A stretch of 64,000 bases of DNA from Candidatus Levyibacteriota bacterium (GTDB lineage Bacteria; Patescibacteriota; Microgenomatia; Levybacterales; UBA12049). Shown here in pieces: positions 1 through 64,000 of this stretch (positions within the stretch are counted from its first letter, which is position 1; each line of letters begins with the position of its first letter). Where the stretch lies: contig JAUSEW010000027.1 of NCBI GenBank assembly GCA_030651475.1, positions 173,614 through 237,613 of the forward strand, written 5' to 3'. The translations under genes were made by a program, and so were the position numbers. The notes beneath the pieces were generated by a model. It made no database searches, was not told the origin of the DNA, and saw only the letters and a list, made by a program, of their open reading frames with translations.

Positions 1-7
1 GTCTTCT

Positions 8-1057
8 TTGGCAAAGCCAATTTTTCTATTCATTGCCGCATGTATTTTGTCTTTGGTTATAAACATACCAAATCTTAAAAGTTGGGAACTTTTCGTATCT
101 AGTCTTTATTTATTAAGGTGGGTTATGTATGTGGGGATATATTTTATAGTTTCAAACTTTGACAATAAGTTTAAGAAAAAGGTTCCAGCCTTAATGGTTA
201 TTTCAGGGGCTATAATTTTAGCCCTTGGATACGTTCAGTTCTTCTTTTATCCAAACCTTAGAAATTTATACTATCTTGGGTGGGATGAGCATTCGTACAG
301 GATGTTTTCCATATTCCTGGATCCAAATTTTGCCGGTACTTTTTTTGTCCTTCTATTATTTCTTGTATTTGGGTTAGCGGTTTATTGCATAAAAAATAAA
401 AGATTAATTTACGCACTAGCTTTATCGTTGCTGGCTAGTCTTACTGCAATAGGAATATTCTTGACTTATTCAAGAAGCGCATTTATTATGTTTTTCGTAG
501 GCACATTTACTTTCCTTGTTTTAATAAACAGAAAAAGAATTATAGTTCCAATTCTTGCTATTTTTATAGTTGTGTTTATAATTTCTTCAAAAAATTTCAA
601 TATAGAAAATACAAATCTTTTAAGAATTTCTTCTAGCAAAGCAAGATTATACGTAGCAGATAAAGCACTTACTATAATTAGAGATCATCCGTTGTTTGGC
701 GTTGGATTCAATGCTTATCGGTATGCGCAAATAAAATACGGATTTACTGGACGAAAAGAATTAATACTAAGCCATGCAAATGCAGGAACAGATAACAGCT
801 TCTTATTCGTATTGGCAACTACAGGGTTAATTGGGTTTGCCGCCTACATTTATCTTTGGTATAAAATTTCAAATAATTTATATATACTTTTTAAACAAAA
901 TATAGGTTTGAATAAAATCATACCCTTAGTTTTACTTTCTTCCCATATAGGCATTTCTTTAGCAAGCCTTTTTATAAATGCTTTATTTTACCCTTTTATT
1001 ATGGTGTGGATGTGGACATTGATGGGGTACTGCGAAAAAACTAAGGATTATAGCTAA
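8..1057 (+). CDS. O-antigen ligase / Wzy_C family polytopic membrane protein; probably 5'-partial, since the frame stays open to the window edge and the first codon is TTG
   Basis: About 10 predicted TM helices. A conserved block SHANAGTDNSFLFVLATTGLIGF resembles the Wzy_C H-N-x-x-L...G-x-x-G motif. YSRSAF loop region. Confidence 0.5.
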   Translation: MAKPIFLFIAACILSLVINIPNLKSWELFVSSLYLLRWVMYVGIYFIVSNFDNKFKKKVPALMVISGAIILALGYVQFFFYPNLRNLYYLGWDEHSYRMFSIFLDPNFAGTFFVLLLFLVFGLAVYCIKNKRLIYALALSLLASLTAIGIFLTYSRSAFIMFFVGTFTFLVLINRKRIIVPILAIFIVVFIISSKNFNIENTNLLRISSSKARLYVADKALTIIRDHPLFGVGFNAYRYAQIKYGFTGRKELILSHANAGTDNSFLFVLATTGLIGFAAYIYLWYKISNNLYILFKQNIGLNKIIPLVLLSSHIGISLASLFINALFYPFIMVWMWTLMGYCEKTKDYS

Positions 1058-1763
1058 CTTTTAAGTCTATCTCTTTTTTGTTCCCTGCCTGATCGGTTGC
1101 GACAATCTTAATGGGATTCTCACCGTTTTTAAGAGGTAAATTGTAAAAGAAATTGTTGTTTTCGTCAACTATTACCCAGAAGTCGTTAATTGTAACTTTT
1201 ACATCACTATCCGTTTTTCCTTTAATTTGCGCTACGTTTTGGTCTTTTGAAAATACTTGACCGTCGGATGGGGAGTCTACGGTAAGAGAAGGAATAGCGC
1301 TTTTGAAAACAACGGTTTGCGTTTCGGAAAAACCACTAGTTTTGTCATCAAGAACTGCGTTTGTTTTGATTGCATTGCTTCCCGGAATTAAAGACTCGGC
1401 AAAAGTAAAACTTCCGTCTGATTTTGTCTGTATTTTATCTATTAAAGAGTTATTTATATATAAATTTATAATTTGATTAGGCGAAGAATTTCCGGAAATT
1501 ATTATATTTGCGCTATTTGTTGCGGATAATAGTGGATTTATAATCGGTGGGGAAATAAATTTAATTGAATTGTTTTGCGTAGGTTCCTGGGAAGATTTAG
1601 ATCCGGATAAAAACAAAGTTAGGTTAACCATAAGCGGAAGTCCGAATTTAATGACAATAAATATTACGATTGCTATTCCGGCCAAACTTAAAAACAAGTT
1701 TCTTCGGATTCTTGTTTCTTTTAAGTTTGATAATCTGGATCTATTTCTATTTATTCTAGCCAT
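1041..1763 (-). CDS. membrane-anchored protein with bacterial Ig-like (Big) type domain. Start reassigned to the internal ATG at 1761-1763 to avoid the tRNA overlap
   Basis: N-terminal TM helix (FLSLAGIAIVIFIVI). C-terminal beta-rich segment VATDQAGNKKEIDLKVSYNP is typical of Big domains. The ORF-track start at 1805 would overlap tRNA-Thr. Confidence 0.4.
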   Translation of the reverse strand: MARINRNRSRLSNLKETRIRRNLFLSLAGIAIVIFIVIKFGLPLMVNLTLFLSGSKSSQEPTQNNSIKFISPPIINPLLSATNSANIIISGNSSPNQIINLYINNSLIDKIQTKSDGSFTFAESLIPGSNAIKTNAVLDDKTSGFSETQTVVFKSAIPSLTVDSPSDGQVFSKDQNVAQIKGKTDSDVKVTINDFWVIVDENNNFFYNLPLKNGENPIKIVATDQAGNKKEIDLKVSYNP

Positions 1764-1777
1764 AATCAAAAGAGAAA

Positions 1778-1852
1778 TGGAGCCGATGGCGGGAATCGGA
1801 CCCACGACCTAGTGTTTACGAAACACTTGCTCTACCACTGAGCCACATCGGC
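1778..1852 (-). tRNA. tRNA-Thr (anticodon CGT), CCA encoded
   Basis: Reverse complement folds as a cloverleaf. Acceptor GCCGATG/CATCGGC, D stem GCTC/GAGC, anticodon stem AGTGT/ACACT with loop TTCGTAA, T loop TCCGATT, 3' TCCA. Confidence 0.85.
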
Positions 1853-1901
1853 ATTTTATTAGTATTATTGTATGAAATTGCGTAGTAAAGAGCAAACGTT
1901 T

Positions 1902-2534
1902 CTAGTTTTTGTTTTTCGATTCTAAATATTTTTTACCGTGCCCAACAGAAGTATTTATGGGAATCTGTTTTTTGCATAAAATACAGTTTTTTTCCTCATA
2001 AGCTACAACTGGTAATGTTCCGAGAGATTTGAATTTTGCAGTTAAAAACTTTTCGTTTACTTCTTTCGGATTTCGATTTATCATAACTCCAACTGCGATT
2101 ACTTTTCCGCCTGCTTCTCTTACGCTGTCGATAACTTTCTTGACAGATCCTCCTGTTGTGGTTAAGTCTTCTATTACCAGAACTTTCTTTCCCTTAATCA
2201 GTTTATCGTAACCTCTTGTAAATATTTGATTTTTGTCTATTGTCTTTTCCGTATAAACGCTTAGAATTTCTTCCCCCTTTAGCTTAGAAAGATGATATGC
2301 TGTCCATTGAGAGAGAATAATGCCTCCTAAGGCAGGGGCAGCCACAATATCTATTTGAAGATTTTTAAATTTTTCCGCAAAAAGCTTACCAACAGCAGAC
2401 GCTTCTTGAGTATGAATATATATGGCGTCTTTATTTATATAGATCGGCGAGTGTTTTCCAGACGTTAAAACGAAGTGGTCGTTATCGATTAAAGCCTTAG
2501 TTTTCTTAAGAATGTCAAAAATATTTTTTTTCAT
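1902..2534 (-). CDS. pyrE: orotate phosphoribosyltransferase
   Basis: PRTase PRPP-binding motif VLVIEDLTTTGGS. Sits in a pyrD-pyrF-pyrE gene row. Has a short Cys-containing C-terminal extension. Confidence 0.85.
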   Translation of the reverse strand: MKKNIFDILKKTKALIDNDHFVLTSGKHSPIYINKDAIYIHTQEASAVGKLFAEKFKNLQIDIVAAPALGGIILSQWTAYHLSKLKGEEILSVYTEKTIDKNQIFTRGYDKLIKGKKVLVIEDLTTTGGSVKKVIDSVREAGGKVIAVGVMINRNPKEVNEKFLTAKFKSLGTLPVVAYEEKNCILCKKQIPINTSVGHGKKYLESKNKN

Positions 2535-3271
2535 CTATATTTATTTATCCCGTTTCTTAATTGCAATGCGGCTGTTCTTGGGTTTTCTGCAAAGATTATC
2601 CCACGGGAGGAATTTATTATCAAGCCCGACTTATCTTTCCTTAGCCCTGCTTTCAAGGTTTTTTCCAAATCTCCGCCTTGCGCACCAATGCCTGGAACCA
2701 AAAAATAACGGTCCTTAAAAATTTTTCTCAAAATTCCAAGGTCTTCAGGATATGTCGCTGGGGCAATTATTCCAAAATTTTCTTCGTTCCATTTTGATAC
2801 TTTTTCCGCCATTACCTGAAAAAAAGGTTTTCCATTAACATTTATATCCTGAAAATCTGAAGCGGAAGGATTAGATGAGCGAATGTATAAGAAAGAATAT
2901 TTATCTTTGTATGAAAGAAAGGGGATAACGCCGTCTTTTCCTGTAAAGATGTGAAGAGTTACCGAATCTGCTTTCCAAAAATCAAAAACAGATTTTGCGT
3001 ACATCTCTGCCGTATGTCCTACCGATCCTCGCTTTGCGTCAAGAATAATTGGTATGTTTTTGGGTATATGTTGAATTGTTTTTTGTAGAGATTTTAATCC
3101 AGTAATACCATCTGCTTCATAAAAAGCAGTATCAGGTTTGTACGCACAAACAAGATCGTAAGTTTGGTCAATGACTCTTTTATTTAATGAAAAATCACTG
3201 CTGTCTAAGCCAACACAAAGAAGGGAATTATTTTTCTTTATCGCTTTTTCAAGTTTTTGTATAAATGTCAT
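2531..3271 (-). CDS. pyrF: orotidine-5'-phosphate decarboxylase. Start taken at MTFIQKL, giving an ATGA overlap with the pyrD stop
   Basis: N-terminal LLCVGLD motif and a K-rich active-site region typical of OMP decarboxylase. Operon context. Confidence 0.8.
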   Translation of the reverse strand: MTFIQKLEKAIKKNNSLLCVGLDSSDFSLNKRVIDQTYDLVCAYKPDTAFYEADGITGLKSLQKTIQHIPKNIPIILDAKRGSVGHTAEMYAKSVFDFWKADSVTLHIFTGKDGVIPFLSYKDKYSFLYIRSSNPSASDFQDINVNGKPFFQVMAEKVSKWNEENFGIIAPATYPEDLGILRKIFKDRYFLVPGIGAQGGDLEKTLKAGLRKDKSGLIINSSRGIIFAENPRTAALQLRNGINKYR

Positions 3272-4341
3272 TTTATGTTTAATTTTTCGAAAATCTCGTA
3301 CGCAAGATAGGGGTTCCACATCGCTCCTGTTGCGGATTGTACCAAATCTGCTCCTGCTTTTCGATAATCAAAAAAATCTTTTGGGGTCATAACTCCGCCT
3401 ATTCCAACAATTTCATAATTGTATTTATTTCCTTTCTTTATTTTTTGTAGTTTTTCGACCATTTCAATTCCAGCCCATTTAATCGCACTTCCGCAAACTC
3501 CGCTCTTTAGCCTATTTTTGCCAGGAAGTGCTTGATTGCCATCTTCGTCTACGATTTCGACCTGCAAAGTATTTATCGCAGCTATCGCATTTGCGTATTT
3601 ATTTGCAATTTTTGCCAAAACCTTAACATCTTTAAGATCTTTATAGTATCCAACTTTCAATATCAGAGGCGTATCGCCAATAGCTTTTCTTATTGCCTGG
3701 CATACTTTTTCAGTTACTTCTAAGTTGTAGCAGACCAGACCTTCGTTTCCAATATTAGGACACGATAAATTAGCTTCGAGAATTTTTGCCTCTGTTTCTT
3801 TTGCAAGTTTGGCTGCAATAGCAAAATCTTCTATAAATTCCTCTTGGGTTTGGTTTGGTTTTACCGTGCCCATAAAACTCAATATTAACAGTTGTCCGTT
3901 TCTTTCATATCTTATTGCTTCTTTTACATCTTGTTGCCAAATCGCGGGTTTTTTTGACGGAACGCCAAAAGAATTCGTTATCGTAAGCTGTTTCTTGTTT
4001 GCCTTGCTTTGAACGATAAGCCGTGGTGTTTTGTAGGGAAATAATTTTTTTGGCGCTTTTACGTACATTACGTTTGGATAGGGATGGCAAGGGAAGATAT
4101 CTGCTCTGACTGTTTTGTATGTTGAAACTGAAAAACCAAAATCAAAAGATCCTTTTATAAATTTACTATTCAAAAGAGGTCCTGCAGGAATACCAAAAGG
4201 AAGATTAACAGGAAAACCTAGAAAATTATATCGGGGTTTTGATTTCTTAAAAAGAGGTTTTTTTAATTTGCTAAGCCCAATTGGACCTTGTTTGAAATTA
4301 CCATCATATGTTTTGTGAATATCATATAAAAGGGAATCCAT
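3268..4341 (-). CDS. pyrD: dihydroorotate dehydrogenase (class 1-like catalytic subunit)
   Basis: NLSCPN active-site motif. GIGGV FMN-binding region near the C-terminus. TIM-barrel DHODH pattern. Confidence 0.85.
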   Translation of the reverse strand: MDSLLYDIHKTYDGNFKQGPIGLSKLKKPLFKKSKPRYNFLGFPVNLPFGIPAGPLLNSKFIKGSFDFGFSVSTYKTVRADIFPCHPYPNVMYVKAPKKLFPYKTPRLIVQSKANKKQLTITNSFGVPSKKPAIWQQDVKEAIRYERNGQLLILSFMGTVKPNQTQEEFIEDFAIAAKLAKETEAKILEANLSCPNIGNEGLVCYNLEVTEKVCQAIRKAIGDTPLILKVGYYKDLKDVKVLAKIANKYANAIAAINTLQVEIVDEDGNQALPGKNRLKSGVCGSAIKWAGIEMVEKLQKIKKGNKYNYEIVGIGGVMTPKDFFDYRKAGADLVQSATGAMWNPYLAYEIFEKLNIK

Positions 4342-4346
4342 AAATA

Positions 4347-7019
<2,673 letters not shown>

Positions 7020-7024
7020 ATTTT

Positions 7025-8587
7025 TTACGCGCCAAACGCTTTTTTAAAGTCTAAAATTGATTTTTGCATTTCCTTAATTATTTCTTCAGAAGGTTTTTGT
7101 CCTGTCGAAAGAGACTCAATTATTTTCGGAAAGCTTCTTTTTACAAAGTCATGATATTCTGTTTCAAATTTTTCGAAAAGCTCAAGTTTTATGTCGTCCA
7201 AATACCCATTTGCAACTGCAAAAATGCTTAAAATTTCTAAACTTTCCTCAAGAGGATGATATTGTGGCTGTTTTAGGATTTCGATTGTTTTTTTCCCTCT
7301 TTCCAGCTGGGCTAATGTCGCAGGATCCAGTTCGCTTCCGAATTGAGCAAAAGCCGCCAATTCGTTATATTGCGCAAGCTCCAGTTTCATTTTTCCCGAA
7401 ACAGACTTAATTGCAGGCGTTTGGGCTGCTCCTCCAACTCTTGAAACAGAACTGCCTACATTGATTGCGGGTCTTATGCCATTATTAAATAAATCCTGTT
7501 GCAAATATATTTGCCCATCAGTAATAGAGATAACGTTAGTTGGAATATATGCGGAGATATCGTTGGCTTGAGTTTCTATAATTGGAAGCGCGGTTATAGA
7601 TCCGCCTCCGTTTTCTTTATTTAGCTTAACAGCTCTTTCCAAAAGTCTGCTGTGAAGATAGAATATATCTCCCGGATAAGCTTCTCTTCCTGCGGGACGT
7701 TTCAGAACCAGAGAGATTTGTCTATACGCCCACGCATGCTTAGTGAGGTCGTCATAAACAACTAGGACGTCTTTCCCCTTTTCCATAAAGTATTCGGCGA
7801 TTGCAGATCCGGCATATGGCGCAAGATATTGTAAGGACGGAGAGTCAGAGGCTCCTGCAGCAACAATTATTGAATACTCTAATGCACCCTCTTGGTCCAG
7901 CTTATCTATTACTTGGGCAATAGTGCTTTGTTTTTGTCCGATAGCAACATACACGCAGATTACTGGTTTTTGTTTTTTATTTCTTTCAGCCATAGGCTGA
8001 TCGGCCTTTGGCCGAGGTTTTTGATTGATTATGGTATCAATCGCGATAGCTGTTTTTCCGGTTTGTCTGTCGCCAATAATGAGCTCCCGTTGTCCTCGTC
8101 CTATTGGGATCAATGCATCTATCGCTTTTATTCCTGTTTTTAACGGTGTACTTACGGGTTCTCTGTCTACTACGCCTGCTGCAATTTTCTCAAGAGGCAT
8201 ATCTTTTCCCTTCTTAATCGTTGATTTGCCGTCCAGAGGTTCTCCTAAAGGATTTACAACTCTTCCGAGTATGTCATCGGATACGTTTATGCTTAGTATT
8301 TTCCCGGTTGTCTTTACAGTATCTCCCTCTTTGATGTCGTCGCTTTTACCCAGGGTCAATATTGCGACATTGTCTTCGTCTAGATTCAGCACCACGCCCA
8401 TCTTATTCTTATCGAAAGACACAAGCTCCCCCATAAATGTTTGGGATAATCCGGAAGCAACGATAACTCCGTCTGTATTTTTTTCGACTATTCCGACGTT
8501 TTGGGTTTTGGCGCTTCCCTGAAACATTGCCAGTCTTTCTTCGAGCTGTTTGATAATTGTATCAGCGTCAATCATATGCAAGACCAA
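7025..8587 (-). CDS. atpA: F-type ATP synthase alpha subunit
   Basis: Walker A GDRQTGKTAIA. Conserved SAYIPTNVISITDGQI region. Confidence 0.95.
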   Translation of the reverse strand: MVLHMIDADTIIKQLEERLAMFQGSAKTQNVGIVEKNTDGVIVASGLSQTFMGELVSFDKNKMGVVLNLDEDNVAILTLGKSDDIKEGDTVKTTGKILSINVSDDILGRVVNPLGEPLDGKSTIKKGKDMPLEKIAAGVVDREPVSTPLKTGIKAIDALIPIGRGQRELIIGDRQTGKTAIAIDTIINQKPRPKADQPMAERNKKQKPVICVYVAIGQKQSTIAQVIDKLDQEGALEYSIIVAAGASDSPSLQYLAPYAGSAIAEYFMEKGKDVLVVYDDLTKHAWAYRQISLVLKRPAGREAYPGDIFYLHSRLLERAVKLNKENGGGSITALPIIETQANDISAYIPTNVISITDGQIYLQQDLFNNGIRPAINVGSSVSRVGGAAQTPAIKSVSGKMKLELAQYNELAAFAQFGSELDPATLAQLERGKKTIEILKQPQYHPLEESLEILSIFAVANGYLDDIKLELFEKFETEYHDFVKRSFPKIIESLSTGQKPSEEIIKEMQKSILDFKKAFGA

Positions 8588-8918
8588 TATGGGTAGCGAT
8601 ATCTTCTAGGGTATTTTTTAAATCATGTTCATAAACAATGTCGTTATTTATAATCCTAACTCCGGCAATAAGGCTTGGGTCTTCTTTGTAGATAATTTTT
8701 TTACCTCTAAACATTTTATCAAATATCTTTTTATCAGTATACATGAAAGGCAAGTTTATTATAACCGTGTTTTCCTTCTCGTAACTTTTTAATACTTTTA
8801 CATATGCTTTCAAATCTTTTCTTGTCAATAATCTCGCTATCTTATTTACCCTAATGAGGTTTAGCTTTTTATGTACATAACTTAATAGAACCAGTTTTTT
8901 TATCTTCTTGATGTCCAT
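8568..8918 (-). CDS. atpH: F-type ATP synthase delta (OSCP) subunit, truncated to about 116 aa
   Basis: Operon position between atpF and atpA. C-terminal LIAGVRIINNDIVYEHDLKNTLEDI matches the delta C-terminal consensus. The N-terminal half of a typical delta is absent. Confidence 0.6.
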   Translation of the reverse strand: MDIKKIKKLVLLSYVHKKLNLIRVNKIARLLTRKDLKAYVKVLKSYEKENTVIINLPFMYTDKKIFDKMFRGKKIIYKEDPSLIAGVRIINNDIVYEHDLKNTLEDIATHIGLAYD

Positions 8919-8930
8919 AACTTATTAATA

Positions 8931-9428
8931 TTAGATTTTCATTTCTTTTAGAGCCTTTTTCAGAATTTCTTTTTGCTCTTTTTCAGAGAAAAGCTGCTCC
9001 AATGATTTTTTTAGAAATTCAATTGCAACTTTACTTACTGTTAAAGTTAATCTTTTTTCTGTTTCAATGGCTTCTTTTTTAATCTGCAAAGATGCATCGG
9101 CAAAAATTTTTTCAGTTTGTTTTTTAGAAATTTCTTCAATTTCCTTAGCCGTTTCTGTTGCATGGCTCTTGGCATCATCGATAATCTTTTTCGCATAGGC
9201 TTCTGCTCTTTTCAGAACTGCTTTTTCCTCCGAGCTAGCCTTCTCCAAAAGAATGCGCACCTCTTCGTTCTTCCTAACACCTTCCTTAATTGCGTCTTCT
9301 CTTTTTTTCAACAATTCCAATATCGGTTTATAAAGGAACCTCTTAAGAACGTAAAGAATAATTAAGAAATTAATGACTTGAGCAGCCAAAAATACAGGAT
9401 CAAGTCCGAAATTTTTGATAATTTCCAT
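8931..9428 (-). CDS. atpF: F-type ATP synthase subunit b
   Basis: Single N-terminal TM helix followed by a long charged coiled coil. Operon position. Confidence 0.85.
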   Translation of the reverse strand: MEIIKNFGLDPVFLAAQVINFLIILYVLKRFLYKPILELLKKREDAIKEGVRKNEEVRILLEKASSEEKAVLKRAEAYAKKIIDDAKSHATETAKEIEEISKKQTEKIFADASLQIKKEAIETEKRLTLTVSKVAIEFLKKSLEQLFSEKEQKEILKKALKEMKI

Positions 9429-9466
9429 ATTGAATAAGAATATCTAATCTTTAAATAAGAACAAAC

Positions 9467-10416
<950 letters not shown>

Positions 10417-10463
10417 ATAACTTTATAATTCTAGATATAATTTAAACATAAGTCAAGAAGAAA

Positions 10464-13400
10464 TTAATTAATTGTTGATATTTTTTCTGCAATTATAGTC
10501 GGTCTCTCATTTTTTCCGTCTATATATCCCTCAACTATAACCACAGAGTCTTTAATTAATAAATACTTATATCTGCTAAAAATTTTAGGGAATACGACAC
10601 ATTCTATAGATAAACCTTTTTCGTCCCCAATAGTCAAGAATGCCATCTCGTTATTGTTTTTCTTTGTAAATATTTTTCGGGAATTCTCTATAATTCCGCC
10701 TATTTTTACTTTCCCGCCTTCTTTTTCTTCTCCTGCCAATTCAATCTCATGAGTGATCAAAGATTTCAATGAGAGAAGTTTGTCCGCATGAGGATGAGAC
10801 GTTAGATAAAATCCAAGAAAATCTTTTTCAAACGATAATTTTTCCAAATCAGAAAAATCCTCGATGTCGTTTTGCAGCAAATTTTGAGGTTTGGAATCAA
10901 TATCGTTATCTCCGAACAAACTTTCCTGTCCGACACTTGTCTGTTTTTTCTTTTGATGTAAATTTTCAATTATTTCAGAATAATTGATTAAAAGTTTTGC
11001 TCTATTGCCAAAATAATCCATTGCTCCGGCTTTTATCAAACTTTCTAGGGTTTTCTTGTTTACAGGACCCAAATCTACACGTGAACAAAAATCTTCTAAA
11101 CTTTTAAATGTGCCCTTGCTTCTTGCTTCTAAAATGCTTCTCATTGCAGCTTCGCCGACATTTTTTATTGCAGATAAACCAAATCGGATTTTTGTCTTAT
11201 CTTCTATAGCAAAGTCAGTATTTGATTTATTTATATCGGGAGGTAAGACTTTTACGTTTAGTCTTCGGCATTCCATTACAGCTTGAGCTATTTTTTCATT
11301 TTTGACTGGACCCGTAGTGCCCCTAGATTCGGCCGTCAGGAGCGCAGTCATAAACTCAACGGGATAATGAGCTTTAAAATAGGCTGTTTGGAAAGCTATT
11401 GTGGCATAACCTGCAGCGTGTGCTTTATTAAAACCATATCCTGCAAATGGCTCAAATAATACCCAGAGAGATTCGGCCTTATTCTTTAGCATGCCATTTT
11501 TTATGCAACCATCCACGAATTGATCGTGCTGCTTTTTCATTTCGGAAGTAATTTTTTTACCAATTGCCTTTCTTAACTTGTCTGCTTCAAGCCATGAATA
11601 TCCCGCAACAGTAATCGCAGTTAAAAGGACATCATCTTGAAACGTAATAACTCCATAGGATTCTTTTAATATATCTTTAAGGCGCGGATCGGGATATTTA
11701 ATAAGAGAGGGGTTGTGTTTCCTCCTTATGAATTCAGGAATATTTGCCATAGGTCCGGGTCTATAAAGCGCAACCATTGCCTGCAAGTCGAATATAGAAG
11801 TAGGTTTTAATTCTTTTATGTACCTTCTCATACCGGAAGATTCAAGTTGAAATATCCCGGTAGTTTCTCCGGACGATAATAATTCGTATGTTTTTTTATC
11901 ATCAAGCGGGAGTTCGGACAAAAATATTTTTACTCCCTGATTTTCTTTTATGAAACGTAAAGCTTCTTGAATAATAGTTAAATTTCTAAGGCCTAAAAAA
12001 TCCATTTTCAAAAGTCCGACTCCATCTTCACCTACAGTATACATATCGTATTGGGTAATTATTTTTTCGCCGTTTGTTTCTTTTTGAAGCGGCGTATACT
12101 CGATAAGAGGTTTATCTGCGATTACAACTCCTGCAGCATGCATTGAGGCGTGCCTAACAACTCCTTCTACTTTTCTGGCAAGATCAAGTAGTCTTTTAGT
12201 CTCGGATTCGATACTATAGGCAATTCTTAAATCGGAAGATTGTTCCAACGCCTTATCTATTGTCATTGCGTGACCTTGCCATCCCTGGGGTATCATTTTC
12301 GATATTCTATCCGGGGCAGAATAAGGCATACCAAGAGCTCTTCCGACATCTCTGACAGATCCTCTTGCCTCCATGGTTCCAAATGTTATAATTTGCGCTA
12401 CCTTATCTTTACCGTATTTTTTGGTGACGTATTCTATTACTTCGTCGCGTCTGTTATCTGCGAAATCCAAATCTATATCGGGAGGAGACGGACGCATTGG
12501 GTTTAGAAATCTTTCAAACGGTAATTTAAAATACAAAGGATCCACGTCCGATATGGCCAAAGCGTATGATACTATCGATCCTGCGTTGGAACCCCTGCCA
12601 GGACCTACAGTAATTCCATGACTTTTTGCCCAGTTAACAAAATCAGCGACAATTAGAATATACATTTCATAACCCTTCTTTAGTATCACTGACAGTTCGT
12701 AATCAGCCCTTTCTTTAATTATCGGCGTTATTTTTTTATAACGTTTTATTAATCCCTCGTCTACTTTTTCTTTTATATATTCTGCGGAAGTTTTTTTGTT
12801 TGGGACTTCAAATGCCGGCATAATCCACTTGCCTAAAGTTATTTCTACGTTGCACATTTCGGCAATTTTAACCGTGTTTTCAATTGCTTCAGGCGTTTGT
12901 ATAAAAAGTCCCTGCATCTCATCTTGGGTTTTCATATAAAAATCAGGCGATGATATCATCGAAAGCCTTCTATTTTTTGTTTGTAAAGTTGTCTGCGTCT
13001 GTATACAAAGCAACACCTCTTGGGCTTCGGCATCTGTATTATTTACATAATGATTGTCATTAGTCGCAACCAGCGGAATTCCAAGTTTTCTGGAAAGAGC
13101 TATTAGCTTTTCGTTTAGAGAATCTTGATCTTTTACATCCGTATGTTTCTGAAGCTCCAAATAGAAATGATCTTTACCAAATATTTCCGAAAGCGTTGTT
13201 GCTCTTTTTATTGCTGTTTCCTCCTGTCCTTGGATGAGCGGTTCTGACACGTATCCGTTCACGCAAGCAGATAAACAGATTAATCCTTCATGATTTTCCT
13301 TCAAAAGCTGCATATCCGATCGAGGTTTGTAGTAATATCCTTCAAGATTGGCAATAGAGATTATTTTCATTAGATTTCTGTATCCGGTGTTATTTTCTGC

Positions 13401-13676
13401 CAGAAGAATAAGATGGTTGGAGTCAGTGTCTAGGCCTGCTTCTTTATCGTGTCTGGAGCGCCTGCTGATATATATTTCGCAGCCGATGATAGGTTTTATT
13501 CCTTCTTCAAGACAGGTTTTATAAAAGTATATCGTGCCGTACATATTTCCATGATCTGTGATGGCAAGCGCTTTCATCCCCAGGTCCTTAGCACGTTTTA
13601 CCATTAGGGGAATTTTGGACAAACCATCCAAAAGAGAATATTCGCTGTGATTATGAAGATGAACAAACTCCGCCAT
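10464..13676 (-). CDS. dnaE: DNA polymerase III alpha subunit
   Basis: N-terminal PHP domain HLHNHSEYSLLDG, polymerase palm/fingers motifs, OB fold. 1070 aa. Confidence 0.95.
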   Translation of the reverse strand: MAEFVHLHNHSEYSLLDGLSKIPLMVKRAKDLGMKALAITDHGNMYGTIYFYKTCLEEGIKPIIGCEIYISRRSRHDKEAGLDTDSNHLILLAENNTGYRNLMKIISIANLEGYYYKPRSDMQLLKENHEGLICLSACVNGYVSEPLIQGQEETAIKRATTLSEIFGKDHFYLELQKHTDVKDQDSLNEKLIALSRKLGIPLVATNDNHYVNNTDAEAQEVLLCIQTQTTLQTKNRRLSMISSPDFYMKTQDEMQGLFIQTPEAIENTVKIAEMCNVEITLGKWIMPAFEVPNKKTSAEYIKEKVDEGLIKRYKKITPIIKERADYELSVILKKGYEMYILIVADFVNWAKSHGITVGPGRGSNAGSIVSYALAISDVDPLYFKLPFERFLNPMRPSPPDIDLDFADNRRDEVIEYVTKKYGKDKVAQIITFGTMEARGSVRDVGRALGMPYSAPDRISKMIPQGWQGHAMTIDKALEQSSDLRIAYSIESETKRLLDLARKVEGVVRHASMHAAGVVIADKPLIEYTPLQKETNGEKIITQYDMYTVGEDGVGLLKMDFLGLRNLTIIQEALRFIKENQGVKIFLSELPLDDKKTYELLSSGETTGIFQLESSGMRRYIKELKPTSIFDLQAMVALYRPGPMANIPEFIRRKHNPSLIKYPDPRLKDILKESYGVITFQDDVLLTAITVAGYSWLEADKLRKAIGKKITSEMKKQHDQFVDGCIKNGMLKNKAESLWVLFEPFAGYGFNKAHAAGYATIAFQTAYFKAHYPVEFMTALLTAESRGTTGPVKNEKIAQAVMECRRLNVKVLPPDINKSNTDFAIEDKTKIRFGLSAIKNVGEAAMRSILEARSKGTFKSLEDFCSRVDLGPVNKKTLESLIKAGAMDYFGNRAKLLINYSEIIENLHQKKKQTSVGQESLFGDNDIDSKPQNLLQNDIEDFSDLEKLSFEKDFLGFYLTSHPHADKLLSLKSLITHEIELAGEEKEGGKVKIGGIIENSRKIFTKKNNNEMAFLTIGDEKGLSIECVVFPKIFSRYKYLLIKDSVVIVEGYIDGKNERPTIIAEKISTIN

Positions 13677-13678
13677 AA

Positions 13679-14410
13679 TTAAACGTGCGTATTATTTCTG
13701 CCTTTTTTCGCTTCTATTAATTGCTGACCGGCTTTATCTAAGAGTTCCTCCATCGTCTCACCTTTCCAAATGGATCCTCCGATGCTAACCGTTAATGGAA
13801 TTTGTTTACTTGAGAATGGTATATGGAAAGGTGCGGATTCCATAGACACTCTTATCTTGTCCGCAACCAGACGTAAGCTTTCTATACTATCAATTCCTGG
13901 TAAAATAATTGCTGTTTCATCTCCACCGTTTCTAAATGGTATATCTTCACTTTTTGCATCCTCATATCCTCCTCTAAGTTGCTCAGTTATTCTCAGAGCT
14001 GCTTGAACGATTACTTCATCTCCAGCTGGTTGCCCGTACTCTTTATTTATTTCACGAAAATGATCAAGGTCAGTAAAAAGTAATGCAAACGGTTGCCCAA
14101 GCTTAATCCTTTTTTCGATTTCAGGTCTTAGATGTTCTTGTCTGTATAAACCTGTTAGTCCGTCTAATGCGTTTTTTTTATTTGCCTCTTCAATTTTTCT
14201 TTCTCTTTTTAAAAATGCAAGCGCAATAATTCTGTTTTTTTCTTCTTTACCTATTGTTCCATTTTCTGCTCTTGTATCTAAAGAGCTTAGCCAATCTTGT
14301 TGTGTCCTAAGATATAGCTCTCTCCTCAACCTTTCAGGGCTTCTTCTTTCAACAGTGAGTTGCTCTTTACCCTGCGTATTTTCTAATCCCGCTCCGTTAT
14401 CTAATGCCAT
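13679..14410 (-). CDS. standalone GGDEF-domain protein (putative diguanylate cyclase; motif variant GGDET; no I-site; no sensor domain)
   Basis: DGLTGL, LLFTDLDHFREINKEYGQPAGDEV, RNGGDETAIILPG, SIGGSIW and AKKGRNNTHV all match the GGDEF-domain consensus. Its start ATG overlaps the gatB stop (TAATG). Confidence 0.75.
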   Translation of the reverse strand: MALDNGAGLENTQGKEQLTVERRSPERLRRELYLRTQQDWLSSLDTRAENGTIGKEEKNRIIALAFLKRERKIEEANKKNALDGLTGLYRQEHLRPEIEKRIKLGQPFALLFTDLDHFREINKEYGQPAGDEVIVQAALRITEQLRGGYEDAKSEDIPFRNGGDETAIILPGIDSIESLRLVADKIRVSMESAPFHIPFSSKQIPLTVSIGGSIWKGETMEELLDKAGQQLIEAKKGRNNTHV

Positions 14411-15855
14411 TACCGTAATCCCTCCATAATTAAAATTCTTACTTTTTCGGCATCAATTTTTTCTTTGAAATTTTTCATTACTTGTCCCATCAAAAACATT
14501 ATCGCATTTTGCTTGCCGCTTTTGTAGTCGGAAACTGCTTTTGGGTTTTCTTTTAGAACTTTATCGATTATTTTTTCCAATTCTTTTTCGTCTATTTGGT
14601 CTGTTTGGGTTGCATTTAAAATAATTTGTATTAGTTGGGCGGGGAGAGTTAGATTAATATCTATGTCCCTATTAATTAGAAAATTAGCGATTTGTTTCGG
14701 ATTAACATTATGTTTTTTGCCGACTATTATTGTTTCCTCGAAAAAATTTGCCATTGGCTTTTCTCTAGTTAGAATTTCCGCATCATAAGCAGATAGGCCA
14801 AAACCCGCTTGAAATCTTTTTAGTTTTTCTTCTGGCAATTCTCCTATTTGAGATTTAATTTTTGATATTTGATCTTGAGTGAAACGAATCGGCGGGATAT
14901 CCGGTTCTGGGAAATAACGATAATCATTTGCTTCCTCCTTAATCCTTTGGGAAACAGTCTGTCCTTTTTTTTCATTCCAGCCCATGGTTTCCTGCGCCGG
15001 AGTTTCGCCATTATTCAAAATTTCTTCTTGTCTTTTTATCTCATATTCAATAGCCTTTTCAACAAAGCGGAACGAATTAATATTTTTCACTTCAACCTTA
15101 TAATTTGGTAATTTACCAATTAATTCTTTATCATTTATCCTTAACGATATATTCGGCTCAAGCCTCATATTGCCTTTTTCCATATCTGCGTCAGAAACAC
15201 CAAGATAGCGTACGATCTGCTGAAGTTTTTTAAGATATTCGACAACTTCCTGCGCGCTTTCAAAATCCGGCTGGGTAACAATTTCCACCAAAGGAACACC
15301 GCTTCTATTAAAATCAATCAACGAATCTTGCCCTTGATGTATTAATTTAGCAGTATCCTCTTCCATGTGTACGCGTCGTATTCTAATTATTTTTTCTTCA
15401 TCAATTTTTAACTTTTCATCCGTTCGACTTTGCTCAGGATGACCTCTTCGAGCCTGAGCCTCAGAGCCGAAGGCCTGAGTTTTATCGAATGGGTCATTTT
15501 TAATTTTTAATTTAAGCGATCCGTTGATCGCGAATGGCTCATCGTATTGGCTTATTTGATAACCTTTCGGAAGGTCAGGATAAAAATAATTTTTTCTGTC
15601 AAATTTGGAAAAAAGGGGAATTTTGCAACCCAAAGAAAGTCCAATCATTACGCACCATTCAATTGCCTTTTGATTGGGTACTGGCAATGCACCGGGAAGA
15701 CCAAGGCAAACAGGGCAAGTATTGGTATTTGGTTTTTCGCCAAAATATTCTGCTTTGCATGAACAGAACATCTTGCTTTTTGTTTTAAGCTCTACGTGAA
15801 CTTCTAATCCGATTACCGGAATATATTTATCATTTTTCATATCATTTACCCTCAA
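14410..15855 (-). CDS. gatB: Asp/Glu-tRNA amidotransferase subunit B
   Basis: YIPVIGLEVHVEL N-terminus, the Cys cluster CSCKAEYFGEKPNTNTCPVCLGLPGALP, and a C-terminal YqeY-like helical domain. Confidence 0.95.
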   Translation of the reverse strand: MRVNDMKNDKYIPVIGLEVHVELKTKSKMFCSCKAEYFGEKPNTNTCPVCLGLPGALPVPNQKAIEWCVMIGLSLGCKIPLFSKFDRKNYFYPDLPKGYQISQYDEPFAINGSLKLKIKNDPFDKTQAFGSEAQARRGHPEQSRTDEKLKIDEEKIIRIRRVHMEEDTAKLIHQGQDSLIDFNRSGVPLVEIVTQPDFESAQEVVEYLKKLQQIVRYLGVSDADMEKGNMRLEPNISLRINDKELIGKLPNYKVEVKNINSFRFVEKAIEYEIKRQEEILNNGETPAQETMGWNEKKGQTVSQRIKEEANDYRYFPEPDIPPIRFTQDQISKIKSQIGELPEEKLKRFQAGFGLSAYDAEILTREKPMANFFEETIIVGKKHNVNPKQIANFLINRDIDINLTLPAQLIQIILNATQTDQIDEKELEKIIDKVLKENPKAVSDYKSGKQNAIMFLMGQVMKNFKEKIDAEKVRILIMEGLR

Positions 15856-15887
15856 ATACTTTAATAATATATATTATTAAAGTAAAT

Positions 15888-17279
15888 TTAGAGTTTGGGT
15901 TTTTGTTTATACCATTGCGTTGCTTGTTCATATGCGTATCCAATTTGAAATAGTCTAGCTTCCGAGAACTGCGGACCAAGGATTTGCATTCCGACAGGAA
16001 GACCATTAGAAAATCCAATTGGAACAGATAATCCCGGAATTCCGGCTAAATTAGCAGTCACTGTAAAAATATCCGATAGGTACATTTTTAACGGATCATT
16101 AATTTTCTCCCCCAATTTCCATGGGGGAGTTGGGGAAACAGGCGTTATTATTGCATCGACTTTTTTAAAAGCATAGTTAAAATCTTGTTTAATTAGAGTT
16201 CGTACCTGCATAGCTTTTTTATAGTATGCATCGTAATAACCAGCAGACAAGGTATAAGTTCCTAGCATAATTCTCCTTTTTGCTTCATCGCCAAAATTCT
16301 GCCTTGCGGAACCATATCTAATTCCGTCATATCTTGCCAGATTGGATGATACTTCGGAAGGTTGAATAATGTAATAGCATGCAGTTGCATATTGCGTGTT
16401 AGGTAAAGAAATATATTCTGTGTTTGCTCCTAGTTTTTTCAATTGTTTATCTGCATTATCAAGCAATGTTTTTAGATTCTTATCGATTCCCATAAATGAA
16501 TATTGTGCAACAATTCCTATCTTCATTTTTTTTAACGGTTTAACTTCGTGCTTTTTCTCAAGAGTAGTTGCGTCCATAATGTCTTTGCCGCCTGTGACGC
16601 TTAACATAATCTCCGAATCTTCGACTGTTTTGGTAAAATGGCCGATTGAATCCAAAGAAGATGCCATAGCAATTATTCCATATCTACTAACTTTACCGTA
16701 TGTAGGTTTTAGGCCAACGACATTATTAAAACTTGCAGGAAGCCTGATTGATCCTCCCGTATCCGTACCGGTTGCGGCAAGACACATATCAGACGCTACG
16801 GATACAGCGGAGCCGCTGGAAGATCCGCCCGGAACATATTCTTTATTCCACGGATTTTTTGTCGGACCAAAATCCGAATTTTCTCCACTGGAGCCATGCG
16901 CCCAAGCATCTAAATTAGTTTTTCCGACAATAACTGCACCTGCATCTTTTATTTTTTTAACAACAGTTGCATCATATTGAGGAACATAATTTTCCAAAAC
17001 TTTTGATCCGGCCGTAGTTTTTATACCTTTTGTTGAAAATAAATCTTTAAGGGCAATCGGAATTCCCAGAAGGGGCAGATCTTGTCCGCTTGAAATTAAT
17101 TCATCGGCTGATTTAGCTTGATCCAAAGCCTCTTTTTCGGTTACTGTAATAAAGGCGTTTAAATCTTTATTATGTTTTTTAATTTGTTCAAGACATGCTT
17201 TCGTCAATTCAACCGACGAAAACTTTTTGCTTTTTAAGCCTTCTCTCGCTTCTTTTATCGTTAACTCGTTAAGCTTCAT
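15888..17279 (-). CDS. gatA: Asp/Glu-tRNA amidotransferase subunit A
   Basis: Amidase signature GGSSSGSAVSVASD and Ser-cisSer-Lys triad region. Operon position gatC-gatA-gatB. Confidence 0.95.
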   Translation of the reverse strand: MKLNELTIKEAREGLKSKKFSSVELTKACLEQIKKHNKDLNAFITVTEKEALDQAKSADELISSGQDLPLLGIPIALKDLFSTKGIKTTAGSKVLENYVPQYDATVVKKIKDAGAVIVGKTNLDAWAHGSSGENSDFGPTKNPWNKEYVPGGSSSGSAVSVASDMCLAATGTDTGGSIRLPASFNNVVGLKPTYGKVSRYGIIAMASSLDSIGHFTKTVEDSEIMLSVTGGKDIMDATTLEKKHEVKPLKKMKIGIVAQYSFMGIDKNLKTLLDNADKQLKKLGANTEYISLPNTQYATACYYIIQPSEVSSNLARYDGIRYGSARQNFGDEAKRRIMLGTYTLSAGYYDAYYKKAMQVRTLIKQDFNYAFKKVDAIITPVSPTPPWKLGEKINDPLKMYLSDIFTVTANLAGIPGLSVPIGFSNGLPVGMQILGPQFSEARLFQIGYAYEQATQWYKQKPKL

Positions 17280-17299
17280 AATTAATCATTAATCCTTCA

Positions 17300-17599
17300 T
17301 CATTCCGTGAGTATTGCTTTGACTTTGAAAAATCCATTATGTTGAGATTTCGTGTTGGACAAAGCGTCGTCTTGAGACAGAGAAGGTTTTGCTTCATCTT
17401 TGCGTGTTACGTTTTCAAGTCCAGTTACCTGACTTGTAATTTCCACATTTTCCGTATTAACTTCTTTTAGTTTTTCAACGTAGGACAAAATTTCTGATAA
17501 TTGTTTTTCGAACTTTTCTTTTTCTTCTGATTTCAGAGGAAGATTTGCCAATTTTGCAACGTGCACTACATCAATTTTCATTACTCTATTATAATTCAA
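17300..17599 (-). CDS. gatC: Asp/Glu-tRNA amidotransferase subunit C
   Basis: 99 aa. IDVVHVAKLANLPLKSEEKEKFEKQLSEILSYVEKL is the typical GatC sequence. Confidence 0.85.
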   Translation of the reverse strand: MNYNRVMKIDVVHVAKLANLPLKSEEKEKFEKQLSEILSYVEKLKEVNTENVEITSQVTGLENVTRKDEAKPSLSQDDALSNTKSQHNGFFKVKAILTE

Positions 17600-18392
17600 T
17601 ACTTAATCTTTTAGCAATCGATTTTCGTGCTTGGGTTTCTAGAGAATTGTCGAGAGGGGAGAGGTTGATGGGGGAGCCGTACTTTTTTTCAAGAGCAAGT
17701 TTGATTAATAAGTCAGCAAAACTTGGGTTTTTGGGGAGAATTGGACCGTGCAGATAGCTTCCGAAACTATTTTTATAAATTGCTCCTTCTGTTTTATCAA
17801 TCCCATTATTCCCAAATCCTTTAACTACCCTTCCCAATGCTTTTATGTTTTTTCCAAGATAAGTTCTTCCTCCGTGATTTTCAAAACCGACCAACGTTCC
17901 TTCATTGTCATTCTGACGAAGGTCAGAATCTCGTTTTGATTGAGATCCTGAAATAAATTCAGGATGACATTTAATAATAATGTTCCCAATAAGGCGCGGA
18001 TGATTTATTCCGGGATTTTCAGTATAAAGGTCCAAAATTCCAAGGCCTTTGATAATAGTTCCATCCGCTTCCTTATAATATTTTCCCAGGAATTGGTAAG
18101 CTCCGCAAATATAAAGTCCAGGAATGCCTTCATTAATTATTTTTTTTAATGTTGATGCTTTTTTCTGCAAATCTTCAGCGACAATTTTTTGCTGTTGGTC
18201 TTGGGCGCCGCCCATAAAAAGCAAATTGCACGTGGTTAATAGCTTATGGTCGAAACCGATATCAAGGCGTTTTACTTCAACGCCAATTCCCCGCCATTCA
18301 CAGCGTTTTTGAAGGGTAATAATATTTCCCCTGTCTCCATAAGTAGACATTAATTCTGGATAAAGCCAGCCGATAACTAATTTATGATTCAT
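17589..18392 (-). CDS. gatD: lipid II isoglutaminyl synthase glutaminase subunit GatD (CobB/CobQ-like GATase)
   Basis: LVIGWLYPELMSTYGDRGNIITLQKR and LLFMGGAQDQQQ match the GatD N-terminus and catalytic region. Immediately downstream of murT. Confidence 0.85.
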   Translation of the reverse strand: MNHKLVIGWLYPELMSTYGDRGNIITLQKRCEWRGIGVEVKRLDIGFDHKLLTTCNLLFMGGAQDQQQKIVAEDLQKKASTLKKIINEGIPGLYICGAYQFLGKYYKEADGTIIKGLGILDLYTENPGINHPRLIGNIIIKCHPEFISGSQSKRDSDLRQNDNEGTLVGFENHGGRTYLGKNIKALGRVVKGFGNNGIDKTEGAIYKNSFGSYLHGPILPKNPSFADLLIKLALEKKYGSPINLSPLDNSLETQARKSIAKRLSIEL

Positions 18393-18413
18393 AATTTATA
18401 ATTTTTAATTAGA

Positions 18414-19748
18414 TTAAAGAATCTTTTTGCCTGTTAAGATTTTGCGAACTTCGAGCATTGCCGAATAGGTTGGCAATATGTAAAGCGTTTCAGATTTAGG
18501 AGTTTTTTCCAAACTCATTGCGATTGCCTTTTCAAGATCTTCTTGAATTATGAATAAAGAATCATGAATTATGGACTGGGCATATTTTATTCTTAAGCCC
18601 ATGTCGTAAGCTCGATCACCGGATATTGTAATATTTTTAAATTTACTAACGATTTCTTCGAAATCTACATCCCAAATCCAGGAAACGTCTCTTCCGTCAG
18701 GAATTCGGTCGTTTAAGACTAATAATAAATTTTCGGCTTTTAAATCAGAAATGGTTTTCAGAGATTCGTTAAGACTGGTGGGATTTTTGGAAAGAAAAAT
18801 CTGTACTTTTTTCCCATTTATATCTAAAGTTTCCTGCCTTCCAAACGCAGGCTGGAAATCTTTTAACGCAGAAATTATATTATTTTTATTTATGCCAACC
18901 TCTTGGGCTAAAAGTATTGCTGCAATAGTATTGTATCGGTTATAAATTCCCAAAAGCGGAAAGACAGACGAAGTTGAGATATTTAGTTTTGGCCGCGAGT
19001 TACCGCATTTCAGACACGCCCAAGCCCCCAAATGAGAATAATAAATTGCCGAATATGAAAGCTTAAATTCACAGTTGGGACAGTACGTTGAATCGGCTGC
19101 GTGTTGTGCCTTCGCAGTTGCCAAATTCATGTCGTTCAGCCCAAAAAACTTTACGTTTACACCTTCGAGGTGTAATCTCAAACTAGCAACCTGCGGATCA
19201 TCCGCATTTAGAATAAGAGTCGTTTTTTCGTCGAGTTTCTTAAGCGCATCAGCCCACCTTTTTGAAACTGCGTTTACTTCACCATAACGGTCTAATTGGT
19301 CGCGAAATAAATTTAGAATTATGACAAAATCCGGATTCGTAATTTCTTTTAAAATAAGCGACAATGTATTTTCATCAATTTCAAAAATTGCAAAATCTTT
19401 ATCTATTTGTCCATCAATATCGGCATTCGAAATTAAAGCAGAGGCTATTCCGTTTAGTAAGTTAGCTCCCGATGTATTTTCGAATATTTTTTTACCATTT
19501 TCCTGAAGTATTGACCTTATTAATTTAGTAGTAGTTGTTTTACCGTTTGTTCCGGCGACTAAAATAATCTTTAACTTTCTGCCGTTATTTTTTAAAACGT
19601 CTTTTATAAAATTTTTATTTGCATTTAAAGCAATATGTCCCGGCCACGTCGACCCAGATCCGAGATTAAGCATTCTACTAACAAGCGAAATACATTTTCC
19701 CAAAAAGATGATTAAACTGTTAAGCATCGCTCTATTATTATACTTCAA
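18414..19748 (-). CDS. murT: lipid II isoglutaminyl synthase ligase subunit MurT (Mur ligase family with Cys4 zinc ribbon and DUF1727 C-terminus)
   Basis: P-loop GTNGKTTTT. Zinc ribbon CPNCEFKL...CLKCGN. C-terminal MurT-type domain. Paired with gatD. Confidence 0.9.
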   Translation of the reverse strand: MKYNNRAMLNSLIIFLGKCISLVSRMLNLGSGSTWPGHIALNANKNFIKDVLKNNGRKLKIILVAGTNGKTTTTKLIRSILQENGKKIFENTSGANLLNGIASALISNADIDGQIDKDFAIFEIDENTLSLILKEITNPDFVIILNLFRDQLDRYGEVNAVSKRWADALKKLDEKTTLILNADDPQVASLRLHLEGVNVKFFGLNDMNLATAKAQHAADSTYCPNCEFKLSYSAIYYSHLGAWACLKCGNSRPKLNISTSSVFPLLGIYNRYNTIAAILLAQEVGINKNNIISALKDFQPAFGRQETLDINGKKVQIFLSKNPTSLNESLKTISDLKAENLLLVLNDRIPDGRDVSWIWDVDFEEIVSKFKNITISGDRAYDMGLRIKYAQSIIHDSLFIIQEDLEKAIAMSLEKTPKSETLYILPTYSAMLEVRKILTGKKIL

Positions 19749-19770
19749 GTAATTGATTAATTGTGATTAA

Positions 19771-20412
19771 TTATTCTGTGGGTACGTTGGTATTCAGGTT
19801 AGTAGTTTCCCGAGAGGATCTCTGAGGTGGTGCTTCAGTCATTATGATTTCTCCGGTCTCGATACCTTTTAGCCATTTTTCTACTAACGAATAATCGTTT
19901 TCTTTTATAGAGGAATCCATAAACACATTTATGATATCAGGTTTTATAGATATTCTAGGATGTCTACTCTTAAAGCCTCTCGGCGGAGGGTTTAAGCTTT
20001 CAGCCTCAACGATTTTTGTTCTTTTAACTCCTTGACCAGATTCGTTAAAAAGATATTGGATGTAGATTTTATAGATTTTTCCATCAACTCTATTTGTAAA
20101 AAGGAAGGGGAAGCTATTTAACGTTAGAGCATATAAGGGAGAATTAAGGGCATTTTTTGCCGAAATTTTAGGAAAACCATCATTTTTACTTTCTAAGACG
20201 AAGATGGCCGCAGGATCTCCTAAAAGTCTTCGATGGCTTAGGGTGGTAAGTATCATTACGTGTTTCCGATCGTTTCTCCCCTCCTGATTAAATAAGACTT
20301 TTAACCCACCTGCGATATTGCTGTTCCTGATTTTTTCAGCTTCAGAATGAGGCTCAAAAAAAGCACCTTGTTCTAATTCTGTTTTGGCACTTCCGTTTTC
20401 TGCCTTCGCCAT
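19771..20412 (-). CDS. hypothetical protein, no recognisable motif
   Basis: 213-aa ORF in the same strand block, with no TM segments and no identifiable signature. Confidence 0.4.
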   Translation of the reverse strand: MAKAENGSAKTELEQGAFFEPHSEAEKIRNSNIAGGLKVLFNQEGRNDRKHVMILTTLSHRRLLGDPAAIFVLESKNDGFPKISAKNALNSPLYALTLNSFPFLFTNRVDGKIYKIYIQYLFNESGQGVKRTKIVEAESLNPPPRGFKSRHPRISIKPDIINVFMDSSIKENDYSLVEKWLKGIETGEIIMTEAPPQRSSRETTNLNTNVPTE

Positions 20413-20465
20413 ATGGCACCGATTATAGCACTTTTGATTGCAGATGCAAGCCGAAGCAATAGTTA

Positions 20466-21368
20466 CTACATTGCCCTAAGGATTTTGATACGTTCTTCAA
20501 TTGGGGGGTGGGTGTTGAAAAGATTCGCGAACCAGTTCCCGGATATTTTATTTTTGAATGGATTGGCGATGTATAAATGTGCGGTTGCATTATTCGCAAC
20601 CTCTAAGGGCTCTTTGTCTTTGGAAATTTTTTCAAGAGCAGACGCCAAGCCTTCGGGGTATCGCGTAAGTAAGGCGCCTGACGCATCTGCTAGAAATTCT
20701 CTTTTCCTTGAAACTGCAAGTTGAATTAAGGTTGCGATAATGGGAGAAAGTATTGCCAGAGCAATTCCTATAAGTAAAAATATTCCTTGAGCGTTGCCTT
20801 CCCTATTCCCCCTATCTCTTCTGTCCCCCCCATACCATAAGCTTCTCATAAAAAAATCTGCAAGAAGAGCAACTAATCCCACCAAAATTACAACAATTGA
20901 CATTAGCCTTATGTCATAGTTTTGAACATGAGATAATTCGTGGGCAATAACTCCTTCAAGCTCAGCCTTATCTAGCTTTTCCAAAATTCCTGTTGTTACG
21001 CAGACAACCGAATGCTTGGGATCTCTTCCCGTTGCGAATGCATTTGGCGCGGAATCTTCAATAATATAAATCTTAGGTATCGGAATTCCTGCTCCAATGC
21101 ATAAATTTTCTACAATTCTAAAAAATTGCGGATTATCTTTTTTAGCAATTTGTTTTGCCTTAGACATTCCCAAAATCATCCTATCGGAATAATAGTAACT
21201 GGCAAAAGTTATAAGACCTGAAATAATAAGTCCGATTCCCGCATATGATAATCCATATCCGGAAGTCTTACCGTACACAAAAATAATAGTTGTTATGAAT
21301 AAAACAAACAAAATAACTATCAGCCAAGTTTTAGTTTTATTGGCTGAAATTTGAGAATAAATGTTCAT
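20466..21368 (-). CDS. htpX: M48 zinc metalloprotease HtpX
   Basis: HELSHVQNYD (HExxH). N-terminal TM helices. Conserved C-terminal NTHPPIEERIKIL. Confidence 0.9.
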   Translation of the reverse strand: MNIYSQISANKTKTWLIVILFVLFITTIIFVYGKTSGYGLSYAGIGLIISGLITFASYYYSDRMILGMSKAKQIAKKDNPQFFRIVENLCIGAGIPIPKIYIIEDSAPNAFATGRDPKHSVVCVTTGILEKLDKAELEGVIAHELSHVQNYDIRLMSIVVILVGLVALLADFFMRSLWYGGDRRDRGNREGNAQGIFLLIGIALAILSPIIATLIQLAVSRKREFLADASGALLTRYPEGLASALEKISKDKEPLEVANNATAHLYIANPFKNKISGNWFANLFNTHPPIEERIKILRAM

Positions 21369-21374
21369 ACTTTA

Positions 21375-21926
21375 TCAGAATTTTACCTTAACAGATTCTC
21401 TTTCGGAACTTTTTGCTTCAAAGAATTCTTCCGATTTATAGCCAAACATATTACCCACTGTTGATCCTGGAAATTTAGCAAGTGTTTCGTTATAACTTGC
21501 GACATTTGAATTATAAAATTGTCTTGCATAGGCAATTTTCGCCTCAATGTCAGAGAGTTCTTCTTGCAGTTCCAGGAAATTTTTACTTGCTTTAAGATCA
21601 GGGTAGCTTTCCGAAATCGCAATCAAACTCTTTAAAGCACTTGAAAGCATATTGTCAGATTTGGCCTTTTCCGAAGTCTCTGTTGCATTCATAAGAGACG
21701 CTCTTGCTTTGGTAACATTTTCAAGCAAATCCTTTTCATGTTTGGAATATCCCTTAACTGTTTCAATAAGATTAGGTACTAGGTCAACGCGTCTTTTGAG
21801 TTGAACATCAATTCCGCTTAAGGCTTCCTTTATTCGGACTTTACCTGTTGCTAAAGAGTTATAGGTAGTCCAAACAAATAAGACGATGACAACGACCGCA
21901 ATTATTAAAATAAGAGTTGGAGACAT
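21375..21926 (-). CDS. lemA: LemA family protein
   Basis: N-terminal TM plus QLKRRVDLVPNLIETVKGYSKHEKDLLENVTKARA, the LemA consensus. Classic LemA-HtpX pairing. Confidence 0.85.
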   Translation of the reverse strand: MSPTLILIIAVVVIVLFVWTTYNSLATGKVRIKEALSGIDVQLKRRVDLVPNLIETVKGYSKHEKDLLENVTKARASLMNATETSEKAKSDNMLSSALKSLIAISESYPDLKASKNFLELQEELSDIEAKIAYARQFYNSNVASYNETLAKFPGSTVGNMFGYKSEEFFEAKSSERESVKVKF

Positions 21927-21933
21927 AATATTA

Positions 21934-23706
21934 TCACCCCGCTTTCAGCCATTCTGCAAATTCAGAATAGCTTAACGTATTTATTATATCATTTTTCGTT
22001 GCCCAACCCCGTCTTGCCATCGCAACTCCGTATTTCATAAGTATCATTTGTGAAGATGCGTGACTATCGGTGTTGATTGCAAGTTTTACTTTATTTTCTA
22101 TAGCTTGTCTAGCTATAGTGTCTGTTAAATCTAGTCTGTTTGGCCAGGCATTAATTTCCAAAGCTTTGTTATGCTTTCTGCAAAACTCAAATATCTTCTG
22201 GAAATCTAGATCGTATCCTTGGCGAGTACCTATCATTCTGCCTGTGGGGTGAGCTAGTATTTTGGCCTTGGGGTGGGATAGTCCTTCAAGTACCCTTTTA
22301 GTCATATCTTCTTTATTCATGTTGAAAGAACTATGTATAGATACGATGGCTCCATCCAAGAGATCTAAACACTTGTCATTAATCGCCAGGCCTCCATTGA
22401 CAAGAATGTCAATTTCGAGTAATTTTAGTATGCGTACATTTTTCATCTCCGATTTAATTTGTTCAATATAGTCATCTCTCCTCTTAATTAAAGTATGAAT
22501 ATCATTTTGACTATGCTTCGAAACACTGGGGTTATGTTCGGAAAGCCCTATATATTCGTAGCCTAGTTTTACCGCAGTTTCAGCCATGTCTTCGATTGAA
22601 TTATGGCCTAAGTCATGGCTTGGCTCAATTGAGAAATTAGAATGCGTGTGTAAATCTCCTTTCATATTTTTTAGTTCTACTAATTGAGGGAGTTTGTGTT
22701 GTGCGGCTAGCTCAATTTCTCCTGTGTTTTCCCTGATCTCCGGCGGAATCCAATCTAGTCCTAGTGCATTGTAGAATTTTTCTTCATTGTCATATTTCGA
22801 AAGAGGTTGATTTTTTTTAGTCAAACTTCTTATGCCATACTCGGATAAAGAAAGACCTTTCCTTAACGCATATTCCCTAAGGTGAACATTATGATTCTTA
22901 CTTCCTGTAAAATGTTGCAGAAGAGATCCGAAGCTTTCAGGCGGCTGCGTCATTAGATCGACCTGAACGTCACCTGAAATAAGTATGGATGCTGTTGCTA
23001 TACCTTTTTCCACAAGCCTTTCTTTATGGGGGTAAGAAGTAAAGTGCTCAATTGTCTCTTTTGGATGATTAGTTGCAACCGCAATGTCGATATCTCCTAC
23101 AGTGGCAGTCATACGCCTAATGCTTCCTAGCACTATAGCTTCTTTGACGTACTTAAGCCCTTTAAGATATGACACTATTTTTTCTGAAACTTCATATGCG
23201 TAGGGTAAGACCATTCTTGTAGTTTTACCTTCCCCTTGTTTGTACTCGGAGAGAGCTCGTATAATGTCTTCCTGAGATTTTTCTCCGAAACCTTCAAGTT
23301 TGGCTATCTTTCCCGCCCGAGCAATCTCAACTAGATCATTTATTACGGTATCGGGATTATTAAGCTTGAATTCTTTTATCAGCTTGTATGCTTTTTTAGG
23401 CCCGAAACTTGGAATATCAATCAATACGAAAACAGAGGCTGGAATTCCTTTAAGAACCCATTCAAAATGTTTTACTTTTCCAGATTTGAAAAGCTCGATA
23501 AGGTGAGATGTTATGGTTTTCCCAATGCCGGGTACCAACTCAAGCTTATTTTCTTTATAAAAATCCTGTAATTCGGAAGTTAGATTAGAAACTGCGTCTG
23601 AAGCTTTTTGGTAAGCGAGAATTTGAAATCGGAACTTTTCTTCGTTTTTGATAACATAAGCAGCTGCAACGTCCTTAAACAGCTTTGCTATTTCCCGATT
23701 GCTCAT
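21934..23706 (-). CDS. polX: family X DNA polymerase with C-terminal PHP domain (PolX). Start reassigned to ATG at 23704-23706, giving MSNREIAKLFKD
   Basis: HhH motifs (GIGKTITSHLIEL). Pol-beta nucleotidyltransferase GSIRRMTATVGDIDIAV. C-terminal PHP GDLHTHSNFS...HP. The ORF-track N-terminus consists of TTG/TTA Leu codons. Confidence 0.85.
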   Translation of the reverse strand: MSNREIAKLFKDVAAAYVIKNEEKFRFQILAYQKASDAVSNLTSELQDFYKENKLELVPGIGKTITSHLIELFKSGKVKHFEWVLKGIPASVFVLIDIPSFGPKKAYKLIKEFKLNNPDTVINDLVEIARAGKIAKLEGFGEKSQEDIIRALSEYKQGEGKTTRMVLPYAYEVSEKIVSYLKGLKYVKEAIVLGSIRRMTATVGDIDIAVATNHPKETIEHFTSYPHKERLVEKGIATASILISGDVQVDLMTQPPESFGSLLQHFTGSKNHNVHLREYALRKGLSLSEYGIRSLTKKNQPLSKYDNEEKFYNALGLDWIPPEIRENTGEIELAAQHKLPQLVELKNMKGDLHTHSNFSIEPSHDLGHNSIEDMAETAVKLGYEYIGLSEHNPSVSKHSQNDIHTLIKRRDDYIEQIKSEMKNVRILKLLEIDILVNGGLAINDKCLDLLDGAIVSIHSSFNMNKEDMTKRVLEGLSHPKAKILAHPTGRMIGTRQGYDLDFQKIFEFCRKHNKALEINAWPNRLDLTDTIARQAIENKVKLAINTDSHASSQMILMKYGVAMARRGWATKNDIINTLSYSEFAEWLKAG

Positions 23707-23725
23707 CAGTACAATAATACCAAAC

Positions 23726-23757
23726 GGTTGATACTTCAACAAGATTCAGTATCAACC
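23726..23757. promoter_or_regulatory. perfect 10-bp inverted repeat GGTTGATACT-N12-AGTATCAACC, 20-50 bp upstream of polX; candidate operator
   Basis: Seen directly in the sequence. No T-run follows it, so it is unlikely to be an intrinsic terminator. Confidence 0.35.
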
Positions 23758-23823
23758 CTGAGCTTGTCGAATGGGTTGACGGTAGTTCAATAATTTGTTA
23801 GGATATGGAAGCTAACACAATAT

Positions 23824-23897
23824 GGGGTGGTAGCTCAGTTGGCTAGAGCGTCTCCCTGTCACGGAGAAGGTCGCGGGTCCGAGTCCCGTCCATCCCG
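23824..23897 (+). tRNA. tRNA-Asp (anticodon GTC)
   Basis: Cloverleaf: acceptor GGGGTGG/CCATCCC, anticodon stem TCTCC/GGAGA with loop CTGTCAC, T loop TCCGAGT. Confidence 0.85.
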
Positions 23898-23941
23898 CAT
23901 TTTACCTGCCTATCATTAATTTCTGCTCAGAAAGGAGAAAA

Positions 23942-24505
23942 GTGCCAAAAAGGAAAAAGTTTACATCAAATTCTAAACACACGGGTCTTTTCTTGGGGAT
24001 AATTGTAGTAGTTGTACTAGTTGTTCTTGGAATAATATTTATAAAAGGCAAAGGGAACATAATGCAAACAAGCTCGATTTCTACTCAAGATTTATCGCAA
24101 GCAGAACAAAATACGGAAAATACGCAACCATCGTTTTATATTGTTAAACAGGGCGACAGTCTTTGGAGCATTTCCGAAAACATATATAAATCAGGATATA
24201 ATTGGGTCGATATTGCAAAGGCAAACAAATTGGAAAACCCGGGATTGATATACGTAGGAACAAGATTGGAAATTCCAAAATTGCAAGCAAAAACGTCTGA
24301 AGCGAACGCAGAAAAATCTTTTGAGCAACCTGCAAACAGTTCCATTACGGGCAATACATATGCTGTTGTAAAAGGCGACAATTTGTGGGAAATTGCAGTT
24401 AGAGCGTATGGAGATGGATTCAGATGGGTTGATATTGCAAAAGCAAATAATCTTGTTAATCCAAACCTTATCCATTCAGGAAACATTTTCAAAATCCCGC
24501 GGTAA
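23942..24505 (+). CDS. membrane-anchored protein with two LysM peptidoglycan-binding domains
   Basis: N-terminal TM. Two repeats, YIVKQGDSLWSISENIY...WVDIAKANKLENPGLIYVGTRLEIP and YAVVKGDNLWEIAVRAYGDGFRWVDIAKANNLVNPNLIHSGNIFKIP. Confidence 0.85.
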   Translation: MPKRKKFTSNSKHTGLFLGIIVVVVLVVLGIIFIKGKGNIMQTSSISTQDLSQAEQNTENTQPSFYIVKQGDSLWSISENIYKSGYNWVDIAKANKLENPGLIYVGTRLEIPKLQAKTSEANAEKSFEQPANSSITGNTYAVVKGDNLWEIAVRAYGDGFRWVDIAKANNLVNPNLIHSGNIFKIPR

Positions 24506-24526
24506 AACTAGCGTTTAGTTTTTTGA
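24506..24526 (+). terminator. weak A/T-rich hairpin AAAACTA-gcgtt-TAGTTTT followed by a T-run, after the LysM gene
   Basis: Seen directly. The stem is all A-T/G-C poor, so strength is doubtful. Confidence 0.25.
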
Positions 24527-24602
24527 TATACTCGATGTGTAAGTTTGCGCTTGCGCTCTTGCCCTGAGAGTTTAGTCGAAGGGGAAAAGCGTAAGCTTTG
24601 AA

Positions 24603-24673
24603 GCGGGATTAGTACACTGGCAGTATGCTACCTTCCCAAGGTAGAGAAGCGAGTTCGATTCTCGTATCCCGCT
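24603..24673 (+). tRNA. tRNA-Gly (anticodon CCC)
   Basis: Cloverleaf: acceptor GCGGGAT/ATCCCGC, anticodon stem CTACC/GGTAG with loop TTCCCAA, T loop TTCGATT. Confidence 0.8.
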
Positions 24674-24761
24674 CAAGATTACCTAATAGGATTTTAATAA
24701 AAAATACCTCTTTAAATAAATATCAAAACCTGATACATTGTTATTTAGAATTTATTTTTAT

Positions 24762-25526
24762 ATGGCTGGCAATAGCAAAAAGCCAAAGGTTTCAATTGTA
24801 ATTCCTGCGCGCAATGAAGAAAAACATATTACAGAGTGTATATCTTCGGTAAAAAGGCAGACAACAAGTTTCCCATACGAAATTTTAGTTATTGATAACG
24901 CCTCAATAGACTCAACAGCGAAAATAGCAGAAAGTCTAGGAACTAAAGTTGTTTTCGAAAAACGCAAGGGGTTAAGTTTCGCAAGGCAAAAAGGATTGGA
25001 CTGCGCAAAAGGAGAATTTATAGTATATATAGATGCCGACACAAGGTTACCAGAGGATTGGATTAGCTATATGATTGGATATCTTGAAGAGCATCCGCGT
25101 CTTGTCGGCGCATCATGCAGTTTTCATTTCTATGACGGAAAGCCTATGGATGGAGTTGGAGTTTTCTTTTTCAAACAGATAGTAATCCCTATTGCCAGTT
25201 TACTCGTAAGGACTTTTAAACGGACAGACATTATTTTCGGCTGGGCATTTGTCGTAAGAGCCAACGCTCTAAGAAAAGCAGGGGGAATAAATAAAAAATT
25301 CATTTTTTACGGTGAGGATACGGGAATAGCGTACAGACTTCGCAGTCAGGGTAGGGTTAAGTTCCTTAAAAATAAGTACGCCCTAATTAGCGCCAGAAGG
25401 TATCAGCAAAAGGGAATAAAGAAATTTAGTATAATTTTTGACTGGACAATTTTCGTTTTAATGCTTTTGGGAATGCATAAAGAAGCAGAGCAAATATCAA
25501 AAGCATACTTATTTAGTAAAAAATAA
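24762..25526 (+). CDS. family 2 glycosyltransferase. Start at MAGNSKK
   Basis: GT-A fold signatures VSIVIPARNEE, VIDNASID, YIDADT (DxD). Confidence 0.8.
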   Translation: MAGNSKKPKVSIVIPARNEEKHITECISSVKRQTTSFPYEILVIDNASIDSTAKIAESLGTKVVFEKRKGLSFARQKGLDCAKGEFIVYIDADTRLPEDWISYMIGYLEEHPRLVGASCSFHFYDGKPMDGVGVFFFKQIVIPIASLLVRTFKRTDIIFGWAFVVRANALRKAGGINKKFIFYGEDTGIAYRLRSQGRVKFLKNKYALISARRYQQKGIKKFSIIFDWTIFVLMLLGMHKEAEQISKAYLFSKK

Positions 25527-25535
25527 AATTTGTCC

Positions 25536-25564
25536 TTGACGGGAAAAAATTATTCTGATAATAT
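25536..25564 (+). promoter_or_regulatory. sigma70-like promoter TTGACG-N17-TAATAT (extended TGn). The pyrG GTG start lies 6 nt downstream, so a leaderless transcript is predicted
   Basis: Consensus hexamers with 17-bp spacing, seen directly. Confidence 0.45.
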
Positions 25565-25569
25565 AAATC

Positions 25570-27225
25570 GTGCACACTAAGTATATTTTTGTTTCCGGAG
25601 GCGTAATTTCCGGCATAGGAAAAGGCACTACGGCGTCTTCCATCTCTCTTCTTCTCAAATCCGCAGGATATAGGGTCGCACCGATTAAATTCGAAAATTA
25701 TCTGAATGTTGACGCAGGAACGATAAACCCCATTGAACACGGGGATCCTTTTCTCTGCGAAGACGGAACAGAAGCAGATATGGACATAGGAAGTTATGAA
25801 AAATTCTTTGACGAAGATATGGGGAGAAATAATTTCGTCACAATGGGACAGATTTATAAAACAGTAATCGATAAAGAAAGAAAATTTGAATATAACGGCG
25901 AAGATGTGGAAGCGATTCCTCACATAACAGATGAAATTACGAGAAGAATAAACCTAGTTGCTGAAAAAAGTAAAGCGGATATCGTCGTAATAGAATTAGG
26001 AGGAACAGCAGGTGAATATCAAAACATTTTCTATTATGAAGCCTCAAGAATAATGACTTTAAGAAATCCGCAGGATGTAATCCATATTCATGTGAGTTAT
26101 GTTCCAACTCCTTCGCATATCGGAGAACCGAAAACCAAACCAACCCAGCTTTCAGTAAGAACGTTAAACTCAATGGGCATTCAGCCGGATTTTATCATCG
26201 CCCGTTCTGAAAAATACCTTGATCAGAGAAGAAAAGACAGGTTTGCGCTGTTTTGCAATATGCAGCCGGAAGATATTATTTCCAACCCTGATCTTCCTTC
26301 TGTTTACGAAGTGCCAATCGTTCTTCATAAACAGGAGCTTGATAAAAAAATTCTGCAAAAACTTCATTTATCCGTAAGGCAACCAAATCTTAAAAATTGG
26401 GAAGGATTCCTAAAAACAATTACGGCTAAAAAAGCAAAACAGATAGAAATTGCCATTATAGGCAAATATTTCGGCACAGGTGATTATCAGTTAAGAGATT
26501 CATATGCCGCTCTGTTTGATGCCATAGATCACGCAGGATGGAAACTTGGTTTTTCTGTAAAAACCAGATGGGTAGACGCTCAAAAAGTAGAAAAAGAAGG
26601 CGCTATGTCGCAGATAGGTAAACCTAACGGAATTATCGTGCCAATTGGCTGGGGCGAAAGGGGTGCGGAGGGAATGATCAAAGCCGTTTCATACGCAAGA
26701 ACAAATAAAATTCCTTACCTTGGACTTTGTTATGGCATGCAGCTTGCTGCTATATCTTTCGCTCGGGATATGCTGAATTTCAAAGATGCTAACACAACTG
26801 AAAATAATCCTAAAACAGCACATCCTGTAATTCATCTGATGCCGGCTCAAGAAAAGTTTATGAAAAATAGAGCGTATGGGGGTACGATGAGGCTTGGGAC
26901 ATGGGATGCAATTGTTAAAAAAGGAACACTTGCGTTTGATCTTTACAGCAAGTACGGCGGCCCAATAAATAAAAACACCGGGCTAACAAGCGAAAGACAT
27001 CGGCATAGATATGAATTTAATGATAAATACGCAAAGCAATTTGAACAGCAAGGTTTAATAATCAGCGCCAGATCCGTAAAGGAAAATTTGGCAGAAATAA
27101 TAGAATTGCCAAAAAACCTGCATCCGTTTTTTCTCGGAACACAGGGACATCCGGAATACAAAAGCAGACCATTAAAACCACACCCGATATTTTTAGGCTT
27201 CATAAATGCCTGCGGATTAAAATAA
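25570..27225 (+). CDS. pyrG: CTP synthase (GTG start)
   Basis: N-terminal KYIFVSGGVISGIGKGTTASS. C-terminal class I GATase with GLCYGMQ (Cys) and HPE motifs. Confidence 0.95.
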   Translation: MHTKYIFVSGGVISGIGKGTTASSISLLLKSAGYRVAPIKFENYLNVDAGTINPIEHGDPFLCEDGTEADMDIGSYEKFFDEDMGRNNFVTMGQIYKTVIDKERKFEYNGEDVEAIPHITDEITRRINLVAEKSKADIVVIELGGTAGEYQNIFYYEASRIMTLRNPQDVIHIHVSYVPTPSHIGEPKTKPTQLSVRTLNSMGIQPDFIIARSEKYLDQRRKDRFALFCNMQPEDIISNPDLPSVYEVPIVLHKQELDKKILQKLHLSVRQPNLKNWEGFLKTITAKKAKQIEIAIIGKYFGTGDYQLRDSYAALFDAIDHAGWKLGFSVKTRWVDAQKVEKEGAMSQIGKPNGIIVPIGWGERGAEGMIKAVSYARTNKIPYLGLCYGMQLAAISFARDMLNFKDANTTENNPKTAHPVIHLMPAQEKFMKNRAYGGTMRLGTWDAIVKKGTLAFDLYSKYGGPINKNTGLTSERHRHRYEFNDKYAKQFEQQGLIISARSVKENLAEIIELPKNLHPFFLGTQGHPEYKSRPLKPHPIFLGFINACGLK

Positions 27226-27238
27226 AGCAACTCGGGTG

Positions 27239-27267
27239 TTGAGAAAAATCCATTCTTATCGTATAAT
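27239..27267 (+). promoter_or_regulatory. sigma70-like promoter TTGAGA-N17-TATAAT. The rplS ATG lies 7 nt downstream, so a leaderless transcript is predicted
   Basis: Consensus hexamers, seen directly. Confidence 0.45.
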
Positions 27268-27273
27268 ACCAAT

Positions 27274-27558
27274 ATGATTGCGAAAATTAATTTTGTACCG
27301 GGAGATATAATCAGAGTATACGAAAAAATAAAAGAGGGAGAAAAATCCCGTATTCAAGTTTTTGAAGGTACGGTTTTGGGAATTAAGGGAAGGGCGGAAA
27401 ATAAAACTTTTATGATTAGAAAAGTAGTTGGTGATGTTGCAGTTGAAAAAATATGGCCAATTATGTCTCCAAATATAGAAAAAGTAGTAGTGAAAGAGCA
27501 CTCAAGAAAAAGAGTCCGCAGGGCTAAATTATATTATTTAAGAAATAAAATACAGTAA
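27274..27558 (+). CDS. rplS: 50S ribosomal protein L19
   Basis: FVPGDIIRVYEKIKEGEKSRIQVFEGTVLGIKG...AKLYYLRNK matches L19 throughout. Confidence 0.9.
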   Translation: MIAKINFVPGDIIRVYEKIKEGEKSRIQVFEGTVLGIKGRAENKTFMIRKVVGDVAVEKIWPIMSPNIEKVVVKEHSRKRVRRAKLYYLRNKIQ

Positions 27559-27566
27559 ACAGCTTA

Positions 27567-27932
27567 GTGAAGATTAATCAAACTACAGGAAAGAAAGGTG
27601 AAGACCTCGCAGAAAATTTTCTAAAAAAGAACGGTTTTAAGGTTATAGAAAGAAATTTTAACGGAAGGTACGGAGAACTAGATATAATTGCCCTGGACGA
27701 AGATGTTCTCGTTTTCGTAGAAGTTAAAACAAGAACCTCAAGCCAATTCGGTAATCCTCTGGAAGCGATAACTTCTTGGAAATTAAGAACATTAATTAAA
27801 ACCGCGCAATTTTATAAATTAACCCACCAAAACCTTCCTGATAGTTTGAGGATAGATGCTGTTGGCGTAGAGCTTTTCCCAAGCGGAGAATTAAAAAATA
27901 TCGAACTTGTGAAAAACATCAGCGGTTTTTAG
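27567..27932 (+). CDS. yraN: YraN/UPF0102 family endonuclease-like protein
   Basis: GEDLAENFLKKNGFKVIERNF..GELDIIALDEDVLVFVEVKTR is the PD-(D/E)xK-like YraN signature. Confidence 0.8.
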   Translation: MKINQTTGKKGEDLAENFLKKNGFKVIERNFNGRYGELDIIALDEDVLVFVEVKTRTSSQFGNPLEAITSWKLRTLIKTAQFYKLTHQNLPDSLRIDAVGVELFPSGELKNIELVKNISGF

Positions 27933-27942
27933 GAAATTGTTA

Positions 27943-28206
27943 TTAAGATTGAGGTGGAGTAGGAGGTTTATCTTTCCGATCGGAGGTCATAGCACTTATT
28001 ACTAGATTTCTACCGCCCAGTAAGCCTAAGACGACACCTGCGATAGAGATCAATACGTTTTTAACAGACGCATCATCATGAGAAAGCTTAACTATCCCAT
28101 CTATAAAAAGGGCAATCCCGATCCCAGTGGATAAAAGATTTGGTATGCTTTTTTTGACAAGCTGTATGGATTCTTTCATATGTCTTACTGCTGTTTCTTT
28201 ATTCAT
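27943..28206 (-). CDS. small hypothetical membrane protein (87 aa, 2 TM, Pro-rich tail)
   Basis: ORF with two hydrophobic helices. No recognisable motif. Confidence 0.35.
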   Translation of the reverse strand: MNKETAVRHMKESIQLVKKSIPNLLSTGIGIALFIDGIVKLSHDDASVKNVLISIAGVVLGLLGGRNLVISAMTSDRKDKPPTPPQS

Positions 28207-28246
28207 AGAAAAAGATTATATTGTAAGCTAGACTAAAATGCAATAA

Positions 28247-30250
28247 TTAGCGGTTTTTAATTAAGAGTATGTGATCTCTTAAGAGAGCGGCTTTTTCGAA
28301 GTTTAGATTTTGAGTGGCGATTTTCATTTCCTTCCTCAATTTTTTAATCAAACTTTCTTTTTCATCGGGAAGCAATACTTCTTTTTGGGAAAGATTAGTT
28401 AGGAAATCCAAACTATCTTTATATTTTTTATTTTCCGTAATCTCTTCATCGATTAATTTTGCCCTTATTCCTTTAAGAATTCCTACTGGTTTTTTATGGT
28501 ATTTTTTGTTGTAAGCAAGTTGAACTTTCCTTCTTCTTTCCACTTCATCAATCGCATTTTTCATTGATTTGGTAACAACATCGGCATACATAATAACTTG
28601 AGAATCAATATGTCTTGCCGCCCGTCCCATTGTTTGAATAAGTGAAGTCCGGCTTCGCAAAAAACCTTCTTTATCTGCATCCAAAATCGCAACCAGAGAA
28701 ACTTCAGGCAAATCCAAACCTTCACGAAGTAAATTAATTCCAACCAGCACATCATATTCCCCTTTCCTTAATCTATCCAGAATATCTTGTCTTTCCAGAG
28801 TTTGGATGTCAGAGTGGAGATAGGCAACCTTAATATTTTGTTCTTCCAAATACGAAGATAATTCCTCTGCCATTCTTTTGGTTAAGGTAGTTACCAAAAT
28901 TCTTTGTTTTTTGGAAACCCTTTGGTTAATTTCGCCAATCAAATCAATAATCTGACCTTTCGTTGGCTTAACTGTTACTTTTGGATCAACAAGATTAGTC
29001 GGACGGATCAACTGTTCGACGATCGCATCTTTTTCATTTGCCAGGGATAATTCGTATTCATCCGGAGTAGCACTAACATAAACTATTTGATTAAGTCTTT
29101 GCATTAATTCTGCAAATTTAAGCGGCCGATTATCCAGAGCCGAAGGAAGACGAAATCCATAATCTATCAATGTCTGTTTTCTTGATTGATCGCCGTTATA
29201 CATTCCTCTTAATTGGGGTAAAGCTATATGAGATTCATCAACGATAGTAAGAAAATCTTTTGCCGCATGATTAAAATAATCCAAAAGAGTATAAGGCGGC
29301 TGGCCTGGCGCTCTCCCATCAAAATATCTTGAATAATTTTCTATTCCGTTTACGTAACCAACTTCTCTAATCATTTCCAGATCGAAATTCGTCCTCTGTT
29401 TTAGTCTCTGGGCTTCCAAAGTTTTGCCGGACTGCTTCAGCAATTCAACTTGTTTTTCCATATCGCTTCTAATCATTGGAAAAACACTGTTGTAGGTTTG
29501 AGGATCAGTCATGTAATGTTTAGCAGGATATATCACAGTACCTTTCAGAATAGCGATGGTGTCTCCGGTTAAAGGACTAAATTCCGAAAGCTTGATGATT
29601 TTGTCGTTTTTGAGTTCGATTCTTATGCCTGTATCTTTATAAGCAGGAAAAAGATCTATTGTTTCGCCTCTTATCCTAAAACTCCCTCTCTCAAAAGCAT
29701 ATTCGTTACGATCGTACTGTAAATCAGTAAGGCGCAGCATAATTGATTTCATGCCAACATTGACTCCGGGCTTTAATTCAAGAACAAATTTTCCATACTC
29801 AACAGGGGAGCCTAAATTGTAGATACAAGAAACGGATGCGACTACAATAACATCTTTTCTGGTTAGAAGATTAGTTGTCGCAGAAAGTCTTAATTTATCA
29901 ATCTCTTCATTTATTTCCGCCTCTTTCTCTATATAGGTATCGCTTTGAGGAATATAGGCTTCCGGCTGATAATAGTCATAATATGAAACAAAATAAGATA
30001 CGGCATTCTTGGGAAAAAAGTCTCGAAACTCCTGATAAAGTTGCGCAGCCAGAGTTTTATTGTGCGAGATAACAAGCGTTGGCTTTTGGATTTTTTGAAT
30101 AACATTGGCCATCGTAAAGGTTTTTCCGCTGCCTGTAACTCCAAGAAGCACATTATTTCTGATATTTTTGCCAATATTATTAACAAGTTTTTTTATTGCT
30201 TGGGGTTGATCTCCGGTTGGTTTAAAATCCGAAACGAGTTTAAATTGCAT
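28247..30250 (-). CDS. uvrB: excinuclease ABC subunit B
   Basis: Helicase motif I GVTGSGKT and DEAH-like motifs. A UvrB-specific beta-hairpin region. C-terminal UVR domain. Confidence 0.95.
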   Translation of the reverse strand: MQFKLVSDFKPTGDQPQAIKKLVNNIGKNIRNNVLLGVTGSGKTFTMANVIQKIQKPTLVISHNKTLAAQLYQEFRDFFPKNAVSYFVSYYDYYQPEAYIPQSDTYIEKEAEINEEIDKLRLSATTNLLTRKDVIVVASVSCIYNLGSPVEYGKFVLELKPGVNVGMKSIMLRLTDLQYDRNEYAFERGSFRIRGETIDLFPAYKDTGIRIELKNDKIIKLSEFSPLTGDTIAILKGTVIYPAKHYMTDPQTYNSVFPMIRSDMEKQVELLKQSGKTLEAQRLKQRTNFDLEMIREVGYVNGIENYSRYFDGRAPGQPPYTLLDYFNHAAKDFLTIVDESHIALPQLRGMYNGDQSRKQTLIDYGFRLPSALDNRPLKFAELMQRLNQIVYVSATPDEYELSLANEKDAIVEQLIRPTNLVDPKVTVKPTKGQIIDLIGEINQRVSKKQRILVTTLTKRMAEELSSYLEEQNIKVAYLHSDIQTLERQDILDRLRKGEYDVLVGINLLREGLDLPEVSLVAILDADKEGFLRSRTSLIQTMGRAARHIDSQVIMYADVVTKSMKNAIDEVERRRKVQLAYNKKYHKKPVGILKGIRAKLIDEEITENKKYKDSLDFLTNLSQKEVLLPDEKESLIKKLRKEMKIATQNLNFEKAALLRDHILLIKNR

Positions 30251-30281
30251 AGTGACCTATTTTATCATACGTTTGCATATC

Positions 30282-30298
30282 TTTGTCATATTGACAAA
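30282..30298. promoter_or_regulatory. perfect 17-bp palindrome TTTGTCATATTGACAAA in the divergent uvrB/lexA intergenic region; candidate LexA operator. It overlaps the -35 of a TTGACA-N17-TATAAA promoter (30292-30320) that sits 6 nt upstream of the lexA ATG
   Basis: Seen directly. This is the arrangement of an autoregulated SOS promoter. The motif differs from both the E. coli CTGT-N8-ACAG and the Gram-positive GAAC-N4-GTTC boxes. Confidence 0.5.
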
Positions 30299-30326
30299 AT
30301 ACTCGAATTTTTCGTATAAAATATAC

Positions 30327-30956
30327 ATGCCTGGAGTTATTTATAAAAAAGAAAGGGAAGTTATAGAATTTTTAGCCCAATTTCAAAGGCAATACGGCTA
30401 TTCTCCAACTTTGGCTGAAATTGCAACTGCAACTGGTCACAAAAGCAACTCAACAGTGCATGCGCTTATAAGATCCCTTGTTGAGAAAGGGTATATCCAA
30501 AAAGTTGACGGCAACACAAGAGTGCTGAAAATAATAGATGAAAAGATTACGTTCAGCATGCTTGGAAGTTCAGCATCCATAGAGCTACCTTTGATGGGAT
30601 ATATAGCTGCAGGCAGGCCTCTGGAACCGCATAGCGACCCGAATGCTTCGTTTCATGTCTCTGCCTCCTTGCTGTCGGGTAAAAGAACAGCATACGTACT
30701 GCAAGTGAAGGGAAACTCAATGATAGAAGATGGAATTTTCGAGGGAGATTATGTGGTTATCGAGAAAGCAAATCAAGCTTCCAACGGAGACATTGTGGTT
30801 GCGCTTGTAGATAATAATCTCGCTACTCTTAAAAAGTTTTATAACGAGAACGGCAGGATTATTTTAAAACCGGCAAACGCGCAAATGGAGCCCATTTACC
30901 CAAATTTCTTGAGCATTCAAGGAAAAGTAGTCGGATTAGTGAGGAAATTTCAGTAA
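30327..30956 (+). CDS. lexA: LexA repressor (S24 peptidase). Start reassigned to MPGVIYKK
   Basis: N-terminal winged HTH (LAEIATATGHKSNSTVHALIRSLVEKGYI). C-terminal S24 domain with GNSM (Ser) and a Lys in the VVGLVRKF region. Divergent from uvrB. Confidence 0.9.
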   Translation: MPGVIYKKEREVIEFLAQFQRQYGYSPTLAEIATATGHKSNSTVHALIRSLVEKGYIQKVDGNTRVLKIIDEKITFSMLGSSASIELPLMGYIAAGRPLEPHSDPNASFHVSASLLSGKRTAYVLQVKGNSMIEDGIFEGDYVVIEKANQASNGDIVVALVDNNLATLKKFYNENGRIILKPANAQMEPIYPNFLSIQGKVVGLVRKFQ

Positions 30957-30963
30957 TCTTTTT

Positions 30964-31692
30964 TTAGTCGTTTAAGCCCTCTTTTTTAAATGTCTGTTGA
31001 ATCTCTTTATATGAAGTTTTTTCCTCTATTTTTTTCATATGTCCGGAGGCGTATTTATGCTTTACAAATTCAATAAGTATAGGAAGAAGAGAAATGAAGA
31101 CAATTCCTACTACTGCGTATTCAAAATTTTCTCTTACAAAGGGTATTTGTCCGAAAAAATATCCGGCAAATGTTAAACTTGTCACCCAAATAAATCCTCC
31201 AACAACGTTATATGACAGAAATGTTCCGTAATGCATCTTGCCTACACCGGCTACGAAAGGCGCGAATGTACGCACAATAGGAACAAAACGGGCAAGTATA
31301 ATTGTTTTTCCGCCATACTTCTTATAGAATTCATTTGTCTTCTCAAGATAAGACTTGTTAAATATTCGTGAATTCCCCTTGGTAAAAACGCGTGCGCCTA
31401 AATGATGACCAACCCAATAATTAACAGTATCGCCTAAAATAGCAGCGATTAATAATATAAAATATATGATTAAAATATTCAAATAGTTGCCTCCCGCAAG
31501 AGTTCCTGCGGCAAAAAGAAGAGAATCTCCGGGCAAAAAAGGCGTGACAACAAAACCTGTTTCCGCAAATATAATCAAAAATAAAATAATATAAGTAAAA
31601 GGACCAAATAGATTAATTATGGTTGCCAAAGACTCATCAACATGAAGAATGGAATTAATAATTTCCATTAAAAAATTATAACATAAATACAT
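30964..31692 (-). CDS. dedA: DedA/VTT-domain membrane protein
   Basis: GFVVTPFLPGDSLLFAAG matches the DedA motif. Polytopic. Confidence 0.8.
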   Translation of the reverse strand: MYLCYNFLMEIINSILHVDESLATIINLFGPFTYIILFLIIFAETGFVVTPFLPGDSLLFAAGTLAGGNYLNILIIYFILLIAAILGDTVNYWVGHHLGARVFTKGNSRIFNKSYLEKTNEFYKKYGGKTIILARFVPIVRTFAPFVAGVGKMHYGTFLSYNVVGGFIWVTSLTFAGYFFGQIPFVRENFEYAVVGIVFISLLPILIEFVKHKYASGHMKKIEEKTSYKEIQQTFKKEGLND

Positions 31693-31709
31693 AGGTTTGG
31701 TATAATAGC

Positions 31710-32408
31710 ATGATGAATGGTACTCTTTTTCTGGTTGCGACTCCTATTGGAAACCTACAAGATATTACTCTTAGAGCGATAAAAGTTTTACAAACAGTTG
31801 ATGTGATTGCCTGTGAGGATACCAGGAAAACAGGATTGCTTATGCAAAATATTCTTAAAGGAGACAGAAAGCCTCGTTTAATATCATATTACGAGCAGAA
31901 CGAATTATTGAGGATTCCGGAAATTATTAGCGCATTGAAAGATGGAATAGATATCGCGTTGGTTTCAGACGCCGGCACTCCTGCTGTTTCGGATCCGGGA
32001 TTTAAATTGATTAGAGAATGCATAAAAGAAAGAATAAGAGTCGAATCGATTCCCGGCCCATCTGCTGTAATATCGGCATTAGTTTCATCCGGTTTGCCAA
32101 CAGATAAATTTTTATTCCTTGGTTACCCTCCGAGAAAACCTGGACATAGAAAATCTTTATTTAATAATGTAAAGTCAGCATCTGCTCTTATAAAGTCAAC
32201 AATTATTTTCTTCGAAGCCCCTCATAAGATAATAAGAACCCTAGAGGAATTAAGGAAAATATTTGGAGATATAGATATTGTTATTGCTCGCGAATTAACG
32301 AAAATTCACGAAGAAATAAGGCGAGAAAAAATCTCAACTTCAATCGAACATTTTTCAAAAATAAACCCCAAAGGTGAGTTCGTAATCCTATTTAACACAG
32401 GTAACTAA
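31710..32408 (+). CDS. rsmI: 16S rRNA (cytidine1402-2'-O)-methyltransferase RsmI
   Basis: Tetrapyrrole-methylase fold N-terminus LFLVATPIGNLQDITLRAIKVLQTVDVIACEDTR. Confidence 0.85.
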   Translation: MMNGTLFLVATPIGNLQDITLRAIKVLQTVDVIACEDTRKTGLLMQNILKGDRKPRLISYYEQNELLRIPEIISALKDGIDIALVSDAGTPAVSDPGFKLIRECIKERIRVESIPGPSAVISALVSSGLPTDKFLFLGYPPRKPGHRKSLFNNVKSASALIKSTIIFFEAPHKIIRTLEELRKIFGDIDIVIARELTKIHEEIRREKISTSIEHFSKINPKGEFVILFNTGN

Positions 32409-33019
32409 TCTCCGGCGTTGACGACTTTTTTTGACGATACGTCTCCTTGAGGACTTATCTCATAAAAATATATTTGATCAAAAAGAATTTCTAGATTTTT
32501 TACTTCGTCATCAGAAAGGTTTTCTAGGTATTTAACTAAAGCCCTTAGAGAATTACCGTGCGCGACGATGAGGATATTTTTGCCCTCTTTTAGCTTAGGC
32601 AAAATTTCAGCTTCATAATAGGGGACTACTCGATTGTAAACGTCTTTTAATGATTCTCCATTTTCAATTGGTACATCCCAACCTCTTCGAATATTTTGAA
32701 ATTGTTCGTCTCCTACTTCTTTTTTTATCTCCCATTTATTCTTACCTGTATAAATTCCATAGTCGCGTTCATTTAAAGCTTTATCTTCAAAGGTAGGGAC
32801 ATCTATTCCCAAAACACTTTTTACTTCATTAAGTGTTTGTTTTGCGCGTATCAATACGGATGTGAAAGCAAAATTAATAGAAAAACCTTTTAATTTTTCT
32901 CCAACAAGCCTTGCCTGTTCTTTCCCTTTTTCGCTAAGGCCTATATCCGTAAGACCGGTCCAAATGCCTTTAGCGTTCCATTCCGATTCGCCGTGTCTGA
33001 CTAGAATAAGTTGTGACAT
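32405..33019 (-). CDS. gpmA: 2,3-bisphosphoglycerate-dependent phosphoglycerate mutase
   Basis: LILVRHGESEWNAKGIWTG with catalytic His. VAHGNSLRAL second His motif. Confidence 0.9.
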   Translation of the reverse strand: MSQLILVRHGESEWNAKGIWTGLTDIGLSEKGKEQARLVGEKLKGFSINFAFTSVLIRAKQTLNEVKSVLGIDVPTFEDKALNERDYGIYTGKNKWEIKKEVGDEQFQNIRRGWDVPIENGESLKDVYNRVVPYYEAEILPKLKEGKNILIVAHGNSLRALVKYLENLSDDEVKNLEILFDQIYFYEISPQGDVSSKKVVNAGD

Positions 33020-33022
33020 AAA

Positions 33023-34276
33023 TTATAAAGATTTTATATTTTTTTCAATTTGCAATAATCTATTATATTTCGCTATTCTTTCTCCTCTTGCTAAGCCTCC
33101 GAACTTAACGTAATCAGCAGAAATAGCCGTAGCAAAATCCGCAATAAAATCATCATTTGTTTCCCCTGTTCTTCCTGACACAATAAGTTTTAATCCCGAA
33201 TGTCTTGCCATTTCGGAAACAGCAAGAGCTTCGGTAACGGTTCCGATTTGACCTAATTTTATGACAATTGCCGTAGCAGATTTTTTATCCAATACCATCT
33301 GGAGCCGATAGGGATTTGTAGATATTAAATCAGATCCGGCTATAATAGCTTGGTTTGATATGTTGGTATTTATATCTGCCCAACCATCCCAGTCATCAGA
33401 AGCGAAAGGGTCTTCAAGATACAGCAAATCAAATTCTTTTTTTAGCTCTAAATAATATGAAGTGAGATCGTGGGAAGAAAAAGACATTGAGGCGTCTTTT
33501 AGTAAATATTTTCCATTATTCCAGAAAGTTGATGCTCGGGAGTTTAATCCGAAAAAAGCATCAAATCCTATTTTCTGCGTCGTTTTATCAATAGCTTCTT
33601 TGATGAGAACAAGACCATCCCTATTGGATGCTATGTTAGGACTAAATCCCCCAATGTCTGAGATAAGAGAAGATAAATTATGGGATTCCAAGACGTCTCT
33701 TAACGACTTGAAAATAGATGTACCCATCAGAAGCGATTCTTGTAGCGATTTTGAGGAGGCAGGTACGATTAAAAATTCCGAAAAATTCATTTTCCCCATA
33801 TTGCTCTTGGCAATAAGAGTGAAAATAGGGGTTGGAATTTTAAGGCCTAAATTCTCTTTTTGAATAAATTCCCTAAGATAAAGAAAAAGAGGAAGTACAG
33901 AGCTTACGGATGAAGCCTTGGCAACAGCCATTGATACCGAAAGCATTGCATTTGCACCAAGTCTGGACTTATTTTGCGTTCCGTCTAGGCCAATCATTAT
34001 TCTATCTACTTCTTGTTGTCCCGATGAATCTTTTCCAATTAGGTTAGGTTTTATCTGATCCTCTATGTTTTTTACGGCAGTTAAGACACCTAGTCCATTA
34101 AAGCGGTTTTGATCGTGATCTTTTGCCTCCGCAGCCTCATAAATACCAGTTTGGCTATCGGTTGGACTGGACGCAGTTCCCGAAGATCCGTCGTTTAAAA
34201 CCACAGTCGTTTCAACCGTAGGAATTCCCAAAGAGTTAAGTATTTCTCTTGCGATGATATCTTTAATTTTCGCCAT
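33023..34276 (-). CDS. eno: enolase
   Basis: N-terminal AKIKDIIAREILNSLGIPTVE. Metal-binding and catalytic regions (SGETED-like, GQIGTVTEA). Confidence 0.9.
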   Translation of the reverse strand: MAKIKDIIAREILNSLGIPTVETTVVLNDGSSGTASSPTDSQTGIYEAAEAKDHDQNRFNGLGVLTAVKNIEDQIKPNLIGKDSSGQQEVDRIMIGLDGTQNKSRLGANAMLSVSMAVAKASSVSSVLPLFLYLREFIQKENLGLKIPTPIFTLIAKSNMGKMNFSEFLIVPASSKSLQESLLMGTSIFKSLRDVLESHNLSSLISDIGGFSPNIASNRDGLVLIKEAIDKTTQKIGFDAFFGLNSRASTFWNNGKYLLKDASMSFSSHDLTSYYLELKKEFDLLYLEDPFASDDWDGWADINTNISNQAIIAGSDLISTNPYRLQMVLDKKSATAIVIKLGQIGTVTEALAVSEMARHSGLKLIVSGRTGETNDDFIADFATAISADYVKFGGLARGERIAKYNRLLQIEKNIKSL

Positions 34277-34282
34277 ATTATC

Positions 34283-35341
34283 CTATGCGAAACTTCCTTT
34301 ATAAACTTCTCCCAAAGAGCAATTTATTGTGATTGCAATTCCATCTCTTAGTAATTTTGTAGCTACCTTCGTATCTGTTACGACAGGCATCGAGGATAAT
34401 TTAAGATATTTATGAATTTTATTTTTTTCTATTGTCCCATCAGTTACTAAACCTTTAGTTTTTAATAAAAATGGCAACATGTCCTCGCTAATAAAGGACG
34501 CTACAGCTATATCTCCACTTTTCAAATTATATATATCTTTTAGTGCAATTACTTTCTTAACAAAACCTGTTGTTACTCCCCGGCCAAAAGAAAAACCTTT
34601 CAGTAGGGGAGAGCGAAAAACTTTTTTATTAGCATTTTTAATAAATGTCATTGGTTTTATTTTAGTAAAATAAACTTTATTTTTATAGATAGACCAATTG
34701 ATTTCTTGAGGAAAATAAAGATGTTTTTTTAGCTTCCTTCCAAGCAGAACTAACTCCATAATTTGGCTATCGCTTATAGAGTATTTTGAAAGACTAAAAT
34801 CATCGGTAAGCATTACGCCCGATATGGAATTTTCCAAAACTTTTGAGACTACAATGGAGGGATATTTCTCCGGAGAAAAAATAGAGGACCAAATTAATTT
34901 TATTTTTTCCAGAAGAGTTGATTCACCTTTTATATTTTTTAAATTCTTACCAGATAAATGTTTATCGAAATATGAAATTTCCAAATTAACAGCGCTATCT
35001 TTTAATATTCCCCCAAGCTGTCTATATGCCTTAAATATCTTTTTGCTTAAATATTTCGATATCTGTCCGGCTAAAATGTATTTTTTTATATGCGCTGCAA
35101 CATCCTTTATCGATTTTGGATCATTGTAATTAATGCTGTTTAAAAGATGTTTTATTTTTATTTCAAGATTATTATATTTTAGAAACTCTGTATATGCATT
35201 TGAAGTTATAATAAACGCAGGCGGAAACGGAAAACCTAACCTTGCGAGATCTGCCAAATAAGCTGCTTTTGTTCCGACAAGATATTCGTCTTCAGCCTTT
35301 ACGTCGTCTAACCAAACTAATACGCTTGAGAAATCTTGCAT
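34283..35341 (-). CDS. truncated PEP-utilizing-enzyme family protein. It has the PPDK/PEP-synthase N-terminal nucleotide-binding domain plus a degenerate swivel domain, and lacks the PEP/pyruvate TIM-barrel
   Basis: VGTKAAYLADLARLGFPFPPAFIITSNAYTEFL is PPDK_N-like. The C-terminus resembles the mobile phosphohistidine domain, but the GGxTSH motif is degenerate. Confidence 0.6.
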   Translation of the reverse strand: MQDFSSVLVWLDDVKAEDEYLVGTKAAYLADLARLGFPFPPAFIITSNAYTEFLKYNNLEIKIKHLLNSINYNDPKSIKDVAAHIKKYILAGQISKYLSKKIFKAYRQLGGILKDSAVNLEISYFDKHLSGKNLKNIKGESTLLEKIKLIWSSIFSPEKYPSIVVSKVLENSISGVMLTDDFSLSKYSISDSQIMELVLLGRKLKKHLYFPQEINWSIYKNKVYFTKIKPMTFIKNANKKVFRSPLLKGFSFGRGVTTGFVKKVIALKDIYNLKSGDIAVASFISEDMLPFLLKTKGLVTDGTIEKNKIHKYLKLSSMPVVTDTKVATKLLRDGIAITINCSLGEVYKGSFA

Positions 35342-35383
35342 ACTATTTTATTATGGGGAGTTTTTAAAAATTTATCAAGAAGC

Positions 35384-36760
35384 CTAGGAAAAACTCTCTA
35401 TGTAATTAACGAGTTCGTTCTTTTTCTCTTCCATTGTTTTTTTATCGTAAGATTCTACGTTTAGCCTAAGAAGTGGCTCCGTGTTTGAAGTACGTAGTGA
35501 GAATCTCCAATTGGGATAGTTTATGGCAACACCGTCCAAAAGATCTAGTTTTCCATCCCCATACTTCTTTTTTGCGGCTTCGATAATGGAAGTAGCGTTG
35601 GAAACTTTAAAATTAATTTCACCAGATTCAAAACTTTTTTGTAAATCCTTTACCACTTCTGAGAATGGCTTTCCTAATTCACCCAAAACTTTTAATACGA
35701 CCAACATTATTGTTACTTGAGACTCAGCATTACCGGTTGCTTTGAAATAATAATGAGCAGAAGATTCTCCCGCAAATATAGCTCCTGTTTTCTCCATCTG
35801 TTCCGTAATAAACGCATGCCCGACTTTTGTTATCCCATATTTTCCTCCATTTTCCTCAATAACTTTTTTGGGAGTAAGGATATACCGAATGTCAAAAAGT
35901 ACTGTTGATCCCGGATATTCTTTTAGTAATTCTCTCGCGACAAGAGCTGTAATTACCGTTGGCGGTACAGCTTGCCCTTTCTCGTCAATAAAGAAAAGCC
36001 TATCTCCATCTCCATCAGGAGCAAGACCTAAATCCGCTTTCTCTTCCAAGACTCTTTTTTGCAAATCAACAAGATTTTTTGGTTGAAATGGATCCGGTTG
36101 ATGGACAGGAAATGTGCCATCCAGTTCAAAATTCATTCGTACCAAATCCGTAGGGTATTTTTCTACAAATGCATCAATATATGTTCCTCCCATCGCATTC
36201 GCAGGATCGGCTACTATTTTAAATTTTTTAATTCGCGGATTTCCTAAAATTTTAGCGGCGTTTTCGACTTCGTCTTCCAGGACATGGGTTTTTACAGCTA
36301 TTGCGCCTTTTTTATCTGTTGGCAAATCAACACCCGAAATTGCATAATTTTTAATATTCTCCATTCCGGTTTCTTTACCGATTTTGATTAATCCATTGGG
36401 GCTATACATAACAAACTTTGCCCCGTTGTATTCTTTCGGATTGTGGGAGGCAGTAATTTGAATTCCGCAATCATACTTATAATTAAATACCGCAAAATAA
36501 AACGTAGGAGTCGACATAAGACCCATATCTATAACGTTTGCGCCAAGAGATACTAAAGTTTCAATTGCAATTTTATAAAAAGCAGGGGAAGAGATACGCA
36601 TGTCTCTTGCCAGAGCTACGGTAAAATTTTCTTTATCTATTTTCGTAGTGAAAAATTTATAAATAGCCTTTATGATTTCAGATATATTTTTCTCGTTTAT
36701 TTGGTCGGGGTAGATAGCACGGATATCGTATGATTTAAAAATACTAGGATTAATATTCAT
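35384..36760 (-). CDS. phosphoglucomutase/phosphomannomutase (alpha-D-phosphohexomutase)
   Basis: Active-site ITASHNPKEYNG. Metal-binding APDGDGDRL. Sugar-binding GESSAH. Confidence 0.9.
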   Translation of the reverse strand: MNINPSIFKSYDIRAIYPDQINEKNISEIIKAIYKFFTTKIDKENFTVALARDMRISSPAFYKIAIETLVSLGANVIDMGLMSTPTFYFAVFNYKYDCGIQITASHNPKEYNGAKFVMYSPNGLIKIGKETGMENIKNYAISGVDLPTDKKGAIAVKTHVLEDEVENAAKILGNPRIKKFKIVADPANAMGGTYIDAFVEKYPTDLVRMNFELDGTFPVHQPDPFQPKNLVDLQKRVLEEKADLGLAPDGDGDRLFFIDEKGQAVPPTVITALVARELLKEYPGSTVLFDIRYILTPKKVIEENGGKYGITKVGHAFITEQMEKTGAIFAGESSAHYYFKATGNAESQVTIMLVVLKVLGELGKPFSEVVKDLQKSFESGEINFKVSNATSIIEAAKKKYGDGKLDLLDGVAINYPNWRFSLRTSNTEPLLRLNVESYDKKTMEEKKNELVNYIESFS

Positions 36761-36769
36761 TTTTTTATC

Positions 36770-37462
36770 TTATATTCCGAGAAGGAAAAAGTCAATGGAT
36801 TGGATAAGCGATAGTGACGAGCTTCCTGTTTTTTGAGCAAGGTCTATATAATAAAGTTTCTGGTATATACTTTTCAATTGTTCTTTGGAAAAATAACTTG
36901 CCTGCTTTTTCAATTTACCTTCTTGCCAGGGTGCCAAACGCGATAGTTCCTCTATGGGAGTTTTTGCTTTACTTGATACTGCTATTAAAAATCTAAATTG
37001 TCGGACTAACATAAAAAGTAGAATTTCCGGTTCAGAAGCCTGCAGTGCCTGATGGAATAAATCAATAGCTCTTACGCCGATATTGGGTTTTAATGAATCT
37101 AGGAATAAGAAAATTGCTTGAGGAATCTTGAAAGTTTTTACAAGCGCATTTTTAAATAATGATAGTGTCCTTTTGGAAATTTCTTTTCTCTCCCAAAAAA
37201 ATAATTTCGCATCTTCTTCATGCTTACTTACGAACGCTATGATTTCTTTGGCGTTAACATCAAGTTTTCCAGCTTTGGATAAAAAGTTTTCAATAAATAT
37301 AGTTTTTGTGTCGTTAAAAAGCGCAGACCCTTCTATGTTTTGGGCAAAATCAGATAAAGCTGCTTCCGCTTCCAAAGCAACAAATTCTTTGATATTTTCT
37401 TTTTGCTCCTGAAGATATTTTCTGGATGCCACAATGTCATCTCCGTGAATGATGGTAATCAT
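36770..37462 (-). CDS. holA: possible DNA polymerase III delta subunit (HolA), short form
   Basis: N-terminal MITIIHGDD and overall helical AAA+-lid-like pattern. Weak similarity only. Confidence 0.35.
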   Translation of the reverse strand: MITIIHGDDIVASRKYLQEQKENIKEFVALEAEAALSDFAQNIEGSALFNDTKTIFIENFLSKAGKLDVNAKEIIAFVSKHEEDAKLFFWERKEISKRTLSLFKNALVKTFKIPQAIFLFLDSLKPNIGVRAIDLFHQALQASEPEILLFMLVRQFRFLIAVSSKAKTPIEELSRLAPWQEGKLKKQASYFSKEQLKSIYQKLYYIDLAQKTGSSSLSLIQSIDFFLLGI

Positions 37463-37833
37463 ATTTTGCTCTTGTATTCTTCAAATAATTTGTTTACGAG
37501 CGAACCGATGTGCCGGCTTCTATTTCTGTGCGGGAGAAGCGCGCCTGAAAAGTTTTTTGGAATATGTAATAGTTCATGGATTAACACTTTTTTCTTTTCG
37601 TCATCGCTAAGTTTATCAAAATGACTAGACAAAACCTCAATTACGTATGCCGGTTTTATATTTAGGACTGTTTGGAAAATTTTAGGGAACGACCAAATTC
37701 TGGCATACGATCTTGATTTGGAACCATTTGTTCTGTAGCAAAATATTCTGGAGCAATTAACATGGGGGAAATCCAAAACGCTGATTAAAGCTTTGATTAA
37801 TTTTCGTACATCTTTTGCCTCCATCCACTCCAT
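37459..37833 (-). CDS. YgjP/DUF45-like predicted zinc-dependent hydrolase. Start at MEWMEAK to avoid overlap
   Basis: VLIHELLHIPKNFSGALLPH resembles the HExxHxxxxNHS motif of DUF45/YgjP. Confidence 0.4.
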   Translation of the reverse strand: MEWMEAKDVRKLIKALISVLDFPHVNCSRIFCYRTNGSKSRSYARIWSFPKIFQTVLNIKPAYVIEVLSSHFDKLSDDEKKKVLIHELLHIPKNFSGALLPHRNRSRHIGSLVNKLFEEYKSKI

Positions 37834-37837
37834 ATTT

Positions 37838-38353
37838 TTATGTATGTTTGTCTGCAACGTATGATGCTCCGTAAGCTTCCGGTTTGGTCTTGGCAACGAA
37901 TCCATTTCCCGTTACCATTCCTACCACTTCTTTTATCATATCACGGGTATCTCCGTGTTCTCCAACATCAATATGAATCTCAAGATTATAACGCGGAGAG
38001 TGTCCATTTAGACTTTTTTTAAGAAGCGGAACAAAACCCGTCGCAAATGTAAGAGAACTCATTGTTTCGGCGTAAATTTTTTCTCTTAAACTATGTATGT
38101 CCGACATCTCATTGCTTTTCCAAAAATATTTCCCTCCGAATCCTTGGCGATGTACCAAAACCGCAGTTACAAGATTAATATGAGTTCTGGTTTTTCCAAA
38201 CCCGTTTTTCTCTCTCGAATCCGTTCCAATAACGAGACTGTACGTCGCATTCGGCTCTTCCTCAAGAAATGTCTTTATTATTTTTATTACCTCTTCTGTC
38301 TCCAAAACTCCGTGAGTAAAACTTTGCAATAAATTCTCTGAAGGTTTATCCAT
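37838..38353 (-). CDS. hypothetical protein, possibly YkuK/DUF458-like RNase H-fold
   Basis: About 171 aa with an LVIGTDSRE motif. Assignment is tentative. Confidence 0.3.
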   Translation of the reverse strand: MDKPSENLLQSFTHGVLETEEVIKIIKTFLEEEPNATYSLVIGTDSREKNGFGKTRTHINLVTAVLVHRQGFGGKYFWKSNEMSDIHSLREKIYAETMSSLTFATGFVPLLKKSLNGHSPRYNLEIHIDVGEHGDTRDMIKEVVGMVTGNGFVAKTKPEAYGASYVADKHT

Positions 38354-38383
38354 ATATTATTTGGGGATATAATTATATCACAA

Positions 38384-39547
38384 TCAATTTCTAAAAAGCC
38401 ACTTCATGAAAGATTTAATTATATTAAGCTCCGACGCGTATATCGTAGATACGTTACTTGAATCTTCGTGTAAAAATCTTTTTTTTGTCAGATTTTCTTC
38501 TTGGAGATTTTGATTATCTTGAACCAGTAATTTTCCCGGTAATGCCGGTTGTCCTTTATTTTTAGGAATCGCCTGGAAAGATTTATATTCTTCGTTGGGA
38601 TTATTATTTTTATCCAAAAAGGAAAATTGTAAAAATGGTTCAGCTTGAGCGCTAAACAAAAACGGTGTAACTGCTACTATACCATTATCTGACCAAACAT
38701 TGGTAAATGCATCCTTGTAAAAAGAAGCGGATACGTTATCCGAGATTTTGTTTTTGGACCAACCTGTTTCCGTAATAAATACCGGCAGAATTCTTCCCGA
38801 CAGACCATAAATCATATCCCTTTCATATCTAAAACTCGCTACGCCTGTAAGACTGTTACTCCTGGGACTTTGGCTAAATCCGGGGTTAGGATAAGCGTGA
38901 CTGGCGAATCCATCTATAGCGCTGAATATATTAGGATTTTCATCAGACATTCTTTTCAAAAACGTGTATTCGTTTATGCTTTCTTTGGAATTTTGGGCAG
39001 CATTATCAAGTCCTGCGGAGATAATAAAAAAATCCTGATTTCTTGATTTGAATGCAGATGCGGCAAAGTCAAGTATTTGGGCGTACTCTTGCGGACTTGA
39101 ACTGCCGCCCCATTCGTCGTTTCTGTTAGGTTCGTTAAATACGACAATATATCTATTTTTGATTGGCCAGTCCAAAGAGTTAAGAAAGTTTGCAAAATCA
39201 ACTACATCTTCCTCTGTAGGCTTTTGCCAAAATTTTGTTTGAAAATAGTCCCCGGCAGTAGCAAGACGTATTATTGGGATAAGATGCAAGCTAGCTGCTT
39301 TATCCATAAATTTCTGCCACTTCTCTAAATCTCTATCTCCCGCCTGAATGGGAATAGTCACATAGCCCCAATCTCCGCCTGTTGAATTAACAAGTCGTGA
39401 CGCATCGTCAATTTCGGAAGGGAACAAGATATGAATTCCAAATTTATTATTTTGACTTGCAAGAGGATCAACTACCGCATCTGCCACATTAACATTCAAA
39501 ACGGTTATTGTAATGGCTAAAATAGCAGCTAAAATTAATTTTTTCAT
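38384..39547 (-). CDS. secreted glycoside hydrolase, clan GH-A (GH5-like) TIM-barrel
   Basis: Signal peptide MKKLILAAILAITITVLNVNVADA. Acid/base VFNEPN and nucleophile FITETGW motifs. Confidence 0.6.
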   Translation of the reverse strand: MKKLILAAILAITITVLNVNVADAVVDPLASQNNKFGIHILFPSEIDDASRLVNSTGGDWGYVTIPIQAGDRDLEKWQKFMDKAASLHLIPIIRLATAGDYFQTKFWQKPTEEDVVDFANFLNSLDWPIKNRYIVVFNEPNRNDEWGGSSSPQEYAQILDFAASAFKSRNQDFFIISAGLDNAAQNSKESINEYTFLKRMSDENPNIFSAIDGFASHAYPNPGFSQSPRSNSLTGVASFRYERDMIYGLSGRILPVFITETGWSKNKISDNVSASFYKDAFTNVWSDNGIVAVTPFLFSAQAEPFLQFSFLDKNNNPNEEYKSFQAIPKNKGQPALPGKLLVQDNQNLQEENLTKKRFLHEDSSNVSTIYASELNIIKSFMKWLFRN

Positions 39548-39582
39548 GCAGTATATTATACACCCAAAAAGCCAGCAGAAAT

Positions 39583-40761
39583 CTAAATTATGAAGCCCAA
39601 GATGAGAAGAATTTTTCTTAAAGAATGTTTTGATATATTTTTGCGTTTTTCAAAAATCAAAGAAAGAACGGCAGGAGTATTCATATCATTATTCATTAAG
39701 TTTATGAATTTAGTCATATAAGCTTTATCAATCTTCGGATCCTTATTCGAATTTTCTTTTACTATATTCTCAATTATTGTCCAGCTTTTTTCAGCCAAAA
39801 TTATATCATTTTCATAAAATTCCCAAGGCTTCCTGTAATGATGAGAAAGGAGCATCCATTTTATTGCGTTTGAAGAATATTTACGTAAAAGATTAGATAC
39901 CATTACGAGATTACCTAGAGATTTGGACATTTTCTTTCCACGATACGACACGAAAGAAGTATGTGCCCAATATTTGGCAAAAGGTATTTTGTGGCTTGCT
40001 CCTTCCGATTGAGCAATTTCACTTTCATGATGAGGATAAATTAGGTCAATTCCCCCTCCATGAATGTCGATTTGATCGCCTAGTGAAAACATGGACATTG
40101 CAGAACATTCTATGTGCCAACCCGGTCTTCCCGGACCAAAAGGGCTTTCGAAGGAGGGGATATGTTTGGATTGACCTGAAGAGATCGCTCTCCATAATGT
40201 AATATCCAGAGGATGTCTCTTATCGAGATTTTCTATATCTTCGTCGAACTCTTTAGCCAATTTCATCATCTGTAAAGCATTTAATTTGGATAGTTTTCCA
40301 AAATCTTTCTTCTTTGAAATATCAAAATAAACGTTCCCGTTTTTCTTGTAAGCAAAACCATTATCTAATAATTTTTGGATTAAATTTATCATTGAAGGAA
40401 TATTCTCGGAAGCTTTAATATAATTTGTTGGCATAATCCAATTAAGGCTCTTCATGTCGTCCAAAAAACGTTTGGTCCAGAAATCTGCTAATTTTTGCCA
40501 AGGAATATTTTGTTCTTTTGCACGCTCAAGGATATCTTTATCTCTATCATTGATATCGGTTACGTTTTGCGTATACGTAACTTTATGTCCTTTAAACGTT
40601 AGATATCTTACGAGGACGTCGTAAGAAATATATGCAAAAGCATGACCAAGATGAGTTGTGTCGTATGGGGTAATACCGCAGACGTAAATTTTGACCTCTT
40701 TATTTTTCAGCGGAGAAAATATCTCTTTTTTTCTTGAAAGCGAATTGTATATTTTGAGCAT
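39583..40761 (-). CDS. cysS: cysteine--tRNA ligase (short, reduced anticodon-binding region)
   Basis: YVCGITPYDTTHLGHAFAY (HIGH). KMSKSLGN. Zn-binding Cys/His positions. Confidence 0.9.
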   Translation of the reverse strand: MLKIYNSLSRKKEIFSPLKNKEVKIYVCGITPYDTTHLGHAFAYISYDVLVRYLTFKGHKVTYTQNVTDINDRDKDILERAKEQNIPWQKLADFWTKRFLDDMKSLNWIMPTNYIKASENIPSMINLIQKLLDNGFAYKKNGNVYFDISKKKDFGKLSKLNALQMMKLAKEFDEDIENLDKRHPLDITLWRAISSGQSKHIPSFESPFGPGRPGWHIECSAMSMFSLGDQIDIHGGGIDLIYPHHESEIAQSEGASHKIPFAKYWAHTSFVSYRGKKMSKSLGNLVMVSNLLRKYSSNAIKWMLLSHHYRKPWEFYENDIILAEKSWTIIENIVKENSNKDPKIDKAYMTKFINLMNNDMNTPAVLSLIFEKRKNISKHSLRKILLILGFII

Positions 40762-40800
40762 AAAATTTATTTTACCATATTGATGTATAATTAATTTGAA

Positions 40801-41952
40801 ATGCTTAAGAAGCTAATATTGATATTTTTGTCGTGGCGGATATTTTTATTTATTCCTCTTATTGCAAGTAATTATTTCTTGCATCCAAGAGAAGGCTTTG
40901 GATATACCTTAACATTGCATTTCCTAAGCGATAATAGTCCTATATCTAACTTTTTTTTATATCCCTGGGGAAATTTTGACGGCATATATTATTTACTTAT
41001 TGCCGCACAAGGCTATACTGTAAACGCAGGATTTTTTCCGCTTTTCCCTTTATCCATAAAAATTGCAAGTTCAATTTTCGGTCCGTCAGCTGACGGATTA
41101 CCATTCGATCCGCGACAATATTTTACCGCCTTAATTCTTATCTCCACCTACTTCTTTTTAGCTATTGTTGTTATGTATAAATTAATTTTAATTGATTTTA
41201 AGAAAAATATAGCATTTTGGAGTATTATTTTTATGTTGGTTTTTCCAACTTCTTTTTTCTTTGCTAGCATATATTCCGAGAGCTTATTTTTACTTCTAAC
41301 TTTACTTTGTTTTTATTTCGCCAGAAAGAAAAAGTGGCTTACGGCTTCAATATTCGGAGCCTTACTTACCGCAACGCGAGTTGTCGGTATTGCTATAATT
41401 CCTGCTTTATTATTTGAGTTTCTAAAAACAGAAAAAACCTTTTTTAAGGTAAAAGCTTTGTCGCTAATTTTAACTACGTTAGGAATACTAAGCTACATGT
41501 GGTTTAATTTCATTAAGTGGGGAAATGCTTTATATTTTGTTCAGGCTCAAGGCAATTTACAGAATAATAGAACAGTAAATTCAATAGTACTTTTTCCTCA
41601 AACAATATATAGATATGCAAAAATTCTCACAAGTGTTTCGGTGGCTCAATACGAATGGTGGATAGCGCTTCTTGAAATTTCTGTATTTATTTTTGCCGCA
41701 ACATTGCTTTTTGTCGCATGGAAAAAGAAAATAAGATTCTCTTATATTTTGTTTTCCATAATCGCACTTCTTATCCCGGCATCTACGGGTACATTCAGCG
41801 CTCTTCCAAGATACGTTTTAATACTTTTCCCAATTTTTATCGGGCTTGCTCTTGTGAGAAATAAAACTGTGAAAATTTCTTATACTATTATTGGTTTAAT
41901 CTTGCTATTTATTTTATTTATGCTGTTCTCAAAGGGGTATTTCGTTGGATAA
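40801..41952 (+). CDS. polytopic membrane protein, putative glycosyltransferase/polymerase (EpsG/DUF2029-like)
   Basis: About 11 TM helices, GYTVNAGFFPLFPL loop. No strong motif. Confidence 0.3.
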   Translation: MLKKLILIFLSWRIFLFIPLIASNYFLHPREGFGYTLTLHFLSDNSPISNFFLYPWGNFDGIYYLLIAAQGYTVNAGFFPLFPLSIKIASSIFGPSADGLPFDPRQYFTALILISTYFFLAIVVMYKLILIDFKKNIAFWSIIFMLVFPTSFFFASIYSESLFLLLTLLCFYFARKKKWLTASIFGALLTATRVVGIAIIPALLFEFLKTEKTFFKVKALSLILTTLGILSYMWFNFIKWGNALYFVQAQGNLQNNRTVNSIVLFPQTIYRYAKILTSVSVAQYEWWIALLEISVFIFAATLLFVAWKKKIRFSYILFSIIALLIPASTGTFSALPRYVLILFPIFIGLALVRNKTVKISYTIIGLILLFILFMLFSKGYFVG

Positions 41953-41964
41953 GTAGTTTTCGAC

Positions 41965-42522
41965 TTAAGCTATTCCGGCCTTCTTTGATCTTTGCAGAAT
42001 TTCCAAAAATGATATTACGGCAAGTAAGGACATTGCCAAGAACAAATATTCAAAACCAAGCTTTGCGACAATTAATCCTCCTAACATAGTTCCTACAGCA
42101 GTAACAATGTTTGCAATTAGCCTCCAATCGGCATATTCCTGAACATGATGGTTTTTATCTAAGTGTTCTGCGAAAATTGCACTAAACGATGGCGATCCCA
42201 AAGCCTCGCCAATACCTAAAAATATCTGTAGAGCTATTAATTGAGGTATGTTACCGACGAATATATAACTTAACCAAACAATCGCTCTTACTATAAAACT
42301 TGCCATAAGCATGTCATCTTTTCGTATTTTGTCACCAACACGGGAAATTAAAAATGTGAATAGTGTAGTTGAGATAAGAAATGCTGTCCAGGATATGCTT
42401 ATTGCTAAAACTCCATCTGCAAATTTCTGGACAAACACGGCATATAAAGGGCCTAGGAGGCTGTCTGCGAATACGAAAATTCCATTAGATATAAATAAAA
42501 TTTTAAGCGCTCCGTCTTTCAT
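41965..42522 (-). CDS. half-size (6-TM) MFS-like transporter protein
   Basis: MFS motif-A-like loop SRVGDKIRKDDML between TM2 and TM3. Only 185 aa, with no partner half adjacent. Confidence 0.4.
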   Translation of the reverse strand: MKDGALKILFISNGIFVFADSLLGPLYAVFVQKFADGVLAISISWTAFLISTTLFTFLISRVGDKIRKDDMLMASFIVRAIVWLSYIFVGNIPQLIALQIFLGIGEALGSPSFSAIFAEHLDKNHHVQEYADWRLIANIVTAVGTMLGGLIVAKLGFEYLFLAMSLLAVISFLEILQRSKKAGIA

Positions 42523-42584
42523 TTTTGGTTACTTATTTAACAGTACATTAAAAAGGAAATGTTAGCAAGAAAAATAAAATAGCC

Positions 42585-42611
42585 TTGACAAAATAGAAGA
42601 GATGGTATAGA
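42585..42611 (+). promoter_or_regulatory. sigma70-like promoter TTGACA-N15-TGgTATAGA. The guaB ATG lies 7 nt downstream (leaderless)
   Basis: Seen directly. Confidence 0.4.
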
Positions 42612-42618
42612 GTTAATT

Positions 42619-43785
42619 ATGGAGCCACTAAAACTTACATATCCGCTAGGTCTAACTTTCGATGATGTTCTTCTCGTTCCAGGTTATTCGGATTTTACCC
42701 GTTCCGACATAAACCTTTCTACTCAACTTACAAAAAAAATAAAACTATCAATTCCTCTTGTTTCAGCACCTATGGATACGGTTACGGAAAGTAAGCTTGC
42801 GATTGCCCTCGCAGAGTTGGGAGGCATAGGCATTATTCACAGAAACCTAACCGTAGGGGATCAAGTAAAAGAAGTCAAAATTGTAAAAAGCACCCATTCG
42901 GCAAGCTCAGGGCAAGCGCTTCTTGTGGGAGCGGCGATTGCGGGAAAAAATTTCGAGGAAAGAACAAAAGCTTTGCTTCATGCACAAGTAGACGTTGTTG
43001 TTATTGACTCTGCTCATGGCTTCACGAAAACAATTATTGAAGCTGTGAAATTTCTCAAAAAGAAATATCCAAAACTTGAAATTATTGCAGGAAACGTGGC
43101 AACATACGACGGAGCTATAGGACTAATAAAGGCGGGGGTGGACGGACTAAGGGTTGGTATGGGACCGGGCGCAATTTGTACAACAAGGATAATTTCAGGC
43201 ATGGGGGTACCTCAAATAACAGCAATAATGGAAACATCTAGGATTGCAAAAAAGCTTGGGGTTCCTATTATTGCAGATGGAGGAATTAAATATTCCGGTG
43301 ATATCGTAAAAGCATTAGCTGCAGGCGCATCAACCGTAATGATGGGAAGTTTTTTTGCGTCAGCTCTTGAAGCTCCGGGAAAAATAGTTAAACTTAATGA
43401 AAAACAAGTTCCTCATAGGTTTAGAAGTGTTTTTAAAACAGCGAAAAACAAATATATTTTCAAGGAGTATAGGGGTATGGGATCGGTTGGCGCGATGGAA
43501 AAAGGAACGAAGATAAAATCAGAAGAGGAATTCCATGGGAAAGATTACGGCGATAGAATTTTAGTTGCAGAGGGAGTCGAGGGCTTGGTTCCCATAAAAG
43601 GAACCGTTAATGAAATTGTTAGTCAAGTATTGGGGGGGATAAGATCAGGTATGTCCTATGTTGGGGCAATCAATATTAAAGAGCTTTGGAAAAAAGCCCG
43701 TTTTATTAGGATAACACAGGCTTCTTTGATAGAAAGCCATCCCCATGATATTCTGATTACAAATCCTGGAAAAAACTATGCGTAA
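42619..43785 (+). CDS. guaB: IMP dehydrogenase lacking the CBS subdomain
   Basis: Catalytic loop [19 protein letters not shown]. 388 aa with no CBS pair. Followed by guaA. Confidence 0.85.
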
Positions 43786-43790
43786 GCTTT

Positions 43791-45317
43791 ATGATATTTG
43801 TTGTTGATTTCGGTTCCCAAACCTCACATTTAATTGCAAGGCGCATAAAGGGTTTCGGAGTTTTAACAAAAATTGTTAATCCGCAAGAAGCATATAGAAG
43901 AATAAAGGAGGAAAAACCTCAAGGTATTATCCTTTCCGGAGGCCCATCATCTGTTTATCAGAAAAAATCCCCAACAATAAATAAAGAGATATTTGATTTA
44001 CGAATTCCCATTCTCGGAATTTGTTATGGATTCCAATTGGCTACGAGCCTTTTGGGCGGTAAGGTAATACCAGGCAAGAAGGAGTATGGTCCTGCGTCAC
44101 TAAAAATGGGAAATGGGAAATGGGAAATGGGAAATAAACTGCCGCAGCAGTTTACCGTCTGGATGTCACACGGCGATGAGGTGATTGAATTACCTAAAGG
44201 TTTTAAGGTGATTGGTTCATCCGACGGGGTACCTTTTGCATTCGTGGGAAATGAAGAAAAGAAAATCTACGGAGTTCAATTCCACCCGGAAGTTGAACAT
44301 ACGGAATACGGTTCACGGATTCTCAAGAATTTCATTAATCTTTGCGACGCGAAAATACAAAAAAGAGAAATTGACATAGAAAAAATACAAAATAAAATAA
44401 AAGAAGAAGTTGGCAGTTCGTATGCCATAGGCGCGGTTTCAGGAGGAGTTGATTCGACAGTTGTCGCAGTTTTAGTTGCAAAAATAATTGGTAAAAAATT
44501 TATCCCCATTTACGTTGATAACGGTTTGATGAGACCAAAAACAGACGTATACATTAAAAAGATTTTCAAAAGCCTAAGCATTAAACCCATCATTGTAAAC
44601 GTAAGAAAAGAAATGCTAAAACTCCTAAAAGGGGTTACAGATTCGGAACAAAAACGTAAAATTATAGGGAATTTTTATATCAGAATTTTTGAAAAGGAAA
44701 TGCGTAAGCAGATAAAAAAGGGCAACGATGTGAGATTTTTGCTGCAAGGAACCATCTATTCTGATGTTATAGAAAGTCAAGGAACAAAACATTCGGCAAA
44801 AATAAAAAGCCACCATAATGTCGGAGGATTACCTAAAAAGATGAAATTGAAATTACTCGAGCCAATGAGGAGTTTTTACAAAGATGAGGTTAGGGAAATA
44901 GGAAGGAAGCTAGGTTTACCCGAAGAATTTATTAACAAGCAGCCTTTTCCGGGTCCTGGTTTTGCAGTTAGGATTAGGGGAGAGGTCACAAGAAAAAGAT
45001 TGGAAATGGAGAAAAAAGCGGATGAGATAGTGCTGTCGGAGCTAGAAAAGACGGGAATTTTGCAAAATGTTTTTTTGTCATTTCCTGTTTTGACAAACGC
45101 GTTTTCAACGGCTGTAAAAGGGGACGGAAGGAATTTTGGTGAGGTTGTTGCCATAAGAATAGTTGAATCAAAAGATATAATGACATCAACATGGGCACGC
45201 ATTCCCTATGATTTGATGCAAAAAATTTCAAGCAGAATTGTTAATGAAGTCGAAGGAGTTTCCCGAGTCGTCTACGATATTACTACCAAACCTCCGGCAA
45301 CAATGGAGTGGGAATAG
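43791..45317 (+). CDS. guaA: GMP synthase (glutamine-hydrolysing)
   Basis: GATase GICYGFQ...HPE. ATP-PPase SGGVDSTV. Canonical C-terminus ...TMEWE. Confidence 0.95.
   Translation: MIFVVDFGSQTSHLIARRIKGFGVLTKIVNPQEAYRRIKEEKPQGIILSGGPSSVYQKKSPTINKEIFDLRIPILGICYGFQLATSLLGGKVIPGKKEYGPASLKMGNGKWEMGNKLPQQFTVWMSHGDEVIELPKGFKVIGSSDGVPFAFVGNEEKKIYGVQFHPEVEHTEYGSRILKNFINLCDAKIQKREIDIEKIQNKIKEEVGSSYAIGAVSGGVDSTVVAVLVAKIIGKKFIPIYVDNGLMRPKTDVYIKKIFKSLSIKPIIVNVRKEMLKLLKGVTDSEQKRKIIGNFYIRIFEKEMRKQIKKGNDVRFLLQGTIYSDVIESQGTKHSAKIKSHHNVGGLPKKMKLKLLEPMRSFYKDEVREIGRKLGLPEEFINKQPFPGPGFAVRIRGEVTRKRLEMEKKADEIVLSELEKTGILQNVFLSFPVLTNAFSTAVKGDGRNFGEVVAIRIVESKDIMTSTWARIPYDLMQKISSRIVNEVEGVSRVVYDITTKPPATMEWE
44108..44135 (+). 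repeat. tandem heptanucleotide repeat (GGGAAAT)x4 inside the guaA coding sequence
   Basis: Seen directly. Encodes the insertion MGNGKWEMGNK in the GATase domain. Confidence 0.8.
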
Positions 45318-45320
45318 AAA
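45294..45320 (+). repeat. direct repeat copy A: the last 8 codons plus stop of guaA (CCGGCAACAATGGAGTGGGAATAGAAA)
   Basis: About 27/29 nt identical to copy B at 47036-47064. Confidence 0.8.
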
Positions 45321-45377
45321 CTTGAAAACACATTTAATTTCTCTTATACTTACGCTGCGTTAAAATTATTTACATTT

Positions 45378-47030
45378 ATGCCAGAAAGACGGTCAGAACA
45401 TATCATTCCCCAAGACGTTGATCAAGAAAATAAACAGGGTTCTTCTTTCCGAACTACAGATATTCTCAGCGTGGCACGAGCGCTTTGGCCTGATAGAGTT
45501 GTAATTAAGTTTGGAGAAAGAAACATTACGTATGAAACTCTCTATGAAAAGTCTACTAAAATAGCTCATGGTTTGTCTAAAATTGGAGTTGGGCGTGGCG
45601 ATCGAGTTGCGATGCTGTCAGGGAATTCTCCCGAATATATACAAGCATATTTTGCAACAGCTTTACTTGGAGCGGAATTCGTTCCACTTAATTTTAGAAG
45701 TAAACATGATCAGCTAACTTATATGCTTAATATTGTACATGCAAAAGTATTGCTTTATGCAGATCGAAATAGACAAGACGCTCAGGCTATAAGAAAAGAT
45801 ATTAATCCAAATATACAATATGTTTCCCTTGGAACAGACATGGAGAAAAAACTAGAAGGAGAATTAAGCTATCAAGATTTCATTAACCAGGAGGAAGCAG
45901 ATGAAATTAATGATCCAAACGGAACAGATGAAGATGTAACAGTTATTATGTTTACGTCTGGAACCACGTCGTTTCCAAAGGCTGTCGAACAACAACATAG
46001 AAGTTTTACTGAGTTACTTTCGTTTCCAGAAGATCTTGAAAAACAGGAAACCATTCTTATAACAACGCCACTTTTCCATGTAGCTGCTTTGCAAGGAGTA
46101 TTTTCGTCTATCGCAGAAGGCCGAACCATGGTGCTTCTTCCGGACATTAAACCAGAGAGTTTATTGCAAGCACTTGCTAACGGCGTACAACGCGCAACAC
46201 TTGTTCCAACACAAATAGAGCAAATTATTAGTCACCCAGATTTTCCCAAACATGATTTAAGTAATCTTAGGCAAATAACCTATGGTGGATCTCAAATGCC
46301 TCTCAATGTAATTCTTGAAGCAATAAAAAAATTATCACAAGTGTCATTCGTAAGGGCGTATGGATTAACAGAAACAGGAGGAACGGTTGCTGTGTTGGGT
46401 TCAGAAGCCCACAAAATAACAGGACATGAAACAGAAGCAGAGCTACGGAAAAAGCAATACGTGCTTACCTATGGAATTGGAAAGCCAATAGAGGGAGTAA
46501 AGATAACAATCGTTGATGATGCAGGGAACGAGATCCCTCCGCGAGAGGATGAAAACGGTGGAGAATTAGGACGGATAACAATTAGAACAAATCGAGTCAT
46601 GAAGGGATATCTCGGTAGGCAGAAAGAGACAAAAGATATTCTTGATGGAAACACGTTAACTACTAGTGATCTTGGGTGGATTGACAATGAAGGAAATGTT
46701 TACTGTATGGGAAGGGCTGACGATATGATAATACGTGGCGGAGAAAAAATTCCACCCGCAGAAGTTGAAACGATACTTTTAGGTAATCCTGAAATTGCTG
46801 ATGCAGGAGTAATTGGGATTTCAGACAATGAATGGGGGCAAGCTGTCGCAGCTGTTATTGTGCTCAATACAGGAAGCAAGGCTACTCAACAGGAAATTAT
46901 TGAATTTTGCAGAGAAAGACTTGGGAGTTCGAAATCTCCAGCTAGAATCATATTTACCAAAGAACTTCCCAGGAATGCTATGGGAAAATTAGTGCGTAAA
47001 GACCTCCAAAGATTATTCGTATCCTCTTAA
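45378..47030 (+). CDS. AMP-dependent synthetase/ligase (acyl-CoA synthetase family)
   Basis: AMP-binding motifs IMFTSGTTSFPKAV, YGLTETGG, GWIDNEGNVYCMGRADDMI, GEKI. Confidence 0.9.
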   Translation: MPERRSEHIIPQDVDQENKQGSSFRTTDILSVARALWPDRVVIKFGERNITYETLYEKSTKIAHGLSKIGVGRGDRVAMLSGNSPEYIQAYFATALLGAEFVPLNFRSKHDQLTYMLNIVHAKVLLYADRNRQDAQAIRKDINPNIQYVSLGTDMEKKLEGELSYQDFINQEEADEINDPNGTDEDVTVIMFTSGTTSFPKAVEQQHRSFTELLSFPEDLEKQETILITTPLFHVAALQGVFSSIAEGRTMVLLPDIKPESLLQALANGVQRATLVPTQIEQIISHPDFPKHDLSNLRQITYGGSQMPLNVILEAIKKLSQVSFVRAYGLTETGGTVAVLGSEAHKITGHETEAELRKKQYVLTYGIGKPIEGVKITIVDDAGNEIPPREDENGGELGRITIRTNRVMKGYLGRQKETKDILDGNTLTTSDLGWIDNEGNVYCMGRADDMIIRGGEKIPPAEVETILLGNPEIADAGVIGISDNEWGQAVAAVIVLNTGSKATQQEIIEFCRERLGSSKSPARIIFTKELPRNAMGKLVRKDLQRLFVSS

Positions 47031-47035
47031 TCCAC

Positions 47036-47064
47036 CCGGCAACAATGGAATGGGAATAAGAAAT
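47036..47064 (+). repeat. direct repeat copy B: non-coding duplicate of the guaA 3' end (CCGGCAACAATGGAATGGGAATAAGAAA), which would encode PATMEWE-stop
   Basis: Seen directly. Lies just after the ligase stop codon. Confidence 0.8.
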
Positions 47065-48402
47065 TTACTCCTTGTTTTTAGAAGAAATTAGTCCTGTTCG
47101 CTTGAATGCAACATCGATATTTTTAAGATAGAAGCTTGGATCGAAAAGTTCGGTAATTTGGTCCTGCTTCAGAAGTCTTGCGATTTTTATATTGTCCGAC
47201 ACGAGCTTAGTTAATGGAGTTTCCGTATCTATTGCCTTTTGAGAAAGTTCTTTTACTAACTCATAAGCTTCCGTCCTTGAAATCTTTTGGGTTTCTAGTA
47301 AAACATTCAACAAGCGAGAGCTATAAATAGCCCCGTGTGTTTTGTCCATATTCTTGACCATCCTATCTGCATTTACTACTAATCCGTCCATAACAAGTGT
47401 TGTTAGCTTAGCTGCGTAAGATAAGCACCCAAATAAATCAGGGTAGACAAAACGTTCACTTGATGAATGACTAATATCTCGCTCAAGCCATGTTATAGCT
47501 GTGTCTAACTCTGTTGCAACTTTTTCCCTAACCTCCCGATTTAATCCTACGACACGCTCTGTTAATTCCGTGTTCCTTTTATGGGGCATTGCGCTTGATC
47601 CTTGTTGATCTTTTGGGTCAAAAGGCTCTCGTACTTCGCCTATATCAGTCATACCCAGAAGCCTAATGTTTGTGGCAATTCGGGCAAGCGTTGTTCCGTT
47701 TATCCCCATTAAGGCGACCACTTCTGCGTGCCGATCACGACTGATAATTTGAGTTGGTGCTTCGTCCGGTTTTAGACCTAATTTGGCTAGTGCTTCTTCC
47801 TCCAATTCCGGAGAGATAAATACATGAGTTCCGATCTCGCCAGACAATTTTCCAAAAGCAATTACTTTTTTAGCACGATCAATTCTTTCAATTCCGCGTT
47901 TTACTTCCGCATACCATCCCACAATTTGACGACCAAAAGTTTGAGGTATTGCATGTTGACCGTGTGTTCTTCCAATCTGCAACGTTTCCTTATGTTTAAG
48001 CGCAAGTTTTTTTAAAGATTTTCCCAATTGATCAAAATCATTCCCTACGATATTCAAAGATTCTATTATTTGCAAGGAAAGGCTTGTATCCAGTACGTCG
48101 GAACTGGTGTTTCCTAAATGAATAAAATTTCCTGCTTCAGGAGAAAGTTTAGTTTGAACTTTTCGAAGTAATTTATTCGTTTCGTGCCCTTTTGCTTCAT
48201 TAAGAGCTATTATGTCCTTGGGAGTTAGCTCTAAAGCAGCGAGAATTTGTTTTAATTGTCTTGCCGTTGGCTTACCATAAAGTTCGTGTCTGGCTTCACT
48301 TTGGGCTTCCCAAATTTTAGCTTGAGCCCGAAAATACCCCTCCGGTTCCCAAACTTTTATCATATCGGGAACTTGCCCTGCATAACGTTTTGGTAATGGC
48401 AT
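47065..48402 (-). CDS. purB: adenylosuccinate lyase
   Basis: Fumarate-lyase signature GSSAMPHKRN. Adjacent to purA. Confidence 0.9.
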   Translation of the reverse strand: MPLPKRYAGQVPDMIKVWEPEGYFRAQAKIWEAQSEARHELYGKPTARQLKQILAALELTPKDIIALNEAKGHETNKLLRKVQTKLSPEAGNFIHLGNTSSDVLDTSLSLQIIESLNIVGNDFDQLGKSLKKLALKHKETLQIGRTHGQHAIPQTFGRQIVGWYAEVKRGIERIDRAKKVIAFGKLSGEIGTHVFISPELEEEALAKLGLKPDEAPTQIISRDRHAEVVALMGINGTTLARIATNIRLLGMTDIGEVREPFDPKDQQGSSAMPHKRNTELTERVVGLNREVREKVATELDTAITWLERDISHSSSERFVYPDLFGCLSYAAKLTTLVMDGLVVNADRMVKNMDKTHGAIYSSRLLNVLLETQKISRTEAYELVKELSQKAIDTETPLTKLVSDNIKIARLLKQDQITELFDPSFYLKNIDVAFKRTGLISSKNKE

Positions 48403-48420
48403 ATTTTTACTTACACAATG

Positions 48421-49803
<1,383 letters not shown>

Positions 49804-49830
49804 TTATGAGGTTTATGATATACTATCGTA

Positions 49831-50271
49831 ATGGCAGAACGTAAAGAAAAATCAACAATTCCAGGCTATGTATCTCGTATTATATACGACGAAGTAGTAA
49901 GACGCGAACTAGATGAAAATAAATCAGCTACGCTTCTTAGGGCGGAAAATATTGGACTGAAAAAGACTTTAGGGAATATTGAACGCACAGCTGTAGACAT
50001 AGGTCTAATTGGATTTTGGAAAAAAAGGAGACTATTAGAAGACACTCAAGCAAGAAATAGTTTGGGTGAAGTAGGATATACAGCACGACTAAGAGAAGCA
50101 GAAGAACAACTCCATGCAGCGCGAAGGATTTATGCGCTTTTAAAACCAAACGATAGCTTAGGCCAAATTTACAATAAAAGCGTAAAACTTGCCTTGGAAG
50201 TAAGTAAATCACTTGACGCTAAAACCCCAGCAGATATAGGAGTATCTCAAGCACAAGTCTTCAAACGATAA
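49831..50271 (+). CDS. hypothetical protein (146 aa, helical, no motif)
   Basis: Isolated plus-strand ORF. No recognisable signature. Confidence 0.35.
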   Translation: MAERKEKSTIPGYVSRIIYDEVVRRELDENKSATLLRAENIGLKKTLGNIERTAVDIGLIGFWKKRRLLEDTQARNSLGEVGYTARLREAEEQLHAARRIYALLKPNDSLGQIYNKSVKLALEVSKSLDAKTPADIGVSQAQVFKR

Positions 50272-50312
50272 ATTTTATCTACATCGTGCATAAAATCGAT
50301 ATTAAATGCAGA

Positions 50313-50338
50313 TATAGATAACCTGTATAGATAACCTG
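50313..50338 (+). repeat. tandem direct repeat 2 x TATAGATAACCTG in the 177-bp leader upstream of the 2-hydroxyacid dehydrogenase gene
   Basis: Seen directly. Confidence 0.7.
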
Positions 50339-50448
50339 GGAGGTGGACTACGTTGACACCTAGGGAAAATCTGTATATTACTCCCACCATAATGTCACAG
50401 CCAGTACAATAAATAGAATTTTATTTGTAATTGTGATACTGTTTATAT

Positions 50449-51456
50449 ATGGAGCCAATTGTCTTTTTCGAAATTGAAAAATGGGAAATAGAACATATCC
50501 AGAAGATTGATCCTCAGATACAAGCTGTATTTACTGATGAAAAAGCACATGACGGGAAAGACGAATCGTTATTCAAATCCACAATTATTTCAACTTTTAT
50601 TTACTCTGAATTAAATCAAGAAACTCTTGATAAATTCCCAAACCTCAAATTTATCGCGACCCGCTCAACTGGTTATGATCATATTGATCTTGATTATTGC
50701 AAGCAAAAAGGAATCACAGTAGTAAATGTTCCATCTTATGGAGCGCATGCAGTTGCTGAACATACATTTGCATTGATTCTTGCACTAAGTCGCAATTTAA
50801 TACCAACTATTGAGCATAGTCGTAGAGGTGATTTTAGTCTTGAGGGGCTTCGTGGATTTGATCTTGCCGGTAAGACGATTGGTGTTGTTGGTGTCGGGAA
50901 GATTGGCAGTAAAGTTGTAAAGCTTGCATTGTCTTTTGAAATGAATGTCATGGTTTTTACAAAATCGCAACAAGCAAATACTTTTTCTCCTGAAAATGTT
51001 AAATATGTTTCCTTTGACGAGCTGATTAGTAATTCGGATATCATAACGCTTCATATTCCTCTTACAGCTGAGACAGAACATCTAATAAACAAAGACAATA
51101 TTAAAAAGTTTAAAAAAGGTAGTATTCTGATAAATACTGCACGCGGTCCTCTTGTTGAAACTCAGGCAATTTTGGATGGGCTTGAGCTTGGAATTCTTAA
51201 ATCCGTTGGACTTGATGTTTTGGAGGAAGAATGTTCTCTTAAAGAAGAACGGGAGTTACTAAGTGATGAATTTTTGAAAAAATGTGATATCAAAACCCAG
51301 CTTCTTAATCACGTGCTATTAAATAGAAATGAAGTTCTATACACAAATCATAATGCTTTCAATAGTAATGAAGCAGTCGGACAGATTCTTGATGTGACAA
51401 TTGAGAACATTCGCTCTTATCTTGCGGGTGATGTGCAAAATAAAGTTGATGCATAA
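50449..51456 (+). CDS. D-isomer-specific 2-hydroxyacid dehydrogenase (D-lactate / phosphoglycerate dehydrogenase-like)
   Basis: NAD-binding GKTIGVVGVGKIGSKV. Catalytic R/E/H region NTARG...E...HNAF. Confidence 0.85.
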   Translation: MEPIVFFEIEKWEIEHIQKIDPQIQAVFTDEKAHDGKDESLFKSTIISTFIYSELNQETLDKFPNLKFIATRSTGYDHIDLDYCKQKGITVVNVPSYGAHAVAEHTFALILALSRNLIPTIEHSRRGDFSLEGLRGFDLAGKTIGVVGVGKIGSKVVKLALSFEMNVMVFTKSQQANTFSPENVKYVSFDELISNSDIITLHIPLTAETEHLINKDNIKKFKKGSILINTARGPLVETQAILDGLELGILKSVGLDVLEEECSLKEERELLSDEFLKKCDIKTQLLNHVLLNRNEVLYTNHNAFNSNEAVGQILDVTIENIRSYLAGDVQNKVDA

Positions 51457-51616
51457 ATATGGAAGGGAAAAACAAAAAATTTATTCTCTGGTTTGATGAG
51501 GTAGATAAGAATGATATTTCGCCTCCCAGGTGAGATACCGGTGTTTATTAGCAGCTGCTGTCATGGGGGTTTTTTATGTGACGATACTAAGAAAATTGAA
51601 AATATAACGCAATTAA

Positions 51617-52249
51617 TTATATTAAGCGTACAGCGAGAAAATGGAAAACACTTCCCAATAAAACGAATAAATGCCAAATTGCGTGACTAAATGGAATTTT
51701 TTTATAAGCGAAGGAAAATATGCCAAAAGAATAACAAATGCCACCTAAAACAAGAAGGGAAAGCATATCGGGTTTTAATGATACCCAAAGAGGTTTGACT
51801 ACAATTGGAGCAATCCACCCAAGCAACAAGTAAAAAACCAGTGTCAATAGTTTCAGTTTTTCTAAGAAGACTGCTTTAAGTATTATCCCAAGTATTGCAA
51901 GTAACCATACTATGCCTAACAAAACCCATCCAAGCCTTCCTTTTAAAACGAGTATCATAAAAGGAGTATATGTCCCAGCTATAAGAAGAAAAATTGACGA
52001 ATAATCAAAGGCCAGAAATACCTTTCTTGCTTTTGTAAAGGTTAAACTATGTGAAAGAGTTGACGTTAGATACATTAGTATTAAACAAGTTCCAAAAACG
52101 CCAAAACCTATAATTTTGATGGAAGTATTTGTTTTGGCAGGGTCCAAAAAAAGAACCACTAAGCCAATAATTGAGAGGATGATGCCAATACCATGTATAA
52201 AACTATTGAGAATTTCTTCTATAATTTTCTGCTTATTGTTTAAAACCAC
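51617..52249 (-). CDS. hemolysin III / PAQR family 7-TM protein
   Basis: 7 TM helices with conserved His positions (SHSLTF, HAIWHLFV). Confidence 0.75.
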   Translation of the reverse strand: MVLNNKQKIIEEILNSFIHGIGIILSIIGLVVLFLDPAKTNTSIKIIGFGVFGTCLILMYLTSTLSHSLTFTKARKVFLAFDYSSIFLLIAGTYTPFMILVLKGRLGWVLLGIVWLLAILGIILKAVFLEKLKLLTLVFYLLLGWIAPIVVKPLWVSLKPDMLSLLVLGGICYSFGIFSFAYKKIPFSHAIWHLFVLLGSVFHFLAVRLI

Positions 52250-52273
52250 GGCTTTAGCAGTGTAGCATATTTG

Positions 52274-52347
52274 TAGCCCCTACCGGATTCGAACCGGTGA
52301 TTCTCTGGCTGAAAACCAGATGTCCTAGGCCACTAGACGAAGGGGCC
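52274..52347 (-). tRNA. tRNA-Glu (anticodon TTC)
   Basis: Reverse complement folds: acceptor GGCCCCT/AGGGGCT, anticodon stem TCTGG/CCAGA with loop TTTTCAG, T loop TTCGAAT. Confidence 0.8.
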
Positions 52348-52429
52348 AAATTACGCGTGAATAAATTTTACCACAACAAACACTTCGTAGTATTATATCT
52401 AAAATACCCACATTAGACAATTACTACTT

Positions 52430-53092
52430 CTATTTTAGCTTGTTCTTGATGGCATCCAATATGCCTTTGGCTACATCTTTGCCGCCTAAACCGAAGGATA
52501 TTCCCCCGGCTATTGCAACCATTGCAACAAAACCGGTAAATAATATCCTGATTAGGTCTGTTGCAACTCCCAGCTGATTTAGAACTGCCAATATAACAAA
52601 TACATTAACAGCCCATTTGGAAACACCTGCGATTGTATTGGCTGTTTCCGACGAAACTGTTTTGGCAGACGCCAAAACTACATCGTGAGCGAGTTTGGCA
52701 AAGACAAATCCTACCAAGCCTATGATTGCCGCCACAAATACGTTTGGCAGATACATTAAAAACTCATTTAGAACCGTAAATACTCTTGATAGTCCCCATA
52801 CATCGACCGCTGGGATTAAGAAAAGTATAAATACGAACCATCTGGCTATTTCTGCCAAGATATTTGTCCATGTAAATTCTTCTTTTGCTTCCGGAACGCT
52901 GTATTTCCTAAGCAAGTTCTCAACTTTTAAGGCTTTGAGAACTCCAATAACCAATTGCTTAAGAAGGGACGAAACTATAATGCCGATAATGATAATGATG
53001 ACTCCGGTAAGAAGTTTTGGGACAAATATTGCAACTCCGACAATCCCGTTGTTAAGGGAGGATATTAAAGTCTGACCAATGTCATTACTCAT
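52430..53092 (-). CDS. membrane protein with repeated conserved TM helices (possibly small MscS-like)
   Basis: Five to six TM helices with a repeated pattern. No catalytic motif. Confidence 0.3.
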   Translation of the reverse strand: MSNDIGQTLISSLNNGIVGVAIFVPKLLTGVIIIIIGIIVSSLLKQLVIGVLKALKVENLLRKYSVPEAKEEFTWTNILAEIARWFVFILFLIPAVDVWGLSRVFTVLNEFLMYLPNVFVAAIIGLVGFVFAKLAHDVVLASAKTVSSETANTIAGVSKWAVNVFVILAVLNQLGVATDLIRILFTGFVAMVAIAGGISFGLGGKDVAKGILDAIKNKLK

Positions 53093-53147
53093 TTTCTCAC
53101 CTCCTTTCGTTTTTAGCTAAATCCAGTGTACGCAGGTTTTTCACGCC

Positions 53148-53177
53148 TTGTCAAGCAAAAGGTTTTGTTGATATAAT
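53148..53177 (+). promoter_or_regulatory. sigma70-like promoter TTGTCA-N18-TGaTATAAT upstream of tRNA-Lys
   Basis: Consensus-like hexamers with an extended -10, 16 nt before the tRNA 5' end. Confidence 0.45.
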
Positions 53178-53193
53178 TGATAAGTTTAAATAC

Positions 53194-53265
53194 GGTCCGG
53201 TAGCTCAGTGGTAGAGCAGGAGCCTTTTAAGCTCTTGGTCCTGGGTTCGAATCCCAGCCGGATCA
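53194..53265 (+). tRNA. tRNA-Lys (anticodon TTT)
   Basis: Cloverleaf: acceptor GGTCCGG/CCGGATC, anticodon stem GGAGC/GCTCT with loop CTTTTAA, T loop TTCGAAT. Confidence 0.8.
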
Positions 53266-53299
53266 CTGCGTCGTTTTGCTCCTCCCCTTCGGCTAATTC

Positions 53300-54289
53300 T
53301 TAAGGTAAGAATTTAAGCGCGTTAGGAAGATTGGGGGATATATAGGTGGTTATTGTATCTCGCAATTCTTTGAGAGATTTCGATAACATTATTTTTTCCC
53401 GTAAGGAAACTGCGCCGGAAAAATTATTGACATACGTCTTGCAAAATTTTTTCAAAGTAGCAGGATTCTTGCTTTCTCCCCATGTTTTTGAAAATAAATC
53501 AATGTGTTTTAGATAAAGATTTAATCTTTCTTTGACCACAATATCTTCAAGCTTCACCGAAGAATTAAATAACCAAGGATTTGCGAAAATTCCCGTACCG
53601 ATCATATAACCATCGCATCCATATAGCTTATGTTTTTCCTTAACTTCTGCAAGAGACTTAATATCGCCATTCCCTATGATGAAAGTTTTCGGAGCAATTT
53701 TATTTCTTAATTCCATAATCTTCGGCATCAACTCCCAATGGGCCGGTACTTTGGATAATTCCCGTACGGTTCGTAAATGAATACTAATCGCAGATAAATC
53801 TTGCTTAAGGAGAAAACCAATCCATTCTTCGATGTCTTCAGCATGAAAACCTATGCGCGTTTTGACACTTACAGGCAGTCCGTCTGCGCCTTTCTTGGCC
53901 GCCTGAATAATTTTTTGGGCAAGATTTGGATTTTTGATTAATCCGGCACAAGCTCCATCCCTAATAACTGCTCTGTCCGGACAGCCCATATTTATATCTA
54001 TTCCTGCAAAACCAAGTTTTCTTATATATTGCGCAACTTTACGAAAACTGTCCGGCTTAACTCCCCAAATTTGCGCGACAATAGGCTGTTCATTGCGAAC
54101 ATATTTCAAACGTTCTGCTACTACCTTTTTCCCTGCAGATAATAATCCTTCGCAATTTACGAATTCGGTAAAAAACACATCGGGCCGTCCGATACTATTA
54201 ATTATTTGGCGGAAAACCGTATCGGTTACTCCGTCCATCGGCGCCAAAACAGTAAAAGGTTTAGAAAGCTTCTTCCAAAAATTTCCCAT
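53300..54289 (-). CDS. tRNA-dihydrouridine synthase. Start at MGNFWKK
   Basis: FTVLAPMDGVTDTVFRQII. Catalytic Cys in INMGCP. FMN-binding TIM barrel. Confidence 0.85.
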   Translation of the reverse strand: MGNFWKKLSKPFTVLAPMDGVTDTVFRQIINSIGRPDVFFTEFVNCEGLLSAGKKVVAERLKYVRNEQPIVAQIWGVKPDSFRKVAQYIRKLGFAGIDINMGCPDRAVIRDGACAGLIKNPNLAQKIIQAAKKGADGLPVSVKTRIGFHAEDIEEWIGFLLKQDLSAISIHLRTVRELSKVPAHWELMPKIMELRNKIAPKTFIIGNGDIKSLAEVKEKHKLYGCDGYMIGTGIFANPWLFNSSVKLEDIVVKERLNLYLKHIDLFSKTWGESKNPATLKKFCKTYVNNFSGAVSLREKIMLSKSLKELRDTITTYISPNLPNALKFLP

Positions 54290-54317
54290 ACTTCGTAGTA
54301 TACTACTTATAGTATCT

Positions 54318-55835
54318 ATGAGATTTATTGATAATTTCCTGGACAGAATAACCATGTACCGCCTGGTACTATATTATCTCATCGCGCTTCTTTTTAACGC
54401 CGCTGTGCTTAGTCTTTTCGGAATTCTATCTTTCTCTGTATTCTCAATTATTTTTTCGGTAGCAATTCTTGTAACCGTATCCTGGATAACCAATAAAATA
54501 TTTGCCAAAATATTTAATGCGCCGACCAATGTTGAATCCGTTTATATCTCTGCCCTTATCCTGACGCTTATCATCACCCCCAGTCAATCCATTCAAGGAG
54601 CTGCATATCTAGGGCTGGCTGGAGTTTTGGCAATGGCGTCAAAATATATTCTGGCAATTAATAAAAAACATATCTTTAATCCAGTGGCAATTGCGGTTTT
54701 CTTAACAGCAGTAGGAACTAACCAATTCGCTTCTTGGTGGGTAGGAAGCTTCGCGATGATACCTTTAACTATTTTAGGAGGATTTCTTATTCTTAAAAAA
54801 GTTCAAAAGGTAAATCTTGCTTTTAGTTTTTTGGCAACGACACTTTTCGTAATCATTACTTTTGCCATTTTTAACGGGAGTAATCTGCTTGCAATTCTTA
54901 ATCAAGCGCTTTTGCATTCAGCGCTTCTTTTCTTTGCATTTGTGATGCTTATTGAACCTTCAACAACTCCTCCGACAAAAGGATTACAGGTTTGGTATGG
55001 AATTATGGTGGGATTATTGTTTTCTCCGCAAGTACATTTCGGAAGCTTGTATTTCACCCCTGAAATGGCATTACTAACTGGCAATATTTTTTCTTACATT
55101 GTCAGCCCCAAACAAAAACTTATTCTTTTCCTTAAAGAAAAAATTCAAATTGCTCCTGATATTTTTGATTTCGTATTTACGCCAAAAAAGAAACTCTCGT
55201 TTGTACCCGGACAGTATGCGGAATGGACATTTGAACATTCGCGCACCGATTCAAGAGGAAACAGAAGATACTTTACCATAGCGTCTTCACCTACGGAAAA
55301 TGATTTGAGATTCGGACTAAAGTTTTATGCCCAAGGAAGCAGTTTCAAGAACGCACTGGTAAATATTAAACCTAATACTCCTGTAGTTGCCTCACAACTT
55401 GCTGGCGATTTCACTTTGCCAAAAGACCCGAAACAAAAACTTGTTTTTATAGCCGGCGGGATTGGAATAACTCCATTCCGAAGTATAATCAAATATCTTA
55501 TTGATGTTCACGAAAAACGTGATATTGTCCTTTTGTATTCAGATAAGCAAGTTTCAGAGATCGTTTACAAAGACGTTTTCGACCAAGCGCAAATGGAGCT
55601 TGGGATAAAAACAATTTATGCTTTAACAAGTGAAAATTTGCTCCCGCAAGGTTGGCTGGGAAAAGTCGGAAGAATAGATGGGGAAATGATACGAGGGGAA
55701 ATACCTGATTTTCAGGAACGGATGTTCTACTTGTCCGGTCCGCATTCAATGGTTAACGCGTTTGAAAAAACTTTACTCGATATGGGAATTTTCAAAAGTA
55801 AAATAAAAACCGATTTTTTCCCCGGCTACGCATAG
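54318..55835 (+). CDS. fusion protein with an N-terminal RnfD/NqrB-like polytopic membrane domain and a C-terminal ferredoxin-NADP-reductase-like FAD/NAD(P)-binding domain
   Basis: Membrane part of about 330 aa with an FNPVA motif. C-terminal RRYFTIASSP (RxYS FAD motif), GGIGITPFRS (NAD(P) motif), and a terminal aromatic FFPGYA. Confidence 0.6.
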   Translation: MRFIDNFLDRITMYRLVLYYLIALLFNAAVLSLFGILSFSVFSIIFSVAILVTVSWITNKIFAKIFNAPTNVESVYISALILTLIITPSQSIQGAAYLGLAGVLAMASKYILAINKKHIFNPVAIAVFLTAVGTNQFASWWVGSFAMIPLTILGGFLILKKVQKVNLAFSFLATTLFVIITFAIFNGSNLLAILNQALLHSALLFFAFVMLIEPSTTPPTKGLQVWYGIMVGLLFSPQVHFGSLYFTPEMALLTGNIFSYIVSPKQKLILFLKEKIQIAPDIFDFVFTPKKKLSFVPGQYAEWTFEHSRTDSRGNRRYFTIASSPTENDLRFGLKFYAQGSSFKNALVNIKPNTPVVASQLAGDFTLPKDPKQKLVFIAGGIGITPFRSIIKYLIDVHEKRDIVLLYSDKQVSEIVYKDVFDQAQMELGIKTIYALTSENLLPQGWLGKVGRIDGEMIRGEIPDFQERMFYLSGPHSMVNAFEKTLLDMGIFKSKIKTDFFPGYA

Positions 55836-55849
55836 TTCTACTATGGAAT

Positions 55850-56479
55850 TTATTCAAGAGAAATATCAATACCTCTTAAAAGATCGTTGAATTTGTCTTT
55901 AGCTATTTTTTCCCGCTCTTTTTCGTCTGGAGCCAATTTTATTGGCAAATCACTACCCACCTCAAAGAACTTAAAGGTTCTTAAAAAAGCAGGATGTGCT
56001 TCGGGAGTTACATGGGATTGGATGTTGCCTTCTACGACTTGCAATATTGTTATCTTCATCTCCCTAATCCTTTTCATGAATTCTTCTTGCGTCATTGGCG
56101 GCTTAAGCATTCCTTTTCTTGAAAATCCCTTTGGCAAAAAAGGTGATTTAGTTCTATCACGCATCCAAGCAAAAACAACTAAAGCGTGACGAGTTGCTTC
56201 TCTTGTCTCCAAATCAACATCTGTATGGGATTGCTTTTGATCATCGTAGAGAACGGCTGATCCTTCTTCTGCTCTCGTTAGGTAAGATTGAAAAGTGTAG
56301 TCACGAAAATATTCTTTTGCTGGCCCAGGCTTACGAATTACACCTTTATTAAAAAGTTCTAGGAGAGCATTCGTCTGTTTTACAACAATCCAAGGAGATT
56401 TCTCAAACTCCCTATAACCAATTATTGGCTGAAACTCCGGGGATTGAGGCGCAGAAAATCTTCTTTCAAATTCTAGCAT
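55850..56479 (-). CDS. hypothetical protein C (209 aa) in the elevated-GC block
   Basis: ORF with its own upstream TTGACA element and the 14-bp palindrome. No motif. Confidence 0.4.
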   Translation of the reverse strand: MLEFERRFSAPQSPEFQPIIGYREFEKSPWIVVKQTNALLELFNKGVIRKPGPAKEYFRDYTFQSYLTRAEEGSAVLYDDQKQSHTDVDLETREATRHALVVFAWMRDRTKSPFLPKGFSRKGMLKPPMTQEEFMKRIREMKITILQVVEGNIQSHVTPEAHPAFLRTFKFFEVGSDLPIKLAPDEKEREKIAKDKFNDLLRGIDISLE

Positions 56480-56581
56480 ATTGTTTTAACAACGTGCCTT
56501 ATGTATTGCGCAATACTATATTATAAAAAATTATCTGTCAAGGTAAAAACTTCGGAAAAAACCGCATGGCGGAAATGTAAT

Positions 56582-57286
56582 TTATTTCGTAAAACTATCT
56601 GATCCTACAACCATAGTTTTAAATTCCGTTAGAGTGTCTATTGCCCCGCTAAGAGACCTAAACCCAACTACGCTTGATCGAACCGGATCAATTTGAGATA
56701 TTCCCCTGATAGGTAACTCTCTAGGCCCCTCCGGGAATTTCCCCCTTCTCCACAAAGGATTTGAATTTTCATTAAACGCCAAAGTTGCAGATGCCAGGAC
56801 TTCCCCTCCCAATGCGACAAGCGGAATTATAGTCCAGCCAATTCTTGAAAGCGGAACTTTAGAGGCTATTATGCCAAATTCCACTTTATTCCTTTTGCTT
56901 TCGTCCATATACCATCGTTCTTCTTCTCTCGGATTTTGCCAGTGGATGGAAGTTGTTCCCGAAGGCCACATTTTTATTTCTATTGCCAAATCTCCATAAG
57001 AACCACTCCATTTCAGGCAACATTGATTAGATTCGCTCCTTTGGATGTATTTCTTGCCGAGACCGAATAATTTTCTAGACAAAAACTGACCTGTTGGTAA
57101 AATATCCTGATTGCTTATCTGTTCTTTTAAGCGATAGTCTTCTATATATACTATCTTATTTCCTGCTGTTTCTACCATAGGCGTTAAATTGGATTTATAC
57201 TTGCGGGGCTTTATTTGTATCTGTTTGCTTCCATAACCTAAAAATCCTACTGGCAAGTGTCCTACTTTGTTCACCCGTAAAAACAC
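56582..57286 (-). CDS. hypothetical protein B. The ORF overlaps protein A by 92 nt in another frame. An alternative start at MVETAGNK (57178) removes the overlap
   Basis: ORF. A hydrophobic segment IIPLVALGGEVLASATLAF is present. No motif. Confidence 0.35.
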   Translation of the reverse strand: MFLRVNKVGHLPVGFLGYGSKQIQIKPRKYKSNLTPMVETAGNKIVYIEDYRLKEQISNQDILPTGQFLSRKLFGLGKKYIQRSESNQCCLKWSGSYGDLAIEIKMWPSGTTSIHWQNPREEERWYMDESKRNKVEFGIIASKVPLSRIGWTIIPLVALGGEVLASATLAFNENSNPLWRRGKFPEGPRELPIRGISQIDPVRSSVVGFRSLSGAIDTLTEFKTMVVGSDSFTK

Positions 57287-57803
57287 TCTCGCCTAAAGGC
57301 CGTACTTTTATATCTGGGCGTATTTTTTCTCCGGTTGCATACGACACGTGTTCGTCTTTATTGTAGCTTGGCGGATAAACAATCATACGATTAATAGCAA
57401 TTACCACTTTATTTTCTCCTTCAGGACGCTTCGTAGCAACAACTTCGCTTAAGAAAGACTCTGTAGTTTCCGAACGTACAGCCTCACGTTCACGTTCCGG
57501 AAGTGCTTCCCATTTAGGACAAATATATACATTGGCTTCTTTGGTTCTATGGTATTTTTGTAAATATATAGCATGCCTGCTTTCTTCGTCCACTAGATAT
57601 GGCGTCCTTATCGCAGGACCCTCTTGAGTCCTTTCCATTAGGGCAATCATGCTATGTACGAAGTATTCGAAATCAAGAGGAGTGAGTTCTGTTTTCCTAA
57701 GTAAAATTATGCAATCTGCTTCTAATCTTTCCTTGGCCCTTCCAGTTGCCGGCTCAAAACGCATAGCGGATGGCCCCCGCCTAATCTCTGCTGAAGTTGT
57801 CAT
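57195..57803 (-). CDS. hypothetical protein A (202 aa)
   Basis: ORF that is GC-richer than its surroundings. No motif. Confidence 0.35.
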   Translation of the reverse strand: MTTSAEIRRGPSAMRFEPATGRAKERLEADCIILLRKTELTPLDFEYFVHSMIALMERTQEGPAIRTPYLVDEESRHAIYLQKYHRTKEANVYICPKWEALPEREREAVRSETTESFLSEVVATKRPEGENKVVIAINRMIVYPPSYNKDEHVSYATGEKIRPDIKVRPLGESVFTGEQSRTLASRIFRLWKQTDTNKAPQV

Positions 57804-57859
57804 GGGTGGATTTAATCACAATATAGGCCAAAAGTCAATGAATGGGTTGAAATGATACT

Positions 57860-58288
57860 TTGGATTTGGTACGATTTCAATATATGAAAACCGTACTAAG
57901 AAGTATATTCTTTTACTCTTTTTCTTTATTTCTTCTTACTCAAATTATGCAGGGCGTAAGGGTTTCGGGTGATATTACGTCATATATTCTCGGCGGATTT
58001 TTGCTCTTTATTCTGTTTACGATACTAAGACCGATTCTAAATATCATTTCTTTCCCTTTTAATTTAGTAACTTTAGGCATGTTTTCATTTCTAGTAAATG
58101 TAATTATTCTTTATATTCTGACTATTTTTGTTGCCAACATCTCAATTACTTCATTTCTTTTTAAAGGTCTTTCCTTCGCTGGATTCACTATTCCTAAGGT
58201 ATTTATCAGCACATTTTTCGCCTACGTCCTTGCCTCATTTTTCCTATCTGCTATAATAGGTTTCCTAACATGGATAACAAAAAAATAG
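57860..58288 (+). CDS. small 4-TM membrane protein, YvlD/DUF360-like
   Basis: 142 aa, 4 TM. Pattern ILRPILNIISFPFNLVTLGMFSFLVN resembles DUF360. Confidence 0.35.
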   Translation: MDLVRFQYMKTVLRSIFFYSFSLFLLTQIMQGVRVSGDITSYILGGFLLFILFTILRPILNIISFPFNLVTLGMFSFLVNVIILYILTIFVANISITSFLFKGLSFAGFTIPKVFISTFFAYVLASFFLSAIIGFLTWITKK

Positions 58289-59223
58289 TTTGTCTTGGCG
58301 GCGGAATCGGAACTGCCAATCTCATAAAAGGCCTGAAAAAACATTATAAGAATATTACGGTTGTGGTGGCAATGACAGACGACGGCGGATCAGCAGGAAG
58401 ACTTAGAAGATTTTACAGAATTCCGCCTCCCGGAGATTTAGTAAGCTGTATTGCTTCTATGTCAAATGAGGACAAAATAATGAAAGACCTCTTAACTTTC
58501 AGATTCCCTGGAGATAGATATGGCGCAGACGGTGATTTGCCAGGACATAAATTCGGAAACCTGATGCTTGTAGCATTAACTGCGGTAATGGGGGATTTCG
58601 GCAAAGCAGTAAGTGAAATGCAGAGAATTTTTAAAGTAACCGGCAGAATTTTTCCTTCTTCTTCGGAAAGCGTTTCTATTTGGGCGCTTACGTCAACCGG
58701 GCAAAAAGTAGAAAGAGAAGAAAATATAGATTTAGGCAGATTTACGGGAAAAATAGAAAAACTTTACCTTCGGCCTGAAAATCCAAGCGCGCCGAAAGAA
58801 GTGGTTGATGCGATTCTGGATGCGGATGTTGTAATCGGGGGGCCGGGCGACTTATACACAACTGTTCTTCCTGTACTTTTGGTTCCGGATATCATAAAAG
58901 CAATTAATAAATCCAAAGCAAAGAAAATATTTATAGTTAATGTTGCCAATAAGAGTTTCGAAACTCCATCCTATGAAATAAAAGATTTCGTTGCCGCTAT
59001 AGTAAAACATTGTAAGTCCAACGTTTTTGATTATTTTCTGGTAAACAGCAATACTAAGCCAAAAATCCCGCAAAAATTCTCCCGCCAATACGATTATGTA
59101 AAATCAGATAATGCAAAAACAGGTTCCGACATTAAGATAGTTAAGCAAGATTTGGTGGATGAAAAATTTCCCATTTATCATGATTCCGACAAACTTGCAA
59201 AGGCACTAACCGAGATTATATAA
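58270..59223 (+). CDS. yvcK: YvcK/CofD-like (UPF0052) gluconeogenesis-factor family protein
   Basis: VCLGGGIGTANLIKGL...ITVVVAMTDDGGSAGRLR is the family signature. Confidence 0.8.
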   Translation: MDNKKIVCLGGGIGTANLIKGLKKHYKNITVVVAMTDDGGSAGRLRRFYRIPPPGDLVSCIASMSNEDKIMKDLLTFRFPGDRYGADGDLPGHKFGNLMLVALTAVMGDFGKAVSEMQRIFKVTGRIFPSSSESVSIWALTSTGQKVEREENIDLGRFTGKIEKLYLRPENPSAPKEVVDAILDADVVIGGPGDLYTTVLPVLLVPDIIKAINKSKAKKIFIVNVANKSFETPSYEIKDFVAAIVKHCKSNVFDYFLVNSNTKPKIPQKFSRQYDYVKSDNAKTGSDIKIVKQDLVDEKFPIYHDSDKLAKALTEII

Positions 59224-59230
59224 TAGTATA

Positions 59231-59446
59231 ATGATTTTTATCATTCTGGAAATCATAGTATCAGCGCTTCTTATCGGTGTTATTCTTATTCAGATGCAAG
59301 GAAGCGGTTTATCGTCTGCTTTCGGCGGGGGAGAAGGACAATTTTATCGAAGTAAGCAAAGCATTGAGAAACTGCTTGTCGCTGTAACGATTACTTTATC
59401 AATCCTTTTTGCTGTTTTATCAGTAATTCTGCTTATCCCCCGATAA
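59231..59446 (+). CDS. secG: preprotein translocase subunit SecG
   Basis: 71 aa, two TM helices. LIQMQGSGLSSAFGGGEGQF is the typical SecG loop. Confidence 0.8.
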   Translation: MIFIILEIIVSALLIGVILIQMQGSGLSSAFGGGEGQFYRSKQSIEKLLVAVTITLSILFAVLSVILLIPR

Positions 59447-59453
59447 TTCAACT

Positions 59454-60815
59454 ATGATTGCTATAAGACGCAGGCTTATATTCTGGCTTTTTAAAGCATA
59501 TTTAAGAAGATGGGGCAAAATTATCTTGATCTATTTTGCTCTTGGGCTTTTGGTTTTTTTCGTTCTAAGATCGATTCTCGGATTTGCCATAAACGAAATC
59601 ACCCTTGCTAGAAAATCGACAATCGGAATTGTCGGAGCCTACACCATAGATGATCTTCCCCCTTCAATTCTTTATAAAATTTCAAGCGGACTGACATCTG
59701 TCGGAGACGACGGGGCACCTGTTTCTTCAATTGCGAAAAACTGGAAAATTGAGAATAATGATAAAACGTATACGTTTTATCTAAAAAAGGATATCGTTTT
59801 TAGCGACAATATTGCTCTTACTTCTGACCTGATAAACTATTCTTTTTCCGACGTTTCCATTCAAAGACCTGACAAGCATACAATTGTATTTACTCTTAAA
59901 AATAGTTATTCTCCGTTTCTTGTTACGGTTTCAAGACCGATTTTCAAAAGCGGGTTTATAGGAGTAGGGGATTACAAGATAGATAATCTGAAATTAAACG
60001 GGAATTTCGTAGAGTCGATTCGCTTGGTAGCTGTCAAAAATCCGAAAGATATAATTTCCTACCAATTTTACCCAACGCAAGATTCTCTAAAGACAGCCTT
60101 TGTTCTTTCGGAAATATCCAAGATTGCAAGCCTTGAGGATGTGAATTTCAAAAACACCAACTTTTATTTCTTTAGAAACGTTAGCGTTGTAAAGTCAACA
60201 AACTACCATAAGCTTGTCACTTTATTTTACAACACCAATGATAAAGATCTTTCTTCAAAAACCCTACGAGAATCTCTCTCGTATTCAATTCCCGATAGTT
60301 TTTCGCAAGGCCAAAAAAGCAATGGGTCCTTTTCTCCTTTGTCTTTCGCAAATGTTCCGGGCCAGGATTTATACCAACAGGACTTGGAACACGCAAAAAC
60401 TTTGCTTGATAAATACAAGGAATCGGCATCGCAAAGCGCTAAATTGTCCATAACGCTGTTAACTCTTCCCAAATACAAAAAAACCGCCGAAAATATTTCT
60501 TCTATTTGGAAAGGCATAGGCATTGAAACCGATATAAAAATTGTTAATGAAGTACCTTCTGATTTCCAAGTATTTTTGGGAGACTTTAATTTATCCAAAG
60601 ATCCTGACCAATATCCTCTTTGGCACTCTAGCCAAATTAGCAACATCACTCATTATAACAATTTAAGAATTGACAAAATCCTTGAAGATGGAAGACAGAC
60701 AACAGATATAGAGAAACGAAAAACTATTTATGCTGATTTTCAAAAATATATATTTTCCGATCCGCCCGCATCCTTCCTCTATTTTCCATACGTTTACGAA
60801 GTTACGAGGAAATAA
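59454..60815 (+). CDS. membrane-anchored extracellular solute-binding protein, family 5-like
   Basis: N-terminal TM. KTYTFYLKKDIVFSDNIALTSDLINYSF matches the SBP_bac_5 N-lobe motif. Confidence 0.45.
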   Translation: MIAIRRRLIFWLFKAYLRRWGKIILIYFALGLLVFFVLRSILGFAINEITLARKSTIGIVGAYTIDDLPPSILYKISSGLTSVGDDGAPVSSIAKNWKIENNDKTYTFYLKKDIVFSDNIALTSDLINYSFSDVSIQRPDKHTIVFTLKNSYSPFLVTVSRPIFKSGFIGVGDYKIDNLKLNGNFVESIRLVAVKNPKDIISYQFYPTQDSLKTAFVLSEISKIASLEDVNFKNTNFYFFRNVSVVKSTNYHKLVTLFYNTNDKDLSSKTLRESLSYSIPDSFSQGQKSNGSFSPLSFANVPGQDLYQQDLEHAKTLLDKYKESASQSAKLSITLLTLPKYKKTAENISSIWKGIGIETDIKIVNEVPSDFQVFLGDFNLSKDPDQYPLWHSSQISNITHYNNLRIDKILEDGRQTTDIEKRKTIYADFQKYIFSDPPASFLYFPYVYEVTRK

Positions 60816-62088
60816 AACTTTTTGACCGTAATTTTTTATGGTAGGTAATGGCGAAACGGTGGGCTTCATCGCGAATTTCCATCATCAGTTTTAAAGCCCC
60901 TGAATCCTTCGGCAGAATTATTTCTTTAAAAGAAGATGTTATAATCGTTTCTTCTTTTTTGGCAAGTCCGACAACAGGAATTTTAATATTATTTTCATTA
61001 AGCGCTTTCAATGCCGATGAAACCTGGCCTTTCCCTCCATCCACAATAATTAAATTTGGGAAAGACCACTCTTTATGCTGAATTCTTCTTCGAAGAACTT
61101 CTTCCATCATCGAAAAATCATCCGGCAAAATGTAATTATTTTTTATTCTAAATTTTCTATATAAAGACTTATCTTTCCTGCCGTTTACGAAAACCGCCAT
61201 TGACCCTACTGCGAATTTTCCTGAAATATTTGAAATATCAAAACATTCAATCCTATGAAGATCTGCGACATTTATCCCGTAAGATCGAAAAGTAATTTTC
61301 AAAGAATCTACACTAGATTTTTCCAAGTCTTCCTTCGTATTTGGATCGATATCCTGATCGAACCGTAGAGAATACGAATGGGTAATTAATTCTATGGCGT
61401 TAATTTTTTGCTGAATTAAATTCGCTTTTTCAAATTCTTCTTTTTTGCTTAAAACGCTTCTTTCCTTTTTAAGATCACTTATAACTTTTTTTGTTTTGCC
61501 GCTAAGAAATGCTACTAAGTGCTTTATATTTTTCTTATATTCTTTTTTAAACTCCAATGAATCGAAAACGCCAGGGCAAGGACAAAGTCCAAGATGATGA
61601 TATAAACAAATTCCTTTTCCGTGGTTGGGAACGGATTGGAACGGGAAAATTTTTCTTATAATTCTAATAACAATCCTCATTGGTTTTGCTTGAGGATACG
61701 GGCCGAAATATAAGGAGTTTTTATCATCAGTTTTTCTGGCAATTAAAACTTTAGGATATTTATCTTTTATGGTAATTCTTATTAAAGGGTATGCTTTGCC
61801 GTCTGCCAATTTGACATTAAATTTCGGTTTGTATTTTTTTATATAATTTGCTTCCAGGAGAAACGCCTCTATTTCTGAAGACGTTTGGACTGTTTTTATT
61901 TTAGAAGCCTCGGAAATAAGAAGTTTGGTTTTCTCTAAGATGCGGGTGGCATTCGTGAAGTAATTGCTGACTCTTTTTTTTAGATTTTTCGCCTTTCCCA
62001 CATACAAAACATCACCTTTCCTGTTCAAGAAAAGGTATATGCCTGGACCTGATGATAATAATAAGCGTGATTGCGATAATAATAACAA
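60802..62088 (-). CDS. uvrC: excinuclease ABC subunit C, short form (428 aa, TTG start, no C-terminal HhH region)
   Basis: [37 protein letters not shown]. RNase H-like endonuclease region. Only TTG/TTA codons at the N-terminus. Overlaps the upstream gene by 77 nt. Confidence 0.8.
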   Translation of the reverse strand: MLLLSQSRLLLSSGPGIYLFLNRKGDVLYVGKAKNLKKRVSNYFTNATRILEKTKLLISEASKIKTVQTSSEIEAFLLEANYIKKYKPKFNVKLADGKAYPLIRITIKDKYPKVLIARKTDDKNSLYFGPYPQAKPMRIVIRIIRKIFPFQSVPNHGKGICLYHHLGLCPCPGVFDSLEFKKEYKKNIKHLVAFLSGKTKKVISDLKKERSVLSKKEEFEKANLIQQKINAIELITHSYSLRFDQDIDPNTKEDLEKSSVDSLKITFRSYGINVADLHRIECFDISNISGKFAVGSMAVFVNGRKDKSLYRKFRIKNNYILPDDFSMMEEVLRRRIQHKEWSFPNLIIVDGGKGQVSSALKALNENNIKIPVVGLAKKEETIITSSFKEIILPKDSGALKLMMEIRDEAHRFAITYHKKLRSKSFISS

Positions 62089-63841
62089 TTAAAATCCCTC
62101 CTCCAATGCTCCATTTGTTGATGATAAATGGAGAAATTTTTATTTCCTGCGAAATTGATTTTCCGCCGATGGTTATTGTAGCTACATCTGTTTTGTTTGT
62201 CAAAAATGGAGTTTTGTTAAAACTAACCGGAACTGTCAGAAAACCAAAAGGGGGAATTCTAGCTAGGGTAATTTTCTGATATGACGGCTCCAAAAACTTT
62301 GTCTGGATTACAATGTCCTGCTCGTCAACAATACTTGCGCCAATGTTTGCAATTGTTACCTGTCCTTTTATCGGCATTCCCGACATGTAAATTTCGGAGA
62401 AATTTTTCGACAGACCTATTGTGGGGGCAATATTCCCAAAATCATCACCAAGGCTTACGTCTACATCCTGAACTTTTTCTTCTCCCTTAAATTTATATCC
62501 TCCTGCAGGCACAGGATAACTGCTATTTTGCCCTTTAATGACAAAGGCGAAATGATCAAAATCAAACGTATTGAAATAGTCAACGCCTTTAGTCGTATTG
62601 CCCCACGTTGGATCAACCATTATCCAAGTGCCTTTTGCGAAATCATAATATTCCGGCCATGCATGCAGAATATCCTTAACCAAAGACAATGGTCTTTCTG
62701 CAGGATTCTTCGTGTATGCGAATCCGTCTATTTCTCTTGCGGGAATTCCGGCTGCTCTTGCCAACGCTACGAAAAGATCCGTAAACTCCAAACAAACTGC
62801 AGAAGACGGGTCTTTTAATAAGCCTGCAGCTCCAACTCTATCTTTACTTGCTGTTACTCTGGAAAAATCATAATTTAAAGTCTTTGTTACATATTCATAA
62901 ATTGCTTCCGGAGTCTTTAAGGTGTCCGCTAACTTTTTTATTGAGGCATCCGAAACCTGCCAATATGGCTGACTTTTCAGATAGTCGTTAATTTTATCCT
63001 GTGGCAAAAATTCCTTTTTGGGTGACAACGATATCCTAACTTTTCCTTTTACCACAACGTCTAACTTCTTGGATGGAGACAAAGAATATCTGGCGAGCCA
63101 GTTTCCGTCTTTATCTTCTGTCGCATTCATTGGCTTTACACTTATATCGTCTATTAAAACGTCTTGATAATTAGTTGATGGCGGAAGAGCTATTTCTGTT
63201 TGGATTGGAAAAAGATTGGGATTGCTAAGATGATATGTTAAATTAAACTTGTAAATTTGTTCGTCTCCAAAAGCAATTGATATTCCTGAACTGCCGAGCT
63301 GATCCTTGTTGAAATCCAAATTACCGTTAGTTATGGGTATTGCAGGCTTTATATACGTCGGGCTGCCCAAAGAGCTTGGAACGTTAACATGAACATTGAA
63401 ATTCTGAAAGTCGCTTTGTTTTGCCAGACCGGGTATATCTATTTCCCATATTTTGCCTATCTTTTGAGCGATTTCCGGTGTGTCGAAAGATAAATTAAAG
63501 CTTAACTTATTTCCAAGACCGACAACTTTTTTATTAAATGTTAATTCTATATTCTGACCATTTGCTTCGCTTTTCAGATTTGGCACGATAGGTCCATCAG
63601 AATCATAAGCGTTAACATTACTTATATTTTTAAAACCAATCTGGATACTGTAGGACGAAGCGTAGTATTGAGCTGTCTTATTTGTAAGCGTTACGGAAAA
63701 ATCTACACGGGTAATTGCATTCGTAGAAACTGTATAGGTTACTTTATAATCCGTATCGAAATTAGAAACAGCTAAAGTTTTGGGAGTAAACAAAATTAAA
63801 AAAGAAAAAATTGCTAACCAGAAATATAAAAAACGCTTCAT
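62012..63841 (-). CDS. transglutaminase-like cysteine-protease-fold surface protein (signal peptide, large extracellular region, C-terminal TM anchor)
   Basis: Core motif [22 protein letters not shown] (Cys). [17 protein letters not shown] (His/Asp). C-terminal [20 protein letters not shown]. Confidence 0.7.
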
Positions 63842-64000
63842 AAAATCTTTTTCAAAAATTGGCCCGTATAGGATTCCGGAACTTTTGCAATATCCGAAGG
63901 CGTTCCCTTGGCAACCAGCCTTCCGCCTTTTTCTCCGCCGTCAGGTCCTAAGTCTATTATATAATCCGCATTTTTAATTATATCTAAATTATGCTCTATG
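63838..64000 (-). CDS. uvrA: excinuclease ABC subunit A, 3' end only (gene continues past the window). Its TGA stop overlaps the ATG of the downstream gene (ATGA)
   Basis: The translation ...[53 protein letters not shown] matches the UvrA C-terminus. Confidence 0.8.

Follow-up and report, generated by a model that had tools for sequence, protein, structure and literature searches.

How does a single metabolic gene come to lie between two copies of the end of a housekeeping gene? The question is raised by the window analysed here, a 64 kb stretch of DNA from an uncultivated Levybacteria (CPR) genome in which a ligase gene flanked by direct repeats separates guaA from its convergent neighbour purB. 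An earlier note on this DNA ascribed the repeat to site-specific integration and offered two origins for the insert, a decayed integrative element or a cassette-like acquisition. We find a one-gene unit of about 1.7 kb sitting within the last 24 bases of guaA, between two copies of the guaA end, and we weigh several routes by which it could have arrived there.

The duplicated guaA tail and its one-gene insert

The target gene guaA (43791–45317, plus strand) encodes a glutamine-hydrolysing GMP synthase of 508 aa, which scores 645.8 bits against the NF000848 equivalog (cutoff 400) and carries the Pfam domains GATase and GMP_synt_C. It is intact and full length despite the insertion in its 3′ end, as in known elements at the guaA 3′ end. 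Its C-terminus (...TKPPATMEWE) is common to 13 of the 15 related loci compared, the other two having I or V in place of M. The right-hand flank of the ancestral guaA/purB junction is purB (47065–48402, minus strand), an adenylosuccinate lyase gene (TIGR00928, 346.9 bits, cutoff 326.2) with its stop at 47065–47067 on the minus strand. It terminates at the identical residue position in the window and in the relative L001. Exact-protein look-ups with the GuaA and PurB proteins of the window returned no record.

The functional last seven guaA codons and TAG stop form the first, attL-like copy of the repeat (copy 1, 45294–45317, plus strand; CCGGCAACAATGGAGTGGGAATAG). The second, attR-like copy (copy 2, 47036–47059, plus strand; CCGGCAACAATGGAATGGGAATAA) is a non-coding version of the tail, out of frame with the ligase, which begins 5 nt 3′ of the ligase stop (47028–47030), in agreement with the earlier placement just after that stop, and ends 5 nt before the purB stop. 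Without gaps the copies are identical at 22 of 24 positions, and both mismatches (GAG/GAA and TAG/TAA) are silent in the guaA frame. A repeat search extends the match to 26/30. The duplication first reported as 27/29 is real, although that figure is reached only with one gap and some bases beyond the stop; since these bases are not repeated in other lineages, the repeat truly ends at the stop codon. Searching the 64 kb for the 24-mer at up to three mismatches recovers two sites only (0.00 expected, 100 shuffles), and the degenerate pattern for P-A-T-M-E-W-E-stop recovers the same two. No gene in the window other than guaA has its last 24 nt duplicated downstream. From the start-to-start distance between the copies (1742), the inserted segment measures 1,742 bp and spans 45318–47059 on the plus strand or, equivalently, 45294–47035, depending on where the crossover is placed in the repeat.

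Window positions 44106–47902 recur without change in an independent Logan assembly (SRR13727527, locus L110), so the repeat, reproduced on re-inspection, is not an assembly artefact. Nothing but the shortness of the repeat speaks for a chance match or artefact beside an ordinary resident ligase gene. This explanation, which we regard as virtually impossible, is refuted by the shuffles with zero matches expected, by the independent assembly, by the same architecture in three other lineages from different samples and by empty sites in relatives.

Comparison with L111, the closest relative by purB, indicates which copy is native. Positions 47035–47067 of the window, comprising copy 2, GAAAT and the purB stop, are identical over 33 nt to the real guaA tail and flank of L111, and copy 2 is therefore the native guaA tail of this lineage. 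Copy 1 departs from the L111 tail solely at the distal end, with GAG and TAG against GAA and TAA. The 19-bp att site recognised by tyrosine integrases of the GIsul2 type lies at the guaA 3′ end and has the core GAGTGGGA (PMC9376610). Copy 1 contains this core and copy 2 has GAATGGGA at that place, so that direct repeats with the published guaA att core lie at both ends of the insert, a likeness that may simply reflect the conserved E-W-E codons. Copy 2 lacks significant secondary structure (folding 47010–47090 on both strands gave −4.1 and −3.6 kcal/mol, not more stable than shuffles), the insert junctions show no terminator-like site, no terminal inverted repeat joins the two insert borders, and the 24-mer read by eye has no obvious dyad symmetry.

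The insert consists of a promoter-bearing leader and one ligase gene, with nothing else. The 60-nt leader (45318–45377, plus strand) has a predicted sigma-70-like promoter, TTGAAA (45322–45327) and TATACT (45345–45350) separated by a 17-nt spacer, with 10 of 12 matches to consensus. The cargo (45378–47030, plus strand) encodes an acyl/aryl-CoA ligase of 550 aa that belongs to the ANL superfamily of class I adenylate-forming enzymes (PF00501, 9e-69; PF13193, 8e-19). Its best NCBIfam match, the long-chain-fatty-acid-CoA ligase subfamily NF004837, scores 392 bits, below the cutoff of 476, and no NCBIfam equivalog cutoff was reached. The closest solved structures, aligned over the full length, are the fatty-acyl/feruloyl-CoA synthetases 8weu/8wev and FadD13 (3r44), and the protein (P0001) is named at NCBI 'class I adenylate-forming enzyme family protein [Candidatus Levybacteria bacterium]'. 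The gene had been described as GC-richer than its surroundings, which is weakly true (0.396 against a window gene mean of 0.365 ± 0.027, z +1.1) and uninformative. GC3 is below average (0.265 vs 0.305, z −1.2) and codon usage is typical of the window (distance rank 20th among the 25 genes of at least 350 aa). Together these values rule out a foreign composition of the ligase.

Occupied and empty sites among Levybacteria

Aligning the guaA–purB junction of relatives, the check suggested at the outset, bears out the insertion. The three closest relatives by purB, L111 (84% aa identity), L112 (79%) and L001 (71%), all have guaA followed by a single tail copy and the purB 3′ end without a ligase; L002 is likewise empty but has a different purB type. 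The occupied and empty alleles are clean in these related uncultivated organisms, and one pair comes from one sample. From the empty sites, the ligase segment is an insertion with a duplicated guaA 3′ end at its borders; the proposed cassette-like acquisition fits this structure. We are highly confident that the locus is a repeat-bounded insertion polymorphism at the guaA tail.

The window's closest relatives lack the cassette, which more distant ones have at the same site. Four other Levybacteria lineages carry it at the same guaA site (L020, L021, L024 and L025), with ligases of 65–76% aa identity and flanks known from short contigs of 1.8–2.4 kb. The guaA end and a promoter-bearing leader lie upstream of the ligase in L020, L021 and L025, and the L024 contig begins inside the leader. 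Leader length ranges from 57 to 123 nt across cassette lineages. L020 has promoter hexamers and spacing identical to those of the window, and L021, L024 and L025 have TTGACA-N17/18-TATTAT at the corresponding place. A guaA-tail copy follows the ligase stop by 3–7 nt in L021, L024 and L025; in L020 a microhomology deletion of 61 nt has removed copy 2. What follows copy 2 in L021 and L025 resembles the sequence after the real guaA stop in the ligase-less L015 and L112. The outgroup ligases L022, L026 and L027 have no flanking repeats, and a scan of metagenome contigs with the ligase alignment for further cassette copies gave only a 56% outgroup and distant FadD-like genes.

The conservation of copy 2 is non-neutral. 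Its left edge lies at one position in all lineages, and 19–21 of 21 nt are identical between lineages whose ligase 4-fold sites match at 49–57%, for which we calculate a chance of 0.54^21, or ~2e-6. Three positions vary, and in the guaA frame each of them is either silent or keeps the stop. Copy 2 of L025 departs from copy 1 at 5 of 23 positions, yet it reads as a perfect tail. Such conservation would be expected of a site that is re-formed time and again from genuine guaA ends. We considered and rejected read-through translation from the ligase into copy 2, as copy 2 is not in a constant frame with the ligase stop (+2 in the window, L024 and L025; in frame in L021).

Cassette and host phylogenies are discordant in the sequences compared. 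The guaA tree (221 aa) pairs the window with the ligase-less L001 (93% bootstrap) and next with L002 (100%), and groups L021 with the ligase-less L004, L006 and L015. On the purB fragment, L020 is the most distant host from the window (47% aa identity, against 79, 75 and 64% for L111, L112 and L001), and its ligase is the closest to that of the window. The 4-fold-site identity of these two ligases is 0.71; that of purB between the window and its closest empty relative is 0.63. Between cassette lineages, 4-fold-site distances are 0.70–0.93 for the ligase vs 1.4–1.7 for guaA of the same hosts (Fisher p of 0.015, 0.18 and 0.042), although, with a cassette/host distance ratio of ~0.5 throughout, slower synonymous change in the ligase could make the cassettes look younger than they are. 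The outcome named in advance as contrary to an insertion, in which all relatives carry the ligase with a concordant phylogeny, is clearly not what we observe.

These histories bear on a scenario of one ancient insertion and vertical descent, with several independent precise deletions between the 24-bp repeats and gene conversion keeping copy 2 similar. Direct repeats are known to promote precise deletion, which would restore a perfect guaA/purB junction. The ligase is also compositionally native in GC3 and codon usage, the roughly constant distance ratio is compatible with a gene-specific rate, and the lack of further close copies in the metagenome scan implies that the cassette is not abundant. 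However, this scenario takes at least five independent precise losses (L111, L112, L001, L002 and the L004/L006/L015 group) against about three gains, and it sits poorly with L020, where the most distant purB accompanies the closest ligase. Copy 2 should have decayed under it, since its deletion in L020 marks it as dispensable to the host. Nor is conversion homogenising the copies, to judge from their divergence in L025, and copy 2 of the window matches the L111 tail rather than the window's own copy 1. We consider single ancient insertion improbable. Because the same unit and site occur in divergent Levybacteria, are missing in the nearest relatives and have discordant histories, we conclude that the cassette has been gained repeatedly by recombination at the guaA tail acting as an attachment site, where it has probably also been lost repeatedly.

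Routes of insertion at the guaA tail

We propose that the 1,742-bp cassette entered through one reciprocal crossover of the Campbell type within the last ~24 bp of guaA, presumably from a circular intermediate, with the incoming DNA bringing its own version of the guaA tail. Such a topology would leave guaA complete, with copy 1 (GAG...TAG, the non-native distal end) running on into the leader and the original tail remaining as the non-coding copy 2 beside purB. As the cassette encodes no recombinase, the enzyme would act in trans; a plausible candidate is a guaA-tail-specific tyrosine recombinase encoded elsewhere, on another element, a phage or a plasmid. We put forward this movement of a recombinase-less cassette by a trans-acting site-specific recombinase tentatively.

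A Pfam scan of the 58 ORFs of at least 90 aa in the 64-kb window detected housekeeping genes and six ORFs with no hit, and no integrase, recombinase or transposase, in agreement with the earlier description of an insert with a ligase only. The insert has no tyrosine integrase next to an att-like site, and gene remnants of a larger element or a neighbouring element were not seen. Directly downstream of guaA in nine relatives no recombinase was found; the genes in that place are purB (two types), purM, purC, ino1 with lysR, and a hydrolase. A circulating guaA-specific helper might be expected to leave other tail-repeat-bounded insertions, and apart from the ligase cassettes there were none, whether in 27 loci or in roughly 20 Levybacteria-type guaA loci. 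A viral-contig scan for a phage attP with GCNACNATGGARTGGGARTRR returned two matches, without similarity to guaA, the ligase or purB. Of the site-specific integration proposed earlier, the insertion with a duplicated 3′ end stands, but the recombinase is postulated, as none was found in the window or beside guaA in the related loci examined.

A close rival dispenses with a dedicated recombinase. DNA taken up by competent Levybacteria would be installed by RecA-dependent or homology-facilitated illegitimate recombination (HFIR), the tail, as a short homology that is nearly universal, either supporting a single crossover with a circularised fragment or serving as a right-hand anchor (a 'portable homology arm') with guaA as the left arm. 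Loss would follow from recombination between the two 24-bp copies or from replacement by an empty allele. Among CPR, Saccharibacteria have been shown by experiment to be naturally competent and to integrate DNA by homology (PMC10633639), and the locus is mosaic. By guaA the window is nearest L001 (83% nt), not L112 (68%); by purB it is nearer L112 (79% aa) than L001 (71%); and window–L001 identity along guaA fluctuates between 0.64 and 0.93. Ordinary homologous recombination is therefore active at this locus. This rival agrees with the lack of a recombinase nearby and also accounts for a copy 2 that is host-like and varies at silent positions only. Long-arm recombination would, however, usually leave a donor tract, and no donor-like tract is seen in guaA beside the cassette in the window, L021 or L025; the mosaic lies further upstream. 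Host guaA is lineage-specific right up to the tail, which puts the left crossover within the 24-bp repeat or very close to it. For efficient use by RecA, a repeat of 24 bp that includes mismatches lies at or under the usual minimum. Uptake and RecA also leave the origin of the first duplication unexplained, and the constant left edge of copy 2 in all lineages fits a defined site as well. We regard this route as possible, though on the doubtful side.

A recombinase-free, self-targeting mobile gene seems unlikely to us. Here the carried guaA end of ~24 bp would itself be the portable homology, and competent CPR would install and remove the gene via host recombination alone. The same safe site would then be usable in any relative, whatever follows guaA.

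Relation to known elements and meaning for CPR

Integrative mobilisable elements (IMEs) at the guaA 3′ end are found in Actinobacteria and in Alpha- and Gammaproteobacteria, e.g., ATE-1 of Trueperella and the Brucella IncP island (PMC5704250). The cassette resembles GIsul2 of Gamma- and Betaproteobacteria in its insertion at the guaA 3′ end, in keeping the gene intact and in its short direct repeats with E-W-E codons. GIsul2 differs in its size of ~15 kb and in having its own tyrosine integrase and replication and transfer-related genes next to attL, whereas the cassette holds a single cargo gene within 1.7 kb, has a repeat of 23–26 bp and lives in a CPR host, with no integrase in the 64-kb window. 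A likeness to our proposed trans-acting enzyme is CR2-sul2, an integrase-less att-flanked unit that is not mobilised by its own gene products and that the GIsul2 integrase excises and integrates (PMC9376610). CIMEs are likewise defined as att-flanked elements without an integrase (PMC5704250). Like those of streptococci, the cassette lies between attL and attR at a conserved gene's 3′ end and is devoid of integration and transfer genes. CIMEs depend on the integrase of another element and are described as decayed ICEs or IMEs, with which a functional element often stands in tandem. The present locus has neither remnants nor a tandem partner, and five lineages share one compact unit of promoter, ligase and tail; these features look like a cassette rather than independent decay, and the suggested decayed integrative element has no support.

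Integron gene cassettes are also single-gene mobile units of about 1–2 kb with a recombinase supplied in trans and a specific site. Unlike them, the guaA cassette shows no attC-like hairpin (fold z-scores 0.25–0.85) and no integron integrase or attI nearby, it has its own conserved promoter where integron cassettes are usually promoterless, and its recombination site is a copy of a housekeeping gene's end. Insertion sequences and transposons differ in turn, as the cassette has no transposase or terminal inverted repeats, its duplicates differ at 2 of 24 positions, and copy 2 rather than copy 1 matches the native tail. HFIR, known from Acinetobacter and Streptococcus pneumoniae, uses a conserved gene as an anchor and very short homology on the other side. 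To our knowledge, such events are sporadic and produce no conserved, reusable repeat. The likeness lies in foreign DNA installed beside a conserved gene, in a group with competent members (PMC10633639); the difference is that here the short homology moves along with the cassette and persists.

The ways in which CPR/Patescibacteria, whose genomes are small and streamlined, gain accessory genes are very poorly known, and in this locus one metabolic gene acts as a separate, insertable unit at the guaA 3′ end. With this cassette, CPR join Proteobacteria and Actinobacteria as hosts in which the guaA tail serves as an attachment site, in an unusually small case of a promoter, one gene, one copy of the site and no enzyme. 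CPR organisms often lack fatty-acid synthesis. We speculate that a cargo of this kind, an acyl-CoA or acyl-carrier ligase, could play a part in lipid scavenging. Were an integrase to act in trans, the cassette would point to an undiscovered guaA-specific element in Levybacteria. If the gene is self-targeting, it would represent gene mobility in a minimal form, different from that of integrons, IS elements and integrase-bearing islands. Host recombination acting on a homology arm that the cassette carries, if true, would be a simple and general way for genes to spread, as well as a ready-made safe-site design for engineering CPR bacteria.

The guaA tail repeat and the segment it bounds

The purine locus carries guaB (42619-43785) and guaA (43791-45317) on the forward strand, an AMP-binding ligase gene (45378-47030, forward) 60 nt beyond guaA, and, after a gap of 34 nt, purB (47065-48402) and purA (48421-49770) on the reverse strand. 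The seven final codons of guaA together with its stop (CCGGCAACAATGGAGTGGGAATAG, 45294-45317; copy 1) recur on the forward strand as CCGGCAACAATGGAATGGGAATAA at 47036-47059 (copy 2), 5 nt past the ligase stop and 5 nt short of the purB stop. The copies are identical at 22 of 24 positions, and the two mismatches leave the guaA translation unchanged. When up to three mismatches are allowed, the guaA-tail 24-mer occurs only at these two sites in 64 kb, with none expected from shuffles, and a degenerate search pattern for the tail peptide returned the same pair. No other gene in the window has a duplicated tail. Window 44106-47902 is reproduced without a single difference in an independent Logan assembly of SRR13727527. 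The upstream guaB product (388 aa) aligns with IMP dehydrogenase models in two separate segments, as would be expected had the CBS (Bateman) insert been lost.

The insert spans 1,742 bp and comprises a 60-nt leader, a 550-aa ligase, and 5 nt ahead of copy 2. The leader contains a promoter candidate, TTGAAA-17-TATACT, with 10 of 12 consensus matches. The cargo is an ANL-superfamily ligase (PF00501 and PF13193) that reached no equivalog cutoff among NCBIfam models; its closest matches of solved structure are fatty-acyl/feruloyl-CoA synthetases and FadD13. No hairpin or terminator was found at the insert borders, and a search of the insert and of the 58 ORFs of at least 90 aa in the 64-kb window revealed no integrase, recombinase or transposase. 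The remaining window genes are housekeeping (ATP synthase, dnaE, gatCAB, murT/gatD, pyr genes, pyrG, uvrB, lexA, eno, cysS). Six ORFs (116-387 aa) had no Pfam match at E ≤ 1e-5 (8568-8918, 19771-20412, 38384-39547, 55850-56479, 56582-57286, and 49831-50271, the last at the default 1e-3).

The earlier note had described a repeat of the guaA end after the ligase gene, which the 22/24 identity, the uniqueness of the 24-mer pair and the independent assembly confirm. It had also cited GC content in favor of acquisition, for which we find no support: ligase GC is 0.396 (z +1.1), where the first two codon positions account for the excess, as they do in guaB and purB, while GC3 is below the mean (0.265, z -1.2) and codon usage is typical. 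A compositionally foreign ligase is ruled out on the same values.

Ligase-less relatives and a mosaic locus

The host group is Levybacteria, within the CPR. Four related loci lack the ligase, and in each guaA is followed by a single tail copy and the 3' end of purB. These are L111, a Logan contig whose purB is 84% identical to the window's in amino acids; L112 (GCA_016186645.1; 79%), with a 47-nt spacer between tail and purB; L001 (71%), with 1 nt; and L002, with 1 nt and a different purB type. The L111 sequence AAACCCCCGGCAACAATGGAATGGGAATAA-GAAAT-TTA, which closes on the purB stop, matches window 47035-47067 (copy 2, 5-nt spacer, purB stop) at all 33 nt, and purB ends at an equal residue position in the window and L001. 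Copy 2 is thus the original guaA end, left beside purB. Copy 1 departs from the native tail in its distal part only (GAG, TAG), contiguous with the cassette leader, which would fit a distal part supplied by incoming DNA. The arrangement anticipated for relatives, guaA directly before purB with one repeat copy, was thus found in all four loci. Given these empty sites, the proposed insertion and cassette-like acquisition was largely right; the suggested decayed element is unsupported, as the cassette shows no signs of decay.

At the nucleotide level, guaA is 83% identical between the window and L001 and 68% between the window and L112, whereas purB has the opposite nearest relative (L112 79%, L001 71% in amino acids). 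Along guaA, window-L001 identity varies between 0.64 and 0.93. Compared with L001 and L112, the purine cluster (43791-48402) is a mosaic produced by recombination, and a breakpoint lies near the guaA|purB junction. This visible mosaicism, with opposite nearest relatives for guaA and purB, would fit host recombination after DNA uptake, in which the carried tail copy would act as portable homology. Natural competence is known in CPR (Saccharibacteria) (PMC10633639), and we consider this route a close rival of site-specific recombination, possible if somewhat doubtful.

The junction varies further among relatives. Two adenylosuccinate lyase types occupy the same convergent place behind guaA: a short ADSL_C type in the window (47065-48402), L001, L111 and L112, and a long ASL_C type in L002 (2802-4217), L004 (6646-8052) and L008 (2576-4174). 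L001 and L002 have the junction ATTATTTTTTC in common despite their different lyase types. In L004, positions 4630-6636 hold a second insertion of another kind at the junction: a myo-inositol-1-phosphate synthase gene and a LysR regulator between guaA and purB, with no tail repeats. A GTCATCCTGAGCRAAGCGAAGGATC-like repeat element lies right behind the guaA stop in L013 (after 4534), L016 (after 6233) and L006 (after 5954). MAG binchicken_co38_456, labelled Gammaproteobacteria, contains two Levybacteria-type guaA loci, L002 (CAZYIC010000047) and L015 (CAZYIC010000002), 77% and 67% identical to the window, and is probably a mixed or mislabelled bin. A 185-aa ORF upstream of guaB (41965-42522, reverse strand), 94% conserved in L001, may be a truncated transporter gene: its MFS_1 match covers profile positions 1-166 of 347, just the N-terminal half.

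The cassette in other lineages

Protein searches recovered a tight clade of five ligases (P0001, from the window, to P0005) at 65-76% identity, with P0003 and P0004 at 90%. Next come three CPR outgroups (53-56%) in unrelated contexts and with no flanking repeats; beyond them identity is ≤45% (Deltaproteobacteria/Thermodesulfobacteriota, Chloroflexi). A metagenome scan using the ligase alignment found no further close cassette copies. In loci L021 and L025, a guaA end and promoter-bearing leader precede the ligase, and its stop is followed by copy 2 (TAA-ttttctt-CCGCAACAATGGAATGGGAATAA and TAG-tgt-CCGCAACAATGGAGTGGGAATGA, respectively) and then by A-rich sequence similar to that downstream of the true guaA stop in L015 and L112, which lack the ligase. 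The L024 contig starts within the leader and ends after TAG-tgt-CCGCGACAATGGAATGGGAATGA. Locus L020 has a guaA end, the same leader as the window, and the purB 3' end, without copy 2. There, 61 nt have been deleted between TTAATCC and TTAGTCC (L020:1736-1760, aligned to window 47028-47092), an event that took out copy 2 and replaced the last purB codons, so that purB ends inside the antisense ligase 3' end (…KRSGLRGYK*). This deletion shows copy 2 to be dispensable to the host. Empty L111 and occupied L025, of a different lineage, share sample SRR22387933. An A-tract periodic motif (e.g., CATAAACTAAAAATGAAAAATGAAAAGTGAAAAATTGA) behind the guaA stop or copy 2 in L112 (7339-7385), L015 (after 7620), L021 (after 2397), L025 (after 2111) and L004 (after 4595) is missing from the window, L111 and L001; bent DNA or an intergenic signal common to these loci could explain it.

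Cassette and host histories are discordant. In a tree of the guaA C-terminal 221 aa, the window joins ligase-less L001 (93% bootstrap) and L002 (100%), and cassette-bearing L021 sits among ligase-less L004, L006 and L015. On a purB fragment, L020 is the most distant from the window (47% amino acid identity vs 79, 75 and 64% for L111, L112 and L001), as it is on the 49 nt of guaA available; its ligase is the closest to the window's, with a 4-fold-site identity of 0.71, compared with 0.63 when the window's purB is set against that of its nearest relative, which is empty. If the cassette had been inherited vertically and lost through multiple precise deletions, this discordance and the conservation of a dispensable copy 2 would go unexplained, and at least five losses would be required; we judge this scenario unlikely. 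Between cassette lineages, 4-fold-site distances are 0.70-0.93 for the ligase and 1.4-1.7 for guaA of the same hosts (Fisher p 0.015, 0.18, 0.042). The ratio is ~0.5 in all comparisons, so a slower synonymous rate in the ligase may account for its smaller distances.

Copy 2 is identical at 19-21 of 21 nt across lineages whose ligases share only 49-57% 4-fold-site identity; by our own arithmetic, a 21/21 match at 0.54 per site has a chance of ~2e-6. Its three variable positions (Ala third base, Glu third base, stop second base) all keep the guaA reading, with a chance of ~0.015 if random among 21. Such coding-like variation in a non-coding copy would be expected if recombination rebuilt the site time and again from genuine guaA tails. 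The two copies in L025 differ at 5 of 23 positions, so the conservation of copy 2 is not due to simple conversion by copy 1. Host guaA keeps its own lineage's synonymous pattern up to the repeat, placing the left crossover in or very near the 24 bp. On either side of the cassette, which is compact, carries a promoter, lacks a recombinase and has a host-discordant distribution, recombination took place at the guaA tail. These comparisons provide evidence that the cassette may move, or be repeatedly gained and lost, at the repeat.

Recombination at guaA and classification of the cassette

Our preferred reading, held tentatively, is that site-specific recombination by an enzyme encoded elsewhere moves the cassette. 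We favor it because of strong precedents. Tyrosine integrases of the GIsul2 type target a 19-bp att with core GAGTGGGA in the 3' end of guaA and also move an att-flanked unit (PMC9376610); in the window, the codons of this core lie inside the repeat. IMEs at the guaA 3' end are known in several phyla, and att-flanked, integrase-less CIMEs are a recognised class (PMC5704250). Integration would be Campbell-type into the guaA 3' end, with incoming DNA supplying a replacement 3' end. The predicted junction of the 1,742-bp circle reads ligase 3' end-TAATCCA-one tail copy-AAACTTGAAAAC leader, and the attP of a trans-acting tyrosine or serine recombinase would be a CCNGCNACNATGGARTGGGARTRR-like sequence not at a guaA ORF end. 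Against a trans-acting enzyme, no recombinase and no other tail-bounded element was found in any locus examined.

Among other mobile units, a transposon was rejected, as the insert has neither transposase nor terminal inverted repeats. An integron cassette was also rejected: there is no attC and no integron integrase/attI platform nearby, and the cassette has its own promoter. In how it works, the cassette resembles guaA-targeting integrative elements and CIMEs. Unlike the former it has no integrase in cis, and unlike CIMEs it shows no signs of decay. We class the window unit as a minimal cassette, with one gene and no recombinase, that occupies the guaA attachment site in CPR bacteria.

Follow-up and report, generated by a model that had tools for sequence, protein, structure and literature searches.

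What does a protein that joins a membrane domain like that of an ion-pumping complex to a flavin reductase do in a member of the Patescibacteria (CPR), a group believed to live by obligate fermentation and to have hardly any redox machinery in its membranes? The 64-kb stretch of DNA analysed here (the window) contains such a gene at 54318-55835. The first-pass annotation proposed either a minimal single-gene membrane redox device or a divergent NQR/RNF remnant, and regarded any ion-motive function as relevant in view of the F-ATPase operon nearby.

An intact fusion gene and its two domains

The gene is an uninterrupted reading frame of 505 codons plus stop, with no internal stop in its translation, and a single polypeptide is thus encoded as claimed. 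The features referred to below, all on the plus strand, are as follows (evidence in brackets).

54318..55835, +, complete fusion gene, RnfD/NqrB-like membrane domain plus FNR-like FAD/NAD(P)H domain (translation, homologues, model, dN/dS)
54318..55112, +, RnfD/NqrB-fold membrane domain, residues 1-265, ten helical segments, N-in/C-in, without the flavinylation loop (Pfam, profile, hhalign, Foldseek, K+R count)
54675..54689, +, FNPVA motif, residues 120-124, cytoplasmic start of helix 5 (family alignment, RsxD alignment)
54732..54746, +, SWWVG, residues 139-143, short outer-face loop (hhalign gap, invariant columns, topology count)
54951..54974, +, IEPSTTPP, residues 212-219, counterpart of the RnfD TDPVT motif (family and RnfD/RsxD alignments)
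55119..55403, +, FAD-binding beta-barrel, residues ~268-362 (strands in model, NCBIfam, Foldseek, weak FAD_binding_6)
55263-55292, +, RRYFTIASSP, residues 316-325 (within the FAD beta-barrel)
55437..55832, +, NAD(P)H-binding Rossmann sub-domain, residues ~374-505 (PF00175, PDB sequence matches, invariant residues)
55455-55484, +, GGIGITPFRS, residues 380-389 (within the Rossmann sub-domain)

A longer ORF starting with TTG at 53934 was rejected because it overlaps the opposite-strand Dus gene and because homologues begin at the ATG at 54318. Residues 1-12 (MRFIDNFLDRIT) are conserved in the family (D5, L8, I11 and T12 each at 90% or more), and are also encoded upstream of a shorter gene call in the relative L086. 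Full-length homologues have about 505 residues and 57-81% identity to the window protein, and more than 100 homologues among the matches listed have the same length and architecture. With the open frame, these homologues dispose of the concern that the gene is a fusion artefact of two ORFs split by a stop codon. The AlphaFold model of the full-length protein has a pLDDT of 87.1 and a pTM of 0.80, and the three motifs quoted in the first-pass annotation (FNPVA, RRYFTIASSP and GGIGITPFRS) are all found in the protein.

For the membrane domain, Pfam NQR2_RnfD_RnfE (PF03116) matched residues 143-259 with 27.3 bits (E 2.9e-6), just under the gathering cut-off of 27.7, and most homologues carry a precomputed PF03116 match. 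This sub-threshold assignment is firmly backed by the other searches. A profile of the N-terminal domain found RnfD as its sole match in the PDB (8ahx_D, E 3.7e-6), and hhalign aligned the domain with E. coli RsxD over 237 columns at 91.9% probability. Because Foldseek with the full-length model returned FNR-type matches only, residues 1-265 were modelled separately (pLDDT 87.7, pTM 0.86), and this model matched only RnfD (TM 0.69-0.73) and NqrB (0.56-0.63) chains at E <= 0.01. Thus, the proposed RnfD/NqrB likeness is upheld, and profile and structure searches gave RnfD/NqrB instead of an unrelated transporter family.

The window protein has in common with RnfD/NqrB (8ahx_D, 9eri_D, 7xk3_B and RsxD) the ten-helix fold (TM-score 0.56-0.73), the FNP and [D/E]P-x-T motifs, and conserved Ser and Lys positions. 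F120, N121 and P122, the counterparts of the FNP of RsxD/RnfD in the alignment, do not vary within the family, and in IEPSTTPP, for which the family consensus is TEPLTTPP, E213, P214, T216 and P218 are invariant. On the other hand, the window protein lacks the outer loop of ~80 residues between helices 5 and 6 that bears the covalent-FMN threonine in RnfD/NqrB. In the hhalign alignment, the RsxD segment ~139-216, including GISQATPLD, has no counterpart in the window protein, and the short SWWVG loop, with W140 and W141 invariant in the family, takes its place. A search of the protein for a flavinylation-type motif found none. The conserved Thr/Ser for covalent FMN that the first-pass annotation had suggested looking for is therefore missing with the loop that carries it.

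Lys and Arg residues number 15 in the loops assigned to the inner side and 0 in the loops assigned to the outer side, which places the FNR module on the cytoplasmic face and the invariant SWW loop on the outer face. Since there is no cysteine anywhere in the window protein, an Fe-S cluster or c-type heme is impossible, and any cofactors must be flavins.

The C-terminal part (residues ~266-505) is a complete FNR module, as had been claimed. Pfam NAD_binding_1 (PF00175) matched residues 377-483 with 50.5 bits (cut-off 22), and FAD_binding_6 matched residues 272-354 weakly with 16.4 bits (below the cut-off of 21.1). NCBIfam flavohemoprotein and other reductase models span both sub-domains (residues 273-501), the best being flavohemoprotein with E 1.5e-23. 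Foldseek matched the module to flavohemoglobin, the NqrF FAD domain and b5 reductase (E 1e-13 to 1e-17), and the Rossmann sub-domain has a PDB sequence match to NqrF (E 8e-12). Shared with the NqrF FAD/NADH domain, flavohemoglobin, cytochrome b5 reductase and Fre are the FAD beta-barrel and Rossmann fold together with the superfamily motifs R-x-[YF]-[ST] (residues 317-320) and GGxGxxP (residues 380-386); we take RRYFTIASSP to carry the RxY[ST]-type flavin motif in the form R-Y-F-T. Residues G380, G381, G383, T385, P386, D499, F501 and G503 are invariant in the family. The conserved C-terminus DFFPG[YF]A has an aromatic residue that is expected, by analogy with NqrF and FNR, to stack on the FAD. 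Unlike NqrF-type reductases, the window protein has no ferredoxin-type 2Fe-2S domain, and its FNR module is tethered directly to a polytopic flavin-type membrane domain.

Gene neighbourhood in relatives and in the window

In 64 of 80 species-representative loci, an FMN_bind gene, apbE (which encodes the flavin transferase) and the fusion gene stand immediately one after the other, in this order and on one strand (the neighbours were verified with Pfam in L001 and L003). The FMN_bind partner has an N-terminal membrane anchor and a Pro/Thr-rich linker, and a flavinylation-type motif, most commonly D[IV][IV]SGAT, is present in 53 of 71 such partners. L007 and L011 keep the FMN_bind gene, but apbE is missing within 7-10 kb; the genes can thus lie apart. 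Seven of the 80 loci, in other species, are orphans of the kind seen in the window, and a search beside the orphan loci for an alternative conserved partner found none common to them. One locus in that search, L056, encodes a cupredoxin with a DSGAT-like motif. Among the neighbours of all 80 loci, a census for a terminal acceptor found only ABC exporters, two-component systems and a few metal transporters, none of them decisive.

The operon speaks against the idea of a minimal single-gene device, as does the published model of a two-subunit complex plus flavin transferase (PMC8238504, PMC11334425). The family is large: at least 443 species genomes encode it, and its sequences form 365 clusters at 50% identity (E <= 1e-30) and more than 7,000 when clustered at 90%. 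The window protein is 57-61% identical over its full length to hundreds of proteins with PF03116 and PF00175, operon-embedded members included. In a neighbour-joining tree it is nested inside a clade of operon-embedded members, and the window clade lies beside L001, L003, L004, L007 and L009, all of which have at least the FMN_bind gene (L007 without apbE).

In the window, the fusion gene (plus strand) sits divergently beside the Dus gene (minus strand), and this orphan arrangement is seen in three lineage members with 69-100% identity. The 28-nt gap to Dus has no consensus promoter, and promoter and terminator counts around the gene are near the shuffled expectation. HMM searches for ApbE and FMN_bind in all window ORFs of at least 50 aa across the 64 kb found none, nor did a search of the same ORFs for the strict flavinylation motif D..[ST]GA[ST]. 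A Pfam scan of all 63 called window genes revealed no apbE, FMN_bind, rnf or nqr gene beyond the fusion, and nothing else of a respiratory chain, in agreement with the first-pass annotation. The unknown downstream ORFs had no matches in a PHROGs scan. The partners are also absent within 8-10 kb of the gene in the close relatives L083/L084 and L086, on contigs of at most 14 kb. As the window is only 64 kb of the genome, the partner genes of this lineage may simply lie elsewhere, and we assume that they do.

Despite its orphan position, the gene is under purifying selection: dN/dS is 0.14-0.16 against the relatives L083 and L086, with both domains constrained. Of the 79 columns conserved in the family, the orphan clade retains 76, W140 and W141 of the outer face among them, and it has no lineage-specific remodelling. 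The modest addition made by this window is that selection maintains the gene also in lineages without its linkage to apbE and FMN_bind.

Comparison with known redox systems

The architecture and the mechanism considered here have already been put forward, on bioinformatic grounds, for the 'NQR/RNF-like system' of Méheust et al. (2021, eLife; PMC8238504) and of a 2024 follow-up in mSystems (PMC11334425). An N-terminal NqrB/RnfD-like domain (PF03116) and a cytosolic C-terminal NqrF-like domain (PF00175) are arranged identically in that system and in the window protein, and its published taxonomic range includes the candidate phyla radiation, home of the window protein. The follow-up models the complex of Ktedonobacter racemifer with AlphaFold-multimer and remarks on the loss of the NqrB/RnfD flavinylation threonine, which is lost in both (PMC11334425). 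The definition in PMC8238504, however, demands a flavinylation gene cluster as context, whereas the window gene stands outside such a cluster. The window protein is a member of the Nqr/Rnf-like family with an architecture already known from the 2021 and 2024 descriptions, and is neither a new single-gene device nor an ion pump; the earlier phrase 'divergent NQR/RNF remnant' is essentially the literature's own description. The family is large yet experimentally uncharacterised: a search of the searchable literature for an experimental study of any member found none.

NOX enzymes have six helices and two b-hemes. Like the window protein, NOX/ferric-reductase (FRD) proteins such as Streptococcus pneumoniae NOX (8qq1, 8qt6) combine a transmembrane electron-transfer domain with a cytoplasmic FNR-type dehydrogenase and deliver electrons taken from NAD(P)H to an acceptor on the outside, and the NOX dehydrogenase domain is a Foldseek match to the window protein. 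The membrane domains are unrelated, however, that of the window protein having the RnfD fold. Because the window protein has neither cysteine nor an evident pair of membrane-embedded His ligands, flavins are expected in place of the NOX hemes.

The Listeria-type flavin-based extracellular electron transfer (Ndh2, EetA/B, PplA, FmnB) uses a quinone pool and different membrane components. It has in common with the Nqr/Rnf-like family an ApbE-type flavinylation of a membrane-tethered extracytosolic FMN_bind protein that relays NADH electrons outward (PMC8238504, PMC9973259). Unlike in the Listeria type, no quinone step is implied for the window protein.

Proposed function and alternatives

We propose, with a probability of about 0.65, that the gene product is the membrane subunit of a flavin-based transmembrane electron exporter of the 'Nqr/Rnf-like' kind, with partners that we assume to be encoded elsewhere in the genome. 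In the path that follows, each electron-transfer step is inferred, as are the flavin in the membrane, the direction of electron flow and the physiological acceptor. The cytoplasmic FNR module would oxidise NAD(P)H and load its FAD, and the electrons would then traverse the bilayer through the ten helices of the RnfD/NqrB-type domain, where a non-covalent flavin is presumed. At the outer face, they would pass to an FMN attached covalently by ApbE to the small membrane-tethered FMN_bind protein (an NqrC/RnfG homologue), for which the SWWVG loop may be the docking site, in line with PMC11334425. The FMN_bind protein would hand the electrons to an extracytosolic acceptor. Such an exporter could let a fermentative Patescibacteria cell re-oxidise NAD(P)H or supply reducing power outside, for example for iron reduction. 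Because Patescibacteria are believed to be nearly without membrane redox machinery, a widespread exporter from NAD(P)H to the outside would be one of their few outlets, among the few routes by which they could dispose of reducing equivalents or carry out redox chemistry at the cell surface or the host interface.

The absence of apbE, FMN_bind and the flavinylation motif from the 64-kb window, the orphan synteny with Dus in three lineage members, the recurrence of orphan loci in other clades (7/80) and the purifying selection on the gene would also fit a different idea, that the Dus-linked lineage, and other orphan clades, encode a self-sufficient flavin-only transmembrane NAD(P)H oxidoreductase that works without ApbE or a flavinylated partner. 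We consider this unlikely, since only 64 kb of the genome is visible, L007 and L011 show that the genes are dispersible, and the orphan clade keeps the conserved columns, the SWW loop among them, with no remodelling of its own. Were it nevertheless so, electrons from NAD(P)H would run over non-covalent flavins of the protein itself straight to diffusible or host-derived acceptors (free flavin, quinone, Fe(III) chelates or O2 are examples), and the protein would be a non-heme counterpart of NOX/ferric reductase that reduces free or host-derived acceptors at the surface of an organism without a respiratory chain; we regard this, too, as improbable.

Much less probable still is that the RnfD/NqrB-like domain is a minimal redox pump, in which NAD(P)H oxidation would drive Na+ or H+ across the membrane and so feed the F-type ATPase. 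The fold is common to subunits of the Na+-pumping Rnf and Nqr complexes, the membrane-embedded polar or acidic residues E73, K109 and E213 are conserved in the family, and an F1Fo ATPase operon is in the window (4347-10416, minus strand). However, none of the other five Rnf/Nqr subunits accompanies the window protein; of the pumping cycle, the membrane subunits RnfA/E and NqrD/E, the Fe-S centres and the covalent FMN are all missing (Pfam scans of all window ORFs, RsxD alignment, motif and cysteine searches). Outward electron transfer from cytoplasmic NAD(P)H alone would dissipate the membrane potential instead of building it, and the inside-to-outside movement of electrons would thus itself be depolarising. 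The operon lies ~44 kb from the fusion gene and no conserved linkage between them was seen. The suggested ion-motive relevance is therefore left with nothing that links the fusion gene to it or to the ATPase.

We likewise give very little weight to two other roles, a urea- or ammonium-channel-like channel or transporter whose FNR domain would be regulatory or reductive (serving, for instance, to take up and reduce flavin) and a genuine RnfD of a conventional Rnf complex. A distant, non-significant Foldseek likeness to urea transporters (E about 2) would favour the channel, but a gene so closely tied in its operon to those of a flavin transferase and a flavinylated redox protein is more likely to serve electron transfer than the transport of solutes. 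The NCBI annotation of the protein, 'RnfABCDGE type electron transport complex subunit D', names the genuine RnfD, yet no rnfA/B/C/E/G is found in the window or beside any of the 80 homologous loci, where the conserved neighbours are FMN_bind and apbE, and the flavinylated threonine that defines RnfD is deleted. Genes for NqrA/C/D/E/F are missing from the window too and from the recurrent neighbours of the 80 loci. Routine naming of the family as 'RnfD' is a mis-naming that can yield false calls of an 'Rnf complex' in metabolic reconstructions.

Reading frame and domain assignment

Translation of the fusion gene gave an uninterrupted frame of 505 codons plus a stop codon, and the three sequence motifs quoted in the first-pass annotation were all found in the product. 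The features are as follows (residues refer to the fusion protein):

54318-55835, plus strand: RnfD/NqrB-FNR fusion gene
53300-54289, minus strand: Dus gene (Pfam Dus, 171.7 bits)
Residues 120-124: FNPVA motif
Residues 143-259: NQR2_RnfD_RnfE (Pfam; 27.3 bits, E 2.9e-6; cut-off 27.7)
Residues 272-354: FAD_binding_6 (Pfam; weak, 16.4 bits; cut-off 21.1)
Residues 316-325: RRYFTIASSP motif
Residues 377-483: NAD_binding_1 (Pfam; 50.5 bits; cut-off 22)
Residues 380-389: GGIGITPFRS motif

Homologues start at the residue encoded by ATG 54318, residues 1-12 are conserved throughout the family, and in the related locus L086 their equivalent is also encoded, upstream of its shorter gene call. A longer ORF from TTG 53934 was rejected because its upstream extension runs antisense through the Dus gene. 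The concern that the gene might be an artefact of two ORFs was not borne out, as neither a frameshift nor a sign of ORF joining was found; its region has about 37-39% G+C, the same as the remaining window. The Dus (tRNA-dihydrouridine synthase) and fusion genes diverge, their start codons only about 28 nt apart, and this arrangement is kept in the related loci L083 and L086. Since no Shine-Dalgarno sequence or consensus promoter was evident, the fusion transcript may have little or no leader.

NCBIfam reductase models covered the FNR module over residues 273-501 (flavohemoprotein, E 1.5e-23), and a PDB sequence search matched flavohemoglobin and the NqrF FAD domain. The full-length predicted model was confident (pLDDT 87.1, pTM 0.80) and gave FNR-type structural matches (E 1e-13 to 1e-17). 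The identity of the membrane domain was checked by three independent tests. A profile from 33 N-terminal domains had RnfD as its sole match in the whole PDB (8ahx_D, E 3.7e-6); hhalign aligned query residues 12-258 with residues 16-334 of E. coli RsxD (91.9% probability, 237 columns); and a separate model of residues 1-265 (pLDDT 87.7, pTM 0.86) retrieved only RnfD (TM 0.69-0.73) and NqrB (0.56-0.63) chains at E <= 0.01. Because the Pfam/NCBIfam, PDB, hhalign and model results agree, the fusion of an RnfD/NqrB-like membrane domain with an FNR module, as noticed from the sequence alone, is confirmed. Urea channels came next in the structure search with non-significant E values, and for the alternative that the fusion protein is a transporter we found only non-significant fold similarity.

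Topology, cofactors and proposed electron path

The predicted model has ten helical membrane segments. Since the loops of one assigned side contain 15 Lys and Arg residues and those of the other side 0, the topology is N-in/C-in with a cytoplasmic FNR module. In the hhalign alignment, an RsxD stretch of about 80 residues has no equivalent in the fusion protein. This stretch includes GISQATPLD, which work cited in PMC8238504 and PMC11334425 identifies as the RnfD-type flavinylation site, and in its place the fusion protein has a short outer loop carrying an invariant SWW. The search for a covalent-FMN Thr/Ser proposed in the first-pass annotation thus found no counterpart of this site. The 505 residues contain no ApbE-type flavinylation motif and zero cysteine; therefore, Fe-S clusters and c-type hemes are excluded, which leaves flavins as the sole plausible cofactors. 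The RnfD hallmark motifs FNP and [D/E]P-x-T (here EPSTTPP) are kept. That the protein is a true Rnf subunit can be ruled out, since it has lost the Thr loop and the other Rnf subunits do not accompany it. The fusion protein would work like RnfD/NqrB without being one of them, and with a logic parallel to that of NOX/ferric reductases, except that flavins replace their hemes.

By sequence, fold and phylogeny, the window gene belongs to the Nqr/Rnf-like family already described and is ordinary within it, although location in a flavinylation gene cluster, one of the defining features in the published definition, is lacking. PMC8238504 defined the family with 127 clusters, mainly from Actinobacteria and the candidate phyla radiation (CPR), a few of which adjoin VIT1 iron transporters. 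PMC11334425 modelled the Ktedonobacter racemifer complex with AlphaFold-multimer; the paper also pointed out that the membrane subunit has no flavinylated Thr and that the partner's FMN may sample the non-covalent site. The architecture, loop loss and operon linkage were reproduced here independently of these papers, and the topology count, Cys absence and selection data are added. No experimental studies of the family were found in the searchable literature, though it may be important to the physiology of CPR bacteria.

The mechanism already proposed for the family fits the window protein best, with every electron-transfer step inferred. NAD(P)H would reduce FAD in the cytoplasmic FNR module, and electrons would pass through the RnfD-type domain by a non-covalent flavin to FMN covalently held by a tethered FMN_bind subunit, from which they would reach an extracytosolic acceptor. 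On general bioenergetic grounds, passing electrons from cytoplasmic NAD(P)H to the outside would in itself depolarise the membrane. Because of this, and because all other pump components are absent and the F1Fo ATPase (4347-10416) is 44 kb distant and shows no conserved linkage to the fusion gene, the suggested ion-motive role and its connection to the ATPase are unsupported.

Family spread and operon context

A protein search returned at least about 7,800 clusters at 90% identity among 8,000 scored candidates. Among the 120 matches listed, mostly from Patescibacteria, all have about 476-523 residues (nearly all at least 491), and source names are 'RnfABCDGE type electron transport complex subunit D' or 'ferredoxin-NADP reductase/RnfD'. 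Homologues such as P0003, P0040 and P0076 are named RnfABCDGE subunit D by NCBI, yet have no other rnf gene alongside; with such names, metabolic reconstructions of Patescibacteria will probably report an 'Rnf complex' wrongly. The N-terminal domain alone matched 365 clusters at 50% identity (E <= 1e-30).

In species-representative genomes, the fusion gene was found in at least 443, of which the best 80 loci come from Patescibacteria, Chloroflexota (Ktedonobacteria), Mesorhizobium/Kaistia, Agreia and Spirochaetota. On the long contig inspected first, genes for ApbE (flavin transferase) and an FMN_bind protein precede the fusion gene, and HMMs made from these two proteins were run on all ORFs of the 80 loci.

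Table. Partner genes at the best 80 loci
FMN_bind, apbE, fusion in this order on one strand: 64
Both partners, other arrangement: 2
One partner only: 4
Neither partner, 2.5-10 kb upstream available: 7
Locus too truncated to judge: 3

Pfam bore out the FMN_bind and apbE neighbours in locus L003. In the partner protein, a hydrophobic anchor at the N-terminus and a long linker of Pro, Thr and Ser accompany the FMN_bind domain, and a flavinylation-type motif was found in 53 of 71 (most commonly D[IV][IV]SGAT). Loci L007 (FMN_bind at 9395-9955) and L011 (6776-7288) have FMN_bind directly upstream of the fusion gene and no apbE within 7-10 kb, which indicates that the three genes can lie apart in some genomes.

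Within 5 kb of the operon in L003-L082, we counted a MacB-like ABC ATPase at 22 loci, histidine kinase at 21, OmpR-type response regulator at 16, HlyD-like adaptor at 12, P-type ATPase at 6, Nramp at 4 and VIT1 at 4. These recurrent neighbours hint at envelope- or metal-related regulation of the operon. In L056, a membrane-anchored Cupredoxin_1 protein (7002-7490, minus strand) with an ApbE-type motif, SDSDSGAT, immediately after the anchor adjoins another orphan RnfD-FNR gene, and could be an alternative extracytosolic partner in its clade.

The orphan gene and its surroundings

The ApbE and FMN_bind HMMs had no match among all window ORFs of at least 50 aa, the strict D..[ST]GA[ST] motif was absent from the same ORFs, and Pfam scans of all 63 called window genes found no rnf, nqr, apbE or FMN_bind. 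The remaining content is housekeeping genes of a small-genome bacterium (pyrimidine and purine synthesis, GatCAB, DnaE, UvrB/C, enolase, MurT/GatD and others). The two nearest lineages, P0003 (77% identity; L083/L084) and P0007 (69%; L086), have the same Dus(-)/fusion(+) arrangement, and no partner genes were found within 8-10 kb. In a neighbour-joining tree these two and the window gene form a monophyletic orphan clade nested among members that have kept FMN_bind, with or without apbE; one further orphan clade as well as scattered orphans occur elsewhere. The orphan gene shows no decay, with an overall dN/dS of 0.14-0.16 (membrane domain 0.16-0.21, FNR 0.10-0.12). Of 79 columns with conservation of 90% or more among linked members, the orphan clade retains 76, including outer-face W140 and W141.

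Orphan lineages might use the fusion protein alone, without ApbE or a flavinylated partner. This reading keeps a low probability, as the partner search covered 64 kb of the genome. Two findings make partner genes elsewhere in the genome more likely: FMN_bind is present in L007 and L011 with no apbE within 7-10 kb, and the outer face is wholly conserved in the orphan clade. The orphan context is a small unexplained twist of the window gene.

On the minus strand at 55850-57803, a run of three ORFs (209, 234 and 202 aa, with about 90 nt shared by the last two) had no match in Pfam or PHROGs. L083 has two ORFs of similar size and position without a Pfam match after its fusion gene, and L086 has none; the stretch resembles a variable insertion that separates the fusion gene from a holin_4_2/CofD/SecG block. 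Adjoining the F1Fo ATPase operon is a 357-aa dihydroorotate dehydrogenase (3271-4341, minus strand), to whose N-terminal region of about 100 residues the Pfam model aligns poorly; the organism shows no quinone-linked chain in the 64-kb window. At 37462-38353 (minus strand), a PhageMetallopep-domain ORF and an RNaseH_like ORF overlap slightly and adjoin a DNA polymerase III delta (holA-like) gene.
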